NCBI GenBank assembly: GCA_003563895.1
Contig: PWTK01000007.1
Coordinates: forward strand, 1 to 55,086
DNA: 55,086 bases
Direction of reading: 5' to 3'
DNA from: Syntrophomonadaceae bacterium
Lineage (GTDB): Bacteria; Bacillota; Dethiobacteria; DTU022; UBA8154
Position numbers and translations under genes: made by a program
Shown here: positions 1-55,086 of the stretch, piece after piece
Layout: every line of letters begins with the position of its first letter
Position numbering within the stretch: position 1 is the stretch's first letter
Notes under the pieces: generated by a model
Seen by the model: the letters and a program-made list of their open reading frames with translations, nothing else
What the model was told of the DNA's origin: nothing
Databases searched by the model: none

Positions 1-404
1 GAGATCTGAAATTTCAGCACGGAAACCAGGATGACAGACACTCCAAGGCCTACCAGCGCCCGCCCGACAAAGGCCGCTCCCAGCCCCGGCGCCAGCGCAA
101 AAAGCAGGGTGCCGGCTGCCGTCAGCATCATGCCCGAGCTAACGGTGCGGCGCGGACCCCAGAAGTCGGCCAGCAGGCCGGAGGGGATCTGCATGATCAA
201 GTAAATGAGGGCGTACATTCCGGCCAGCGCCCCGGCTACTGCAGCATCCCTGATGCCCAGGTCGGCGATGAGGTAGTCCAAAACCACCGCCGGTGCCACG
301 CGGTGGAAATAGGCGACCAGGTACGACAGGGCCAGCAGGGAATACATCAACCAGGCCACGTGCCGCAGGTTGAAGCGTCTCTCTTCCAAAGCCTCCGTCG
401 TCAT
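1..404 (-). CDS. MFS transporter (5' part; runs off window edge)
   Basis: Manual translation from ATG at 404 (SD GAGG upstream): MTTEALEERRFNLRHVAWLMYSLLALSYLVAYFHRVAPAVV...QIPSGLLADFWGPRRTV...GRALVGLG; contains MFS motif A (GxLADxxGxR). Not in the ORF track because it is truncated. Confidence 0.85.
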   Translation of the reverse strand, partial: MTTEALEERRFNLRHVAWLMYSLLALSYLVAYFHRVAPAVVLDYLIADLGIRDAAVAGALAGMYALIYLIMQIPSGLLADFWGPRRTVSSGMMLTAAGTLLFALAPGLGAAFVGRALVGLGVSVILVSVLKFQI

Positions 405-430
405 GGATAAACCTCATTTGCTTGAAGAGT

Positions 431-496
431 AAAAAAAACCCTGCTGTCCTCGTGTCCCTGCAGCAAAAGGGGAAATTGAAGCCGGCACGAGGGCAG
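431..496 (-). terminator. Hairpin plus U-tract (intrinsic terminator or attenuator) just upstream of the MFS gene
   Basis: Inverted repeat CTGTCCTCGTG (444-454) / CACGAGGGCAG (486-496) followed on the minus strand by T8 (431-438). Confidence 0.45.
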
Positions 497-775
497 GTCG
501 GGCTGCTCCAGGAATGCAACGAAAAGTTCCCGAGAAAAAAATGCTACCAAACCAGTGGCCCGGCGCAAAGCGGCCTAACGTGGTGCCGGTCGCCGCCTAA
601 AGAAGCAGCTCTCAGCCCAACCGACATTCCGGGGAAAAATCCCTCATTGCGAGCCGTCCGCCTGCCGACGGGGAGGCAGCCGTTTTGGCCAGGAGCAGCC
701 CGCCCCCTTCGGCTTTGCCGGCACCCCCACCGTCCGTCTCGGCAGACCGGAGGCGTGTGACGTCGTTCTTCCCCG

Positions 776-1645
776 TCAAGCCTGCTTTTTTTCGGCCAGC
801 TCCAGGGTTTGCACCCCGTCTGCAGCCAGGTCTATCAGGTGCACACACCCTTTTCCCTCCCCCATGAGGGAAGCGATCTCCCTTTTCTCCATCCCGGCAA
901 TCTGCCGGCCCTCCAGCGCTTTGGCAAAAGCTGCCGCTTCGCGGCAAACTTCGTCCGGGATGCGCGGCAGAAAACCCTGCGCCCGGGTTACCATTCCCCC
1001 TTCCGCCAGCTCCAACTCCAGCAGTGCCCCGTGGAAAGAATCGTTGAGGCTGCCCAGCAGGTAAAGCTTGTTTTCCGTACTGTAGAGGATCTGCTCCTTG
1101 GCCCTGGAGAAGAGGAGTCCCTGCCGGTAGCTGCCTGCATATTCGTCCCAGTTGCGGGTAACCCGCTCGAGAAAACTGTAATAGCGGCAGGAGCCATCGA
1201 AGAGCTTGGCGAAGTGCTGCCCGTATTCGCTTGGAGAGGAAAAGCCCCGCTCGCGCCAGAGAAAGGTCTCTGCCTGGACGATCCCCCGCACCCCTTCCGC
1301 GAAAAGCTCCCCGACAAATTCGTGCTTCAGGAACTCCACGGCTCGCCGCAGCTGGGGCCCGCAGCCCAGGTACGCTTCCAGGCCGGCCAGTTGGGGAAGC
1401 GCGATGCTTCTACCGAACGCCTCCTCCGGGTGGCGGTATATTTCAAAGGATGCTGACAGCACCTCAAAGCTAATGGGGTGCGCCTCCATGCGGGCGCAAT
1501 ATTCCCGATCCTCGTCCAGGTAATACACCTCCACCAACAGCCGCGCCTCCCAGCGGCGCACATGGGAATGCCAGCTGCGCTGGTAAATCGCTTCCCCACC
1601 GTTTTCTCCCGGGTTGTGATGACCATTTCCCGTCGGCATCTTCAT
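776..1645 (-). CDS. DUF2889-type domain protein (tandem domains)
   Basis: 289-aa ORF with SD GGGGGG; C-terminal 'LNDSFHG...PRIPDEVC...GCVHLIDL' pattern typical of DUF2889. Confidence 0.65.
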   Translation of the reverse strand: MKMPTGNGHHNPGENGGEAIYQRSWHSHVRRWEARLLVEVYYLDEDREYCARMEAHPISFEVLSASFEIYRHPEEAFGRSIALPQLAGLEAYLGCGPQLRRAVEFLKHEFVGELFAEGVRGIVQAETFLWRERGFSSPSEYGQHFAKLFDGSCRYYSFLERVTRNWDEYAGSYRQGLLFSRAKEQILYSTENKLYLLGSLNDSFHGALLELELAEGGMVTRAQGFLPRIPDEVCREAAAFAKALEGRQIAGMEKREIASLMGEGKGCVHLIDLAADGVQTLELAEKKQA

Positions 1646-2135
1646 TTACCCCCCCGGCATTTCTCATATTTCTTTATCCTTTTTTCCGGGAAAACCCTTC
1701 ATCCGTCCGGTTGACCCGATGAACCGAACTTTTTCTTATGGTTGCCTTCAAAAACCGCCCGCCCCGGCAATATATACAAAATGTTTCACGTCTGCCCGTT
1801 TAAAGGGCCTTTCTAAACAATGCGTACAAGGGAATGCGCGCTTTTTTCTTTCCCTCCACACAGGAGCAGACCAAAGCCAATTTCTTTTGAGCATTATAGC
1901 ACATTCTGGAATTCAATTCCAGTGCGGAACCTTTATTTTCACGACAGCAAACTTTTTGACCCTACCGCCGCCAAATCATCCTGGCACGCCCCCTGTGCCT
2001 GGAGAACACTTTTCAATATGGCCCCGTCTGCAGTCATTTCCCGGGAAATATGCTGTCCGACCTGCCGGGGGATGGCCGGCCACCGAAAGGCTTGCGAGCC
2101 CTCCAGAGGCAGTAGTGGGAAGGGATCCTTCAGCT

Positions 2136-2696
2136 TTAAAAGGCAACCTCTTCCAGCAATCCGCTGCCGTCAGCCGCCAGCACCTGCAACGTCCGCAGTT
2201 CGGTGTCCAGCAAGCCCACGGTGGCTCTTTCGTTTTTGGGGAGGGAAGGAGACCCCGGGTTGAAGAGGGTGAGCTCCCCGTCACGCCTGGCCACAGGCGT
2301 GTGTATGTGTCCAAAAACCACCACGTCCGAATGGAAGCGGCGGCCCAGTTCTGCCAGCTCCGCCTCGGAGCGGTCGGTGCCGTGGAGCATGAGAAATTTT
2401 ATCCCGTCCAGGCAGGCATAAAAATAGGGCGAGAGCAGGGGGAGGTTAAGCAAGAGATCGTCCACGTCGGCATCGCAATTTCCCCGGGCAATAAATACGG
2501 GCACAGGGCAGTCGTTAATGCGCGCCGCCAGCCCCCGGGGATCATAGCCCCCCGGCAGGGGGTTGCGCGGCCCGTGGTAAAGCACATCGCCGGCGTGGAA
2601 GATAAGCTCGCAGCCTGCAAAGAGATCCAGCGCATCCTCCCAGGATTCCCGTGAGCCGTGCGTGTCGCTGATAATGCCGATCTTCACTTTTTTCAA
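2136..2696 (-). CDS. yfcE: YfcE/MJ0936-family metallophosphoesterase
   Basis: Motifs ISDTHG, HAGDVLYHGPRN, GNCD, LHG, FGHIH, NPGS. Confidence 0.9.
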   Translation of the reverse strand: MKKVKIGIISDTHGSRESWEDALDLFAGCELIFHAGDVLYHGPRNPLPGGYDPRGLAARINDCPVPVFIARGNCDADVDDLLLNLPLLSPYFYACLDGIKFLMLHGTDRSEAELAELGRRFHSDVVVFGHIHTPVARRDGELTLFNPGSPSLPKNERATVGLLDTELRTLQVLAADGSGLLEEVAF

Positions 2697-2828
2697 CCTC
2701 CAGAGAAGAAATGCTTTGCCGTTCCGGCAGAAAAAAGCCGCCCTAAAACCACACCAAAGAGAACCGCGTGGATCTCGGCCTTATACCGTTGGTGCGGCCG
2801 GGCATTCTTTTGGTCATGAAGCGGCGGC

Positions 2829-3728
2829 TCACAGGGCCTCTTCAAATGAACCTTCGGCGTGCGTGGTCGCGGCCGCCTCCCGGCCCAAAATGGCCTTTTT
2901 CCGCGCCGAACCCCAGCGATACTCACCGAGCACACCCGTCTTGCGAATAACACGGTGGCAGGGGATCAGGTAACTGACCGGGTTTTGGGCCACCGCACCC
3001 GCCACTGCCCGGCTGGCCCGGGGGTTGCCGAGGGAGGCCGCCACGTCCTCATAGCTCAACAGGTTTCCCTGCGGGATCCTGAGCAATGCCTCCCAAACCT
3101 GTACCTGGAAATTAGTACCTTTTACGTGCAGTTTCAGGGGGCCATCCTTACCCGTTCCCCCTGCGGCGCTGCAAAAAATTTTTTGCACGTAATGGGAGGT
3201 AAAGGCCGGGTCCTCCTCCAAGGCGGCGCCGGGCCACCTTCCTTGCAGATCCTCCAGGGCTCCTGCTTCCCCTTTTTCCAGGTGGAAGCTCAAACTGCAG
3301 ATCCCCCGGGAGGTTGTTGCAAGGAGGCAGGCTCCAAAGGGCGTGTCGTGAAAGCCGTAGCGAACGGAAGTGCCTGCGCCACCCTTTTTGTATTCCCCCG
3401 GGGTCACGGCCACCAGCACCACAAACAAATCGTGCAAACGCCCCGGGGAGGAAAGCCCCGCCTCATAGCTCGCTTCCAGTACGCTTTTTGAACGTTCCAG
3501 GGCGCTCTTGGCATGCCGGACCGTTAAAAACTGCAAAAAGCGCTTGGGGCTGAGTCCGGCCCAACGTCCGAAAAGGCGATGGAAATGGTAGGGACTGAGC
3601 CCGACGTCCGAGGCGATCTCCTCTAGCGATGGCTGGCGGCGCCAATGGGCCTCCAGGTAACAGAGCGCTTTTTCTACGAGGTAATAATCCTGGCACTGCT
3701 GTGCCAGCTTGGCCGACTTCACCTTCAT
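2829..3728 (-). CDS. Bifunctional AraC-HTH / methylated-DNA--protein-cysteine methyltransferase (Ada/Ogt-like)
   Basis: AraC HTH 'PSLEEIASDVGLSPYHFHRLF' plus active site IPCHRV. Start moved to ATG 3728 (SD GGGAGG). Confidence 0.9.
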   Translation of the reverse strand: MKVKSAKLAQQCQDYYLVEKALCYLEAHWRRQPSLEEIASDVGLSPYHFHRLFGRWAGLSPKRFLQFLTVRHAKSALERSKSVLEASYEAGLSSPGRLHDLFVVLVAVTPGEYKKGGAGTSVRYGFHDTPFGACLLATTSRGICSLSFHLEKGEAGALEDLQGRWPGAALEEDPAFTSHYVQKIFCSAAGGTGKDGPLKLHVKGTNFQVQVWEALLRIPQGNLLSYEDVAASLGNPRASRAVAGAVAQNPVSYLIPCHRVIRKTGVLGEYRWGSARKKAILGREAAATTHAEGSFEEAL

Positions 3729-3772
3729 TCCCTCCCGCTTCCGATAATTGTCTCCTTTGCCCCCATGGGGCA

Positions 3773-4609
3773 CTAAAAAGATGGGTCGAAGCGTTCCAGC
3801 TCTTTCAAGGAGATGGCCAGCCCGTACCTTTCACCGCCCCTCTCCACCACGGCAAACACCACTCCCACCGCAATTCCGTCCCGGTCAAAAACGGGGCTGC
3901 CGCTGCTGCCCCGGTAGATGGGAGCGCGGATCTGCATTAAGGGTTCGGAGAGGCCTTCCACGCTCATCTGGTCGGCAACTTCCCCTTCTGTCGCCACCCA
4001 GCGGTAACCCAGGGGGTTCCCCACCACCAGGACCTTTTCCCCGGCAGGCAGGGACGGGCGCAGTTCGGCCTCTACCGAAGGAAAATTTTCGCCTTCGATA
4101 TCCAAAAGCACCACGTCCACATTCTCGTCGGGAAAATACTCCGGCTCGGAAGCGCGGTGCGTCCCGTAGTCCTCAAACGCTACGAAAACAGCCCCGGCGC
4201 CTTCCACCACGTGCCTGTTGGTAATGATGGTTCCGTCAGGGCTTACGTTGAATCCCGTTCCCTGGCCCCTCGCCAGTCCAAAAACACCGGACTGCACGGT
4301 GGAAACCCGCACGACCGCGCTCTGCAGATCCCTTACCCACGGGTCTTCCTGCAGCGCCTGGGATTCTTCCAGGAACTCGGGGGTGGGCTGGACCAGGGCC
4401 TGCAGGACCCCCATCAGCATGAAAACGGGAAAGGCAAAGAGGAGCACCATCACGACAATATGGAACAAGGAAAAAGAACCTTTGGCTTCTTCTTCGCCCA
4501 TTTCCAGGTCTCCATACTCCCGGTTCAGCCATTCGGCCTCATCGGGGTCGGGCAGACTCCTGTGGTTAAGCTCGCCTTCTTCATCGCGATATTTTCGACC
4601 GCCAACCAC
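3773..4609 (-). CDS. Membrane-anchored trypsin-like (S1C) serine protease, no PDZ domain
   Basis: One TM segment, GTGF, TNRHVV (His), DV (Asp), GSSGSP (Ser). Confidence 0.88.
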   Translation of the reverse strand: MVGGRKYRDEEGELNHRSLPDPDEAEWLNREYGDLEMGEEEAKGSFSLFHIVVMVLLFAFPVFMLMGVLQALVQPTPEFLEESQALQEDPWVRDLQSAVVRVSTVQSGVFGLARGQGTGFNVSPDGTIITNRHVVEGAGAVFVAFEDYGTHRASEPEYFPDENVDVVLLDIEGENFPSVEAELRPSLPAGEKVLVVGNPLGYRWVATEGEVADQMSVEGLSEPLMQIRAPIYRGSSGSPVFDRDGIAVGVVFAVVERGGERYGLAISLKELERFDPSF

Positions 4610-4749
4610 CGGCTACACTCCCTTCACGGCAACAGCCTCCCGTTCACTCTAAAACGCCGGCGGATTCGATAATCTGCGCCAAAAAAAATGTCTTGCAGTT
4701 AGCCCCATTATAACACAAACTGCGAAATTCCCCCATGGGCTCCGAAAGC

Positions 4750-4863
4750 AAAAAAGGACAGCCCCCGGACATGCCTGGCTGCTACTTCCAGGCAAGCAGG
4801 GGCAGTCCTCGACCCGGTCGGGCGGCGTTTCTCAAACTGTGCAGGTTTCCCCTTGCCCGACCG
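4750..4863 (-). terminator. Tandem hairpins with U-tract downstream of nrdD
   Basis: GGACAGCCCC(4756-4765)/GGGGCAGTCC(4799-4808) enclosing TGCCTGG/CCAGGCA, followed by T6 on the minus strand; second stem CGGTCGGGC(4815-4823)/GCCCGACCG(4855-4863). Confidence 0.5.
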
Positions 4864-5078
4864 AATTGCCGCGGGCCACGATAACGGCATCTTCAGACAT
4901 TTCAAGGGCCGGAGGCTTGTTGCCATTTTTGCAGTGTTTGTGGCATTTATTTTTCGACCGAGCCATTGCTCAAAACCCGGTTGACATCACATCTCAAACC
5001 TTCCAACCAAACATACCGGGATACCTAAAACGCTTCATGCCCGGGACACACCGCACTGCTGCGCCGCGAGCCTTTTTC

Positions 5079-8000
5079 TTAAAGGGAAAACATTTTGCGC
5101 TCGTTGAACTCCTGGACTTTGCCCAGGTTCCAGTTCTGGACGGGCCGGTAGTAACCCACCACCCTGCTCCAAACTTCCGCCTCCTGCCCGCAGTAAGGGC
5201 AGAGGAACTGTTCTCCGGGCAGGTAGCCGTGGCCCCTGCACACGGAAAAGGTCGGCGTCAGGGAAACGTAGGGCAGCGAGTAGCGCTCGCAGACGCGCTG
5301 CAGAAGCTTTTTGGCCGCCTCCACGTCTTCGATCCGTTCCCCCAGGAAGGCGTGGAAAACGGTGCCCCCGGTGTACTTGCACTGCAGGTCGTCCTGGAGA
5401 TCCAGCGCCTCGAAAATATCGTCGGTATGTCCCACGGGCAGCTGGGTGGAGTTGGTGTAGAAGGGAGCCTCTACGCTTCCCGATACGGCAATGCCCGGGT
5501 AAAGCTCCCGATCCAGCAGCGCCAGGCGGTAACTCGTCCCTTCGCCGGGGGTGGCCTCCAGGTTGAACATCTGCCCGGTTTCCTCCTGGAACCTGATCAG
5601 CAGCGAACGCAGGTGATCTATTGCGATATTGGCCGCTTCCTGGCCTTCCCCGGTGGTGATATCACAGCCGAAAAGGTTCTCCAGCGCCTCATTCATGCCG
5701 ATGATGCCGATGGTGTTAAAGTGGTTTTCCCAGTAGCTGCCGAAGCGCTCATAGACCTGGCGCAGGTAATACCGCGAATAGGGATACAGCCCGGAAGAGG
5801 TAAGCTGCTCCAGGATGTCGCGCTTGATCACCAGGCTGTCCCGGGCCAGCTCCGCCTGCCCGGTCAGACGCTCCAGGAACTCCCCCAGGTGCCCGGACTT
5901 GAAGCCCAGGCGCGGCAGGTTGATGGTCACCACGCCGATGGATCCGGTCAGCGGGTTGGCGCCGAAAAGCCCCCCTCCCCGCCTCTTCAGCTCCCGGTTG
6001 TCCAGGCGCAGGCGGCAGCACATGCTGCGCACGTCCTCCGGAGAAAGGTCGGAGTTGATGAAATTGGCGAAGTACGGGATCCCGTACTTGGCGGTCATGG
6101 CCATGATCTCTTCCGTGACGGGATTCTGGAAGAAATCCCCAGAGACGTTGTAAGTGGGGATGGGAAAGGTGAAGACGCGCCCCTCGGCGTCGCCCTCCAT
6201 CATAACCTCGCAGAATGCCCTGTTGAGCAGGTCCATCTCCTCCTGGAACTGCCCGTAGGTCTCTTCCCGCACAAGGCCGCCCACCACCACGGGTTGGTCG
6301 GCCAGGGCAGGCGAAGGGTTCACATCCAGGGTGATGTTGATGAAGGGGGTCTGGAACCCGACCCGGGTGGGCACATTCAAATTAAAAATAAATTCCTGCA
6401 TGGCCTGCTTTACCCCCTTGTAGTCCAGGCCGTCATATCTTATAAAGGGGGCCAGGTATGTATCGAAGTTGGCCAGCGCCTGCGCGCCTGCTGAGTTGCC
6501 ACACCAGGCCGGTTTATCTTTTCTTCTGACATAAAGGGTATGGTTTGGCACCTCAACACAATATACTTTTCCTTTGTAATGCTTCTTCTCAACTCCATTG
6601 CACACAAAGTTTCTTTTATTTCGGGAAATTGAAACACCGTACCAGCAAAAGTGCTCCTTTTGTTTTTTATAGATGGATGCCGCATAACCTAATTTCATAA
6701 CAATATCCTGCACATCATCAGCCAGGGCCCTGCTTTTTGTATAATATATCAAATTACCATTGCTTTCATATCCATCGCCCTTCATCATCCAGTCAAACAG
6801 GATTTTAAGTTGCCTTTTTTCTAGTTGTTTGAGCTCACAAGACATCTTTTTTTCTCCCGCTTTGCCAAGTTTTCTCAAATAAGAAAAAAGCTGTTTATCC
6901 CAAATGCAGTATTCTATTTTGTCATTAAACTGCTTTTTGCTATACGTAAATGGCAGTCTTTGCAATACTTCTTCAAATTCTTCTGCTGTTGTCCCTGCAT
7001 TTTGATGTATCCGAACTTGGTATTCATAGTATGTTTTATTCCTGTTGGCACGGTTCCTTTTTTGTAAATAAGTTGAACCTTCGGCCAACCAAAAACCCAA
7101 AAAGGCCAGCCAGTCATCCATTTTTATTTTTTTCTCTTTTTTCTTCACTGTTACATAACTGCTGCCATAATTTCGGTACTGTTTTACTTCAATGCCTGGC
7201 AAAACAAAAAAATCCACTCGTTCTCCCTGCCATTCACCCTGTTTAGGAATAAAATGCAGGTTTGGATTAAAGTTTTTCGCCTTAACAATTTTTCTAAAAT
7301 ATCGCACCCCGTTATACGGAGAATATTGGTCAACGACCATGTTGTGATTGGGAGTAACAAGTAAATTTACCCTGTTATTGTGAAAGTGATACATCTCTCC
7401 ATCATAATCATAGGCAAAAAATTGAACAGGTCTTTGCAGCTCTATTTTGTTCGTTTCGTTGTTTAAAGTATACACCTTATCTTTGCCGTTTAACTCATAA
7501 AAAAACTTCCAGCCCGTATCTGTTAATACCTGGGTATCCTCCGCATAGCACTCACCCTGGAGGGTGTAGAAAAAGTTCACCACCTGCCCCAGGGCGGTCT
7601 TGAGGTGATTGGGCGGCTTGGAGGTCACCTTTTGGGGGGCGCCCCGAAAGCCGTTCAGGAGGATATCTTCCAGGTTCCAGCCGCAGCAGTAGGGAGCCAG
7701 CAGCCCCAGGTCGTGAATGTGCAGGTCTCCCCAGCGGTGGGCCTCCCTGATCTTGTCCGGGTAGACTTTTTCCAGCCAGTAGCGGGAGGTTACAGCGGAT
7801 ATAATGTGGTTGTTCAGGCCCTGCAGCGAGAAGTTCATGTTGCTGTTTTCTTTCACGCGCCAGTCCAATCCGCCGATGTAGTCCTGGACCATTTTTTCGG
7901 CGTTCAGCATCAGGTGCTGAAAGTTTCTGACCTCGCTGCGCTGCTTGCGGTAAAGGATGTAGGCTTTGGCCGTCTTGGCGTGACCGTTTTCGATCAGCAC

Positions 8001-8210
8001 CTTTTCCACGATGTCCTGCACTTCCTCCACCGAGGGATATTCCACGGTGAAGGTGTCTTCGATGATCTCCATCACCTGGTCCGTCAGGTAAACGGCCCGG
8101 TCCCGGTCACCACCGCCTACGGCTGCCGCTGCTTTGAAAATGGCTTCCGTAATCTTTTCTTTGTCAAAAGAGACAACCCTGCCGTCTCGTTTGATGATCT
8201 TCTCTATCAA
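5079..8210 (-). CDS. nrdD: Anaerobic (class III) ribonucleoside-triphosphate reductase with N-terminal ATP-cone; contains an intein
   Basis: ATP cone (IIKRDGRVVSFD), HIHDL, YCCGW, RSMCCRLRL, CxxH...CPYC Zn site, glycyl-radical motif WSRVVGY. Likely TTG start at 8210 after SD AAGGAGGG. Confidence 0.95.
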   Translation of the reverse strand: MIEKIIKRDGRVVSFDKEKITEAIFKAAAAVGGGDRDRAVYLTDQVMEIIEDTFTVEYPSVEEVQDIVEKVLIENGHAKTAKAYILYRKQRSEVRNFQHLMLNAEKMVQDYIGGLDWRVKENSNMNFSLQGLNNHIISAVTSRYWLEKVYPDKIREAHRWGDLHIHDLGLLAPYCCGWNLEDILLNGFRGAPQKVTSKPPNHLKTALGQVVNFFYTLQGECYAEDTQVLTDTGWKFFYELNGKDKVYTLNNETNKIELQRPVQFFAYDYDGEMYHFHNNRVNLLVTPNHNMVVDQYSPYNGVRYFRKIVKAKNFNPNLHFIPKQGEWQGERVDFFVLPGIEVKQYRNYGSSYVTVKKKEKKIKMDDWLAFLGFWLAEGSTYLQKRNRANRNKTYYEYQVRIHQNAGTTAEEFEEVLQRLPFTYSKKQFNDKIEYCIWDKQLFSYLRKLGKAGEKKMSCELKQLEKRQLKILFDWMMKGDGYESNGNLIYYTKSRALADDVQDIVMKLGYAASIYKKQKEHFCWYGVSISRNKRNFVCNGVEKKHYKGKVYCVEVPNHTLYVRRKDKPAWCGNSAGAQALANFDTYLAPFIRYDGLDYKGVKQAMQEFIFNLNVPTRVGFQTPFINITLDVNPSPALADQPVVVGGLVREETYGQFQEEMDLLNRAFCEVMMEGDAEGRVFTFPIPTYNVSGDFFQNPVTEEIMAMTAKYGIPYFANFINSDLSPEDVRSMCCRLRLDNRELKRRGGGLFGANPLTGSIGVVTINLPRLGFKSGHLGEFLERLTGQAELARDSLVIKRDILEQLTSSGLYPYSRYYLRQVYERFGSYWENHFNTIGIIGMNEALENLFGCDITTGEGQEAANIAIDHLRSLLIRFQEETGQMFNLEATPGEGTSYRLALLDRELYPGIAVSGSVEAPFYTNSTQLPVGHTDDIFEALDLQDDLQCKYTGGTVFHAFLGERIEDVEAAKKLLQRVCERYSLPYVSLTPTFSVCRGHGYLPGEQFLCPYCGQEAEVWSRVVGYYRPVQNWNLGKVQEFNERKMFSL
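6495..7550 (-). mobile_element. Intein (352 aa) with LAGLIDADG homing endonuclease inside nrdD
   Basis: Begins C1 (CYAEDTQVLTD), block B VTPNH, LAGLIDADG-like blocks FLGFWLAEG and DWMMKGDG, block F VYCVEV, ends WCGN followed by +1 Ser. Visibly AT-rich against GC-rich flanks. Confidence 0.95.
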
Positions 8211-8442
8211 CTCTGCCCCTCCTTGCCCTGAAAAGCTTGTGGTAAATCTCATTCTATCTTATCTTTTCCACCTCTTTTTGCCAAATCCCACCCACGAGCG
8301 ATATGCGGCAAAAAAAAGGTGTTTTTCTCTATTCACTGGCTTCAACGTTAAAATTGACACTTTCTCCCCTCATAAAAAAGGGCCGCCTTTTCCAAAAACC
8401 AAGGACGGCCACTGTTTTGCCGGGCGAAAGAGCAAGCGGGCT

Positions 8443-8680
8443 AATGGGTATCCACTTAACCGGAGTTGTGATATAAGATTGGCATGGATTACCCCCCTGA
8501 TGGCGTACACTACCCGAAATCCGCAGGTGAGTTTCAGGCTTGGTTCAGGACCGATGCAGGCCGCCTGGATTATCTGGACCGGCTGCGATGGGCCCAGGGC
8601 TTCGTCTGCCAAATCTGCAGCCACAATGGGAGTTGGAAGCCGGGATATTACCACCCGGTCCGGTTAAGTGGATACCCTAA
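8443..8680 (+). mobile_element. Internally deleted IS1595-family element (MITE-like, 238 bp)
   Basis: Perfect 19-bp TIRs GGGTATCCACTTAACCGGA (8446-8464 / 8659-8677), each 3 nt from the end, with 8-bp direct repeat AGCGGGCT (8435-8442, 8681-8688). Confidence 0.85.
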
Positions 8681-8690
8681 AGCGGGCTAA
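8484..8690 (+). pseudogene. IS1595-family transposase N-terminal fragment (Zn-ribbon)
   Basis: YPKSAGEFQAWFRTD...DYLDRLRWAQGFVCQIC resembles the IS1595 Zn-ribbon N-terminus; the DDE domain is absent. Confidence 0.8.
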
Positions 8691-10837
8691 TGACCCACCG
8701 CTTCCCCGGTCCGTGCCAGGAAACGCTCAATGCCTTTGGCCATTGACTCCGCCGCAAGCTGCTGGAAATCAGGAGAGCTCAGCAGTTTCTCCTCTTCGGG
8801 GTTGGAGATGAAAGCCACCTCGGCCAGCGCAGCAGGCACCCGGGACTGGCGCAGAATGGTGAAGCTGCCCGTCCTGACCCCCTTGTCTTCGCGGCGCAGT
8901 CCATGCAGCATCTCCTCCTGCACCAGCTCGGCCAGGCCCCGGCAGGCTTCCAGCTGTTCCTTCAGCTCACTGTCGGGTACGCAGTAAAAAGTCATGGTCC
9001 CAGAAATGTTCCTGTCGTGCGCAGCATTGGCATGGATGCTCAGCAGCAGCTCGCTGCCAGAGATATTTGCCGCCGCCGCCCGCTCCGAAGCGCCCAGGGA
9101 AGTTTCGCCGATGCGCGTGAAGATGGTGCTGATCCCCTTCTCCTGCAGGATCCGTCCCAGGCGCAGGGATATCTCCATGACGACCTCCCGCTCCGTGATC
9201 CCGGAAGGCCCGATGGCCCCGGGGTCTGTCCCGCCCCAGGAATTCATGTTCCCATGGCCAGGGTCGATGACCACCGTCTGACCCTCGGAGCGGAAGGGCC
9301 TGATGGTGACTTGCACCCCTCTGCCCTCCTCGATGAACCTGACGCTGGGAGTAACCGCTCCGCTCAGCTCAAACACGAGGCGTACCGTTTCTTCGTCGAA
9401 CTGGCCGGTCCGCACCACCTTCACGGGGACCCCCTCCCGGTCCACCCGGAAAGAAGGCCCCTCCCCGCTGCCCTGCAGCAGTGCCTGGAAATCAAACACC
9501 AGGCGGGACGGGTTGTCCAGCCGGAAAGAGCGGGGCAGCTCAAGCCGTGCATCGGCCCTCACTTCAACCACCAGCTCTTCCCCAAAACGCTCAAGTTTCA
9601 ATTCTTCGATGCCGGGCAATTCCCGGCCCTGTTCATCATCGGGCTCATCTTCTGCCTCTCCACCAGGAGAAGTGGAGCCGCTCTGCCAGACATCGATGAG
9701 CTGGCCATTTGTTTCGCCGTCATATCCTTTAGAGGGGCTTTCAACGCCTTTCCCCGAGAAATGAGGGGCAACCAGCCAGCCGGCCACCCAACCTTCCCGG
9801 CTGCCCCCGTCTCCCTCGTAGGAAACCCGGTACCAGCCGTTCTTTTTTTCCCGAACCTCCAGCCAATGCCCCTTCCGGACTTGCCCTGCCTGGCCGTAAT
9901 CCAGGCCGGCTCCGATGCGCACGTTGACCGCATCTTTCATGACCAGCACCGCATCCGGCGTAGAGATGAGCTCTTCCGGCAGGTCCGCAATGCCTTCCCC
10001 CGGCGGCAACCTTTCCTCGTCTTCGACCGGCGGCTCTTCTTCTTTTTCTTCCGGCTTTTCTTCCGGCTCTTCGTCAGGCTTTTCTTCCGGTTCTTCGCCG
10101 GGCTTTTCATCAAGGTCGGAATCCGGGTCTGCCGGCTCCTTTTCTTCCAGCTCCAACAGCCAGCCGGCAATCCAGCCTTCTTTTTCCGCCTCGCCGGGTA
10201 AAAGCACCCTGTACCAATCTCCGGATTTTCCGCTTACTGAAAGAACTGTTCCTTCTTTAGCCTGGGTCAACACCTCGTAAATCTCCTGGTTTGGGCCTTC
10301 CCGGACGTTGACCACGGGAGCGTTCACCACCGCTTTTGTCTCGAGCTCGTTTACCGGGTACTCCCCGGGCGGCGAAGACGGGTCTCCTTCCGGTTCCTCC
10401 GCAGTATGTAAAAGCACGGTCCTCGTTTCCCGCTCCCACTCCACTTCCAGCCCGAAGGTTTCCGACACGAAGCGAATGGGGACCATGGTGCGTCCTGCAT
10501 TGAGGGCGGGCGAGGTATCCAGGGCAACCGCTTCACCGTTAACCCGCGCTTCCTGTTCGTCAATCCAGAGTTCCAGCACAAGGTCGCCCTTTACAATTTC
10601 AACCCGGCGGTTTTCCCTGTCCCATTCCACATCGCCTCCCAGGTCCTCCGCCACGAAGCGCACCGGGACGATGGTGCGGCTGTTTTCATCTATGTAAGGG
10701 CTGACATCATATCTTAACCGTTCCCCGTTCAGCTTTATATCTACCTCGTTTCCACCCGCCGCCGGCAGCGGCCCCGTCAACAGAAAAAGAAGGAAAACGA
10801 GAAAGAAGATTGTTGGATTTCTCCAGCCGGCCTGCAT
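8687..10837 (-). CDS. N-acetylmuramoyl-L-alanine amidase (signal peptide, copper-amine-oxidase-N stalk, two SH3, AMIN, Amidase_3)
   Basis: RTIVPVRFVAE stalk motif, two 'VNVRxGP/A...W' SH3b repeats, IDPGHG, SIHAN, EVAFISN. Confidence 0.92.
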   Translation of the reverse strand: MQAGWRNPTIFFLVFLLFLLTGPLPAAGGNEVDIKLNGERLRYDVSPYIDENSRTIVPVRFVAEDLGGDVEWDRENRRVEIVKGDLVLELWIDEQEARVNGEAVALDTSPALNAGRTMVPIRFVSETFGLEVEWERETRTVLLHTAEEPEGDPSSPPGEYPVNELETKAVVNAPVVNVREGPNQEIYEVLTQAKEGTVLSVSGKSGDWYRVLLPGEAEKEGWIAGWLLELEEKEPADPDSDLDEKPGEEPEEKPDEEPEEKPEEKEEEPPVEDEERLPPGEGIADLPEELISTPDAVLVMKDAVNVRIGAGLDYGQAGQVRKGHWLEVREKKNGWYRVSYEGDGGSREGWVAGWLVAPHFSGKGVESPSKGYDGETNGQLIDVWQSGSTSPGGEAEDEPDDEQGRELPGIEELKLERFGEELVVEVRADARLELPRSFRLDNPSRLVFDFQALLQGSGEGPSFRVDREGVPVKVVRTGQFDEETVRLVFELSGAVTPSVRFIEEGRGVQVTIRPFRSEGQTVVIDPGHGNMNSWGGTDPGAIGPSGITEREVVMEISLRLGRILQEKGISTIFTRIGETSLGASERAAAANISGSELLLSIHANAAHDRNISGTMTFYCVPDSELKEQLEACRGLAELVQEEMLHGLRREDKGVRTGSFTILRQSRVPAALAEVAFISNPEEEKLLSSPDFQQLAAESMAKGIERFLARTGEAVGH

Positions 10838-11003
10838 AGAGCACCCCTCCTGTGTTAAAGCGCTGTAACAATTGTTAACCCGTTTTAACTATTGTAACGA
10901 AAATGGCGGAAAAAAGAAATGCCTTTTTTGGAAATATCCGCAACTTTTTCCATTATCAAACCGTTTTGAGAGAACGGCTGGGATCAAAAAAAGGCAGCCT
11001 CCC

Positions 11004-11031
11004 TTGACATCTCCTTTCCCGAAAGTATAAT
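11004..11031 (+). promoter_or_regulatory. Sigma-A promoter of the aldo/keto reductase
   Basis: TTGACA (11004-11009) - 16 bp - TATAAT (11026-11031). Confidence 0.7.
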
Positions 11032-11063
11032 AGGGTAACAATCCCAAGGAGGGCAATCCGGAT

Positions 11064-12149
11064 TTGAAAACAAAACTGTCCCGCAAAAGGTTTTTGCTGT
11101 TGGGCCTTACGGCGCTGCTGGGCCTGGTCGCCGCCGCCTTTGCCCGCTTCTTTTTCAGGCAGTTACCATCCCGGCTTGACGTGGCCGAAGACAATGTTGA
11201 AAAAAGTGTCCGCACAGAAACCGACGCCGAACCCAAAACCCCGGCCAGGCCAAAGCATAACGGAGTGCGCGAGAGAGCTGAGGAAGACCCCGCGGAGAAA
11301 AGGCCGAAGGACCCGTGGAAAAGAGTGCTGGGCAGCACAGGGGAAACGGTCAGCCTCTTCGGTCTGGGCGGCGCGGGAATAATCGCCCGCGCAGAAAAAG
11401 AGGAAGAGGCGCTGGCCCTTTTGAAGCGGGCCCTGGACCGGGGCGTTAACTACATCGATACCGCTCCCTCCTATGCCGGGGGGGTCAGCGAACGCCATAT
11501 CGGCAGGGCCTTGAAGCACCGGCGTCGGGAAGTCTTCCTGGCCACCAAGACCCTGGACCGGACCTACGAGGGCACCCTGCGAAATATTGAAAGCAGCCTG
11601 GAACGGCTGCAAACGGATTACCTCGATCTCTACCAGATCCACGGCATCAGGGACAAAAACGAGGCCGACCGGGTCCTGGAACCAGACGGGGCAGTGCGTG
11701 CCCTCCAGCGTCTCCGGGAAGAAGGCGTTGTCAAGTACACCGGGGCAACCGGGCACCGGGACCCACAGGCCCTTCGCTACCTTCTCGAGCGGCATGAATT
11801 CGACTGTGTTTTAATACCGCTCAACCCGGCCGATCTCTACCGTGCCTCTTTTCAAAAAAACCTGCTGCCGTTTGCGGTGGAGAGAAAAATGGGCATCATC
11901 ACCATGAAAGTGGTTTCTTACGGCCGGCTCCTGCGCCAGGACGGCATAGCCACCATGAAAGAGGCTTTGGGCTATGTCTGCACGCTGCCCATACACACGG
12001 CCATCGTCGGCCTCTCTTCGCTGGATGAACTGGAAGAAAATATTGCCATCTGTCAAAATTTCAGCCCGCTGTCGCCAGAAGAAATGGACCGGCTGGAAAG
12101 TCTGGCAGAAGCGTACCAGGAGGAGGCCAACTTTTACAAGGATTGGTGA
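11064..12149 (+). CDS. Aldo/keto reductase with N-terminal Tat-like/TM leader
   Basis: IDTAPSY, LATK, SLERLQTDYLDLYQIH; leader SRKRFLLLGLTALLGLVAAAFA. Confidence 0.9.
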   Translation: MKTKLSRKRFLLLGLTALLGLVAAAFARFFFRQLPSRLDVAEDNVEKSVRTETDAEPKTPARPKHNGVRERAEEDPAEKRPKDPWKRVLGSTGETVSLFGLGGAGIIARAEKEEEALALLKRALDRGVNYIDTAPSYAGGVSERHIGRALKHRRREVFLATKTLDRTYEGTLRNIESSLERLQTDYLDLYQIHGIRDKNEADRVLEPDGAVRALQRLREEGVVKYTGATGHRDPQALRYLLERHEFDCVLIPLNPADLYRASFQKNLLPFAVERKMGIITMKVVSYGRLLRQDGIATMKEALGYVCTLPIHTAIVGLSSLDELEENIAICQNFSPLSPEEMDRLESLAEAYQEEANFYKDW

Positions 12150-12154
12150 AGGTG

Positions 12155-12415
12155 CTAGCGGCGATCCCTTTTCAAGTCAAACAGGATCTTCTCCAGGTAC
12201 CATTCCCGGGTATGGCCCGGGTACTTTTGCCGCATTCTTTCGACGAAGTCGTCGATATACTCCTCCGCCTGGTCGGGGGGAAGGTGCAGCTGCTTTTGCA
12301 ATTCTTTGTAAAGGCGCGATTGGCTCGGCCCCCTCAAAGATTTTCTCTGCTTCAGGAAATAGGCGATGAGGAATGCGCCGACGAACACTACTGCGAGGAT
12401 GATAATAATTTCCAT
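12155..12415 (-). CDS. Small membrane-anchored hypothetical protein
   Basis: 86 aa, N-terminal TM, SD GGAGG/GAGG upstream; C-terminal 'KYPGHTREWYLEKILFDL'. Confidence 0.7.
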   Translation of the reverse strand: MEIIIILAVVFVGAFLIAYFLKQRKSLRGPSQSRLYKELQKQLHLPPDQAEEYIDDFVERMRQKYPGHTREWYLEKILFDLKRDRR

Positions 12416-12615
12416 ACCTCAAAACCTCCAAACATTGCAGAAGCCTTGTAATTCGCCTCTGTCGAAGTTTGCTTTTCCTCCGGAGTGCCGCCCTCAGGAG
12501 CTTTGAACTGTATTTCATTCTTCGCTGTTGGAGCACACCCCGCCAAGGACGCTTGAGGAAGATGGGGGAACCAACGCTCCCGCAGCGCTCCGGACAAACC
12601 TCTGGGAAAACGCGC

Positions 12616-13614
12616 TCAAGCGTACCGCTCCAGGGCTTCATAGAGCTCGTCCCGCGGGGGCGCGGTAAGCTCCTCTCTCGTTTCTCCGACTACCAGGTAC
12701 AACCCGGGCTCCTCCCGGACCCTCCCGATGACGCAGGCGGGAATGCCCAGCTTCTCCAGCGTTGCCAGCACCCTGCTCCCGGGGGGCGCCGTGATCACCA
12801 TCGCTCCGCTGGAGATCAGCCCCAGGGGATCGATCTGCAGGCAGCGGCAGACGGCCTCCGTCTCCGGAGCCAGGGGAATGGCTTCCGCCCGGATCTCCAG
12901 GCCAACCTCGGATGCCGAGGCCAGCTCCACCAGCGCACCCCGCACCCCGCCTTCGGTGGCATCGTGCATGGCGGTGGCCCCGGCGCGGGCCGCGGCCAGC
13001 CCCTCGGGCACCACGCTCAAATGCTCTCCCAGGTCTTCTGCACCCCGCAGGATCTCCGCCGGCAGCATCTCCCGCAGCCGGCCGGCCAGGTCCGCTGCCA
13101 GGATGGCCGTGCCTTCCAGGCCTGCCCACTTGGTGAGGATAACCTCGTCTCCCGACCGGGCCCCCGAGCTGGTGACCAGGTGTTCCCGAGCCACCTTCCC
13201 CATGGCAGTGGCGGCGATGACCGCTTGGTTTACGGCCGCGGTGATCTCGGCATGCCCGCCCAGGATGGCCACGCCCAGACCGCACGCCGTTTGGTGGGTC
13301 TCGGCCACCACCTCCTGCACCTCGGGCTGCCCGGTCCCTTCGGGAAACAGGTAATTCAGGAGAAGTCCCACCGGTTCGGCCCCGGCCGCGGCGACGTCGT
13401 TACAAGAAATGTGCACCGCCAGCCGCCCCAGCCCAGAGGAGGTCCCGGTGATGGGATCGGTGGAAAGCACGAGCAGCTCGTCGCCGAGCTCAAGCACGGC
13501 GCAGTCTTCCCCGTATTTCGGCCCCAGCAGCACTTCTTTTCGCCGAGCCCCGACAAAGGGAAGAATGAGGGTCTGCAGTACGTCGGGGGATATTTTGCCG
13601 ATCTTCACCTTCAA
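12616..13614 (-). CDS. AIR synthase-family protein (HypE/ThiL-like)
   Basis: GEDCAV, STDPIT, NDVAAAGAEP, GGHAE, MHDATEGG. Confidence 0.85.
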   Translation of the reverse strand: MKVKIGKISPDVLQTLILPFVGARRKEVLLGPKYGEDCAVLELGDELLVLSTDPITGTSSGLGRLAVHISCNDVAAAGAEPVGLLLNYLFPEGTGQPEVQEVVAETHQTACGLGVAILGGHAEITAAVNQAVIAATAMGKVAREHLVTSSGARSGDEVILTKWAGLEGTAILAADLAGRLREMLPAEILRGAEDLGEHLSVVPEGLAAARAGATAMHDATEGGVRGALVELASASEVGLEIRAEAIPLAPETEAVCRCLQIDPLGLISSGAMVITAPPGSRVLATLEKLGIPACVIGRVREEPGLYLVVGETREELTAPPRDELYEALERYA

Positions 13615-13973
13615 CAGCTCCCTGATCGCGAATTTTCAATAGATGATGGAACAACCGACAACCGGAAAGCTCACTTACTCTACCGGTTCGTAAAATGTCC
13701 TTTCGGGCTTCGGGCGTGGGAAGAAGCCTGCACCCCGAACCGGGCCTTGGTGATCGGGGCAGCCTCCTCTACCGCCCGGCAGCGGCAGGAGAAGAAAGAC
13801 AAACCATCCATGCAGCGGAGAACTGCAACACCGCCTACATTGTATTTCGAGTTTGCCTCCCTGCCGCCCGGCGGCGCCTGAGGAAGAATGATCACTGCCG
13901 GCATTTTCGTCACAAAATGTTAAGCCCTGTGCTCCTTTTAGGCCCAAGAAGCCTCAATCACTTTTTCCCGGGA

Positions 13974-16145
13974 TCATGTTCTGCCGCCGCCGGCCTCCGC
14001 TTCCCTCTCCAGCACCACCAGGGCATCGACCACGACCGGCCGGGAACCGGAAAGAATGATGGGGTTCAAGTCTATTTCGGCCACGCGGGGGTGCAGCAGG
14101 GAAAGCGCACCCAGGTTTTGCAAGATCCGGGCCAGTTCTTCCCTGTCCGCTGGCGGAAGACCGCGGAACCCTTCCAGGAGGGCCCTGCCCCTCACATCGG
14201 CCAGCATTTCTTCCGCCTCGCTCCGGCTCAAGGGGGCCGCGCGAATGGTAAAATCGCCCAGCGCCTCGGTAAAAACCCCGCCCAGGCCGAAGAGCACGCA
14301 GGGCCCAAAGCCCGGAAACCGCGTCACGCCGGCCAACAGCTCCCGCTCTCCCCGGACCATCTCCGATACCAGCACCGGGATTTCCTCCCCGGCCGCCTCC
14401 GCTATTTCAAAATAGGCCCCCTGCACCTCACTCCTGTTTTTTAAGCCCAGTTTGATGAGTCCCCTTTCACTCTTGTGGGCGATGTCGGGCGAGCACCCTT
14501 TCAGCACCACCGGAAAGCCCATCTCCTCCGCCGCCTCTACCGCTTCCTCGAGCGCCTGCACCCTCCTTTCAGGGGCCAGCGGGATGCCGTACGCCGCCAG
14601 CACCCGCTTGGAATCGTATTCGTCCAGGCTGCACTGGCCGCGGGCCAGTGCCTCTTCTATCAGGCGCTCCGCTTCGGAAGAAGGTACCGGAAGCTCGGGG
14701 GGAAGCGTCTTTTCCCGCTCCCGGATGGTTTTGTAACGGTAGAGCGCCAGCAGAGCGCGGGCGGCCTTTTCCGGCACGTCAAATACGGGCACGTTATTTT
14801 TGCGGTAGGCCTCTGCATAGTTGTCGTCCTCGAAAAAGGAAGAGACCACCAGCGGAATGTCGTATTTAAAGGGGAGCGAAACGGTATCCGAGAGATCCTG
14901 CCGGAAGCGCTCGAAAAGCTCTTCGAAGGGTACCCCGCCCAACAGTTCGCGCAGATGGGGGTAAATCTCTTTCATGAACCCCCTGCTCATGGCGCCGTGA
15001 AGCGCCACGGCATCGACTTCCCCGCTCTGCATGATCAATTCCGGGATGCCGGTGCTCAGTGCACGAACATCCAAATGAAAGGTGAGATCCACCGGGTTGG
15101 TGCTGGATCCCTGAGGGGGAAGGTGTTCCCTGATCCTTTCCTGGAGCCCTTCCGAGAAGGGCGGCACCTCCATGCCGCCTTCGTTGCAGGTATGGGCGAT
15201 GGCCGTCCCCGGCCCCCCGGAATTGGTCACCACACCCACCCGCTTTCCCCGGGGCAGCGGCTGGGCGGCAAGAGTCCAGCCGTGCTCGTAGATGTCTTCG
15301 ATGGAGTGGACCCTGATGATGCCGGCCTGTTTGAAAACGCCCTCGTAGAGGTAATCGGGGCCGGCCATGGAACCGGTGTGGCTCCTTCCGGCGCGGGCCC
15401 CCGCAGCGGAACCGCCCACGTACTGGGCCAGCACGGGTTTGTGGGGGGTAATCTTCTGCGCAGCCTCGATAAAGCGGCGGCCCTCACGGATCCCTTCTAT
15501 GTAGAGCCCGATGGCCCGGGTCTGCTCGTCCTGGCCCAGGTACTCCAGGGCGTCAACGATATTTAGGTCCGCTTCGTTGCCCACGCTGACGGCCTTGCTG
15601 AAGCGGATGCCTTTTTTCCTGAGGTAGGCCAGGGTCTGGGTCACGTATGTCCCGCTTTGGGTGGCCATCCCCAGCATGCCGGGCCCATCCGCCATCCTTA
15701 TCACGGTCATATTCAAGGAAACCTGGGAGTTGAGCACACCCATGCAGTTCGGACCCAGGAAGCGGATGCCGTACTTTCGGGCCGTTTCCTGGAGCTTTTT
15801 CTCCAGCTGCGCCCCCTCTTCCCCCGTCTCCTTGAAGCCGGCTGAAATGATAATGGCGCGGGGGGTGCCCAGCCGGCCGAACTCCTCCAGCAGTTCCACC
15901 GCGGATGCTGTCGGCACGATCAGCATGGCCAAGTCGGGGGGGTCCGGCAGGTCGGACACCGAGGGATACGCCCTGCAGCCGAGGACCTCTTTTTCCCGCG
16001 GGTGAATGGGGTAAAAGGCCCCCTGGAAACCGTCTTTTAAAATATTCAGTGCCTGCATGGTGCCCATTTTCATGGGATTGTTCCCCGCTCCCACAACAGC
16101 GATGGAACGGGGGTTCATCAAAAGGTCCAGTGGGTTCTCTTTCAT
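13974..16145 (-). CDS. Acetate/acyl-CoA ligase (ADP-forming), fused alpha-beta
   Basis: PRSIAVVGA, GPNCMG, SHTGS (phospho-His), NSGG, NPVD, ATP-grasp HKSE; start ATG 16145 after SD GAGGAGG. Confidence 0.9.
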   Translation of the reverse strand: MKENPLDLLMNPRSIAVVGAGNNPMKMGTMQALNILKDGFQGAFYPIHPREKEVLGCRAYPSVSDLPDPPDLAMLIVPTASAVELLEEFGRLGTPRAIIISAGFKETGEEGAQLEKKLQETARKYGIRFLGPNCMGVLNSQVSLNMTVIRMADGPGMLGMATQSGTYVTQTLAYLRKKGIRFSKAVSVGNEADLNIVDALEYLGQDEQTRAIGLYIEGIREGRRFIEAAQKITPHKPVLAQYVGGSAAGARAGRSHTGSMAGPDYLYEGVFKQAGIIRVHSIEDIYEHGWTLAAQPLPRGKRVGVVTNSGGPGTAIAHTCNEGGMEVPPFSEGLQERIREHLPPQGSSTNPVDLTFHLDVRALSTGIPELIMQSGEVDAVALHGAMSRGFMKEIYPHLRELLGGVPFEELFERFRQDLSDTVSLPFKYDIPLVVSSFFEDDNYAEAYRKNNVPVFDVPEKAARALLALYRYKTIREREKTLPPELPVPSSEAERLIEEALARGQCSLDEYDSKRVLAAYGIPLAPERRVQALEEAVEAAEEMGFPVVLKGCSPDIAHKSERGLIKLGLKNRSEVQGAYFEIAEAAGEEIPVLVSEMVRGERELLAGVTRFPGFGPCVLFGLGGVFTEALGDFTIRAAPLSRSEAEEMLADVRGRALLEGFRGLPPADREELARILQNLGALSLLHPRVAEIDLNPIILSGSRPVVVDALVVLEREAEAGGGRT

Positions 16146-16478
16146 CGCATCTCTTTCCTCCTCGCTTCGGACATGCTTCGTATGTGCTGCGGCTGTGATA
16201 TTTGCTGATGGGTTTATTATAACAAAATCGCGAAGACCGTCCACTCCCCAAAATGCGGTTTTGGTTTGCCCCCAAAAAGCCTTTTTTCGGCACAACCACA
16301 TTTAAGAAAATGGCTTATCATTGGACTTTTTAAAGTCCAAATTACCCTCGAATAGGCTTTTTGGGGTTGAATCAGTGATTTTTTCATCCGGGTTTTCCAG
16401 GGCGGATCCTCCGCGTTTTATCGTTCCTTCCCGCCTCCCCAATTGAGGGCAGGCGGGTAAGGGCGGCCGGCAGACGGC

Positions 16479-17063
16479 CTAAGGCTCCGCCTTGATTTTC
16501 CGAAGAAGCCAGGCCATGTTTTCTCCCAGCCGCTGCATTGTCCGAAGGCCCTCTTCGTCTTGCTCGACATCGCCCGAGGCCTTCCCCAAACCCAGGTTCC
16601 AGTATGTCGACCCCGGCACGATCATCTCATTGATGAAGAAAAAATTGTTGATGGCCTGGAAGACGTTGAGCGCCCCCGCGCGGCGGACGGCCACCACGGC
16701 CGCCCCCACCTTCAGGCGAAGCGGGTTGTTCACCTGGCCCTTGCTTGCGTAACCGGCGCGGTCGATCAAGGCCTTGGTTTCGGCGTTCAGAGCGGCAAAA
16801 TAGGTCGGGGAACCGATCACGATCCCGTCAGCCTCCACCATTTTCTCCAGGCAGACATTGAGCCCGTCCGTATCAACGGCACAACGCCCATCTCTTTTTT
16901 CCCGACATTTCATGCAGGCCGTGCAGCCGGCACTGATTTCCCCCGAGAGGTTCACCAGTTCACACTCGATCCCTTGCTCCTCCAGTGGCTTAAAAAGCTC
17001 CCGGATCAGTCTCGCCGTGTTCCCTTCCCGTCGCGGACTCCCGTTAAATGCCACCACTTTCAT
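16479..17063 (-). CDS. Iron-sulfur flavoprotein / NAD(P)H-dependent FMN reductase family
   Basis: NGSPRREGNT, CxxCxxC...C, GSPTYF, RRAG; start ATG 17063. Confidence 0.88.
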   Translation of the reverse strand: MKVVAFNGSPRREGNTARLIRELFKPLEEQGIECELVNLSGEISAGCTACMKCREKRDGRCAVDTDGLNVCLEKMVEADGIVIGSPTYFAALNAETKALIDRAGYASKGQVNNPLRLKVGAAVVAVRRAGALNVFQAINNFFFINEMIVPGSTYWNLGLGKASGDVEQDEEGLRTMQRLGENMAWLLRKIKAEP

Positions 17064-17366
17064 CAAGTCAGCCCCTTTCTGCGCGTTTTCATAGAGTATA
17101 TTTCTTCCTTGGGAGGCCCGTTTCTTGCAAAAAAAATAAAAAAACGGCCACAAATATCACAAATACTGCAGAAGATTTTCCGGTAATTGTCCGTCACCTG
17201 CCCTGCAGCTGCGCTGAAGCTGCTTCTGCCCCCTGCCCTGTCCCGCCCAGCACATGCGCCGAATCAACCCTCTAGCCTGGACAAGCGAGGACGATAATTT
17301 TAAGGTGCCCCGTCGAAAATGATTGCCATTATTGCGCAGTGATCGCAAGCCAGGGCTTAAAAACTA

Positions 17367-17428
17367 TTGACATTGCAGCGGCCGGCGTAATACAATTGGC
17401 TCACGATTAAGTTAACGTAAACGTAAAC
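17367..17428 (+). promoter_or_regulatory. Promoter with LiuR-type operator
   Basis: TTGACA (17367) -18- TACAAT (17391); imperfect palindrome GTTAACGTAAACGTAAAC (17411-17428) resembling the LiuR box sTTTACGTwwACGTAAAs. Confidence 0.65.
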
Positions 17429-17479
17429 TGTGAGCGATGCATACCAAAAGCGAGGAGAAAAGTCAAAGGTGATGCTGCC

Positions 17480-17917
17480 GTGACCGAGGGAAAAGAAAGG
17501 AAGACCGAAGAAAATCAGCGCTACTCCATCTCCGAGCTGGCCGGCATGTTCGGCGTCACCCCGCGCACCATTCGCTATTACGAAGAAGTGGGGCTCCTGG
17601 CCCCCGAGGAGCGCGAAAGCGAAACCCAGCAGCGCCGCTACAGCAAGAGGGCCCGGGCCAGGCTCAAACTGATTTTGAGGGGCAAACGGTTCGGTTTTTC
17701 CCTGGGTGAAATTAAAGAGATGATCGAGCTCTCCGATGTCGACCCGTCGGAAAAAGAACAGCTCAAGCGCACCCTGGCCTACGGCGACAAAAAAATCGCC
17801 GAGATCGACGAAATGATCAGCGAGCTTACCGCCATTAAAGAAGAAATGCTCGAGTTCCGGGAAAAATTCAGCAGGAGACTCCGGGAACAGGTAGGGGAGG
17901 GAAGAGAAGACGACTGA
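17480..17917 (+). CDS. MerR-family transcriptional regulator, LiuR-like
   Basis: YSISELAGMFGVTPRTIRYYEE...RLKLILRGKRFGFSLGEI; upstream of an acyl-CoA dehydrogenase. Confidence 0.88.
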   Translation: MTEGKERKTEENQRYSISELAGMFGVTPRTIRYYEEVGLLAPEERESETQQRRYSKRARARLKLILRGKRFGFSLGEIKEMIELSDVDPSEKEQLKRTLAYGDKKIAEIDEMISELTAIKEEMLEFREKFSRRLREQVGEGREDD

Positions 17918-17975
17918 AGGGCAAAAAAGAGGGCGAGAAGTGACGGTTCCTGATTTTCCTGTAAGCTGCTGCCTG

Positions 17976-18002
17976 GCAAAAAGAGACGGTTCCTGACTTG
18001 CC
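17976..18002. repeat. Dispersed short intergenic repeat (GACGGTTC core)
   Basis: GCAAAAAGAGACGGTTCCTGACTTGCC matches 40808-40834 at 25/27 nt; related cores at 17938-17953 and 18036-18047, and inverted at 19747-19756 and 19789-19800. Confidence 0.55.
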
Positions 18003-18379
18003 CGGCAATAAGTCCCAAGGAAATAAGGGAGCAAAAAGTGGCGGTTTTTCTTTTCACCTGTCAGGTTCAGGTAAGAAGGTTCCCCTTTGCCCCCTTTTTC
18101 CCGGGCAAAAAACACAGGGGTGCTCGTTCTCCGGGGAAGAGAACAGGAAAGCGGGAAGCTGGCAAGGAAAACAGATTGCGCCGCTTTATAGACGTGAACG
18201 CCCCTGAGAAAACTTTTTTTACCTTCTTTTTGCCTCTTTGACACGGCCCCGGCAGAGGGCATAAAAGAACGGTTGCCAGATTGAACCGCTCCAATAGTGC
18301 CGGATTAACGATTTCTGCATTGAGCCGGCAACGGTATCCGATAGGCCCTTTAAAGTCATGATGGAGGAGGTTTTCATTC

Positions 18380-19615
18380 GTGTTTGATTACATCCTGAGT
18401 GAAGAACAGGAAAAAATTCAGCAGGAAGCCCGGGATTTTGCCGTGTCCATTGACTCCCAGCTCATCCTGGACATGGACGCGGACAAAGTGCGCTATCCCA
18501 AGGGGTACCTGGAGGAAGCCGGAAAAAGGAACCTGCTGGGCCTCCGCTTCCCCGAAAAGCACGGCGGCAGGAACCTGGGCTGGGCCGAAGAGGTGGTCGC
18601 CCTGCAGGAAATCGGCACGCTGGGCACCTCCCTGTGGTGCCTCTATTCCCTGGTGAGCATCGTCGGAGAAGCCATCAACCTTTTCGGAACCGAAGAGCAG
18701 AAGGAAAAGTACCTCAAGCCCACCGTCGAAGGGAAACTGGCCACCGCCGAAGGGCTGACGGAGCCGCGCGGCGGTTCGGACTTTTTCGGGGCCACCACCC
18801 GTGCCGAGAAAAAGGGCGACAAATACGTGCTCAACGGCCAGAAGCGCTTCATCGTGGGGGCGGAAGGCGCCGATTACTTCATGGTCTATGCCCGCACAGA
18901 CCCCGAAGCGCCGCCGCACAAGGGAATCAGCGCTTTTCTCGTGGACCGCGTCCCCGGCGTGGAAGTAAAACACATTTACGGGCTGATGGGCACCCGGGGC
19001 GGGGGAACAGGCCGGGTTGTTTTCAAAGACGCCGAAGTGCCCGAGGAAAACCTCATCGGGAAACTGAACGGGGCGGCCGAGATCTTTTACCAGATGATGG
19101 TCCCCGAGCGGATGACCAGCGCGGGCGGGGCGCTGGGCATGGCCCGGGCCGCCCTGGAAGTGGCCGCCCGCTACAGCACGAAGCGCAAGGCCTTTGGGCG
19201 CAAAATCAAGGATTTCCAGGCGGTCAGTTTCAAGATCGCCGAGAGCATGACCCAACTGGACGCCGCCAAAACCCTCGTCTTCAACACGGCACAGGCCATC
19301 GACAAAGGTGTGGACTCTTCCGTCCAGCGCCGCCTGGTCTCCGAATCCAAGAAGTACGCCACCGAAACGGCATGGGATGTGGTCAACCACGCCATGCAGG
19401 TGATGGGCGGCATCGGCTACACCAACGTCTACCCCATCGAGCGCATGCTGCGCGACGTGCGGCTCATCACCATCTGGACGGGCACCAACGAGATCATGAA
19501 CCTCATAATCCAGCACGAGTTTTACCGGGAGTTCACCACTACCTACTCCACCGGCCGAAACATCGAACCCGATGCGGCCGAAGCGGAAAAAGAGGAAGAA
19601 AAAGTCTACGAATGA
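18380..19615 (+). CDS. Acyl-CoA dehydrogenase
   Basis: [22 protein letters not shown]...[17 protein letters not shown]. Confidence 0.93.
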
Positions 19616-19885
19616 CCGTGCGCCGTTGTTTGGAAAGGCGGGCAGGGGAGCATTACTACCCGATCCACTTAGCCGGCCGGGCAAACACGGATCACGCCCC
19701 ATACGACCGGCAAAATGTGACAGTTTCAAGCGTGAGGGGGGGACAAGAACCGCCACCTCCTGCCTGGGATTCGCTGACAGGAACGCTCGAACCGTCACTT
19801 TTTACCTTGTTCCCTTCCCAGGGGAGCTTTCATGCCCCGCAAACCCGCGTAATTGGCGCGGGGAGGGCGGAGCGGGAACAACCGC

Positions 19886-20998
19886 TCAACGCCCTGAGGG
19901 CCTCAAGCTGTCCAGCACTTCCTGCGACGGCTTGTTGGGTATTTCAGCCACCTTTTCCCCGTTGTACGTGAAGAGCTGGCGGTCTTCGGCGGTGATTTCG
20001 CCGATGACGGCGGCGGGTGCTTCCTGCGCTTGGAGAACCTCCAGCACCTCGTCCACGTCGTCCGGCGGAACCTGGAACAGCATCCGGCCCTGCGTCTCGC
20101 AGATCAAAATCTCCTCCGGGGTGAGATCTTCCGCTTTGACGGGAGCGGCGGAAAGCTCCACCCTGGCCCCCAGCCCTCCGTAGCGGGCCGATTCGCAAAC
20201 CGCCGCCCCGATGCCTGCCGCTCCCAGGTCTGAACAGGCGCGGATCTTGCCCGTTTTAAATGCAGCCAGCGAGGCCTCCATGGCCTGCTTCTCCTCTTCA
20301 AAGAGGGCCTCGGCGGGGATCATCTCCGATACCAGCCCGGCCCGGTAGAGGGTGTCGTTGCCGTCCCTGCCGGTTTTGCCGAGGATGATAATCCTGTCCC
20401 CGGCAGCCTTGGCCGGCTTGGTCAGCGGCTTTTGGGTCACCAGCTTGCCGAAGACCGACACCACGATGGCCGGGACAATGTCGCTGAAGGAAGTGGAAAG
20501 GCCCCCGCCGACAATAAAGACGCCCATCGCCCTGCACATGTCCTTGATCCCCTGCATGATCAAGTCCAGCCGATTCTTGCTGGTCATCACCTTGCAGTTT
20601 CCGCAGGTGCATTCGCCGGCAAAGCCGCACGGCCCCACCAGGACCTCCTGTTCCAGCGGCCGCGTGCCCACAAAATCCAGCAGGAAAAGCGGCCTGCCTC
20701 CCATGGCCACCACATCCCGCATGGCACCTCCAGCCCCGGTAGCCGCAGCATCATAGGGGCGGGGAACGGCGGGGGAACAGTGGCTTTCCTGCTTGGCTAC
20801 GAAACCCCCCTCCACACCGGGAACCTGGAACACGGCCGCGTCATCGTCATCATGCGGCCCCACGATCAATGCCCCCGGCCACTGTTCGGCAACATTTTCA
20901 TTGAGCTCCTTGAGGGCACCAAAATCGATGGCCTGGTCGATATTGTGGTGCAGGTGAACAAAAAGCCCGTGCATCAACGCCCTTTCAACCTTGTTCAT
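19886..20998 (-). CDS. PurL-like AIR-synthase-related protein (single PurM-like unit, ~370 aa)
   Basis: DDAAV, KQESHCSP..PYDAAATGAGG..RDVVAMGGRP, GKTGRDG, SDLGAAG, EILICETQGRM match the N-terminal half of PurL. Start ATG 20998 after SD GAGGAGG. Confidence 0.8.
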   Translation of the reverse strand: MNKVERALMHGLFVHLHHNIDQAIDFGALKELNENVAEQWPGALIVGPHDDDDAAVFQVPGVEGGFVAKQESHCSPAVPRPYDAAATGAGGAMRDVVAMGGRPLFLLDFVGTRPLEQEVLVGPCGFAGECTCGNCKVMTSKNRLDLIMQGIKDMCRAMGVFIVGGGLSTSFSDIVPAIVVSVFGKLVTQKPLTKPAKAAGDRIIILGKTGRDGNDTLYRAGLVSEMIPAEALFEEEKQAMEASLAAFKTGKIRACSDLGAAGIGAAVCESARYGGLGARVELSAAPVKAEDLTPEEILICETQGRMLFQVPPDDVDEVLEVLQAQEAPAAVIGEITAEDRQLFTYNGEKVAEIPNKPSQEVLDSLRPSGR

Positions 20999-21528
20999 TC
21001 CAGCGCCTCCTCGCATATCGAGTTTTAAAAAGCAAATATCTCTCAAATTTGCCCGCATTCCCGGCCCGCGCTTCCCAAGAAAAACCCCTGAGGCGGCCGG
21101 GCAAACTTCTTTGAGGCCCGCCTGGATCCCGCATTTTGTTCGCGCATGACCTCGCTACTATTTGTTCGCGCTGGAAGGCCTGATTCCCTCCACCTGATTT
21201 CAACTCATGGAGATCCCCCAGGGCTGCAGGGCCACCTTTTCGCCTCCCTACGGACGGGTAAAAAGAAGAGGGCGAGAAAACAAAATAAAAAAACCTCTTG
21301 CTTTGCAGTTATCTTTCACGGGAAGGCACAGGGGAGAAAAAATGGAGGGAGGATCCCTGCGGTAAGATGTGGAATACCTATCTTAATTCTTCATACTTTT
21401 TGCGCCCCTCTGCACCAAACCCGTCATTTTTCGCCAAGCCCGTCAACCGGCCGCAGGGGGAGTAAACGCGTTTTTTTTCACTGCAATGCGCCAGGCCAAT
21501 TTCGACAAGCCGCGGGGGGAGGGATCCC

Positions 21529-21741
21529 GTGTTTTTCAAATTCGGCTTTAAAAACAAGACCGTGAAAGAGCTCCGCAAAAACCAGGGCCTGACGGTTCAA
21601 GAGCTGGCCCTGCAGCTGCGCGTAAAACCCAGCCTGATCCATAAAATCGACCAAAAAAGGATCAGGGACGTGCCGGAGCCCCTGCAATCCAGGATAACCC
21701 CCGTTCTGCGGGGAGAGGGCAAAAAAGCGCCCCGGCTTTGA
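21529..21741 (+). CDS. Small XRE-type helix-turn-helix protein
   Basis: VKELRKNQGLTVQELALQLRVKPSLIHKID; SD GGGGGAGG. Confidence 0.75.
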   Translation: MFFKFGFKNKTVKELRKNQGLTVQELALQLRVKPSLIHKIDQKRIRDVPEPLQSRITPVLRGEGKKAPRL

Positions 21742-22229
21742 AAAAACAGGGACAAAACGGCTGCATCTTCTGCCTTGGCCTGAAAAAAGAAGGCATGTGC
21801 TGCTTAAGCCCCAAACCGGGGGAGGCAAGCCAGCCGGGCGGTTTTCTTTTCGCGCCTGGACTCCGCACCTGGCCGGAGAGGTCGATTCCTTTTTGCCAAC
21901 CTTCCGCCGCCCTTCCGGAGATGCGTCAGCCGGCCCCGCGGCAGCGCTCCTTGTTGTTTACTCCGCATGGCTTTCTGAAAAAGCTTGCTCCCCTTTCCGC
22001 CCATCCAGGCTGAGGCGACATGCCAAGTGCGGCCAAAACAGAATCCTCCTTTGAATTTTGGCCGGGCATTTTTTCGCCGGTGGGAAAAGGGTTATCCCGC
22101 TGCAAAGCGAAATAATTAACGGATCAAACAGCGCACCATTCAGGCCGGCGTCACATCAATACATAAAGAAAGGAGGGCACGCCGGGGCAAATGCCCTGCA
22201 CAGCACAACCCCCGGCGCTGCTGCCCTGC

Positions 22230-23093
22230 ATGACCATTACGGAAGCCCTGGTGCTCGGAATTATACAAGGCATATTCATGTTTTTACCGGTCAGCTCCAC
22301 CAGCCACCTGGTGCTCATGCAGCACTGGTTGATCCGCCACGGGTCCTCCCTTCCCGCGCCCGACTGCCCCGAAATGATCCTGTTCGACCTGGTCGTCCAC
22401 GTCGGCACCCTGGTCTCCATCGCCATTGTTTTCCGCCGCAGCCTGCAGACCCTCCTGCGCAACCTGGGCAGGGACCTGTCGCTTTTTGTGCGGCGGAAAA
22501 ACGGGTTCGGCGAGCTGCTCTACCTCCGCCTCGGAGCGCTCGGCCTGTTAGCGGTCGTCATCACGGGAGCCCTGGGGCTCCCGCTCAAAGCAACTTTTGA
22601 GCAGGCCTTCGCGCAACCCATAATCCTCAGCGCCACGCTCACTATCACCGGCTTGCTGCTCTACTCTACCGATAGGGTCGGGCCGCGCAAGAAGGGCCTG
22701 CGAAATATTACGCCAAAGGTGGCTGCCGCCATCGGGGCCGCCCAAGGGCTGGCACTTCTGCCGGGGATCAGCCGCAGCGGAACCACCATTGCCTTTGCCC
22801 TCCTGTCCGGCCTGAAGCGGCGCTGGGCCGCAGAATTCAGCTTCTTCATCGCTTTTCCCACCATCCTGGCCGCCGCGGTTTTCCAGGCAAGCCAGGTCCA
22901 GAACATGGGAGGGGCCATAAACGTCGGGCTGGTAGAGCTGGCCGTGGGATTTGTGGTTGCTGCCCTGGTGGGCATCGGGGCCCTGCACCTGGTGCTCAAG
23001 CTGCTATACAGGGCCAGGTTCCGCTTTTTTTCCTATTATGTCTGGACGTTGGCCGTCGTCGTCCTGTTCTGCACCCTCTACGGCATCTTTTAG
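22230..23093 (+). CDS. uppP: Undecaprenyl-diphosphate phosphatase
   Basis: GIIQG..FLPVSSTSHL, HVGTL, QGLALLPGISRSGTT, AAEFSF. Confidence 0.9.
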   Translation: MTITEALVLGIIQGIFMFLPVSSTSHLVLMQHWLIRHGSSLPAPDCPEMILFDLVVHVGTLVSIAIVFRRSLQTLLRNLGRDLSLFVRRKNGFGELLYLRLGALGLLAVVITGALGLPLKATFEQAFAQPIILSATLTITGLLLYSTDRVGPRKKGLRNITPKVAAAIGAAQGLALLPGISRSGTTIAFALLSGLKRRWAAEFSFFIAFPTILAAAVFQASQVQNMGGAINVGLVELAVGFVVAALVGIGALHLVLKLLYRARFRFFSYYVWTLAVVVLFCTLYGIF

Positions 23094-23379
23094 CGCGATA
23101 TCGGGCCGGCCGGTGCCAAATTTTTTTACCGGCATCCCCTTCCCAAACATTTTTTAAATCCGCCGGAAAGAAAAAAACCGCCCCCTCCCTCAGCGCATCG
23201 CTTCCAACCCGAAGCCTTGCGCATTACGGGAAACATTCACCGCCCCTCTGCCCAAACCCGCCCGCAGTTTATAAAAAGTTTATTGTCCATTTACACGCCA
23301 TTTGCACATTGCTGCCTTTTTTCTGTTACCATGCTGGATGTAAACGATAAAAGAAATTCATGAAAGGAGGGACTGAAAA

Positions 23380-23616
23380 GTGCGGAGAAACAAAAAGACC
23401 CTGGCGCTGCTCCTGTCGCTGATGCTGGTTGCCGCAGCCGCCTTTGGGGCCGTCGGTTGTGACCCGCCCCCCGCTGAGGAGCCGCCGCCCCCCAATGATG
23501 AACCGGAAGACATTCCCGAACCCGAAGAGGAACCGGAGGAGATCCCCGAAGAACCTGAAAACGACGAGATGGAAGAGCTGGAAGAACAATTGGAAGAGGA
23601 GCTGGAAGAGAACTAA
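23380..23616 (+). CDS. Small acidic Pro/Glu-rich lipoprotein
   Basis: Signal peptide with lipobox AVGC, then a disordered P/E-rich chain; SD AAAGGAGG. Confidence 0.8.
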   Translation: MRRNKKTLALLLSLMLVAAAAFGAVGCDPPPAEEPPPPNDEPEDIPEPEEEPEEIPEEPENDEMEELEEQLEEELEEN

Positions 23617-23712
23617 AGGCCTGGAGCAAGACTTATTAAAAGCACCGGCCAACACTGCTCACAGTCTGGAACTCCAAACCGCCTGAAGTTCTTTTTCAGG
23701 AAATCCGGAATC

Positions 23713-23748
23713 AAAAGCCCTGCCCCCATTTTACCGGGCAGGGCTTTT
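23713..23748. terminator. Bidirectional intrinsic terminator
   Basis: AAAAGCCCTGCCC/GGGCAGGGCTTTT between convergent genes. Confidence 0.8.
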
Positions 23749-23860
23749 TGTGCTCCATTATCCTATCTCAGCCGCACCACCGGCTCCCCGGCATTCCCCG
23801 AGAACCGGTCCCTCGAATTTACCGCTATATATTGCGCGTTCCACTACGGGTTTTTCCCCT

Positions 23861-25285
23861 TCAGGAGAGAATGCCGAGGGCCCGCCAGTACCAAACAGAG
23901 GGAAAAATTGCCAGGTAGACGGCCAGCAGGTAACCGAGCCCATAGAATAACAGGTGGCGCTCCGACCAGGCATACCCCTTGAGGAGCTGGTTCGAGATGA
24001 TGGCAAAAGGCGACATGTAGTGCGTGATGGTGAAACACTGGATGATCCCGCTCACCATGCAGAGGACGAGGGGGTGGATGCCGAGCTCTGCCAGCCGCGG
24101 CGCAAAGGACATCATCACGGCCACGGTGGGGAGCCCGAACACCACGTCTATGAAGCGGTTCAGCAGAACCAAGGAAATGAGCACGAAAAGAAACAGGTAA
24201 ATGTTGAACGCAAAGCCGCTCACCACCGGCAGCAAGATATCCGCCAGCAGGTCGGTAAAGCCAATGGCATCAAAAACCGGAGGGAGCCCCATAATGGCGC
24301 CGATGAGGATAACCACGTCCCAGTTGATCCCCTCGGAAAAAGCGCCGGCGGTGAGCACGCCAAAGACGAACAGCAAAAACAGGGCCGCAGCGGTGATGGT
24401 CACGGCCTCCACCCCGTGGAGGGGGGTGGTCAAGTAACCCAAGAAGCAGGCCCCCAGGATCAGCGCGCAGCGCACTTCCCCGCGGGAGGGCAGCGGCAGT
24501 TCCTCCTCTGCTTCCAGGCAGGAGATCCCGTTTCCCAGGCGGGCGGGCCGGAAAATCATAAAAAGGTAGACCAGGATGAGGGCCGTGATCACCAACCAGG
24601 GCACCACCAGGGCCCTGGAATAGGTGAACCAATCCAGTCCCTCGCGCAGCTCGGCGGACAGAAGCCCCATGTTTATCGGACCGGCCAGGCTGCCCGTAAG
24701 CCAGCCGTTCCCGGGAACCATGATGGCCGTAAAAGCCACCAGGGCCAGAAAAGCAGATTCTTGCGACTGCTTCCTGAGCCCCAGCATGGTAATGATGTTG
24801 TAGACCAGGGGCATGATGAGGGCCATGCGGACCGTTATGGAAGGCGTCAGCAGGGAAAAAACGATCCCGATCAGCACCAGCGCCAGCGAAACGTGAACGA
24901 CGCTCCCGCCACACCTTCGCAGCACCAGCACCGTTATTCTCCTGCCCAGCCCGGTCGCCTGGATGGCATAGCCGAACAGGAACGCCGGGATAATGATCCA
25001 GACGGCCGATGACGTGAAACCGGCAAAAACTTTTTCATAGGGGAGGTTGCCCAGGAGAAGCAGCCCCATCATCAGGATCCCGGCAACCCCCCGTGGAAGC
25101 CTCCGCGGGTAAAAGATCCAGCAGGCCAGGGTAAAAAAAATCACCGCCAGCGCCCAGTGCGCCTGCCCGTCCAGGGCCGCCATGGGCTGCAGTATGTAAA
25201 AGGGCCCGAAGGCGGCTGCCGCAAAAACCGCCAAAAAGACCCATTTCAAAAGTTCCGTTCCCTTCCCCAAGCGCTCCACAGTCAA
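23861..25285 (-). CDS. SLC13/DASS-family anion permease
   Basis: Multi-TM, TGLGRRI, TPSITVR, INWDVV. Confidence 0.8.
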   Translation of the reverse strand: MTVERLGKGTELLKWVFLAVFAAAAFGPFYILQPMAALDGQAHWALAVIFFTLACWIFYPRRLPRGVAGILMMGLLLLGNLPYEKVFAGFTSSAVWIIIPAFLFGYAIQATGLGRRITVLVLRRCGGSVVHVSLALVLIGIVFSLLTPSITVRMALIMPLVYNIITMLGLRKQSQESAFLALVAFTAIMVPGNGWLTGSLAGPINMGLLSAELREGLDWFTYSRALVVPWLVITALILVYLFMIFRPARLGNGISCLEAEEELPLPSRGEVRCALILGACFLGYLTTPLHGVEAVTITAAALFLLFVFGVLTAGAFSEGINWDVVILIGAIMGLPPVFDAIGFTDLLADILLPVVSGFAFNIYLFLFVLISLVLLNRFIDVVFGLPTVAVMMSFAPRLAELGIHPLVLCMVSGIIQCFTITHYMSPFAIISNQLLKGYAWSERHLLFYGLGYLLAVYLAIFPSVWYWRALGILS

Positions 25286-25518
25286 GCCGCTTCACCCGCC
25301 TTTTTTCTCCGCGGCGAGACAGGCCGCCTGCATCTGCCGTTGCCGTCCCTTCCGGGATCGGGTATAATGGAAATCCCCACCATACCCGAAAAAACAAGTT
25401 GTCACTAAAATTCTCCCGAGAATCGGAAAACCCTGCCGGGTTTTCCCCCAGCTGGCCCGAAAGCCTATTTTTGCCCGGGCACGTTACAATTTGTATCTTA
25501 CGGAGCTGTGTTTGAGTT

Positions 25519-26010
25519 ATGGACACCCTGTCCCACGCCATTTGGGGAGCGATCTTCTTTGGCCGCAACGGGAAAAAAAGATACCGGGGCTACATCTGGG
25601 CCGTTTTCTTCGGGGTCCTCCCCGATGCCCTCCCCTTTACGGCTTTTATGCTGCTCCTGCTCTCCGGCGAGATCGGCCTCGCCACATCCCCCTGGGAGCT
25701 GCCGGAAGTGGTGGTAAGCTACAGGGTCGGGCACAGCTTCGTAACCGCCGGCGCTGCCCTGGCGGCAATTCTCCGTTTTTACCGGGCGCTCTTCATCCCC
25801 TTCCTGGCCTGGCCGCTGCACATCGTCATGGACATCTTCACCCACACCGAAGACCACGTGCCCACGTTGTTTTTGTATCCCCTGAGCGATATTCACCTTT
25901 CTTTTGTCTACTGGAGAGAAGAACCCCTTGTGGTCGTCGTCAACTATATCGCCATCGCCCTGGTGATTTATTTCCTGCTGCGCATACGGGGGTTCCCGGG
26001 CCGCCGTTAA
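25519..26010 (+). CDS. Membrane-bound metal-dependent hydrolase (YdjM-like)
   Basis: MDTLSH, LPD, GHS, HIVMD motifs. Confidence 0.75.
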   Translation: MDTLSHAIWGAIFFGRNGKKRYRGYIWAVFFGVLPDALPFTAFMLLLLSGEIGLATSPWELPEVVVSYRVGHSFVTAGAALAAILRFYRALFIPFLAWPLHIVMDIFTHTEDHVPTLFLYPLSDIHLSFVYWREEPLVVVVNYIAIALVIYFLLRIRGFPGRR

Positions 26011-26053
26011 AAAAATTCCCGCCGGGGAGCAAATGAATCGCCCCCGGATTAAA

Positions 26054-26082
26054 AAAATGGGGAGCGCGGCTCTCCCCATTTT
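26054..26082. terminator. Bidirectional intrinsic terminator
   Basis: AAAATGGGGAG/CTCCCCATTTT between convergent genes. Confidence 0.75.
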
Positions 26083-26187
26083 AACCGGCAGGCAAAATGA
26101 CAGAAGGGGCAAACTCCGCCTTCTTCAGCGCCGGCGGGGGCGCAGCCCACGAGGAGCCGGGAGGCAACCCGCCCAAAGGCCCGGGCC

Positions 26188-26760
26188 TTACCCCCTCCTG
26201 CGCCCGTACGGCCTTTTGGCCCTGGGCTGGCCAAGCACCTCGGAAGCCACGATGCCCAGGGGGATCTTTTCCCCCGTGAAAAGGCCCTGAAGCTCCCTTT
26301 CAAATGAACCGGTATCTCTCACCGGCAGCCCTTTTTTTCTTTGGGCACGGGCAGGACGGGCTTCGGGGCCGGCGGCCCCGGGGGAAGGCGTGGGGGGAGG
26401 AGCGGGCTTTTTTCCCCTTTCGGCCGCCCGGCGCCGGGCGGCCGCCTGCCTTCGTTCTGCCTCCCGGTCGTAAGGGGCATAGCTTTCGCCCCGGTAATAA
26501 TCATCCCCGCTTACCCGGGGCCCTTCAGCAGAGGGGGCTTCCCGCCCCGTTGACGAACCCTCTTCGCGCCTTTCCCTTTCGGGCGCGTCTCGACCTGTCT
26601 CGATTTCACCCCTCAGCTGCTCCAGCAGATCGCGGAAGGTAGAGCTGCCGGGAGGGCGGGGGGCAGAAGGTCCGCCTTTTTTCCTCTCTTCGCCCCTGAA
26701 GTACCTGGAGAGCGAAGACAAAATGACCATGATGATAATAATCAAAAAAAGCAGGTCCAT
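26188..26760 (-). CDS. YqfB-like protein (third gene of nfeD-floA operon)
   Basis: N-terminal TM, low-complexity middle, C-terminal GIVASEVLGQPRA; position after floA. Confidence 0.7.
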   Translation of the reverse strand: MDLLFLIIIIMVILSSLSRYFRGEERKKGGPSAPRPPGSSTFRDLLEQLRGEIETGRDAPERERREEGSSTGREAPSAEGPRVSGDDYYRGESYAPYDREAERRQAAARRRAAERGKKPAPPPTPSPGAAGPEARPARAQRKKGLPVRDTGSFERELQGLFTGEKIPLGIVASEVLGQPRAKRPYGRRRG

Positions 26761-26950
26761 ATAGAAAACACCTCACCGGCTGAAAAAATCTCGAAATGCA
26801 GCGGGGAAAACTCCGCTCTTCAAATCCCGCAGCGCGCTGCAGCGCCGTTGTTGAAGCTTCCTTCCCGCGAGGACAAGAGCCGGCCTTGCCGGCAAGGCCT
26901 CATCCCTATAAACAGCGGGACCCTGCAGCACCAAACGTGCAGTCCCAGCG

Positions 26951-27952
26951 CTATTGGTCCTGTTGGCCTTCCTCCCTGCCGTCAGGACCCAGCTTGGAGA
27001 TGGAATCCCGCATCTGGGTGTCCGACTGGATGTTTTGCAGGTTGTAATAATCCATCACGCCCAGCTTGCCTTCCCGCAGAGCCTGGGCCATGGCCTTGGG
27101 CACTTCCGCTTCCGCTTCCACCACCTTGGCCCGCATCTCCTGGACGGAAGCCTTCATCTCCTGTTCCCGGGCCACCGCCATGGCCCGCCTCTCCTCGGCC
27201 TTGGCCTGGGCGATGCGCTTGTCGGCTTCGGCCTGGTCCGTCTGAAGCTGGGCCCCGATGTTTTTGCCCACATCCACATCGGCAATGTCGATGGAGAGGA
27301 TTTCAAAAGCCGTACCCGCATCCAACCCCTTTTTCAGCACGGTATGCGAGATGGCATCCGGGTTTTCCAGCACCTCTTTGTGGTTCTGGGCGGACCCGAT
27401 GGTGGAAACCATCCCTTCCCCTACGCGGGCGATAATGGTCTCTTCCCCGGCCCCTCCGACGAGACGCTCGATGTTGGCCCGAACTGTCACCCGGGCCCTG
27501 GCCTTCACCTCGATGCCGTCGCTGGCCACAGCAGCCACAACGGGCGTTTCAATCACCTTGGGGTTCACGCTCATCTGCACCGCCTTCAACACATCCCGCC
27601 CGGCCAGGTCGATGGCGGCCCCCCGCTCAAACCCCAGCTCGATATTCGCCCGCTGGGCGGCGATCAGGGCATCGACCACGTTGTCCACATTTCCCCCGGC
27701 CAGGTAATGACCCTCCAGCTTGTTCACGTTCAGATCCAGCCCCGCCTTGGTGGCCTTGATCAGAGGCTCCACCACCTTGGCCGGGACCACCCGCCGCAGC
27801 CTCATCCCGATCAGGGTAACGATCCCCACGCGCACCCCGGCAGCCAGGGCGGCAATCCACAGCCTCAAAGGAATAAAGCTGAACAGTACCGAAAAACCGA
27901 TAACGATAACAACGATCAACACTAAAAAGGGCAACAGTTCGGCCAAAATCAT
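26951..27952 (-). CDS. floA: Flotillin-like protein FloA (YqfA)
   Basis: [46 protein letters not shown]. Confidence 0.95.
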
Positions 27953-28133
27953 TCTCCTTTCCTCGCCTTAAATATTTCACCCATTCCTTCAACCCGGTTC
28001 TGTAAAACATAATTGCGGTGCCTTATTATCTTGCCCAAAAAGTTTATCATTCTGCCTGGTGGTCGTTGTTTCCGGTGAATTACATTGGCTGCTTGCTGTA
28101 TATGTGTGAAGGAACACCCGGATTGCACCGCCT

Positions 28134-29435
28134 TCATTTCACTGGACGGACGACGATCCGCCCTCCCTCCACCCTGACAACCTCTACGGTCTCATCCGCA
28201 TAGATATATACTCCTTCGCTGACCGTGTCGAACCTTTTTCCTTCGATTTCCACCGTTCCGGAGGGGCGCAGGGGGGTCACGGCCCGGCCCTTTTTCCCCA
28301 TAAGGGCGCTGTAATCATCTGAGGTGCTATAGCCCGCCTCCCGGGTGGCCGCGTCGGAGAGCACAAAGCTGCGCAGGAGGCCTTTCCGTCGAAAATACCG
28401 GTATGCCGCGTAGCCCGCCCCCGCGGAGATGAAAAAGGAGATGAAAAGCATGTAGAACCCCAGGGCTGTCGAGGCCGCAGCGAGCACGATGGCCACAAAG
28501 ACCGCCACCAGGCCGCCGACCCCGAAAATGCCAAAACCCGGCACAAAAGCCTCCACCAGGAGGGAGGAGATGCCGAGCAGAAAGAGAAAAATGGCCTGCC
28601 ATCCGCTTACCCCGGTGAAAAAATGCCCGCCAAAATAGAGGCCAAAGCAGATCAAACTTAAGAACCCGCCCACGCCGAAGCCTGCCGTCAGGACCTCTAC
28701 GAACAGGAAGAAAAAGCCTAATATCAAAAGGAGGGTGGCTACTACAGGATTGATCAGCCACCCGCTCAAGTTTTCCCAAAAGCTCGGCGAGGTGCGGACC
28801 AGCTCCGCCTCAGGCAAACCCACGGCCTCCAGGATCTCCTCGAGATCATTGGCGCTGCCGTCGCTGAATTCCAGGTCTTCCGCTTCACCGGCGGTAAGGG
28901 TCAAAAGCTCTCCGCGCTCCACCAGGTCTTCGATGCTTATGTCCTTACGCACCATCGCCTCTGCCAGGCGGGGATCCTTCCCCTGCCTCTCCGCCGCGCC
29001 CCTCATCTCCGCTTCCCAAAAGGAGAGAAACTTCTCATCCACCTCCCCGCCGCCCATAATGACCGGCTCGGCGGCCCCGATGGTGGCCCCCGGTGCCATG
29101 AAAAAGCCGTCTGCCGCCAGCGCCAGGTAAGCCCCTGCGGAGAGGGCATCGGTGTTCACGTACACGTAAACCGGTGCCTCAAAGGCATCCAGCAGCTTTT
29201 TTGCTTTCTGGGCCGTGTCGATATAGCCGCCGGGGGTGTCCATATCCAGCACAATCGCTGGAGCGCCGGCCCCATCTGCCTCTTCCAGGGAACGCTCCAG
29301 GAAAAGCAGCCACCCCGGCTCAATTTGGTCCCGCACGGGAATCACGTAGACGGGCGAGGAGCCGGCCTGAAAGGCCACTGCGCCGAACAAAACCAGCGAT
29401 AAAAGAATCAAAACAGCGGCAATTTTTTTATTCAA
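28134..29435 (-). CDS. nfeD: NfeD-family membrane serine protease (long form, YqeZ-like)
   Basis: DTPGG, SAG, TM core, C-terminal OB fold LRPSG. Confidence 0.9.
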   Translation of the reverse strand: MNKKIAAVLILLSLVLFGAVAFQAGSSPVYVIPVRDQIEPGWLLFLERSLEEADGAGAPAIVLDMDTPGGYIDTAQKAKKLLDAFEAPVYVYVNTDALSAGAYLALAADGFFMAPGATIGAAEPVIMGGGEVDEKFLSFWEAEMRGAAERQGKDPRLAEAMVRKDISIEDLVERGELLTLTAGEAEDLEFSDGSANDLEEILEAVGLPEAELVRTSPSFWENLSGWLINPVVATLLLILGFFFLFVEVLTAGFGVGGFLSLICFGLYFGGHFFTGVSGWQAIFLFLLGISSLLVEAFVPGFGIFGVGGLVAVFVAIVLAAASTALGFYMLFISFFISAGAGYAAYRYFRRKGLLRSFVLSDAATREAGYSTSDDYSALMGKKGRAVTPLRPSGTVEIEGKRFDTVSEGVYIYADETVEVVRVEGGRIVVRPVK

Positions 29436-30127
29436 GGGGGGCCTCCTGTGAATGGGAAAATGAAATCAGCCTGAGCCTAAGACGGGAGGTAAGAACTTCT
29501 CATTACTGAACAGTGATTGACTGAAATATAAGGTAATAGAGAAGTATTCAACAGGAAACAAATAATTCCTCTATTGCCGCGATATCTTGCCGCAAAAAAA
29601 GCAAAGAAAAAACCCCTTTTAACTCGGAGCTTAAATATATAAAGTATTATTTGACTATCTATAGTTTATCATACTATTTAGCATTAAGTACGCCCCGGCG
29701 AAAATTATTTCGCCCGGCGAAAAAACTCAATAGCAACAGCGGATTCTCCCGGAAAAGAAGCCGATATTCGCCGGGAGGGCACAGCTGACAGCTGGGCCAA
29801 GCAGGAAGTCATAAATCTGTTAAGAACCGCCTGCCAGTATGCTTCCCGATAGTAAGCGGCGGCCAGGGCGAGAAAGCCCGTGGCCGCACCGCTGCCGGCC
29901 GAGAGCGCCGGGCAGGGGGCAGGAGATAATAATCGCTCCGCAGCCCCGAAAAAGGATACCCGCCCTATTTGCCGGCAACAGGAAACCCCGGCCGTCCTGT
30001 CAAAAACCGGGGCCACCCGTGCCAAACCAGTGCTTCATTGATCCATTTTCCGCCCGCCCGGAACGAAGTATCGGACGCCGCTTTGAGCGGCCTGTCCAAC
30101 CGCAGCAGCGAAAAAAGCGGCGGCTCA

Positions 30128-30415
30128 TCACGCTTCCTCGCCAGAGCGCACTTTATCAGGGCTTGCCGCTTTAATAATGCGATCCATCCAGTGGCTGTAA
30201 TAGGAGATGGAACAGTTGCGCGGTGCAGCCTCATAAGTATTGTAGCAGTCCTCTGAACAGAAATACCGCATGCGGCAGCCTACAATCCTTTCCAGCCTTG
30301 GGGAGTAAGGACAGAGCTGCTCCCCGCAGAGATACTTGCTGCAGTAGGCTTCGTGAGGGTAGATTTCCTCTCCGCAAGTGGGACAGAATTCGGTGGTGCA
30401 GTTTTGTGTATACAC
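30128..30415 (-). CDS. Small Cys-rich putative metal-binding protein (10 Cys)
   Basis: SD GAGGAGG upstream of GTG 30415; CPTC...FCSEDC (TRASH/FCS-like). Confidence 0.7.
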   Translation of the reverse strand: MYTQNCTTEFCPTCGEEIYPHEAYCSKYLCGEQLCPYSPRLERIVGCRMRYFCSEDCYNTYEAAPRNCSISYYSHWMDRIIKAASPDKVRSGEEA

Positions 30416-30489
30416 TTGGTTCACCTCCTCAAGGTAACACTATTAATTCCATAGTTATAATTTATTTAATAGTGTTTGCTTGATGTCAT

Positions 30490-30518
30490 ATTATAAGGGA
30501 CGGCCCGCCAAAAGTCAA
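30490..30518 (-). promoter_or_regulatory. Sigma-A promoter of the Cys-rich protein
   Basis: TTGACT -17- TATAAT on the minus strand. Confidence 0.7.
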
Positions 30519-31008
30519 CCGTTTTCAAAAAATAAAAAATTCACTTTAAAAATTGTTCAACTGGTAACATGCTCGTCCGCTTTCCACCCCGCCCCTGCCC
30601 CGAACTGTCCGGCATTTCACCGCACGCCGCCTCAAGGCCCATGGTGCAGAAGGCAACAAAAAAACCCGGCGCCCTTTTGAAAGGACCGGGATAGCACTTA
30701 CGCAATAATTGATTCTCCTGCAGAAACCAGGTTGCTGGCTGATAAAGAATTATTCCACACTTAATAGGGATAAAACACACTATATTTGATATCAGCACCT
30801 ATCTTTCAGTTAAAAAGAAAAACTTTCCTCCACTTTTATGATGCAGCGGGTGAAAAAGTGCCTTTTTCGGTGGAATCAATAATGTCATTCCACCAGGCGG
30901 GTCAGCCTGGCACAAGCGGGCTGGACTTTTGGCAGCACGGCTTTTGGCAAAGTTGGCTTTCGCCCCTGTCCCCTGCCAGGGCGCCTCCTGCCCCCTTGCA
31001 GGCCCTGC

Positions 31009-31587
31009 TCAACCGATGCGCACCCAGCCGGGTTTCCTTTGCTTCCTCCTGCGGATAAATTTTACCGCAAAGAAAACGGCCAGCCCGACAATGGCGATCA
31101 CCAGAAGGGGGAGCAGAACGGAAACCACCGCCATGACGGCCGAGACCGCGGTCTCCAGGGCGGACAGGATGGGGTTGGCCGTTCCGCCGGAAACCCCTGT
31201 GGAACCGGCATGCAGAAGGGAACTGGCCGTTTTGGTGGTCAGAGAAGCCCCGCCGCCGGCAATAATCGCCAGGGACCAGGCCACGAGAGGATCCATGTCC
31301 ACGATGACCGAGGCGGTGATGATCACTCCGGCCAGAGCTGCCGCCGGGGCAGCGGCGACGCCCAGGAGATTGTCCACCAGGGGAAACAGGTACGCCAGCA
31401 CCTCCAGGATGGTGGCCACCAGAAACACCGTAAAGGCGGGGTGACTGCCGATCCATTCAAAGCGGGGGGACAGCTCCAGGTGTCCCGTCATGGCCGCAGC
31501 GCTCAGCACCAAAAAAGGCAGGAAAATGCGGATGCCCGCCGTGGCGCTGAGCCCGATGCCGACCAAAACCGTGATAAAGAGTTCCAT
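31009..31587 (-). CDS. DUF4126-type membrane protein
   Basis: GIGLSATAGIRIFLP, EVLAYLFPLVDNLL, GGTANPILS. Confidence 0.8.
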   Translation of the reverse strand: MELFITVLVGIGLSATAGIRIFLPFLVLSAAAMTGHLELSPRFEWIGSHPAFTVFLVATILEVLAYLFPLVDNLLGVAAAPAAALAGVIITASVIVDMDPLVAWSLAIIAGGGASLTTKTASSLLHAGSTGVSGGTANPILSALETAVSAVMAVVSVLLPLLVIAIVGLAVFFAVKFIRRRKQRKPGWVRIG

Positions 31588-32487
31588 CCCATCTCTCCTT
31601 TAAGCAAGCCGGCCGGAAACATGCCGACCGGAAGCATATGTGTCGCTTGGGCTTCCACTCCTATTCTACCACATCCCCATCAAAAACGACCCCCCCCTCT
31701 ACGCAAAAATAAGTGCGCCGCCCCCCTCCCTCAAAAAAAAGCCCCCACCTGTCGCACCGCCGGCCGCGGTCCCGGAACAGCGACAATCCCGGGAAAATAG
31801 CGGGGCCAAAGCTCCACCGCCGCCTGCGGAACCGGGGACACAGCGGAAAGATAACCCGGAACAAAGCTCAGAAGCCCGTTACCTCTGTCGATGCAGCCGC
31901 TAAAGCCGATAGAGTTTGCCTGCCCTGTCGCTTCCAAAAATTATATTGCCGCCGCCGGCAGATAGTGCTAAAATGCAAGTAAATGCGCGCGGCAAGACCC
32001 GCCGCGGGAATGTTCCGGCCATCCTTCCCTCCGCCTGACAGGGAAAAGGGATTTTGCGTTATCTTTCACCCATCCAGGTATACATTTTTCCCGGGAAACA
32101 TACCCGGCTGACACTGCGCCCGGGGATGATGCCGGGCAATCGACTGGAAGCCCTGCCTGTGCCTGCTTTTCCTTGGGCTTCACCCTTGCAAAAGGCCATG
32201 CGCCTTTACCAAAGGCGAGTGCCCGGCTAAAATAACGTGCAGTCGTAAAAAGGTTTTAGGCCCTTAATTCTCAATTTCTGAACAAAATTTGGCAAGAATT
32301 TTCGATAAGGCACCTTAAATGTTATGGTTCTGGCTTGTCCAGGTTGGGGTATTGCAGCTGGCTTAAGCCGGGCAGCTGCAGGAGGTGCTGGCCCTGGCTG
32401 CGGTTGTTCACCTGCCCGAGGCCGAACTGCAGAAATTGTCCCGCAGCCGTTTGAAAGCATGTTAACCGGGAAGCAGGGGGAATCGCG

Positions 32488-33195
32488 TTGAGCGGGACGC
32501 TGCTGACTGCCAAAAACATCCAGAAACGCTACCAGATGGGCGAAGTCACCGTGCACGCCCTGAAAGGCGTCGACTTGACCCTCTACGACGGGGAGCTGGT
32601 GGTTGTGCTGGGGCCAAGCGGTTCCGGCAAAAGCACGCTGCTCAATATCATCGGCGGCATGGATCAGGCCAGCGAAGGGGAGCTTTACTACGGTAACCTC
32701 CGCCTGCACGAGGCCGACGAGGGGGCGCTCACTCGGTACCGCCGCAGCGAAGTGGGTTTTATCTTCCAGTTCTACAACTTGATGCCCAACCTCACCGCCT
32801 ACGAAAACATCGCCCTCTCCGTGCAAATCGCCAGGGACCCCCTGGACCCGGATGAGCTCCTGGAACAGGTGGGCTTACGCGATCGCCGCGACCATTTCCC
32901 TTCACAGCTCTCCGGGGGGGAACAGCAACGCGTGGCCATCGCCAGGGGCCTGGCCAAAAACCCCAGCATGATGCTCTGTGACGAACCGACGGGTTCGCTG
33001 GACCTATCCTCGGGGATCCAGGTGTTGAAGCTGCTGCGGGATTTTTGCCTGAACTACCGGAAAACCGTGGTCATCATCACCCACAACACGGAAATCAGCC
33101 GGATGGCCGAGCGGGTGGTCTACATGAAAGACGGGTATATCGACCGGATCGAACGCAATGCATGCCCCGCAGCGCCGGAAAAGGTGAGCTGGTAA
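32488..33195 (+). CDS. ABC exporter ATP-binding protein (LolD/MacB-like)
   Basis: [21 protein letters not shown]. Confidence 0.93.
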
Positions 33196-35585
33196 TGCTT
33201 CGGAAAAAGATGTTCCGCGACCTCCTCGGCAACAAGGGGTCCTACCTGGCCTGCCTGGTTATCGTCCTCATCGGGCTGATCGTTTTCACCGCCTTTTCCA
33301 TCGCCAGGGACAACCTGAGCCTGGCCAAGGAAATGTTCTACCGCGAGCAGAACTTCGCCGACGGGTTTGTGGAGCTGGAATCCATGCCCCGCGGCTACCT
33401 GGGGCGCCTGGCCCGGGTCGAGGGGGTCCGGGAGATCAGCGGCCGGCTGATGGGGGAGGTGCGGGTACACGACCCCGCCCGGGAAGAGAGTGTCTACCTG
33501 AAAGTCGTCTCCCTCGACCTGGAAGAACCCCGCCGGGTTAACGATGCGCGCCTGTTGAAAGGAGAAGAGCTTACCAGCGGCCGCAGGGAGGCCTGGATAG
33601 ACAACCAGTTTTTTGATGCAAACCGCTTGGAGCTCTACCAGGAGCTGGAAATCATTGCGGGGGGGAGGGTCAGAACGCTGATCCTGACGGGCGTGGGAAT
33701 GAGCCCCGAGTTCACCTACCCCCTGAGGGACCTGACGGAGATTTATCCCAACCCGGAGCAGTTCGGGATTGCCTTTATACCCCTCCAGGACATGGACGCG
33801 CTCTTTCCTGAAAGGCGGGGCACGGTAAATGACCTTGCTTTCACCCTGGAACCCGGCGCCGATTTCGAGCGGGTCAAGGAACGCCTCGAGCCGAGACTGG
33901 AACCGTACGGGCTGAAAACCATCTATCCCAGGGATGACCAGATCAGCCACCTGGTTCTCACCGAAGAGTTGATCGCCATTGATGCCGTCTCCACCGCCCT
34001 GCCGGTAGTATTTCTGATCATTGCGGGCATCATCCTCTACATCATGCTGAAGCGCCTGGTGGAGCAGCAGCGCTCACAAATCGGGATCCTGAAGGCGATT
34101 GGTTACACGGACCGGGAAGTGGTTTTCCACTACCTCTCCTACGCGCTGATCGTGGGAAGCATCGGGGGGCTGGCCGGCGGGATCCTGGGCATCTGGCTCT
34201 CCCTCCCCCTGACCCATTTGCTGATGGAATTCTTTAACGTGCCCCGGGTTTACGACGCTTTCGCGAGCTATTACCTGGTCACGGGGGTTCTCATGTCCGT
34301 GGCCGTCTTTCTTTTCGCCGGCTACCAGGGATGCAGGCCCGTCCTGCGGCTGAAACCGGCGGAAGCGTTGCGGCCGCCGGCACCGCCCTCGGCGAGGAAG
34401 ACCCTGCTGGAAAAATTGAGCTTCTTCTGGAACATGCTCACCATCCAGGGCATGATGGCCGTGCGAAACCTCTCCCGCAAACGGGGACGAAGCGCCTTTA
34501 TGTTTTTGGGAATCATGCTCAGCAGCTCCGTGGTGGCCCTGACCTGGTCCTTTAACGAGTTGGCGGACCTCCTGGTTTTCTACCACTACGAAGAAGTGGA
34601 AACCTACGATGCCAAAATGACGCTGCGGAGCCCCGCGGCCAGGGAACCCATCCGGCGCGAGCTGGACAGCCTGCCCCAGGTTGTGCGGGCGGAACCCCTG
34701 CTGGAAATTCCGGCCACGCTGGCCCACGGCTGGCGGGAAGAAGACGTGCTGCTCCTGGGGATCCCCCGCGACGGCATCTACTACAACATTCTCGACGCGG
34801 AAGGCCGGCGTGTTGCTCCCTCCGAAAGGGGGCTCATTCTCTCCGATCGACTGGCCGAAAAACTGGAGGCGCCGGCCGGATCGACCCTGGAGCTTTCCAG
34901 CCCGCTCATGCGCGACGGGAATGACACGGAAATGGTGCCGGTACAGGCGGTGATCCCCCAGTATATGGGCATGAACGCGTACATGGAGATCTATGGGCTG
35001 GAAAATTTCCTGGGCCAGGGAAAGCTGGCCACCTCTTTCCTGCTGGGTGTCGGGGGCGCGGGAGGCCAGGAGATCCAGTCCACCATCGCAGCGCTGCGGG
35101 ATCGCTACGCTGAAAGCGAGATCGCCATCGGAGTGGACGGCCGGGAAGAGCGGATCCGAATGGCCCGGGAGCTTATGGAAACGTTTGGAAGCGTTATCTA
35201 CCTCTATGTCTTTATCGGCCTCATCATCTGCTTTTCCATCATCTACAGCTCGAGCTTCATTATTCTCTCGGAGCGCAACCGGGAGCTGGCTTCCATGAGG
35301 GTGCTGGGCATGACTTCCCGGGAAGTGTTCTCGGTCATCACCTTTGAGCAGTGGTTTATCAGCATCTTTGCCATCGTGGCCGGCCTGCCGCTGGCCCAGC
35401 TCATGCACCGGGGCCTGGCGAATGAAATGAGCACGGATTTATACAGCCTCCCCGGTGACATATCACCCAACGCCTTTTTTGCCGCGCTGGCCTTCACGGC
35501 CCTTTCCATCTGGATCGCCCAGCGCTTTGCTTTGAAAAAAGTGGAACAGTTAAGCCTCGTGGAGGTTTTGAAAACCGGTGAATAA
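33195..35585 (+). CDS. FtsX-like ABC transporter permease
   Basis: ATG overlapping the ATPase stop (TAATG); two MacB/FtsX halves (QRSQIGILKAIG, ERNRELASMRVLG). Confidence 0.9.
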   Translation: MLRKKMFRDLLGNKGSYLACLVIVLIGLIVFTAFSIARDNLSLAKEMFYREQNFADGFVELESMPRGYLGRLARVEGVREISGRLMGEVRVHDPAREESVYLKVVSLDLEEPRRVNDARLLKGEELTSGRREAWIDNQFFDANRLELYQELEIIAGGRVRTLILTGVGMSPEFTYPLRDLTEIYPNPEQFGIAFIPLQDMDALFPERRGTVNDLAFTLEPGADFERVKERLEPRLEPYGLKTIYPRDDQISHLVLTEELIAIDAVSTALPVVFLIIAGIILYIMLKRLVEQQRSQIGILKAIGYTDREVVFHYLSYALIVGSIGGLAGGILGIWLSLPLTHLLMEFFNVPRVYDAFASYYLVTGVLMSVAVFLFAGYQGCRPVLRLKPAEALRPPAPPSARKTLLEKLSFFWNMLTIQGMMAVRNLSRKRGRSAFMFLGIMLSSSVVALTWSFNELADLLVFYHYEEVETYDAKMTLRSPAAREPIRRELDSLPQVVRAEPLLEIPATLAHGWREEDVLLLGIPRDGIYYNILDAEGRRVAPSERGLILSDRLAEKLEAPAGSTLELSSPLMRDGNDTEMVPVQAVIPQYMGMNAYMEIYGLENFLGQGKLATSFLLGVGGAGGQEIQSTIAALRDRYAESEIAIGVDGREERIRMARELMETFGSVIYLYVFIGLIICFSIIYSSSFIILSERNRELASMRVLGMTSREVFSVITFEQWFISIFAIVAGLPLAQLMHRGLANEMSTDLYSLPGDISPNAFFAALAFTALSIWIAQRFALKKVEQLSLVEVLKTGE

Positions 35586-35612
35586 GAAAGCATCAGGGAG
35601 GGAAGCGGCACT

Positions 35613-36878
35613 ATGAAGAGGAAGTGGAAAATCATTTTCGGCCTGGCGGTCCTGCTGCTGGCCGGGGGGTTTGTTCTTTCCCGGGCACTGGGGGAAATAG
35701 AGGTGGAAGTCCTACAGGCCGCCCCCGGCGATATCCGGCGGAGCTTCACGGAAGAAGGGGTGGTCATCCCTGTCCAGGAACGGCCCGTCTACTCCCTTTA
35801 CACCGCCCTGCTCGACGAGCTCTTGGTGGAGGAAGGCGACCGGGTCAGCGAGGGGGAGCTGCTGGCCGTTTTGGACCAAAGCGAGATCAATTATGCGCTC
35901 GGGGAACTGGAGGCCCAGCTGAAAAGCCTGGAAGGGGAAAGGCTGCAGCTGGAAGATGGGCCCGGCCCGGCTGAACTGGAAAGCCTTGAGTTGAGGGTGA
36001 AAGAGGCGGAAGAAAGCCTGGACTCCGCTCAAAAAAATTACGAGCGGATTACCATCCTCTATGAAAGCGAGGCTGTCTCCGAGGCCGAGCACGAACAGGC
36101 CCGGGAAGCGGTGACAAAAGCAGAAACCTATCTTGCCCAGCAGGAAAAAGCGGTCAAAGTTCTGCACGAGGCATACGATCCGCCGGCAGGGCGCAAAAAG
36201 GTGATAGCGGCCAGGCGGGAGGCGCTCCTGGCGCAAAAGGACCTGCTCAACCACAGGAAGGAAAACCATCAGCTGAAAGCGCCCATCGGCGGGGTGGTCA
36301 CCGGCTTGAACATCGAAGAAGGAGGGATCGCCGGACCACAAGCTCCCCTGATGGGCCTGTACCAGCCTGAAAATTTGGAGGTGGAAGCGAAGGTGCTGAC
36401 CCGCGATGTCTTCGAGCTGACCGAAGGCATGCCGGTCACCCTGCGGCTGGATCTGAGGGAAATGGAACGCACCTTTCCCGGGGAGATCACGGCCATCGCC
36501 CCCTATGCGGAAGAGGGCCGGTCCCCGCTGGGGCTGGAGGAGGAGCGGGTCAGGGTGACCATCAGCCCGCAGTTCCCGGAAGATCTGGCAGTCGGACCCG
36601 GCTACAAGCTGGACGTGGAGTTTGCCACGGAAGAGCTGGAAGGAAAGCTGGTCGTGCCCAAAGCCGTCCTTTTCACCTACCAGGGAGAGGACGCCCTCTT
36701 TATCGCGGAAAACGGTCGGCTGAGCGTGCGCCGGGTGGAAACGGGCCTGGAAACCCGGCAGGAGATCGTCATCCGCGAAGGCCTGCAGGAGGGCGACCTG
36801 GTGGTCCTCAACCCCCAGCAGAGCAGCCTTGAAGAAGGCGCACGGGTTTCTCCGGTTTTAGTGGAAGGCGGGGGATAA
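35613..36878 (+). CDS. Efflux RND/HlyD-family adaptor subunit
   Basis: N-terminal TM, VEEGDRVSEGELL, coiled coil, APIGGVV. Confidence 0.9.
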   Translation: MKRKWKIIFGLAVLLLAGGFVLSRALGEIEVEVLQAAPGDIRRSFTEEGVVIPVQERPVYSLYTALLDELLVEEGDRVSEGELLAVLDQSEINYALGELEAQLKSLEGERLQLEDGPGPAELESLELRVKEAEESLDSAQKNYERITILYESEAVSEAEHEQAREAVTKAETYLAQQEKAVKVLHEAYDPPAGRKKVIAARREALLAQKDLLNHRKENHQLKAPIGGVVTGLNIEEGGIAGPQAPLMGLYQPENLEVEAKVLTRDVFELTEGMPVTLRLDLREMERTFPGEITAIAPYAEEGRSPLGLEEERVRVTISPQFPEDLAVGPGYKLDVEFATEELEGKLVVPKAVLFTYQGEDALFIAENGRLSVRRVETGLETRQEIVIREGLQEGDLVVLNPQQSSLEEGARVSPVLVEGGG

Positions 36879-37164
36879 GCCACCGCTTCCCACGGGTTGA
36901 AATCCTGTCCACTTCGGGCAACATTTACATCCATCGGGCAAATGGTGCCCGAAACACTTGATTTTTCCGGTGCACCACGTCTGGAAGGTAAATACGATAA
37001 GGAGCACTTGGTATGACAGCCCCCACCCTCATTCAATGTGGACCAAACAAATTCAGCCCCACCCACTTTTCCCGTTATCACGCCGGCCAGCACGCGCCTC
37101 TTGATCGGCGTGCTCCTCTTTTGGGCTTCACACCCCAGTCCTTTTTCAAAAAGCCTCGACAATC

Positions 37165-38484
37165 TCATCTGCCCAGCTGCTTCATTGCCAGCTCGGGCAG
37201 GTAGAGGGCGATCTCCGGAAAAGCGAACAGCAGGGCGATACACAGAAAAATGGCGATTAAAAAAGGCCAGATGCCCCTGAAGATTTGCATGACATCGATG
37301 TCTTTGGCCACGCCGGCCACCACGTAGACGTTGGCGCCCACCGGCGGGGTGATCACGCCCATCCCCAGCGCCAAGACCACGATCACGCCGAACCAGATGG
37401 GGTCATAGCCCAGCGCCAAAGCCACGGGGTAAAAAATAGGAGTCGTCAACAGGATCAGGGCCAGGGCGTCGATAAAGAGGCCCAGAATCAGGTAAACAAT
37501 GAGAATGACCACCAGGACGACCGTGGGGGGGAAGGGGGCTTCAATGGCCAGGGTGGCTACGGCCGAAGGCAGCCCGGTGATGCCGAGGAAGCGGCCGAAG
37601 ACAGACGCCGTCGCGGTCAAAAGCATGATCATCGCCGAAAGCCGCACGGCATCGTCCAGCGAGCGGATAAATCCCTTCCAGCTCAGCGACCGCCGAACCA
37701 GCGAAACCAGCAGGGTGGCCGCCGCCCCAACTGCCCCCGCTTCCGTGGGGGTCACAATGCCGAAAAACAGCCCTCCCATAACGGCGATAAAAATGACAAC
37801 AACCTCCATACCTCCGGTAAAAAGGGCCTTTACCTTCTCCCGCGTCGGCACACTCTCCCCCCGGGGTGCGGAAGTGGGGTCGCGCAGCACCTGCAGGTAC
37901 GCCATCAGCATGAACAATCCCATGAGAAGCAGGCCGGGAATAATGCCGGCCAGGAAAAGCATGCGGATGGATTCCCCGGTTGAAATCCCGTAAAGAATGA
38001 AGATGACACTGGGAGGGATCATCACGCCCAGGATGGCCGCCGCCGCGATGGAAGCCGTGGAAAAGGAGCGGCTGTATTGGTAGCGGTTCATCTCGGGCAG
38101 GGCCACGGCGCTCATGGTGGCCGCGGTGGCCGTGGTGGAGCCGCAAATGGCCCCGAAAGCCGTGCAGGCCCCGATGGTGGCGATGGAGAGCCCTCCCCGC
38201 AGGCTGCCCACCAGCTTGTAGGTGGAATCGTATATCTTGGAGCTGAGGCCCGAGTGGTAAGCGATAAAACCCATCCAGACAAACAGGGGCACCACGATCA
38301 GCGGATAGTTTGCGAAGGTGCTGTAAATGGTTTGGGAGGTCAGGGAGAGCGCCGCGGCGGGCGACCTCACGTAAGCATAGCCCCCCATGCCCACAACCAG
38401 CATGACAAAAGCTACCGGCATACGCAGAAAGAGCAGCACAAAAAGAAAAAACGTAGATATAAGGGCTACGTGCAGGGGCGTCAA
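37165..38484 (-). CDS. dctM: TRAP transporter large permease
   Basis: GAICGSTTAT, IPPS, TPTEA, ITPPVG. Confidence 0.92.
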   Translation of the reverse strand: MTPLHVALISTFFLFVLLFLRMPVAFVMLVVGMGGYAYVRSPAAALSLTSQTIYSTFANYPLIVVPLFVWMGFIAYHSGLSSKIYDSTYKLVGSLRGGLSIATIGACTAFGAICGSTTATAATMSAVALPEMNRYQYSRSFSTASIAAAAILGVMIPPSVIFILYGISTGESIRMLFLAGIIPGLLLMGLFMLMAYLQVLRDPTSAPRGESVPTREKVKALFTGGMEVVVIFIAVMGGLFFGIVTPTEAGAVGAAATLLVSLVRRSLSWKGFIRSLDDAVRLSAMIMLLTATASVFGRFLGITGLPSAVATLAIEAPFPPTVVLVVILIVYLILGLFIDALALILLTTPIFYPVALALGYDPIWFGVIVVLALGMGVITPPVGANVYVVAGVAKDIDVMQIFRGIWPFLIAIFLCIALLFAFPEIALYLPELAMKQLGR

Positions 38485-38978
38485 CGAAGCTCACTTCCTT
38501 TTGCTGCAATAATGACCGCTTTGATAAAATCCCTCAAAATGATCAGGGAGAGCATGATAAACCCGACCCCCACCAAATAAATAAAGGGCGCGATGGGGAT
38601 TTCCAGGTGGCCGGTGGTGTACCCCCTGGCCAGCATGCTTTCGCCGAGTTGCAGCATCTGGTAGGATAATACCGCCATAAAAATGAGCGCGAGCAGGCCG
38701 GTTATGCTGTCCACCAGGGCCTGTTTCCGCCGGGAAAAGCGGTTCACCAGTACGCCCACGGCGATATGGCCCTTTCTTTGATGGCAGTAGGCGATCCCCA
38801 GGCCCAGCAGGATGGACCCCAGTATTTCCACCATTTCCACCGTCCCGGGGATCGGTTTCCAGGGGATGCGGATCAAAACATTTGCCACGATCAGCGCCAT
38901 CACCGTCACCAGGGCCACCTGGGCCACCTGGGAGACGCGCCAGGAAAGCGCTTCCATGATCTGATCCAGATGTTTCAT
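38481..38978 (-). CDS. dctQ: TRAP transporter small permease
   Basis: 4 TM, GHIAV; between dctP and dctM. Confidence 0.9.
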   Translation of the reverse strand: MKHLDQIMEALSWRVSQVAQVALVTVMALIVANVLIRIPWKPIPGTVEMVEILGSILLGLGIAYCHQRKGHIAVGVLVNRFSRRKQALVDSITGLLALIFMAVLSYQMLQLGESMLARGYTTGHLEIPIAPFIYLVGVGFIMLSLIILRDFIKAVIIAAKGSELR

Positions 38979-39235
38979 AAACTGCGGCCTCCTACAAAAT
39001 TAAAATCGCCGTGCAGCGCAAGCCCGGGAAATGCCTTTCTCTTTTTTATCTGACTTTCGGCGGCGATGCCGCGAGCGGCCGGGCCAGCGCTGCTCCGTTC
39101 TGGCAACACAAGTGAAAGTTGGGTCTTTTAAAAAGAATAGAAAGGGCAACCGCAGCAAGGACTTGCGGAAGCCCTTCAGTTAACGGTATTTGATTGAATT
39201 GAGGGGAAAGATTTTTGCCCCTTTACGGGCCGGTT

Positions 39236-40342
39236 TTAATTGAAGTAATCCCCGTATTCCTCGGAATACTTGCGGTCCAGCTCGCGCACCAGGTCCATGA
39301 TTTCTTCACCGGGCAATCCTTCCTCGTTAGCCCCCTGTATCCAGTTTTCCTGCACGGGCTCAATGGCCTGCAGCCACCTCTCCTCTTCTTCGGGATCCAG
39401 CTCGATCACTTCGTGGCCGTACTCCTGGACCGCGTATTCCTGGCCCGCTTCTGTATGCTCTGTCCGCAGCACGCCGTACTCGTAAACGAAATTCTGGCTT
39501 ACCTCGTCAATGATTTGCTGCACTTCATCGGGCAGAGCATGCCAGGTATCCCAGTTCATTATCTTCATGAACACGATGTTGTAAAGGTAAGGGGTCTTGG
39601 TGATGTAGCTGGTGACTTCGGCCAGCCGGAACCCCTTCAGGGTGTCAGTAGGGGCGAGAATGCCCCTCACGATGCCCTGCTCCAAATTAAGATACGAATC
39701 CGACATGGGCATGGTCGTGGGGGTGGCGCCCAGCTCCTCTACTACAGGCACCGAGCCGCCGGCAACCCGGATTTCCATGCCGGCGAGATCCTCCAGGGAG
39801 CGCACCGGTTCGGTGGTAATGATATCGCCAGGCCCGGTAGCCCAGAAGTGAAGCACCTTCACCTCTTCATACTCCTGCTGCAGCAGGTCGTAGGTTTCAT
39901 AAGCCTCCTGCATGACCATGGAAGAAACCAGGGCATTGTCGTTTTCCAGGCCCGGCAGCTCAAAGGCCGCCGTTACGGGAAACAGGCCCGGCGTGTAAGA
40001 GGGGCAGGTGGTGCCGATATCGGCCGCCCCATGGGCCACTCCATCGAATATCTCCGTTGCTCCCAGCAGTGCTTGACCGGGATGAAAGCTGAATTCGATT
40101 TGATGGGGCGTTTCTGCTTCCACCCGCTCCTTAATCTCATCCGCCCACGCCCAATGCCCTTCAGCCACCTGGAAATCTTCACTCGGCCAGAAGGTAGCTA
40201 AGCTGAGCTCAATCATTTCTCCTTCCACCACTTCATCATTGGGATCTTCCACCGGTTCTTCCGGTTCCTCCGGAGGCGCACAACCCGCAAACATTGCAGC
40301 CATGGCCAGTAGCAGCAGGACTGCAATCCACCTTTTTTTCAC
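39236..40342 (-). CDS. dctP: TRAP substrate-binding lipoprotein
   Basis: Lipobox FAGC, DLAGMEIR, LGATPT; likely GTG start at 40342. Confidence 0.9.
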   Translation of the reverse strand: MKKRWIAVLLLLAMAAMFAGCAPPEEPEEPVEDPNDEVVEGEMIELSLATFWPSEDFQVAEGHWAWADEIKERVEAETPHQIEFSFHPGQALLGATEIFDGVAHGAADIGTTCPSYTPGLFPVTAAFELPGLENDNALVSSMVMQEAYETYDLLQQEYEEVKVLHFWATGPGDIITTEPVRSLEDLAGMEIRVAGGSVPVVEELGATPTTMPMSDSYLNLEQGIVRGILAPTDTLKGFRLAEVTSYITKTPYLYNIVFMKIMNWDTWHALPDEVQQIIDEVSQNFVYEYGVLRTEHTEAGQEYAVQEYGHEVIELDPEEEERWLQAIEPVQENWIQGANEEGLPGEEIMDLVRELDRKYSEEYGDYFN

Positions 40343-41086
40343 GTACAATTCCCCCTCCTTTAAATTTTAAGAGAAATACAAAAACTGCACCCGCCTTTTT
40401 CGATTCCTTCTCTCTCCGCAGGGTTGTGCCTCCGCCGCGTTTCACATCGATGTGATTTGCCCGGGGCTCGGCTGCAGCCAGGGACGCTTATGTGCCCGCT
40501 GCTTGCGCTGGTGGCTTTGCACGCCAGGCCGGTGCAAAAAAGTTGTGGGGGCGGCCTTACCTCCTGCCAGGCAAAGAAACTGCTTGGCAGAGAAGCAAAT
40601 TGCGCCTCACTGCACCTCCGAATTATGCAATGTTGACAGTCCCGCGCTGCCCGACAAGCAAACACACACTGCCCCTTTGCGGCATGGCGGCACAAAACCC
40701 CTGCTGAAAAAATCCCGCCGAAAATGCAGGTCTTAAGATATAAATAATTTCACTATACTTTGCAAAAAACCTTCTTTTCCCGAAAAAAAAAGCAAAAAGT
40801 AAGAGGAGCAAAAAGGGACGGTTCCCGACTTGCCTTTGTGGAATTTTCTGTCGGGCAAATTAGGGAAGGTTTTTGGCTTACCTGTTCATAGCTTCCAAAC
40901 AAAAAAGGACAAAAAAGGTGAAAAAAGCGGATTTTCACTTCTTTTTTTCATCGGGCCGGATTTTTTGAGAAAATGCAGCCAGAATTATTGACAAGTTGGA
41001 GTATATGATATAATTGACGTAATTGGCCTATCAGCGCAGACAGTACATGCCTTTTGACAATCCAATTGTTCGGAGTGTTTATTCAT

Positions 41087-41719
41087 ATGATCCAAAAAAT
41101 CATCTTTGATTTCGATGGAACCCTTGCTGACACACGGGATCTCTTCTTGGAGACGCTTGCACAGATATCGAGAAAGTACGGGCTGCTCGAAATCTCCTCG
41201 GAAGAAGCCGAGCAAATGTCCAGGCTCCCCATCAGGGAAAGGCTCAAGCAAATGGGTGTCCCTTTGAGCAAGCTGCCGCTGATGTACCGCGAGTCCCGGC
41301 AAATATTCGAGGGCCTTGAAATCATGCCCGAACCTTATCCGGCCATCAAAGAGCTGGTTTATGCCCTGAAGCATCGGGGTTATCTGCTCTACATCGTCTC
41401 ATCCAACACGTATGACTTCATCAAGCGTTTTCTCGAGGCCAACGAGCTGGAAGTTTTTGAACAGATTTTTTCTTCCAGGGGTCTTTTCGGGAAACACCGC
41501 GACATCAAAAAGCTGCTCAGAAAAACTGGGCTTTCCAGGCAGGAAGTCCTTTACGTGGGAGATGAGCTGCGGGACATCGAAACCTGCCGCCGCATTTCGG
41601 TACCGGTCATCTGCGTAACATGGGGGTTTGATTCCCCCTCCCTGCTGGAGGAAGGCAAGCCCGATTACCTGGTAGAACACCCCCGCGATATCCTGCGCCT
41701 GGTGGAAGATCTCAACTAA
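41087..41719 (+). CDS. HAD-family hydrolase (phosphoglycolate phosphatase-like)
   Basis: IFDFDGTLAD, VSSN, YVGDELRD. Confidence 0.9.
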   Translation: MIQKIIFDFDGTLADTRDLFLETLAQISRKYGLLEISSEEAEQMSRLPIRERLKQMGVPLSKLPLMYRESRQIFEGLEIMPEPYPAIKELVYALKHRGYLLYIVSSNTYDFIKRFLEANELEVFEQIFSSRGLFGKHRDIKKLLRKTGLSRQEVLYVGDELRDIETCRRISVPVICVTWGFDSPSLLEEGKPDYLVEHPRDILRLVEDLN

Positions 41720-42122
41720 CCCCCCCTGAAAAATAACAGCAAGGCAAGAATTGAGGATGCCTTCCCGAAAACAGGGAACTCCCAACCTGGGCATAGCCAG
41801 TCCCAAAATAGTTGAATTTCAAAAAGACCCCTTCTAAACGCAGAAAAAATGAGCCCCCACGAGATCGCTTGAAAATGTTTTGCCATATCAACAGGGGAAT
41901 AAAGAGCTAAGGGCCTGATCTGCACCGGAGCATTGCAAGCCTCCTGAGGTGAGGCACATCTTCCTGGCGCCCTCTTCAGACAAAAACTCCCCGCCATACA
42001 ACTATTGAAGGAAATAAGCGATAAAAAACGAAGTATACATGGGGAAACAATCTTAACCCCCCAAAAGGCGGCCGCATGTTTTCGGTCGGTTTTAAAGCAA
42101 ATATTGTTACGGCAGGGATGAT

Positions 42123-43121
42123 ATGCATAAAAGAGATGTAATGCCGCTTATCAAAGAGACCTGGGAGCTCAGAAAGAAAAAAAACTTCCGCGAAGCGGAG
42201 CTGAAATTGCTGGAGGCGCTGGAGCTTTCCCCCGGGAACCCGCTGGTAGAAGCCAACCTGGCAGAGGTCTACCTGATGCAGGGCAACCTTGACGAAGCGA
42301 GGAAAGCGGCGCTGAAAGCGCTGGAAAAAAATCCTGTCCAGGTTCACGCCCTCACGGCCCTGGGGGTGACCGCCCTTGAGGAAGGGGCGTTGGCCGAGGC
42401 GATCGAAAACCTGCAGCAGGCCCTGGAACGCGCCCCCAACGCTTACCGCGCGGGGCGTCTGGCCAGGGCGTACGAGCTGAACGGCGAAGGGGAAAAGGCG
42501 CTGCAAATCCTGCAGCAGGCCCTGGAAGATCATCCGGGCGACAGATACCTGCTCAAACAGTACAGCGGCCTGAAGAAAAAGGTGCAGGCAAGCGCACCCC
42601 CTGCCGGCGAAACTCTCCCCGGATTTTCGCCCGAGGATGAGACATCCCTGCCGTACGCGGAGCAGATGCGGGAAAAGCTGCGCCGCCTTCCGCCCGAAAA
42701 GGCAGCCGCCCAGCTTCAAAAGACGGTCCGGGTGGGAAAGAGAAGCCAAAACCCCCACCTTCACAGCCTCCTGGGCGACCTCTGGCGCCAAGCGGAAAGG
42801 GACGGGGAAGCCGCCGCCGCCTACCGCAGCGCCCGGGAGCTGGACCCCGAAGACCGCTACTCCCTGGCCCACGAAGCCTTCTGTTACCGTCGACTGGGCA
42901 GGAAAATGGATGCATGGCCCCTGCTGAAACAGCTGCTGCGCCAAAATCCGCGGGACAATGCGGTGAAATCCGCTTTCCTTAAGGACGCGTCAGAGCTGCA
43001 GCGGCAGGCCGAAGCCATCGAATTGTTGGAAGATATTCTGGAAAGCCGCCCCCACTTCCGGGAGCTTTACGGTGCCGTCAAAAAACTGGGCAAGCAAATA
43101 GAGGGGGAAGAGCGTTATTAA
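42123..43121 (+). CDS. Tetratricopeptide-repeat protein
   Basis: Repeated helical TPR patterns (ALELSPGN, ALEKNP, ALEDHPGD, ARELDPED); stop overlaps the next ORF's probable start. Confidence 0.88.
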   Translation: MHKRDVMPLIKETWELRKKKNFREAELKLLEALELSPGNPLVEANLAEVYLMQGNLDEARKAALKALEKNPVQVHALTALGVTALEEGALAEAIENLQQALERAPNAYRAGRLARAYELNGEGEKALQILQQALEDHPGDRYLLKQYSGLKKKVQASAPPAGETLPGFSPEDETSLPYAEQMREKLRRLPPEKAAAQLQKTVRVGKRSQNPHLHSLLGDLWRQAERDGEAAAAYRSARELDPEDRYSLAHEAFCYRRLGRKMDAWPLLKQLLRQNPRDNAVKSAFLKDASELQRQAEAIELLEDILESRPHFRELYGAVKKLGKQIEGEERY

Positions 43122-46100
43122 AAAGATTAAAGACCTCATCGAGGTGCCGCCGGTCCGAACCGTGGTGCGGCTGGCGGACCTTTCCGAGCAGTCTCTGCGC
43201 CGCAGCATGGTCGAAAATTTCATCCTGACGGGAGAAACCTCCTTTGCCCTGGAAAACATCCTGGAAAAGGTGGCCCGCCTGGAAGGACAGGGCTTTTTTG
43301 TGCTGGGCAACTACGGCTCCGGAAAATCCCACCTTCTCAACGTGCTCAGCCTCGTCCTCAGCGAAAAAGAGGCAGGTGACGCCCTCCTTGCATCCGGCAG
43401 CGCCGGGGAGGGCGGAAGCGGAAGTGGGGTCGGAAAAAGTTTTCCACCGCTGCTACGCAGCGCGCAGGGCGTCAAGCCTTTGGTGGTGGAAATCTCGCTG
43501 GTGGAGCACAGCAACCGGGAATACCTGGAACAGATCGTCTTCTCCTCCCTGCGGGCAAAGCTCAAGGAAGAAGTTCCTCCCTCCGGGAGCCGGCCCGAAC
43601 CGCCTCCGCACTGGGGGGAGAGCATGCCCCGCAAGGAATCCTTCCAAGCGCTGCGGGATCTCCTGCGGGAAGGAAAATGGGGAGGGCTGGTGCTCTTGAT
43701 GGACGAGCTCTCCGAGTTTTTGCGCTCCAAGGAAGACTCCCGCAGCTACAACGAAGACGTGCGCTTCCTGCAGTACCTGGGAGAATTTTCCGAAGCCATC
43801 CCCTGCTGGGTGGTGGCGGCCCTCCAGGAAAACATTGAAAACACGGGCAGCCTTTCCGGGGAGCTCCTGCACAAGATCAAGGACCGCTATCCTGCGCGCT
43901 TCAAACTGACGGGAGAGCACGTCAAAGAGATCGTCTCCCGCCGCCTGATCCGCAAAACGGAAAAGGCCCGGGAAACGCTCCCGCAAATATACGAGGAGCT
44001 TCTCCAGGCTTTTGGCGAGCTTCCCTTTTCCGCGCAAGCCTTTTACGATCTTTACCCGGTCCATCCCCAGACGGTGGAGCTGCTGGACGAACTGCGGCCC
44101 TTTTTTTCCCAGCACCGCGGGATCGTGGACTTCATCCACTACCGCTTGGCCGGCGACAGGAGCCGAGGCATCCCGCCTTTCCTGGAAAACCCGCCCGACC
44201 GCTTGCTCACCCCCGATCTCATCTTCGACCACTTCCGCGACCGCATCCGGGAAACGGTGGAAACGAACCCTTACAGCGACCGCGTTTACCGTTACTACGA
44301 GCGCGAAATCGGCCAGATTTTCCCGGATGAAGAAGACGCCGCCGCGGCGCTGCGCATTGTCAAGCTGCTCATCATCGGCACCCTGCCCCCGGCACCCAAG
44401 CACTTCACCGCCGGGGAAGTCACCCGGCTGCTCCTCTACCGCTATACCGACCTGGAAAGCAAGGTCAACTACGACTACGCAGCGGAAATCCTGGAAAAAT
44501 TGCTCTCGCAGGGCGCCTTCGTGGAGGCTGAAAGGGATGAAGACGGCGGCCCCAAGCGCTACCGCATCAACCCCCGGGCCGATACCGGCCCGCTGATCAA
44601 AAAAAAGCTGGAGCAGATCACCGGGGACCTCACCCCCGGCGACTACCGGCCCATCCACCGCCTGCTGCCCTGGCTCGATGAAAACTATCTCCCCCTGCAC
44701 CGGCTGCAGAAAGAGCCCTTCCAGGAAATCGAAATTACCTGGCAGAACACGAAGCGCTGGGGGAAGCTGCTTTTCTGCTCTCCGGCGGAGCTCTCGGCAG
44801 AACGCCTGGAAGCGTACAAGCAGGAGCTGGCGGAAGAAGAAACCGATTTCGTGTTCCTTACGGCGCCCCCTGCCTTTGCCGGCAGCGAAACGGAGGCCGA
44901 AGAAAAACAATTTTTCCAGCTTCTGAAGGGGGAAAAAGACGAGGGCTTCCTCTCCTCCCTGATCCTCTGGCTGCCCCGCAAAATATCCGCCGACGAAGAA
45001 AAAAAGCTGCAGCAGGCCTACGCATACCAGGTACTCTTCCAGGAGTATACCTCCGACAGTAGTCCCTCCGGCCAGCAGGTGAGAGACCAGCTGCAGGGCG
45101 TTTTGGAAGACGAAAGGCGAAAGGTCCGCGAAATCTTTCGCAATCTGTATTTCCAGGGACAGCTGGAAGCGGGAGAAAAAAGCATTACCCCGGAAGCCTT
45201 GGGTTACCTCCACTTTGATGAACTGCTTGCCCGGTGTGCGGCCGAGGCCCTGAAGGTGCGCTTTCCGCGCCACTATGAGATCAGGCCCCAGGGCGAACAG
45301 GTTACCAGCAGCCTCATGCAGCGCACCCTGGATATGCTCTCCTCGCCGCACATCGCCGAGGAGTCCCTGGAAAGGGGGCCCAGGTTCACCATCGAAAACT
45401 ATCTCAAGCCGCTGGGACTGGTCAAAAAAAGGGGGCAGAGCTACGTGCTGGAGATCAACCCCAGGAACTCTCCCCTGGCAGCGGAGTTTTTCGCGCTGGT
45501 GGGCCAGGAGCGGGTGCCCCTGCAGACGGTCTACCGGAAGCTCCGCAAGGGCCCCTTCGGCCTGAGCCAGGAAGGATTCCGGGCCCTGGGCCTGGCTGCC
45601 GTTCTCAGCGGTGCCGCCTCCGCCTACCAGGGCGGAAAGCGACTCCCCCTCTCCAAGATCAACTACTACCGCTTCTGGAATATCGAAGAGGTGGGGCCCG
45701 GTACCCTCATCCGCCCGGAGCTGCAGGGAGTCCTGGCCGATGTACCTTTCCTGCCTCCGAAACTGAAAGCCGCCCCTCTCACCTTTTCCGCCCAGCAGGC
45801 CGCATGGGAGCACGTCATCTCTTTCAAGGAAGAGTGGGAAGAAAAAATCAGGGAGATCACACAGCAACTGAGGCGCCTGGAAGGCTACCGCCTCTTTTCC
45901 CGGATGAACTGGGAAAAGGCCGAAAAGATCCTGGAGCGCTTCGGGGAGTTTCTGGGGGAAATCAAGGTCTCCTATTCCTCCCAGGAAGGCCTGGAGCGCT
46001 TCCTGGCCGCCTTCCAGTCCCGCCCCTTCCTGGCGGAAGACTTTGCAAGGCTGGAAGCGCTGCACGCCTTTTTCAGCGAAGACCTGGGCGAAATCCTGCG

Positions 46101-48504
46101 CCTGGGGCACTATCTGAAGGACCCGCAGCTGCACATCCCCACGGAAGAAGAGCAGTATGGTTCGCTGCTGCAGCACTACCGCCTGCTGCAGGAATTCCTG
46201 GAAGACGAAGCCCTGTTTTTCAACGCGGAATACCGCCAAAAGCTGAAAAAAGAGTTCAAACATTTCCAGGATGAATACATCTCCCGCTACCTCCGGGAAC
46301 ATGCTGCAGCCGTCGGACCGGAGAGCCTGAAGCCATACAGGGATCTCATGGAATCCACCGCCTACCGCCTGCTGGAAGTGCTTGGCGGCATCAATACCCT
46401 GGTGGTGGAAGACGATATCTTCAAGCTCAACCGGCACCTCCAGCCCCTTCTGGCAAGGGAATGCCGGGCCGTCGAAGAGCCCCTGCTGCAGGAACGCCCC
46501 CTCTGTGCCTGCGGCTTCAAGCTGGGCGGCAAGCCCCCCGCGCCGCTGGTTGCCCAGTTGGAGGCCCGCATCTGGTCGGGCATTCGCTCCTACCTGCAGC
46601 TGCTCCAGCAGGAAGAAAACAGGACCAAAATCGAGAGCTACGCCGAACATTTGGAAATGGTGGGCAAGAGGCGGGAAGCGGCTCCCCTTCGCGAGATTTT
46701 GAAAATCTTGCCCGCCGACCCCGATCCCGCGGCCGCACTTTCTCCGCACCTCAGCCAGAAAACCGTCGGACACATCAACCGGGCGCTCACCGGCGATGCC
46801 GTCATCGCCGAGCGATCCCTGGAAACCCTCAGTGAAAAGCTCTCCGGCAGGGTCTTGACACCCGGGCAGTTGAAAGAAATCATCAGCAACTGGCTCACCG
46901 GCAGCGAGGAAAAAGAGCCGGACTACATCCGCATTAAAGAATACCGGGGAGAAAAACAAGCGAGTCCCGAAGCGGCAGATCCCCTGGAACGACCGGGGGA
47001 CCCGCCGCCCGCCGCCGACTACCCAACGCAGGAAACCAGGGCCTTTCTGGAAGGATTCGCCCCCGACCTGCTCCCCCTCTACCGCCAAGCCGGCGAAGAG
47101 CTGCTGCAGGCTGCCCTTTTCCTGGGCTGGCTGCGCTGCCATGAAATCCCCCTCACCCGGGGGTGGGAAGCCCTGCGCACCCTGGCCCAAAACCACCACC
47201 TCTACGAGGACGAACCCTCGGCCGCCGAAAAACTGGCCGCCTTGGGCGAAGCGATGCTGAAAAACGAAACGGAGCTGCCCTCCGAGCGGGTGGAAAAAAT
47301 CGGCGCAAGAATCGAAAAAGTGTTCTCGGGAGCGCAGCTGTTGGAGCTGCAAACTTCCGACCGGCCCGAAAGGGATTACAACTTCGACCGCTTGCTGGAG
47401 AAGCTGCACGAGGAACCTCTTTTCTTCTCCGCTGTCCTGGAGCTGTGCCGCAAACTGGCAGCCCATATCACGGCGGAAGAGATTGAAATCAACGTCAAAG
47501 TCATGAAGGGCGCCCTGGAAGAGGTCAAGAAATCCCTGCTCAGCCACCGTGCCAATGCGGCAGGCGGGGAAGCCCTCCGTGAGAGAAAAAGGCGCTGCCT
47601 GGAGCGCCTGGTTGCCCTCTGCCGCTGCGGCCTTTCACTGCGGGCTTTGGAAAAGGCCCTGCACAACCCCCCGGAAAACGACAAACACTGGGAAGAGCTC
47701 TACCGCCAGATCGCCTGCTTTGAAAAAGAACTTTCCTGCCTGGAAGAGGCCTCCGAAAGGGAGATCTTCCCCGATTACTCCCTCCAGAGGTGGAAGCATT
47801 ACTTCTTCTCCTCCCTTGAACCCCTGCAAGATCAATTCGGCGCCTACTGCCAGAATTCCGGCAGGAAAAACACCCTTTCCAGGCTGCTCCGCGAATACCA
47901 TTCGTGGGTAAGGAAAAGAAAAGACGTTGCGGGCGCCTACCTGATCATACTGGACGGTGCCAGGCTGGATGTTTGGGAGGAACTCCTTTCAAAAATGCAG
48001 GAGGAACTCGACCTGAGGGTGCAAAAAGAGGGGATCAGCTGGGCCCATCAGCCTTCCGTTACAGAAGCGCAGCTGGATCCGCTCCGGGAGGAAGGGCTGC
48101 TGGGCGGCGTGATCAACGCAGAAGAATGGAGCGCACCAGGCCCCTTCTTCGACTCCTCCTCCTTGGAAAACCTTGATAACCGCCGGAACATCCTGAACGC
48201 CTCCGAGAGGAGGCAGGCAGCTCTGCAGGCCGTGAAGTTCAACTTCATCGACGACAAGTTTCACACTTCACGGGACAGCCTGCCCACCCTGGTGGAGGAA
48301 GTTCTGCTGGCCAGCCGGAAAAAACTCTGGCCGCTGCTGGAAGCAATCCCCTCCCAGGCGCTTTTGTTGGTCCTCTCCGACCACGGGTTCAAAAGCAACC
48401 CCCACCATGAAAGCTTCCAGAAAACAGAAAATCCCCGCTACCTGCACGGGGAATGCTCCCTCTTCGAAACCCTGGCGCCCTGGGCGCTGCTGGAAAAACG
48501 ATGA
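43117..48504 (+). CDS. DUF6079/BrxC-like P-loop ATPase fused to a C-terminal PglZ-like (alkaline phosphatase superfamily) domain
   Basis: Walker A GNYGSGKS (43306), Walker B LLMDE (43702), YPVHP, C..CxC Zn-like motif; C-terminal LIILDG, PSVT, NFIDDKFH, SDHG, YLHG..S..E..P. ORF-track start is GTG 43144; the in-frame extension IKKIKDLIEV suggests an ATT start at 43117. Confidence 0.8.
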   Translation: MKKIKDLIEVPPVRTVVRLADLSEQSLRRSMVENFILTGETSFALENILEKVARLEGQGFFVLGNYGSGKSHLLNVLSLVLSEKEAGDALLASGSAGEGGSGSGVGKSFPPLLRSAQGVKPLVVEISLVEHSNREYLEQIVFSSLRAKLKEEVPPSGSRPEPPPHWGESMPRKESFQALRDLLREGKWGGLVLLMDELSEFLRSKEDSRSYNEDVRFLQYLGEFSEAIPCWVVAALQENIENTGSLSGELLHKIKDRYPARFKLTGEHVKEIVSRRLIRKTEKARETLPQIYEELLQAFGELPFSAQAFYDLYPVHPQTVELLDELRPFFSQHRGIVDFIHYRLAGDRSRGIPPFLENPPDRLLTPDLIFDHFRDRIRETVETNPYSDRVYRYYEREIGQIFPDEEDAAAALRIVKLLIIGTLPPAPKHFTAGEVTRLLLYRYTDLESKVNYDYAAEILEKLLSQGAFVEAERDEDGGPKRYRINPRADTGPLIKKKLEQITGDLTPGDYRPIHRLLPWLDENYLPLHRLQKEPFQEIEITWQNTKRWGKLLFCSPAELSAERLEAYKQELAEEETDFVFLTAPPAFAGSETEAEEKQFFQLLKGEKDEGFLSSLILWLPRKISADEEKKLQQAYAYQVLFQEYTSDSSPSGQQVRDQLQGVLEDERRKVREIFRNLYFQGQLEAGEKSITPEALGYLHFDELLARCAAEALKVRFPRHYEIRPQGEQVTSSLMQRTLDMLSSPHIAEESLERGPRFTIENYLKPLGLVKKRGQSYVLEINPRNSPLAAEFFALVGQERVPLQTVYRKLRKGPFGLSQEGFRALGLAAVLSGAASAYQGGKRLPLSKINYYRFWNIEEVGPGTLIRPELQGVLADVPFLPPKLKAAPLTFSAQQAAWEHVISFKEEWEEKIREITQQLRRLEGYRLFSRMNWEKAEKILERFGEFLGEIKVSYSSQEGLERFLAAFQSRPFLAEDFARLEALHAFFSEDLGEILRLGHYLKDPQLHIPTEEEQYGSLLQHYRLLQEFLEDEALFFNAEYRQKLKKEFKHFQDEYISRYLREHAAAVGPESLKPYRDLMESTAYRLLEVLGGINTLVVEDDIFKLNRHLQPLLARECRAVEEPLLQERPLCACGFKLGGKPPAPLVAQLEARIWSGIRSYLQLLQQEENRTKIESYAEHLEMVGKRREAAPLREILKILPADPDPAAALSPHLSQKTVGHINRALTGDAVIAERSLETLSEKLSGRVLTPGQLKEIISNWLTGSEEKEPDYIRIKEYRGEKQASPEAADPLERPGDPPPAADYPTQETRAFLEGFAPDLLPLYRQAGEELLQAALFLGWLRCHEIPLTRGWEALRTLAQNHHLYEDEPSAAEKLAALGEAMLKNETELPSERVEKIGARIEKVFSGAQLLELQTSDRPERDYNFDRLLEKLHEEPLFFSAVLELCRKLAAHITAEEIEINVKVMKGALEEVKKSLLSHRANAAGGEALRERKRRCLERLVALCRCGLSLRALEKALHNPPENDKHWEELYRQIACFEKELSCLEEASEREIFPDYSLQRWKHYFFSSLEPLQDQFGAYCQNSGRKNTLSRLLREYHSWVRKRKDVAGAYLIILDGARLDVWEELLSKMQEELDLRVQKEGISWAHQPSVTEAQLDPLREEGLLGGVINAEEWSAPGPFFDSSSLENLDNRRNILNASERRQAALQAVKFNFIDDKFHTSRDSLPTLVEEVLLASRKKLWPLLEAIPSQALLLVLSDHGFKSNPHHESFQKTENPRYLHGECSLFETLAPWALLEKR

Positions 48505-48529
48505 GGTCTGCGGGCCGGCCTGCGGCAAA

Positions 48530-48916
48530 CTACCAGATCACTTCAATCCGGTATTTGCCCATCTGAGAATCAGCCGATAAAAGCGGCAGGCCTTCTAACT
48601 GAGCCTGGGCAATAATGATCCGATCAAATGGATCCCGGTGAAAATTTGGAAGGGTATGTACATGCAAAGCATGGTTCATCTGGACGGGCAGCAGGGATAT
48701 GGCATTTTTAAACATTTGTTCCAACACAAAAGCTTCCAGATCATCAGGAACCTTCAGCTTGCCGAGCTTCGCTTTAACAGCCATTTCCCACCCGCTGGCC
48801 GCACTTAAATAAAGCGTGTGTTCCCCCTCCTCGATTATTTCGCGAGCCTCAGCAGAGATGAGAGGATCATCGTTTATCCACCACAAAAAAACATGCGTAT
48901 CCAACAAGTATTTCAA
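48530..48916 (-). CDS. vapC: PIN-domain toxin, VapC family
   Basis: YLLDTHVFLW, SGWE, HRDPFDR, LSAD. Confidence 0.92.
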   Translation of the reverse strand: MKYLLDTHVFLWWINDDPLISAEAREIIEEGEHTLYLSAASGWEMAVKAKLGKLKVPDDLEAFVLEQMFKNAISLLPVQMNHALHVHTLPNFHRDPFDRIIIAQAQLEGLPLLSADSQMGKYRIEVIW

Positions 48917-49143
48917 TTTTCAAACTCCCTTAACATTTCCTCCGTCAGGGGATCGTTGAAATCAGGAGAAACAAATATTTTGTTTTTCGCACTGCCCGGG
49001 GCACGCCTGGACGGCACAGCATTATAAGGTACCAGCTTGGCCACGGGCACCCCCGCTTTGGCAATCACCACCTCTTCGCCCGCTTTGACTTTCTTTAAAA
49101 GCTTGGAAAGGTTCGTTTTGGCTTCATGGATATTTACATACAT
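48913..49143 (-). CDS. Phd/YefM-family antitoxin
   Basis: VNIHEAKTNLSKLL...GEEVVIAKAGVPVAKLVP; 4-nt overlap with vapC. Confidence 0.92.
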   Translation of the reverse strand: MYVNIHEAKTNLSKLLKKVKAGEEVVIAKAGVPVAKLVPYNAVPSRRAPGSAKNKIFVSPDFNDPLTEEMLREFEN

Positions 49144-49161
49144 TTAAAACACCTCTATACT

Positions 49162-49190
49162 ATAATAAACTAAGTTCTGAGCTAAGTCAA
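49162..49190 (-). promoter_or_regulatory. TA operon promoter with tandem ACTTAG repeats (putative autorepression site)
   Basis: TTGACT -17- TATTAT on the minus strand; CTAAGT at 49170 and 49182. Confidence 0.5.
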
Positions 49191-49806
49191 TCAACAGCAG
49201 CCCGATCTTAGTTTTCCGGTTTTCAAAATACCGGGAAATGGTGTTCAAAAAAACAATAGGAAAAGCTATAGACTCAGGCCCTTAGTTCTGAACTCTTGCG
49301 CAAAAATGTCTGAACATATGGCTGCGGGTGAAAAAGTTTATGGCAATAGCTTGCCTGGATTGGGCCTTTACAGTTAAAATTTCGGATTTTCCTGGCGAAA
49401 CTTTTTCTGGGGATTTTGTGGATGCTGATGTTTTTTACGCTTTGGAGGGATCATTTCAAAATCCACTTCCGTGGTTCTAACTGTGTCCAGGTGGGAATAT
49501 TTTCAATAACCCCGTCCTCCTGACAATCCTGGACGGGCAGCGGAGATATGGCATTATTAAACATGGCTCATTTAAACTGTCAAGTGTTGATATTGTGTTG
49601 AATAGATTGGGTTGTTGCTTCGTAACAAAATAATGAAGCAGGAAGTGAACAAGTTAATTGGTATCCACAATACTTTTAAAAAGAGACATCCATGAAGCTT
49701 CGCTTCACCATCAGAAGGACGAAAATGTTCCTTTTCAAACAGGAAATTCGTTGCGGCAATGTTGCATTTTCAGGGTAGCCTTAAACATTAATTCCACCTT
49801 GCACCG

Positions 49807-51249
49807 TTATTCAACCGGCAACTCCAGCTCCGGAAAACGCTGCCGTATTTCCTCTTCCAACCCCTCGGGTATATATTTTCTGAGCGGCTTTTTTCTCAGC
49901 TGCATGGCCAGCTCTTCCGCCTTCTGCCAGCTTTCCTTGGCGTGAATCACCTTCCAGACCTGGTATTCCCGGCTCAGCTCGATCCGGGACAGGAGGGCGT
50001 GGCGGCGCAGGTGGCGTAAAGTGTGCTTGTGCGAAAGATAGCTCCCGCCGGGCCCCACCTCGGCGATGACATCAACAGCCATGGTTTCGGGGCTCACCTC
50101 GATTCCCCGCAGCGCCCTCAAGCAGCTCCCCACGATATCGTTGTCGATCACAAACTGGGCATAGGAAATGGTCAGCGCCCCGTCCAAAAACCCGAACATC
50201 TGGTGTAAAAAATGCCCGCCGGCGAGAGCCCCCAGCAGGCAGTTGGTAGTCGTCTCGTGGGCGGCTTGGGCATCGGGGAGCTTGGAATCGGCGGCGCCTA
50301 CCGTGAGATAAGCCGGAAGCCGGTAATAGCGGGCCATCTGCGACAGGGCGGCATTCATCAAGCCGGACTCCACGCTGCCGATGAGAAAAGATCCGCTGCG
50401 CATGTCCATGCTGCAGGGCACGGCGCTGTAGAAAACGGGGGTGCCGGGGCTGACCAGCTGGCTCAGCACCACTCCCAGCAGCGCTTCCGCATTTTGCAGC
50501 ACCAGCGTCCCGGCCAGGGTTACGGGCGCGGTGGCCCCGGAGATGGGGGCGGTGGAAACCACCAGGGGCAGCCGGCTGCGCGCCACTTCCACCAGGATTT
50601 CCGCCCGGTCGTCTTCCAGCTTCAAAGGGCTCGTAATGGAAGTGATAAATCCCACAAACGGCCTCCGCTGCAGCGCTTCGAAGCCACCGGCCAAAAGCCC
50701 GGCAAGTTCCACCACGCGCCGCAGCCCGTCCCTGCTGTAAATCCCGCCCATCACGGGCCGACCGGTATTGCAGAGGGCCCGGTAAAAATCATTAATATCC
50801 AGGAAATTGATGTTCACATCGTGGGAGTGGACGGGAATAATGTAAAAATCGACGTGTGCCAGCTTGTCGGCCAGGCGGGCAAAATAAGCGATGTCCCGGG
50901 AGACGGCAGGCCTTCTCCGGTGGCCCTCTTCCATCACATACAGGGCCTTCCCACCTGTGCCGAAATAGACATTGTTTCCACCCAGGTGAAGCTCTTTTCC
51001 TTCCTCCTGCCCGTAATAGGTGAACTCGGAAGGGGCCTGCTTCATACACTGGGAAATAAGCCGGGGGGAGAGATATGCCCTCTTCATGCGGTGATCCACC
51101 AGTACGCCGTTTTCTTCCAGCAGCTGCAACAGAGGGGGGTAGGTCACTTCAAAGCCGACATCCCAGAGGATCCGGACGCTACTTTCATGGACGAGGCCGA
51201 GTTCGTTGTCCGTTAATGTGCGGTAAAAATCGCCTTCCAGGAGTTTCAT
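49807..51249 (-). CDS. MttB-superfamily (trimethylamine methyltransferase family) methyltransferase, non-pyrrolysine
   Basis: ITSPL, GATAPVTLAG...NAE, DMRSG, ADSKLPDAQAAHE, EVGPGGSYL; no in-frame TAG. Start ATG 51249. Confidence 0.9.
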   Translation of the reverse strand: MKLLEGDFYRTLTDNELGLVHESSVRILWDVGFEVTYPPLLQLLEENGVLVDHRMKRAYLSPRLISQCMKQAPSEFTYYGQEEGKELHLGGNNVYFGTGGKALYVMEEGHRRRPAVSRDIAYFARLADKLAHVDFYIIPVHSHDVNINFLDINDFYRALCNTGRPVMGGIYSRDGLRRVVELAGLLAGGFEALQRRPFVGFITSITSPLKLEDDRAEILVEVARSRLPLVVSTAPISGATAPVTLAGTLVLQNAEALLGVVLSQLVSPGTPVFYSAVPCSMDMRSGSFLIGSVESGLMNAALSQMARYYRLPAYLTVGAADSKLPDAQAAHETTTNCLLGALAGGHFLHQMFGFLDGALTISYAQFVIDNDIVGSCLRALRGIEVSPETMAVDVIAEVGPGGSYLSHKHTLRHLRRHALLSRIELSREYQVWKVIHAKESWQKAEELAMQLRKKPLRKYIPEGLEEEIRQRFPELELPVE

Positions 51250-51271
51250 CTCGGTTCTCCCTTCGCGATGC

Positions 51272-51760
51272 TCAGGCTTGTTCCGCCCATTTTTCAAGTA
51301 TTAGCATAATGTCGGCCCGGCTGACGATCCCCCTGAGCTTCCCTTCACTATCCACCACCGGCACCCGGTTAATGGCGCGGCGGTTCATCAACCGCACAAT
51401 ATTCAGCAAAGGGGTGTCTTCCCGAACCGTGAAGGGGTTCATGGTCATGACCTGCCTGGCCGTCACCGCAGCGACGGCCTCAATTACATCCACCCCCCTT
51501 TCTCCGCTCACGTGGGCTGCCTCCTCCTTATCTTCCAGGAGCTTCCCGGGTCCCCGGAGGGGACGCCCCACCACCCAGCGCGTATATTTCAAGACGTCTC
51601 TTTCGGAAATGATGCCGACCACCTTTTCCTCCTCGTCCAGCACCGGCACCCCGCTCACATAATGGCGGTGCAGCACCCTGAGAACTTCCCTGAGCTGGGT
51701 GTCAAGCCTGACGCTCACCACCGGGGAAGTCATCACCTTCGAAGCCTTTACGTCCAGCAT
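51272..51760 (-). CDS. CBS-domain pair protein
   Basis: VMTSPVV...SGVPVLD..GIISERD and VMT...RVPVVD..GIVSRAD. Confidence 0.9.
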   Translation of the reverse strand: MLDVKASKVMTSPVVSVRLDTQLREVLRVLHRHYVSGVPVLDEEEKVVGIISERDVLKYTRWVVGRPLRGPGKLLEDKEEAAHVSGERGVDVIEAVAAVTARQVMTMNPFTVREDTPLLNIVRLMNRRAINRVPVVDSEGKLRGIVSRADIMLILEKWAEQA

Positions 51761-51793
51761 TTCCCATCCCCCCTTTCCTTGTTTATGCCCCCA

Positions 51794-52435
51794 TCATAAG
51801 GAATCCACGTAGTCCAGCACCCTTTCCAGCGAAACCACGTCGCCACAGCGGGCATGAATATCCATGAGGTTAACCTCGTGGGGCAGCCGGGACCGATCCC
51901 CCACGCACTCGCGGGGAATCACCGGTCGGAAACCGTGCTGCAGGGCATCGTTCGCCGTGGCCCTGATACAGGAACTGGTCATGCACCCTGTAAGAATGAC
52001 CGTATCCACCCTCAGAACAGTCAGGGTGGCGGCGAGGGGGGTGCCGTAAAAACAAGACGGATATCTTTTCACCAGCAGCTGTTCCCGGGAGAGCGGTTCA
52101 AACCTCGGATCGAGCTCCACGTTGTCGCTGCCCAGGGAAAAACCGTTCAGCACAGGCAGTTTTTTTACCAGCAGGCCGCCTTCCAGGGCGGGATTGCGGT
52201 AGCCCAGGACAAAAAAGAAAACCGGCAGCTCCTTTTGTCGCACCCTATCCAGCAGCTGCAGCGTATGCCCGATTTCCGATTCCAGGTCGCACCCGGCGGG
52301 TCGCTTTGCATCGGTCAACCCCTTTTGAAAATCTATTACCAGCACAGCTGGGCTGCGGCCGAAGCCCAGCTCCCCCGCCATGGCCTGGGAACGGTAATAT
52401 TCCATGATCTCCTGCAGCGCTTCCTCGATCGCCAT
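51794..52435 (-). CDS. Isochorismatase-family cysteine hydrolase (N-carbamoylsarcosine/maleamate amidohydrolase-like)
   Basis: GFGRSPAVLVIDFQ, KRYPSCFYGT, GCMTSSCIRAT (Asp-Lys-Cys triad). Start ATG 52435. Confidence 0.85.
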   Translation of the reverse strand: MAIEEALQEIMEYYRSQAMAGELGFGRSPAVLVIDFQKGLTDAKRPAGCDLESEIGHTLQLLDRVRQKELPVFFFVLGYRNPALEGGLLVKKLPVLNGFSLGSDNVELDPRFEPLSREQLLVKRYPSCFYGTPLAATLTVLRVDTVILTGCMTSSCIRATANDALQHGFRPVIPRECVGDRSRLPHEVNLMDIHARCGDVVSLERVLDYVDSL

Positions 52436-52550
52436 TATCCCTTCACTTCCTCCTTTCAATGAAAAGGCATGTGGAACCGGCCGTTATTCCGTCCGACAAT
52501 CCGCCCGGGGAAGGGCGGCCCGTCTCGCCGGAAGCCGATGCCGCCCCATC

Positions 52551-52967
52551 CTACTTCCTGAGTTCCAACCGGAATGAGCCGCCGGCAAGGCCCTTGACCC
52601 GTTCTGCCACAAATACGCTGCGGCTGTTTTTCCTGACCACAAACTCGCAGGGGTCCTGCGCCAGCATGTAGCGGATGACTTGTTCGCACGATTCGGCAGG
52701 TTTGTGGTTCAAGAGCATCAGGGAATAATCCTCCAGCAGAACGTACTCGGCCAGCTCCTTTACCGAAAGCTTTTGCCCGACGATCTCCGCCAGCAGGCTC
52801 TTTTTCACGGTTACCTCCCCATATTCAATCGACCCGCCGGGCTGCAGCAGCTTTCCAACAAGGTCACATTCCTCTTCACTTTCCCGCAGGACCTTCCAGG
52901 TCCCCGGCAGAAGGGTCAGTTCGTCTTTCACTTCAATGGATTGATCCACCATGGCCAACTTCATCAT
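52551..52967 (-). CDS. Hypothetical protein
   Basis: 138-aa ORF with SD GGGGG, co-oriented upstream of the hydrolase; no motif recognised. Confidence 0.6.
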   Translation of the reverse strand: MMKLAMVDQSIEVKDELTLLPGTWKVLRESEEECDLVGKLLQPGGSIEYGEVTVKKSLLAEIVGQKLSVKELAEYVLLEDYSLMLLNHKPAESCEQVIRYMLAQDPCEFVVRKNSRSVFVAERVKGLAGGSFRLELRK

Positions 52968-53074
52968 TCAATCCCCCAAAAAATATTGTCGGATTGGGAC
53001 GCCTTTCACGTTAAAAAAACCAACAGGCGCGGACCAGACCCCTCATGCACCCGCACCGCTTTCATCTAGCTGCC

Positions 53075-53971
53075 TCATCCCGAACCCGGCCCGGGGCGGC
53101 GCCCCGCCTTGAAACGCCGGGCCTCCAGCACCTGGAGATAGCTCAGTGCAGCGGCCAGCAGGGCCCCGGCACCCAACAGTTCGATGGTCTCTTCCACCAG
53201 CAGATCCATCAGCCAGAACTCGTGCACGTGGTACTCCGTATATGGCCAGTCCACCCGATAAAGCTGGCCCGCAGCCAGGACGCGGTGGACGAAGCCCCCC
53301 GCCTTGATGTACCAGTCGTTCATATAAGAGGTGACGGAGAAAATGGACGCGGCGCCGTAGGCGGCGAAACCCGCCAGCAGGTACGCCATCACTTTGCGGT
53401 GACGGCGCAGAGCAAGCCCGTAACGAAAAAAAGCATAAAGCGGGATGGCCGCCAAAAGGGAAAAGTACACCACCTCCATGTAGGTGACCAGCTGCCGCCC
53501 GATCTCCTCCACCCGGGTGTGCCCGGTGAAGGTGGTCACGTAATCCGTTAAACGGTGGCGCGGGTCTCCCGCATCCTCGATGAGCATAAGCAGGGCCGCA
53601 ATGCCCATCAGCGTCCAAAAAGCCCTTCCCGCGCTGACGCCTTCACCGTTGAGTCCCGCTCTGCCCCGGATGATGCCTGCCGCAAAAGCGGTTCCTCCCA
53701 GGGCAACCCACTGCAGGACTTCCGTCAGGCTGGCCTGCCGGAAGAGGTGGAACCAGAACGGATCGGTGATCCCCCGCTCGTGCATAAAAGCACGGACGCC
53801 AAAGACATCGAAAGCATCGATCAAGAAAAAAACGCCCCAGGTCATAAGCAGGTAAAGCAAAACCAGCGCCATCACATGCTCCGGCAGCAACCCTCCCGGA
53901 AAGAGCCGGTCCCTGAGCGTTAAAGGCCCCCCCGCCCTCTGCCCGGAAACGTTTCTCGGATGTTTTCCCAT
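53075..53971 (-). CDS. Hypothetical multi-pass membrane protein
   Basis: Several TM segments with conserved-looking IEDAGDPRH and EETIELLG; SD GGAGGAG before ATG 53971. Confidence 0.7.
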   Translation of the reverse strand: MGKHPRNVSGQRAGGPLTLRDRLFPGGLLPEHVMALVLLYLLMTWGVFFLIDAFDVFGVRAFMHERGITDPFWFHLFRQASLTEVLQWVALGGTAFAAGIIRGRAGLNGEGVSAGRAFWTLMGIAALLMLIEDAGDPRHRLTDYVTTFTGHTRVEEIGRQLVTYMEVVYFSLLAAIPLYAFFRYGLALRRHRKVMAYLLAGFAAYGAASIFSVTSYMNDWYIKAGGFVHRVLAAGQLYRVDWPYTEYHVHEFWLMDLLVEETIELLGAGALLAAALSYLQVLEARRFKAGRRPGPGSG

Positions 53972-54311
53972 GCTCTCCTCCATCCCGGCGGCGCCTGAGG
54001 CTGCGGCGTCCGGCTCCACCCGGGTTTGCCCGCTTTCCGTCAGCCGCAGCCGACTGCGGGTGCGTCCACCCGTTTGCGCCGGGAACCCGGGTTCGGCCGG
54101 CCCTTCAATCGCCTTCGGTGCGTTCAGGCACTGCTAAGCTGACCCGTCGCCCGGCCGCGGGGACATCCGTTCATCTCCGGCAGAGTTCACGTCTCCGCTT
54201 CAGCCTCCCACCCCGGCCTCTTTCCGCCGCTTCCATGCGCCTCTTTTTCTCCCTAATTATACCTTTTTCCCTCCCAAAAGGGTAGAGCCTTTTCTTCTGG
54301 CGAAATCGTTT

Positions 54312-54584
54312 CTAGGAGAGCGCTTTAACCACTTCTTCCCTGATCCTCGCTTTAAAGGGCATCGCCAAAAGCGGAAGGTTTACGGAAACCTCCACCTCGT
54401 CATCAAACACCTTGAATACGCCCGAAACGGGGGCTCCTTTGTAGCTGCCGGAGAAATGACATTCGCTTTCTCCTTTCCACGCCGTACTCGCCCCATAATT
54501 ATCGGCAAAATGTTCCACTCTCTTGCGAATCTCCTCTTTGCTTAAGTCGTGCGGTACTGTAAAATGGTATCTAGGCATTTGCAC
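54312..54584 (-). CDS. Polyhydroxyalkanoic-acid-system family protein (PHA granule region-like)
   Basis: VPHDLSKEEIRKRVE...W....F...GVSG...V.V.LPLLAMPFKARI pattern. Confidence 0.65.
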   Translation of the reverse strand: MQMPRYHFTVPHDLSKEEIRKRVEHFADNYGASTAWKGESECHFSGSYKGAPVSGVFKVFDDEVEVSVNLPLLAMPFKARIREEVVKALS

Positions 54585-55047
54585 ACCCCTCGTTAGTTTT
54601 TTAAATGCCTTGCTTTTTGACTGCAGTCTACCCGCTTTTTTCTTCCCTGGTTAAAGAGTCATAACCTCTTGTATTTATAATATAAGGCTTTGCGCTAAAC
54701 ATTTTCTAAACATATTCTCAACAACTACAAAAAGAGTTTGCGAGATAACCTCTAAGCTATAGGGAGCTAAGGGGTTGTAGAAGATTCTTATTGTTATATT
54801 TAACAAGCTGCTGGTATATGCTATAATTTTTATAAACATGATTATCAACTTAACTCAGGGAATTCTTGTTGAGTGGTCCCCAAAATACAGCTTTTTAGCA
54901 GATCAAGGCCTTTTTGTAAGTGTGACCTTTTAAAACCTCTTTTTTTGCGGAGCTTCTTTCATTGTCATCCTGAGCAAACCCGATAGTCTGATTTATAAAT
55001 ATGAGCATGCCTGCCAGTACCAGGCTTGTGTTGAGGTGATAAATCCT

Positions 55048-55086
55048 TTGCCTTTTTCCGACCGCATAATGACCACCAAATTACGC
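55048..55086 (+). CDS. 5' fragment of a gene, possibly a MalT-like regulator
   Basis: SD GAGGTG then TTG: MPFSDRIMTTKLR; only 13 codons, and 'IxxTKL' is typical of MalT-like N-termini. Confidence 0.35.
   Translation, partial: MPFSDRIMTTKLR

Follow-up and report, generated by a model that had tools for sequence, protein, structure and literature searches.

Two coupled genes and the start of the fusion gene

The window, here the whole analysed stretch of 55,086 nucleotides, carries a two-gene unit in which a gene for a TPR protein is followed directly by a long gene for a single-chain BrxC-PglZ fusion (Table 1). Both open reading frames lie where the preliminary description had placed them, at 42123-43121 (+, 332 aa) and, when read from its GTG, at 43144-48504 (+, 1786 aa). 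Every motif quoted there was also found at its stated place, namely GNYGSGKS (residue 55), LLMDE (184), YPVHP (304) and PLCACGF (1119), followed in the C-terminal part by LIILDG (1600; nt 47941), PSVT (1637), NFIDDKFH (1700), SDHG (1745; nt 48376) and YLHG (1766; nt 48439). These motifs are not products of chance: in a set of 58 C-terminal sequences spread over many phyla, 14 residues of the catalytic core, named below, never vary. Full-length homologues of the fusion measure 1,709-1,864 aa and share 28-54% identity.

The fusion gene probably begins at ATT 43117 rather than at GTG 43144, judging from its homologues. These open with MKxxDLIxVPPVRTV, and an in-frame counterpart, KKIKDLIEVPPVRTV, is encoded 5' of the GTG in the window. 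The DUF6079 match found by profile search of the window's genome starts at 43123, which is likewise 5' of the GTG. With the ATT start, 5 nt would be shared between the fusion gene and the end of the TPR gene with its stop codon, so that the coupling of the two genes would be tighter than had been described.

Table 1. Coordinates of the two genes and of the regions of the fusion protein
Feature	Position	Strand	Residues or length	Remarks
TPR gene	42123..43121	+	332 aa	ORF; predicted cytoplasmic; two TPR blocks with a linker between them
BrxC-PglZ fusion gene	43117..48504	+	1795 aa from ATT 43117; 1786 aa from GTG 43144	
AAA+ ATPase region	43144..44799	+	1-552	ORC/Cdc6-type; BrxC N-terminus; Pfam DUF6079
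Walker A GNYGSGKS	43306-43329	+		Motif in the AAA+ region
Walker B LLMDE	43693-43707	+		Motif in the AAA+ region
Middle BrxC region	44800..46935	+	~553-1264	Modelled alpha+beta and winged-helix-like domains, long helices
Linker	46936..47028	+	~1265-1295	Pro/Ala/Glu-rich, poorly conserved; joins the BrxC and PglZ parts
PglZ helical region	47029..47925	+	~1296-1594	Counterpart of the central and connector helices of BREX PglZ
PglZ catalytic core	47926..48501	+	~1595-1786	Compact; alkaline-phosphatase superfamily

A BrxC-type ATPase joined to a PglZ-type enzyme

The first ~1,250 residues had been read as a BrxC/DUF6079 ATPase, and the profile searches agree. Pfam DUF6079 (PF19557) gives the fusion a score of 156 bits (cut-off 23; E 1.2e-45), aligning residues 3-552 to profile positions 11-546. 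The genome search gave two matches to the fusion, at profile positions 2-394 and at 871-1137, of which the second maps to 45811-46611, and in the homologue P0050 the match extends to profile position 1223. The PADLOC BrxC model matches the N-terminus with E 2e-36, and the solved BrxC chains 9zn5_A, 9zll_A and 9zdx_C match the AAA+ region with E 7e-14 to 6e-12. G55, G58-H63, D187 and E188 are invariant across 19 sequences. The NCBIfam BREX_BrxC equivalog model NF033441 gives 68.3 bits (E 4.2e-19), under its cut-off of 400 bits. By these sequence scores, the N-terminal part is a distant member of the BrxC family rather than a type I BrxC equivalog.

Beyond its AAA+ domain, BrxC has been described as consisting of a wHTH, an alpha+beta domain, another wHTH and a long coiled coil with an apical subdomain (10.1101/2025.10.09.681413, section 14). 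The model of the middle region of the fusion (residues 540-1260, pLDDT 88.9) is composed of mixed alpha/beta units and long helices, with a winged-helix-like unit at model residues 232-315 (Z 6-7.7 to WH domains). None of the solved structures, SMC/Rad50 included, matched this model at Z 8, and full-length BrxC was absent from the matches. H1053, C1107, C1121 and C1123 are invariant in 58 sequences (Cys codons at 46462-46512), and this His/Cys3 cluster is a probable Zn-binding knot.

The linker that follows is predicted to be disordered (pLDDT <50 at model residues 39-64) and shows no consensus in alignments. For the C-terminal model (pLDDT 87.9, pTM 0.83), Foldseek returned PorX (E 3.5e-9) and BREX PglZ (E 6e-8), then NPP, MCR-1 and alkaline phosphatases, with a probability of 1.00. 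In VIA-align, model residues 258-560 superimpose on PorX 122-517 with Z 22.0 and an rmsd of 3.1 Å over 266 aligned residues, and model residues 70-560 superimpose on residues 166-753 of BREX PglZ 9zn5_B with Z 15.8 and 421 aligned residues; another BREX PglZ, 9nv3_C, gives Z 12.1 and NPP-type phosphodiesterases give Z 9-10. The C-terminal sequence profile finds PorX with E 5.5e-10 and PglZ with E 2.6e-6. It should be mentioned that Pfam PglZ (PF08665) stays under its 25-bit cut-off for the window protein (14.1 bits), as it does in the genome search (18.8 bits) and for the C-terminal 560 aa (16.8 bits). A precomputed PF08665 match is present on some homologues.

The predicted catalytic ligands are D1604, D1609, T1640 at the nucleophile position, D1703, H1707, D1746, H1747 and H1768. 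Together with R1607, P1637, G1748, Y1766, G1769 and P1779, they make up the 14 positions that are invariant in the 58 sequences. In the profile alignment, T1640 falls on the threonine of the PTAT motif of PorX, and PorX T271V and T272A have been deposited as phosphatase-null mutants (entries 8thp and 7pvk). The final ~110 residues of the PglZ helical region resemble the PorX helical bundle. The model, its structural alignments and the sequence conservation all identify the C-terminal part as a PglZ-type protein of the alkaline-phosphatase superfamily with all of its predicted catalytic residues intact, in line with the fold that had been anticipated. The length of ~200 aa given earlier for the C-terminal domain fits the catalytic core but not the whole PglZ-like module, which spans ~490 residues (1296-1786). 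The structural alignment also indicates that the PglZ part of the fusion is without the BrxB-binding N-domain and the C-terminal beta-sandwich.

Conservation of the pair and its neighbourhood

The 332-aa protein matches many Pfam TPR families, among them TPR_19 with E 9e-23. Of the 70 sources that offer at least 900 bp of upstream sequence, 61 have a homologous TPR gene upstream of the fusion gene and in the same orientation, and nine lack it; the TPR alignment (A4, 51 sequences) has a mean column identity of 29%. BLAST gene clusters over the window and 80 further loci contain the fusion at 79 loci and the TPR gene at 54, with the next largest cluster at 7, so the TPR gene is indeed the sole conserved companion of the fusion gene. 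Neither the TPR gene nor the PglZ module is obligatory, because the former is missing from the nine sources above and the latter from two loci (L035 and L079), where a BrxC-like protein stands without it.

The distribution of the pair is patchy, like that of an accessory trait. It is scattered over at least 13 phylum labels, with the fusion coming mostly from Bacillota and other non-Bacteroidota MAGs, and 4 of the 32 further genomes in the family have it (2 of the 19 high-quality ones). At two loci (L059 and L063), a nucleotide identity of 79% ends at the gene ends. Some of the near-identities across phyla (L073/L075 and L039/L043) arise because bins of a single lineage carry different labels. 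No copy of the pair was found in the plasmid, phage and IMG/VR viral collections.

The suggestion of a defence-island setting did not hold up: neighbours across the loci are mainly housekeeping genes, and the toxin-antitoxin (TA) pair adjoining the unit is not conserved. The Pfam families met most often in 134 neighbour representatives belong to metabolism (Lactamase_B 4, ADH 3, prismane and aminotransferase among others), and PADLOC matches are few and mainly generic, such as cysteine desulfurases and helicases. TA modules adjoin or interrupt the pair in the window and at two other loci (L072 and L076).

No conserved BREX partner was found, in agreement with what had been stated for the immediate surroundings of the unit. 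Neither a PglX-type methyltransferase nor a PAPS reductase, as a BREX modification gene, forms a third conserved gene at the window and the 80 loci. No methyltransferase or BREX family occurring in at least 2 of the 134 neighbour representatives is among the best 25 of 185 families, a count that leaves room for single occurrences. Profile searches of the window's genome, which is 79.6% complete, found no second PglZ, no second DUF6079, no Eco57I-type (PglX-type) methyltransferase match above cut-off and no BrxB (PF08747) match. The same genome gave no BrxA (PF08849) match either, a result that is uninformative because the search was also blank in every control genome.

Relation to known systems and possible mode of action

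In type I BREX, BrxB links the AAA+ domain of BrxC to the N-domain of PglZ in an ATP-dependent B:C:Z core (PMC13326643), and PglZ is a nuclease dependent on metal that binds BrxB through residues 1-96 (PMC12205998). The fusion has both defining proteins in common with this system (BrxC, BrxB and PglZ, with PglX, BrxA and BrxL). However, its BrxC and PglZ are one polypeptide, the TPR protein is the only partner, no PglX, BrxA, BrxB or BrxL was found near it, and nothing in its PglZ part corresponds to the N-domain that binds BrxB (1-96) or to the beta-barrel at the C-terminus. Identity to the solved BREX proteins is low, at 12-14% in structural alignments. Type 4 BREX/Ssp, with BrxC/SspC and PAPS reductase, resembles the unit in having a BrxC-type ATPase without an N6-adenine methyltransferase, and the PADLOC SspC models match the fusion N-terminus weakly (E 3.5e-8). 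That system acts through phosphorothioation of DNA and carries BrxP, DUF4007 and BrxL, according to 10.1101/2025.10.09.681413, whereas these three are not conserved at the fusion loci.

The HerA/FtsK-centred BREX-related system of Rakesh and Krishnan likewise combines a DUF6079 ATPase and a shortened PglZ, and lies outside canonical BREX. This system has seven separate components, including a STAND NTPase, DUF4007, HerA/FtsK, GNAT and TGT, and its PglZ retains an N-terminal inactive helicase domain. In contrast, the unit described here has two genes, with ATPase and PglZ fused and a TPR partner. Both in structure and in sequence, the helical bundle and core are matched best by PorX, a PglZ-domain response regulator of type IX secretion; the position of the Thr nucleophile and the metal ligands are shared. 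The fusion core is shorter than that of PorX (~190 versus ~310 residues) and is fused to BrxC. No receiver domain is among the Pfam matches of the fusion; the structural alignment begins at PorX 118-126, past the receiver, and the PDB profile match begins at PorX residue 129-133. Outside fusions, the C-terminal module is most closely related to standalone PglZ-domain proteins of ~720 aa (candidate division KSB1), which are separate chains with ~200 extra N-terminal residues. The C-terminal profile matches them with E 1e-33 to 1e-51; they clear the Pfam PglZ cut-off and are named PglZ domain-containing in their sources. Proteins of ~720-950 aa that clear this cut-off are reached with E 1e-36 to 1e-51. 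The 401 genomes searched from the window's phylum gave no match to the standalone proteins. The literature searched contains no description of the architecture, and the conserved TPR and BrxC-PglZ pairing looks undescribed, as had been supposed.

We consider it somewhat better than an even chance that the pair is a BREX-derived, modification-independent conflict system of two genes, in which the fusion stands in for the BrxB bridge and regulation or sensing falls to the TPR protein. In favour of this reading are the identities of the two domains, the invariant catalytic residues, the conserved gene pair, the lack of conserved BREX partners and the patchy distribution. Against it count the mainly housekeeping neighbourhoods, the lack of copies in the plasmid, phage and viral collections, the loci that do without the TPR gene or the PglZ module, the scores under the Pfam PglZ and NCBIfam BrxC cut-offs, the closer resemblance of the core to PorX, and the cross-phylum near-identities that proved to be one lineage. 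The covalent link between BrxC and PglZ would take over the bridging job of BrxB, with the flexible linker tethering a trimmed PglZ enzyme to an apparently complete BrxC-type ATPase. The winged-helix-like and alpha+beta domains of the BrxC part are putative DNA-binding domains. Most likely, the TPR protein would bind and gate the fusion, either keeping it inactive or sensing an invader-derived protein. Assembly of the BrxC part on DNA with ATP may then let the PglZ active site reach nucleic acid, which the PglZ part may nick or cleave, as the published nuclease activity of PglZ suggests. Discrimination between self and non-self cannot rest on methylation, because there is no modification enzyme; it would have to depend on the trigger or on something that marks DNA as foreign, and an abortive outcome is conceivable for such a defence.

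By analogy with Rad50-Mre11/SbcCD, the unit might instead be a housekeeping or stress DNA-processing machine, its ATPase, with long helices and a Zn knot, and its tethered metallo-phosphodiesterase acting on DNA ends or structures and its TPR protein being an adaptor. The mainly housekeeping neighbours, the lack of copies in phage, plasmid and viral collections and the invariant His/Cys3 cluster between long helices are consistent with such a role. We nevertheless regard it as unlikely: 4 of 32 genomes of the family, 2 of 19 high-quality ones and many phyla are not the pattern of a core function, the middle region has no match of Z >=8 to SMC/Rad50, and neither domain family is known outside BREX-type conflict systems and PorX. 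About equally improbable is a nucleotide-signal phosphodiesterase or regulator, in which a PorX-like core under ATPase and TPR control would hydrolyse cyclic or linear oligonucleotides, not DNA. PorX itself is a phosphodiesterase on cyclic and linear oligonucleotides (10.1101/2025.10.09.681413, section 16), the core is nearest to PorX (Z 22.0 versus 15.8 for BREX PglZ; profile E 5.5e-10 versus 2.6e-6), and the NPP-type phosphodiesterases are its next structural neighbours at Z 9-10. However, the Z to BREX PglZ is lowered because the structures deposited for BREX PglZ are hybrid models of low resolution, and the alignment to BREX PglZ is the longer one (421 versus 266 residues), taking in central helices that are absent from PorX. 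The unit has neither a receiver domain nor a cyclase partner, and its core is fused to a putative DNA-binding BrxC scaffold.

We give very little weight to the remaining reading, in which the pair is a BREX remnant or a part acting in trans with a methyltransferase and BREX genes elsewhere in the genome. A distant partner could be unassembled in a genome that is 79.6% complete, and the blank BrxA search tells nothing either way. Against this reading, no above-cut-off PglX-type (Eco57I) match, BrxB, second PglZ or second BrxC was found in that genome, and the BrxB-binding domain has been lost from the PglZ part. The preliminary description would have taken homologues confined to complete BREX loci as the sign of a remnant; instead, units of these two genes, free of BREX genes, turn up at dozens of loci across many phyla, their reading frames intact and their catalytic residues invariant.

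Domain composition of the fusion protein

The gene pair consists of a TPR gene and, directly downstream of it, the gene of a BrxC-PglZ fusion protein whose residues are numbered here from the GTG codon at 43144. All residue and nucleotide positions that the preliminary description quoted for the motifs of this protein check out.

Features of the window in and around the gene pair
Feature	Positions	Strand	Remarks
DctPQM TRAP transporter operon	37165-40348	-	flanks the gene pair
Three small ORFs (129, 135 and 93 aa)	40985-41997	-	no Pfam or NCBIfam match
TPR ORF	42123-43121	+	332 aa, from ORF calling
Fusion ORF, counted from GTG	43144-48504	+	1786 aa
Fusion ORF, table 11 alternative starts	43117-48504	+	ATT start, 1795 aa
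PIN-domain toxin (128 aa) and Phd/YefM-family antitoxin (76 aa)	48530-49143	-	4-nt mutual overlap
MttB-family methyltransferase, full-length	49807-51297	-	390 bits vs trimethylamine equivalog cut-off of 525

Judged by its sequence, the N-terminus of the fusion protein is BrxC, which places the protein in the BrxC/DUF6079 family. The N-terminus matches Pfam DUF6079 with 156 bits (E 1.2e-45) and the PADLOC BrxC model PDLC02482 (E 2e-36), and a 19-sequence profile finds the solved BrxC chains 9zn5_A, 9zll_A and 9zdx_C with E values of 7e-14 to 6e-12. G55 and G58-H63 of Walker A and D187 and E188 of Walker B are invariant. The score against the NCBIfam type-I BrxC equivalog, 68 bits, is far under the cut-off of 400, so the protein is a distant BrxC member. 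Residues ~890-1156 also match DUF6079 profile positions 871-1137, and the DUF6079 match of one homologue, P0050, extends to position 1223 of the 1238 in the profile, so that the BrxC part, about 1,250 residues long, is complete. The predicted model of residues 540-1260 has a pLDDT of 88.9, and a structural search with it gave winged-helix and coiled-coil pieces as the best matches (Z 6-7.7), with nothing at Z >= 8, which speaks neither for nor against the published domain scheme of BrxC. Four residues of this region, H1053, C1107, C1121 and C1123 (window 46300-46512), are invariant in 58 homologues. In the model they lie in and adjoining a loop between long helices, where they may form a zinc knot at the tip of the BrxC helical arm. 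PF26383, PF26387 and PF27141 are precomputed Pfam hits for some homologues.

The C-terminus of the fusion protein is PglZ. It belongs to the PglZ family by its fold and catalytic residues, though its Pfam PglZ score of 14-19 bits lies below the 25-bit threshold. A C-terminal profile of 58 sequences finds PorX with E 5.5e-10 and the Acinetobacter BREX PglZ with E 2.6e-6. An AlphaFold model was built for the C-terminal 560 residues (pLDDT 87.9, pTM 0.83; model residue i is protein residue i + 1226). In Foldseek its first matches are PorX (E 3.5e-9) and BREX PglZ (E 6e-8), with MCR-1/EptA, NPP and alkaline phosphatases next. In VIA-align, model residues 258-560 superimpose on PorX 122-517 over 266 residues with an rmsd of 3.1 Å (Z 22.0), and model residues 70-560 on residues 166-753 of the BREX PglZ 9zn5_B over 421 residues (Z 15.8); NPP/autotaxin reaches only Z 9-10. 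From the BREX PglZ alignment and the offset of 1226, the PglZ-like module spans about residues 1296-1786. The linker before it is disordered (model 39-64, pLDDT below 50). Invariant in 58 of 58 sequences are D1604, R1607, D1609, P1637, T1640, D1703, H1707, D1746, H1747, G1748, Y1766, H1768, G1769 and P1779, among which T1640 pairs with the threonine of the PorX PTAT motif, a residue altered in deposited phosphatase-null entries. In the Salmonella PglZ, according to the available text of PMC12205998, residues 1-96 bind BrxB, 304-748 hold the metal site and 749-867 form a beta-barrel; in contrast, the window's module has no counterparts of the BrxB-binding segment and the beta-barrel.

Distribution and the TPR partner

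When compared to 1.84 billion cluster representatives, the C-terminal profile matched 1291 proteins at E<=1e-3, 567 at <=1e-10 and 159 at <=1e-30. The 150 matches listed include 73 of at least 1,500 aa, each of which has a Walker A motif within its first 150 residues; the remaining 77 fall below that length and comprise fragments and a distinct standalone PglZ family of ~720-950 aa. The fusion family, which occurs in many anaerobe phyla, has the full architecture in no fewer than 73 clusters (50% identity). Its only names in the sources are 'DUF6079 family protein' and 'hypothetical protein'. In the homologue search the closest standalone PglZ relatives carried names from candidate division KSB1, and P0200, used as a query, had no match among the 401 genomes searched from the window's phylum. 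Of the 32 other genomes in the window's family, 4 match the C-terminal profile; among high-quality genomes the figure is 2 of 19, and by genus it is 5 of 12, the window's own included. No relatives were found in plasmid, phage and IMG/VR collections, of which the plasmid and phage sets represent mainly cultured hosts.

A scan of one genome per species with the alignment of the fusion protein gave 318 tblastn-confirmed relatives, some of which may be ordinary BrxC genes, given that the search used N-terminal patterns. The best 80 of the 318 (L001-L080) and the window, 81 sources in all, were surveyed for the TPR gene by ORF calling, BLAST and a TPR-family HMM; 11 of them have less than 900 bp of upstream sequence. 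In 61 of the 70 sources with room, a homologous TPR gene of ~330 aa lies at most 1.5 kb upstream in the same orientation, abutting or overlapping the fusion gene in most of the 61. In Pfam, the window's upstream protein is TPR throughout, with no other domain. The nine loci of the 70 in which no TPR gene was found upstream are L037, L044, L058, L059, L063, L064, L068, L075 and L078; the upstream gene of L078 encodes an unrelated thioredoxin-TPR protein. Neighbours in TPR-less loci include GatB, an alpha/beta hydrolase, a PAS/GAF protein and a CHASE2-CHAT protein. In L064 (4161-7483), sister of the TPR-bearing L047, the place of the TPR gene is taken by a CHASE2-CHAT protease-like protein and an ORF of 298 aa that matches no Pfam family. 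Insertions between the TPR gene and the fusion gene occur in two Marinimicrobia-type loci, as an MNT/HepT pair (L076:6779-7605) and as a PIN fragment (L072:7569-7841). In L035 (6883-11873) and L079 (322-4443) the BrxC-like protein is 1,350-1,370 aa long and stops short of the PglZ module, and neither locus shows a PglZ ORF elsewhere; the TPR gene is still present in L035.

When 810 called ORFs were clustered all against all, conservation was confined to two clusters: that of the fusion gene covers 79 sources and that of the TPR gene 54 (by BLAST). The next-largest cluster covers 7 loci of close relatives. Pfam and PADLOC were applied to 134 of 267 cluster representatives, namely those of at least 180 aa nearest the fusion gene (within about 2.5 kb). 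Lactamase_B, with 4 members, is the commonest Pfam neighbour family among them, and no DNA methyltransferase or BREX family with at least 2 members is present among the 25 of 185 families listed. The PADLOC hits are scattered, with 1-2 members each, mainly cysteine desulfurases and helicases. The neighbours are mostly housekeeping genes, and the interpretation in the preliminary description is supported in part: the architecture, the TPR partner and the missing BREX partners stand, while the defence-island setting and the sensing mechanism are not borne out.

In a FastTree phylogeny of 62 full-length proteins, the window falls among Syntrophomonadaceae-labelled sequences, and a deep clade of 12 rows contains most TPR-less members. 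Similarity confined to the gene was found only in L059/L063, with 79% nucleotide identity ending at the gene ends, and in L055/L063, on a short contig. Cross-phylum transfer was also considered for L073/L075 and L039/L043 and rejected, the flanks being shared too; since the near-identity extends into the flanks, each pair is probably one lineage under different bin labels.

Relation to BREX and possible function

The gene pair is BREX-derived, but it is not classed here as a BREX type, since it lacks the modification gene that such a type has to have. In the window's assembly (1.82 Mb, 114 contigs, 79.6% complete) there is no second PglZ or second DUF6079, no Eco57I-type methyltransferase above the cut-off and no match to BrxB; BrxA also gave no match, in a search whose control likewise matched no control genome. 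The nearest case in the available text of the BREX survey (Rakesh and Krishnan, 10.1101/2025.10.09.681413) is a seven-gene HerA/FtsK system, in which DUF6079 and PglZ are separate genes, whereas they are fused in the window. The words TPR, tetratricopeptide and BrxC-PglZ do not occur in the available text of either version of that survey (the other being NAR 2026), and no description of the BrxC-PglZ/TPR architecture was found in the literature searched, although the survey's supplements could list the fusion.

[quoted passage not shown] In the fusion protein that N-domain is lost and PglZ is tethered to the C-terminus of BrxC. The simplest reading would be that the fusion takes over the role of the BrxB bridge, the covalent tether mimicking the BrxB-bridged B:C:Z complex. 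Since the TPR protein co-appears with the fusion arrangement, it may bind and gate the enzyme; when the TPR protein was co-folded with the last 560 residues of the fusion protein, in a run without controls, the score was 0.00, which points neither for nor against binding. With no modification arm, discrimination of self would have to rest on the trigger or on DNA features.

In its most far-reaching reading, to which we give a probability somewhat short of even, the pair would be a free-standing, modification-independent BREX descendant, in which a single BrxC-PglZ polypeptide with a TPR sensor that provides the trigger would restrict phages or plasmids without a methyltransferase, BrxA, BrxB or BrxL. 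A BREX remnant is rejected on account of the conserved two-gene unit. It is also unlikely that the pair works in trans with BREX genes elsewhere, considering that the two-gene unit recurs and that the BrxB-binding domain is lost. A non-immune DNA-processing machine would fit the housekeeping neighbours; however, the patchy distribution does not fit it, and we consider this reading improbable. The same low probability is given to a PorX-like nucleotide phosphodiesterase: the catalytic core is nearest PorX, but the longer alignment, central helices included, is with BREX PglZ.

To our knowledge, the way in which BREX blocks phage is not yet understood, one reason being that most of its six proteins serve both restriction and methylation. 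The two-gene form joins the ATPase and PglZ in one chain, has no modification arm and has the TPR protein as its sole partner. If the restriction reading is true, the restriction half of BREX occurs naturally in just two genes, which could be reconstituted and studied apart from the rest. Such a minimal system would make it possible to look for the activator of PglZ and for its substrate, and a widespread family would join the catalogue of candidate immune systems. If the pair is not immune, the BREX core would have been turned to some other transaction with DNA or nucleotides, which would be new as well.

Start of the fusion gene and surroundings in the window

The homologues begin with the N-terminus MKxxDLIxVPPVRTV, and in the window KKIKDLIEVPPVRTV is encoded in frame 5' of the GTG codon. 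The DUF6079 match in the genome search likewise runs from 43123 onward. From these sequence comparisons, the true start almost certainly lies upstream of GTG 43144. No ATG, GTG or TTG was found in frame for the conserved N-terminus upstream of that codon; the in-frame start candidates within 43099-43146 are ATT 43117, ATT 43126 and ATC 43138, then GTG 43144. A start at ATT 43117, preceded by a GGGGGA stretch, would overlap the TPR stop codon by 5 nt. The lack of a canonical start at the conserved N-terminus means either that the gene starts at ATT, which is rare, or that the assembly is wrong here.

An antisense ORF of 1364 aa (43453-47547, - strand), codon-aligned with the fusion gene, was rejected as a real gene. 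It is a by-product of codon usage, because TTA, CTA and TCA make up 4 of the 1786 codons of the fusion gene (about 0.5% in neighbouring genes) and a long antisense ORF is not kept in relatives, the next longest being 669 aa in L043.

The three small ORFs directly upstream of the TPR gene lie in a stretch with a GC content of 0.50 vs 0.59. On the other side, the PIN/Phd pair is convergent with the fusion gene and starts 26 nt past its end, with a promoter-like site at 49190-49162. The MttB-family gene has no in-frame stop; this and its score under the equivalog cut-off indicate that the methyltransferase is probably a non-pyrrolysine member.
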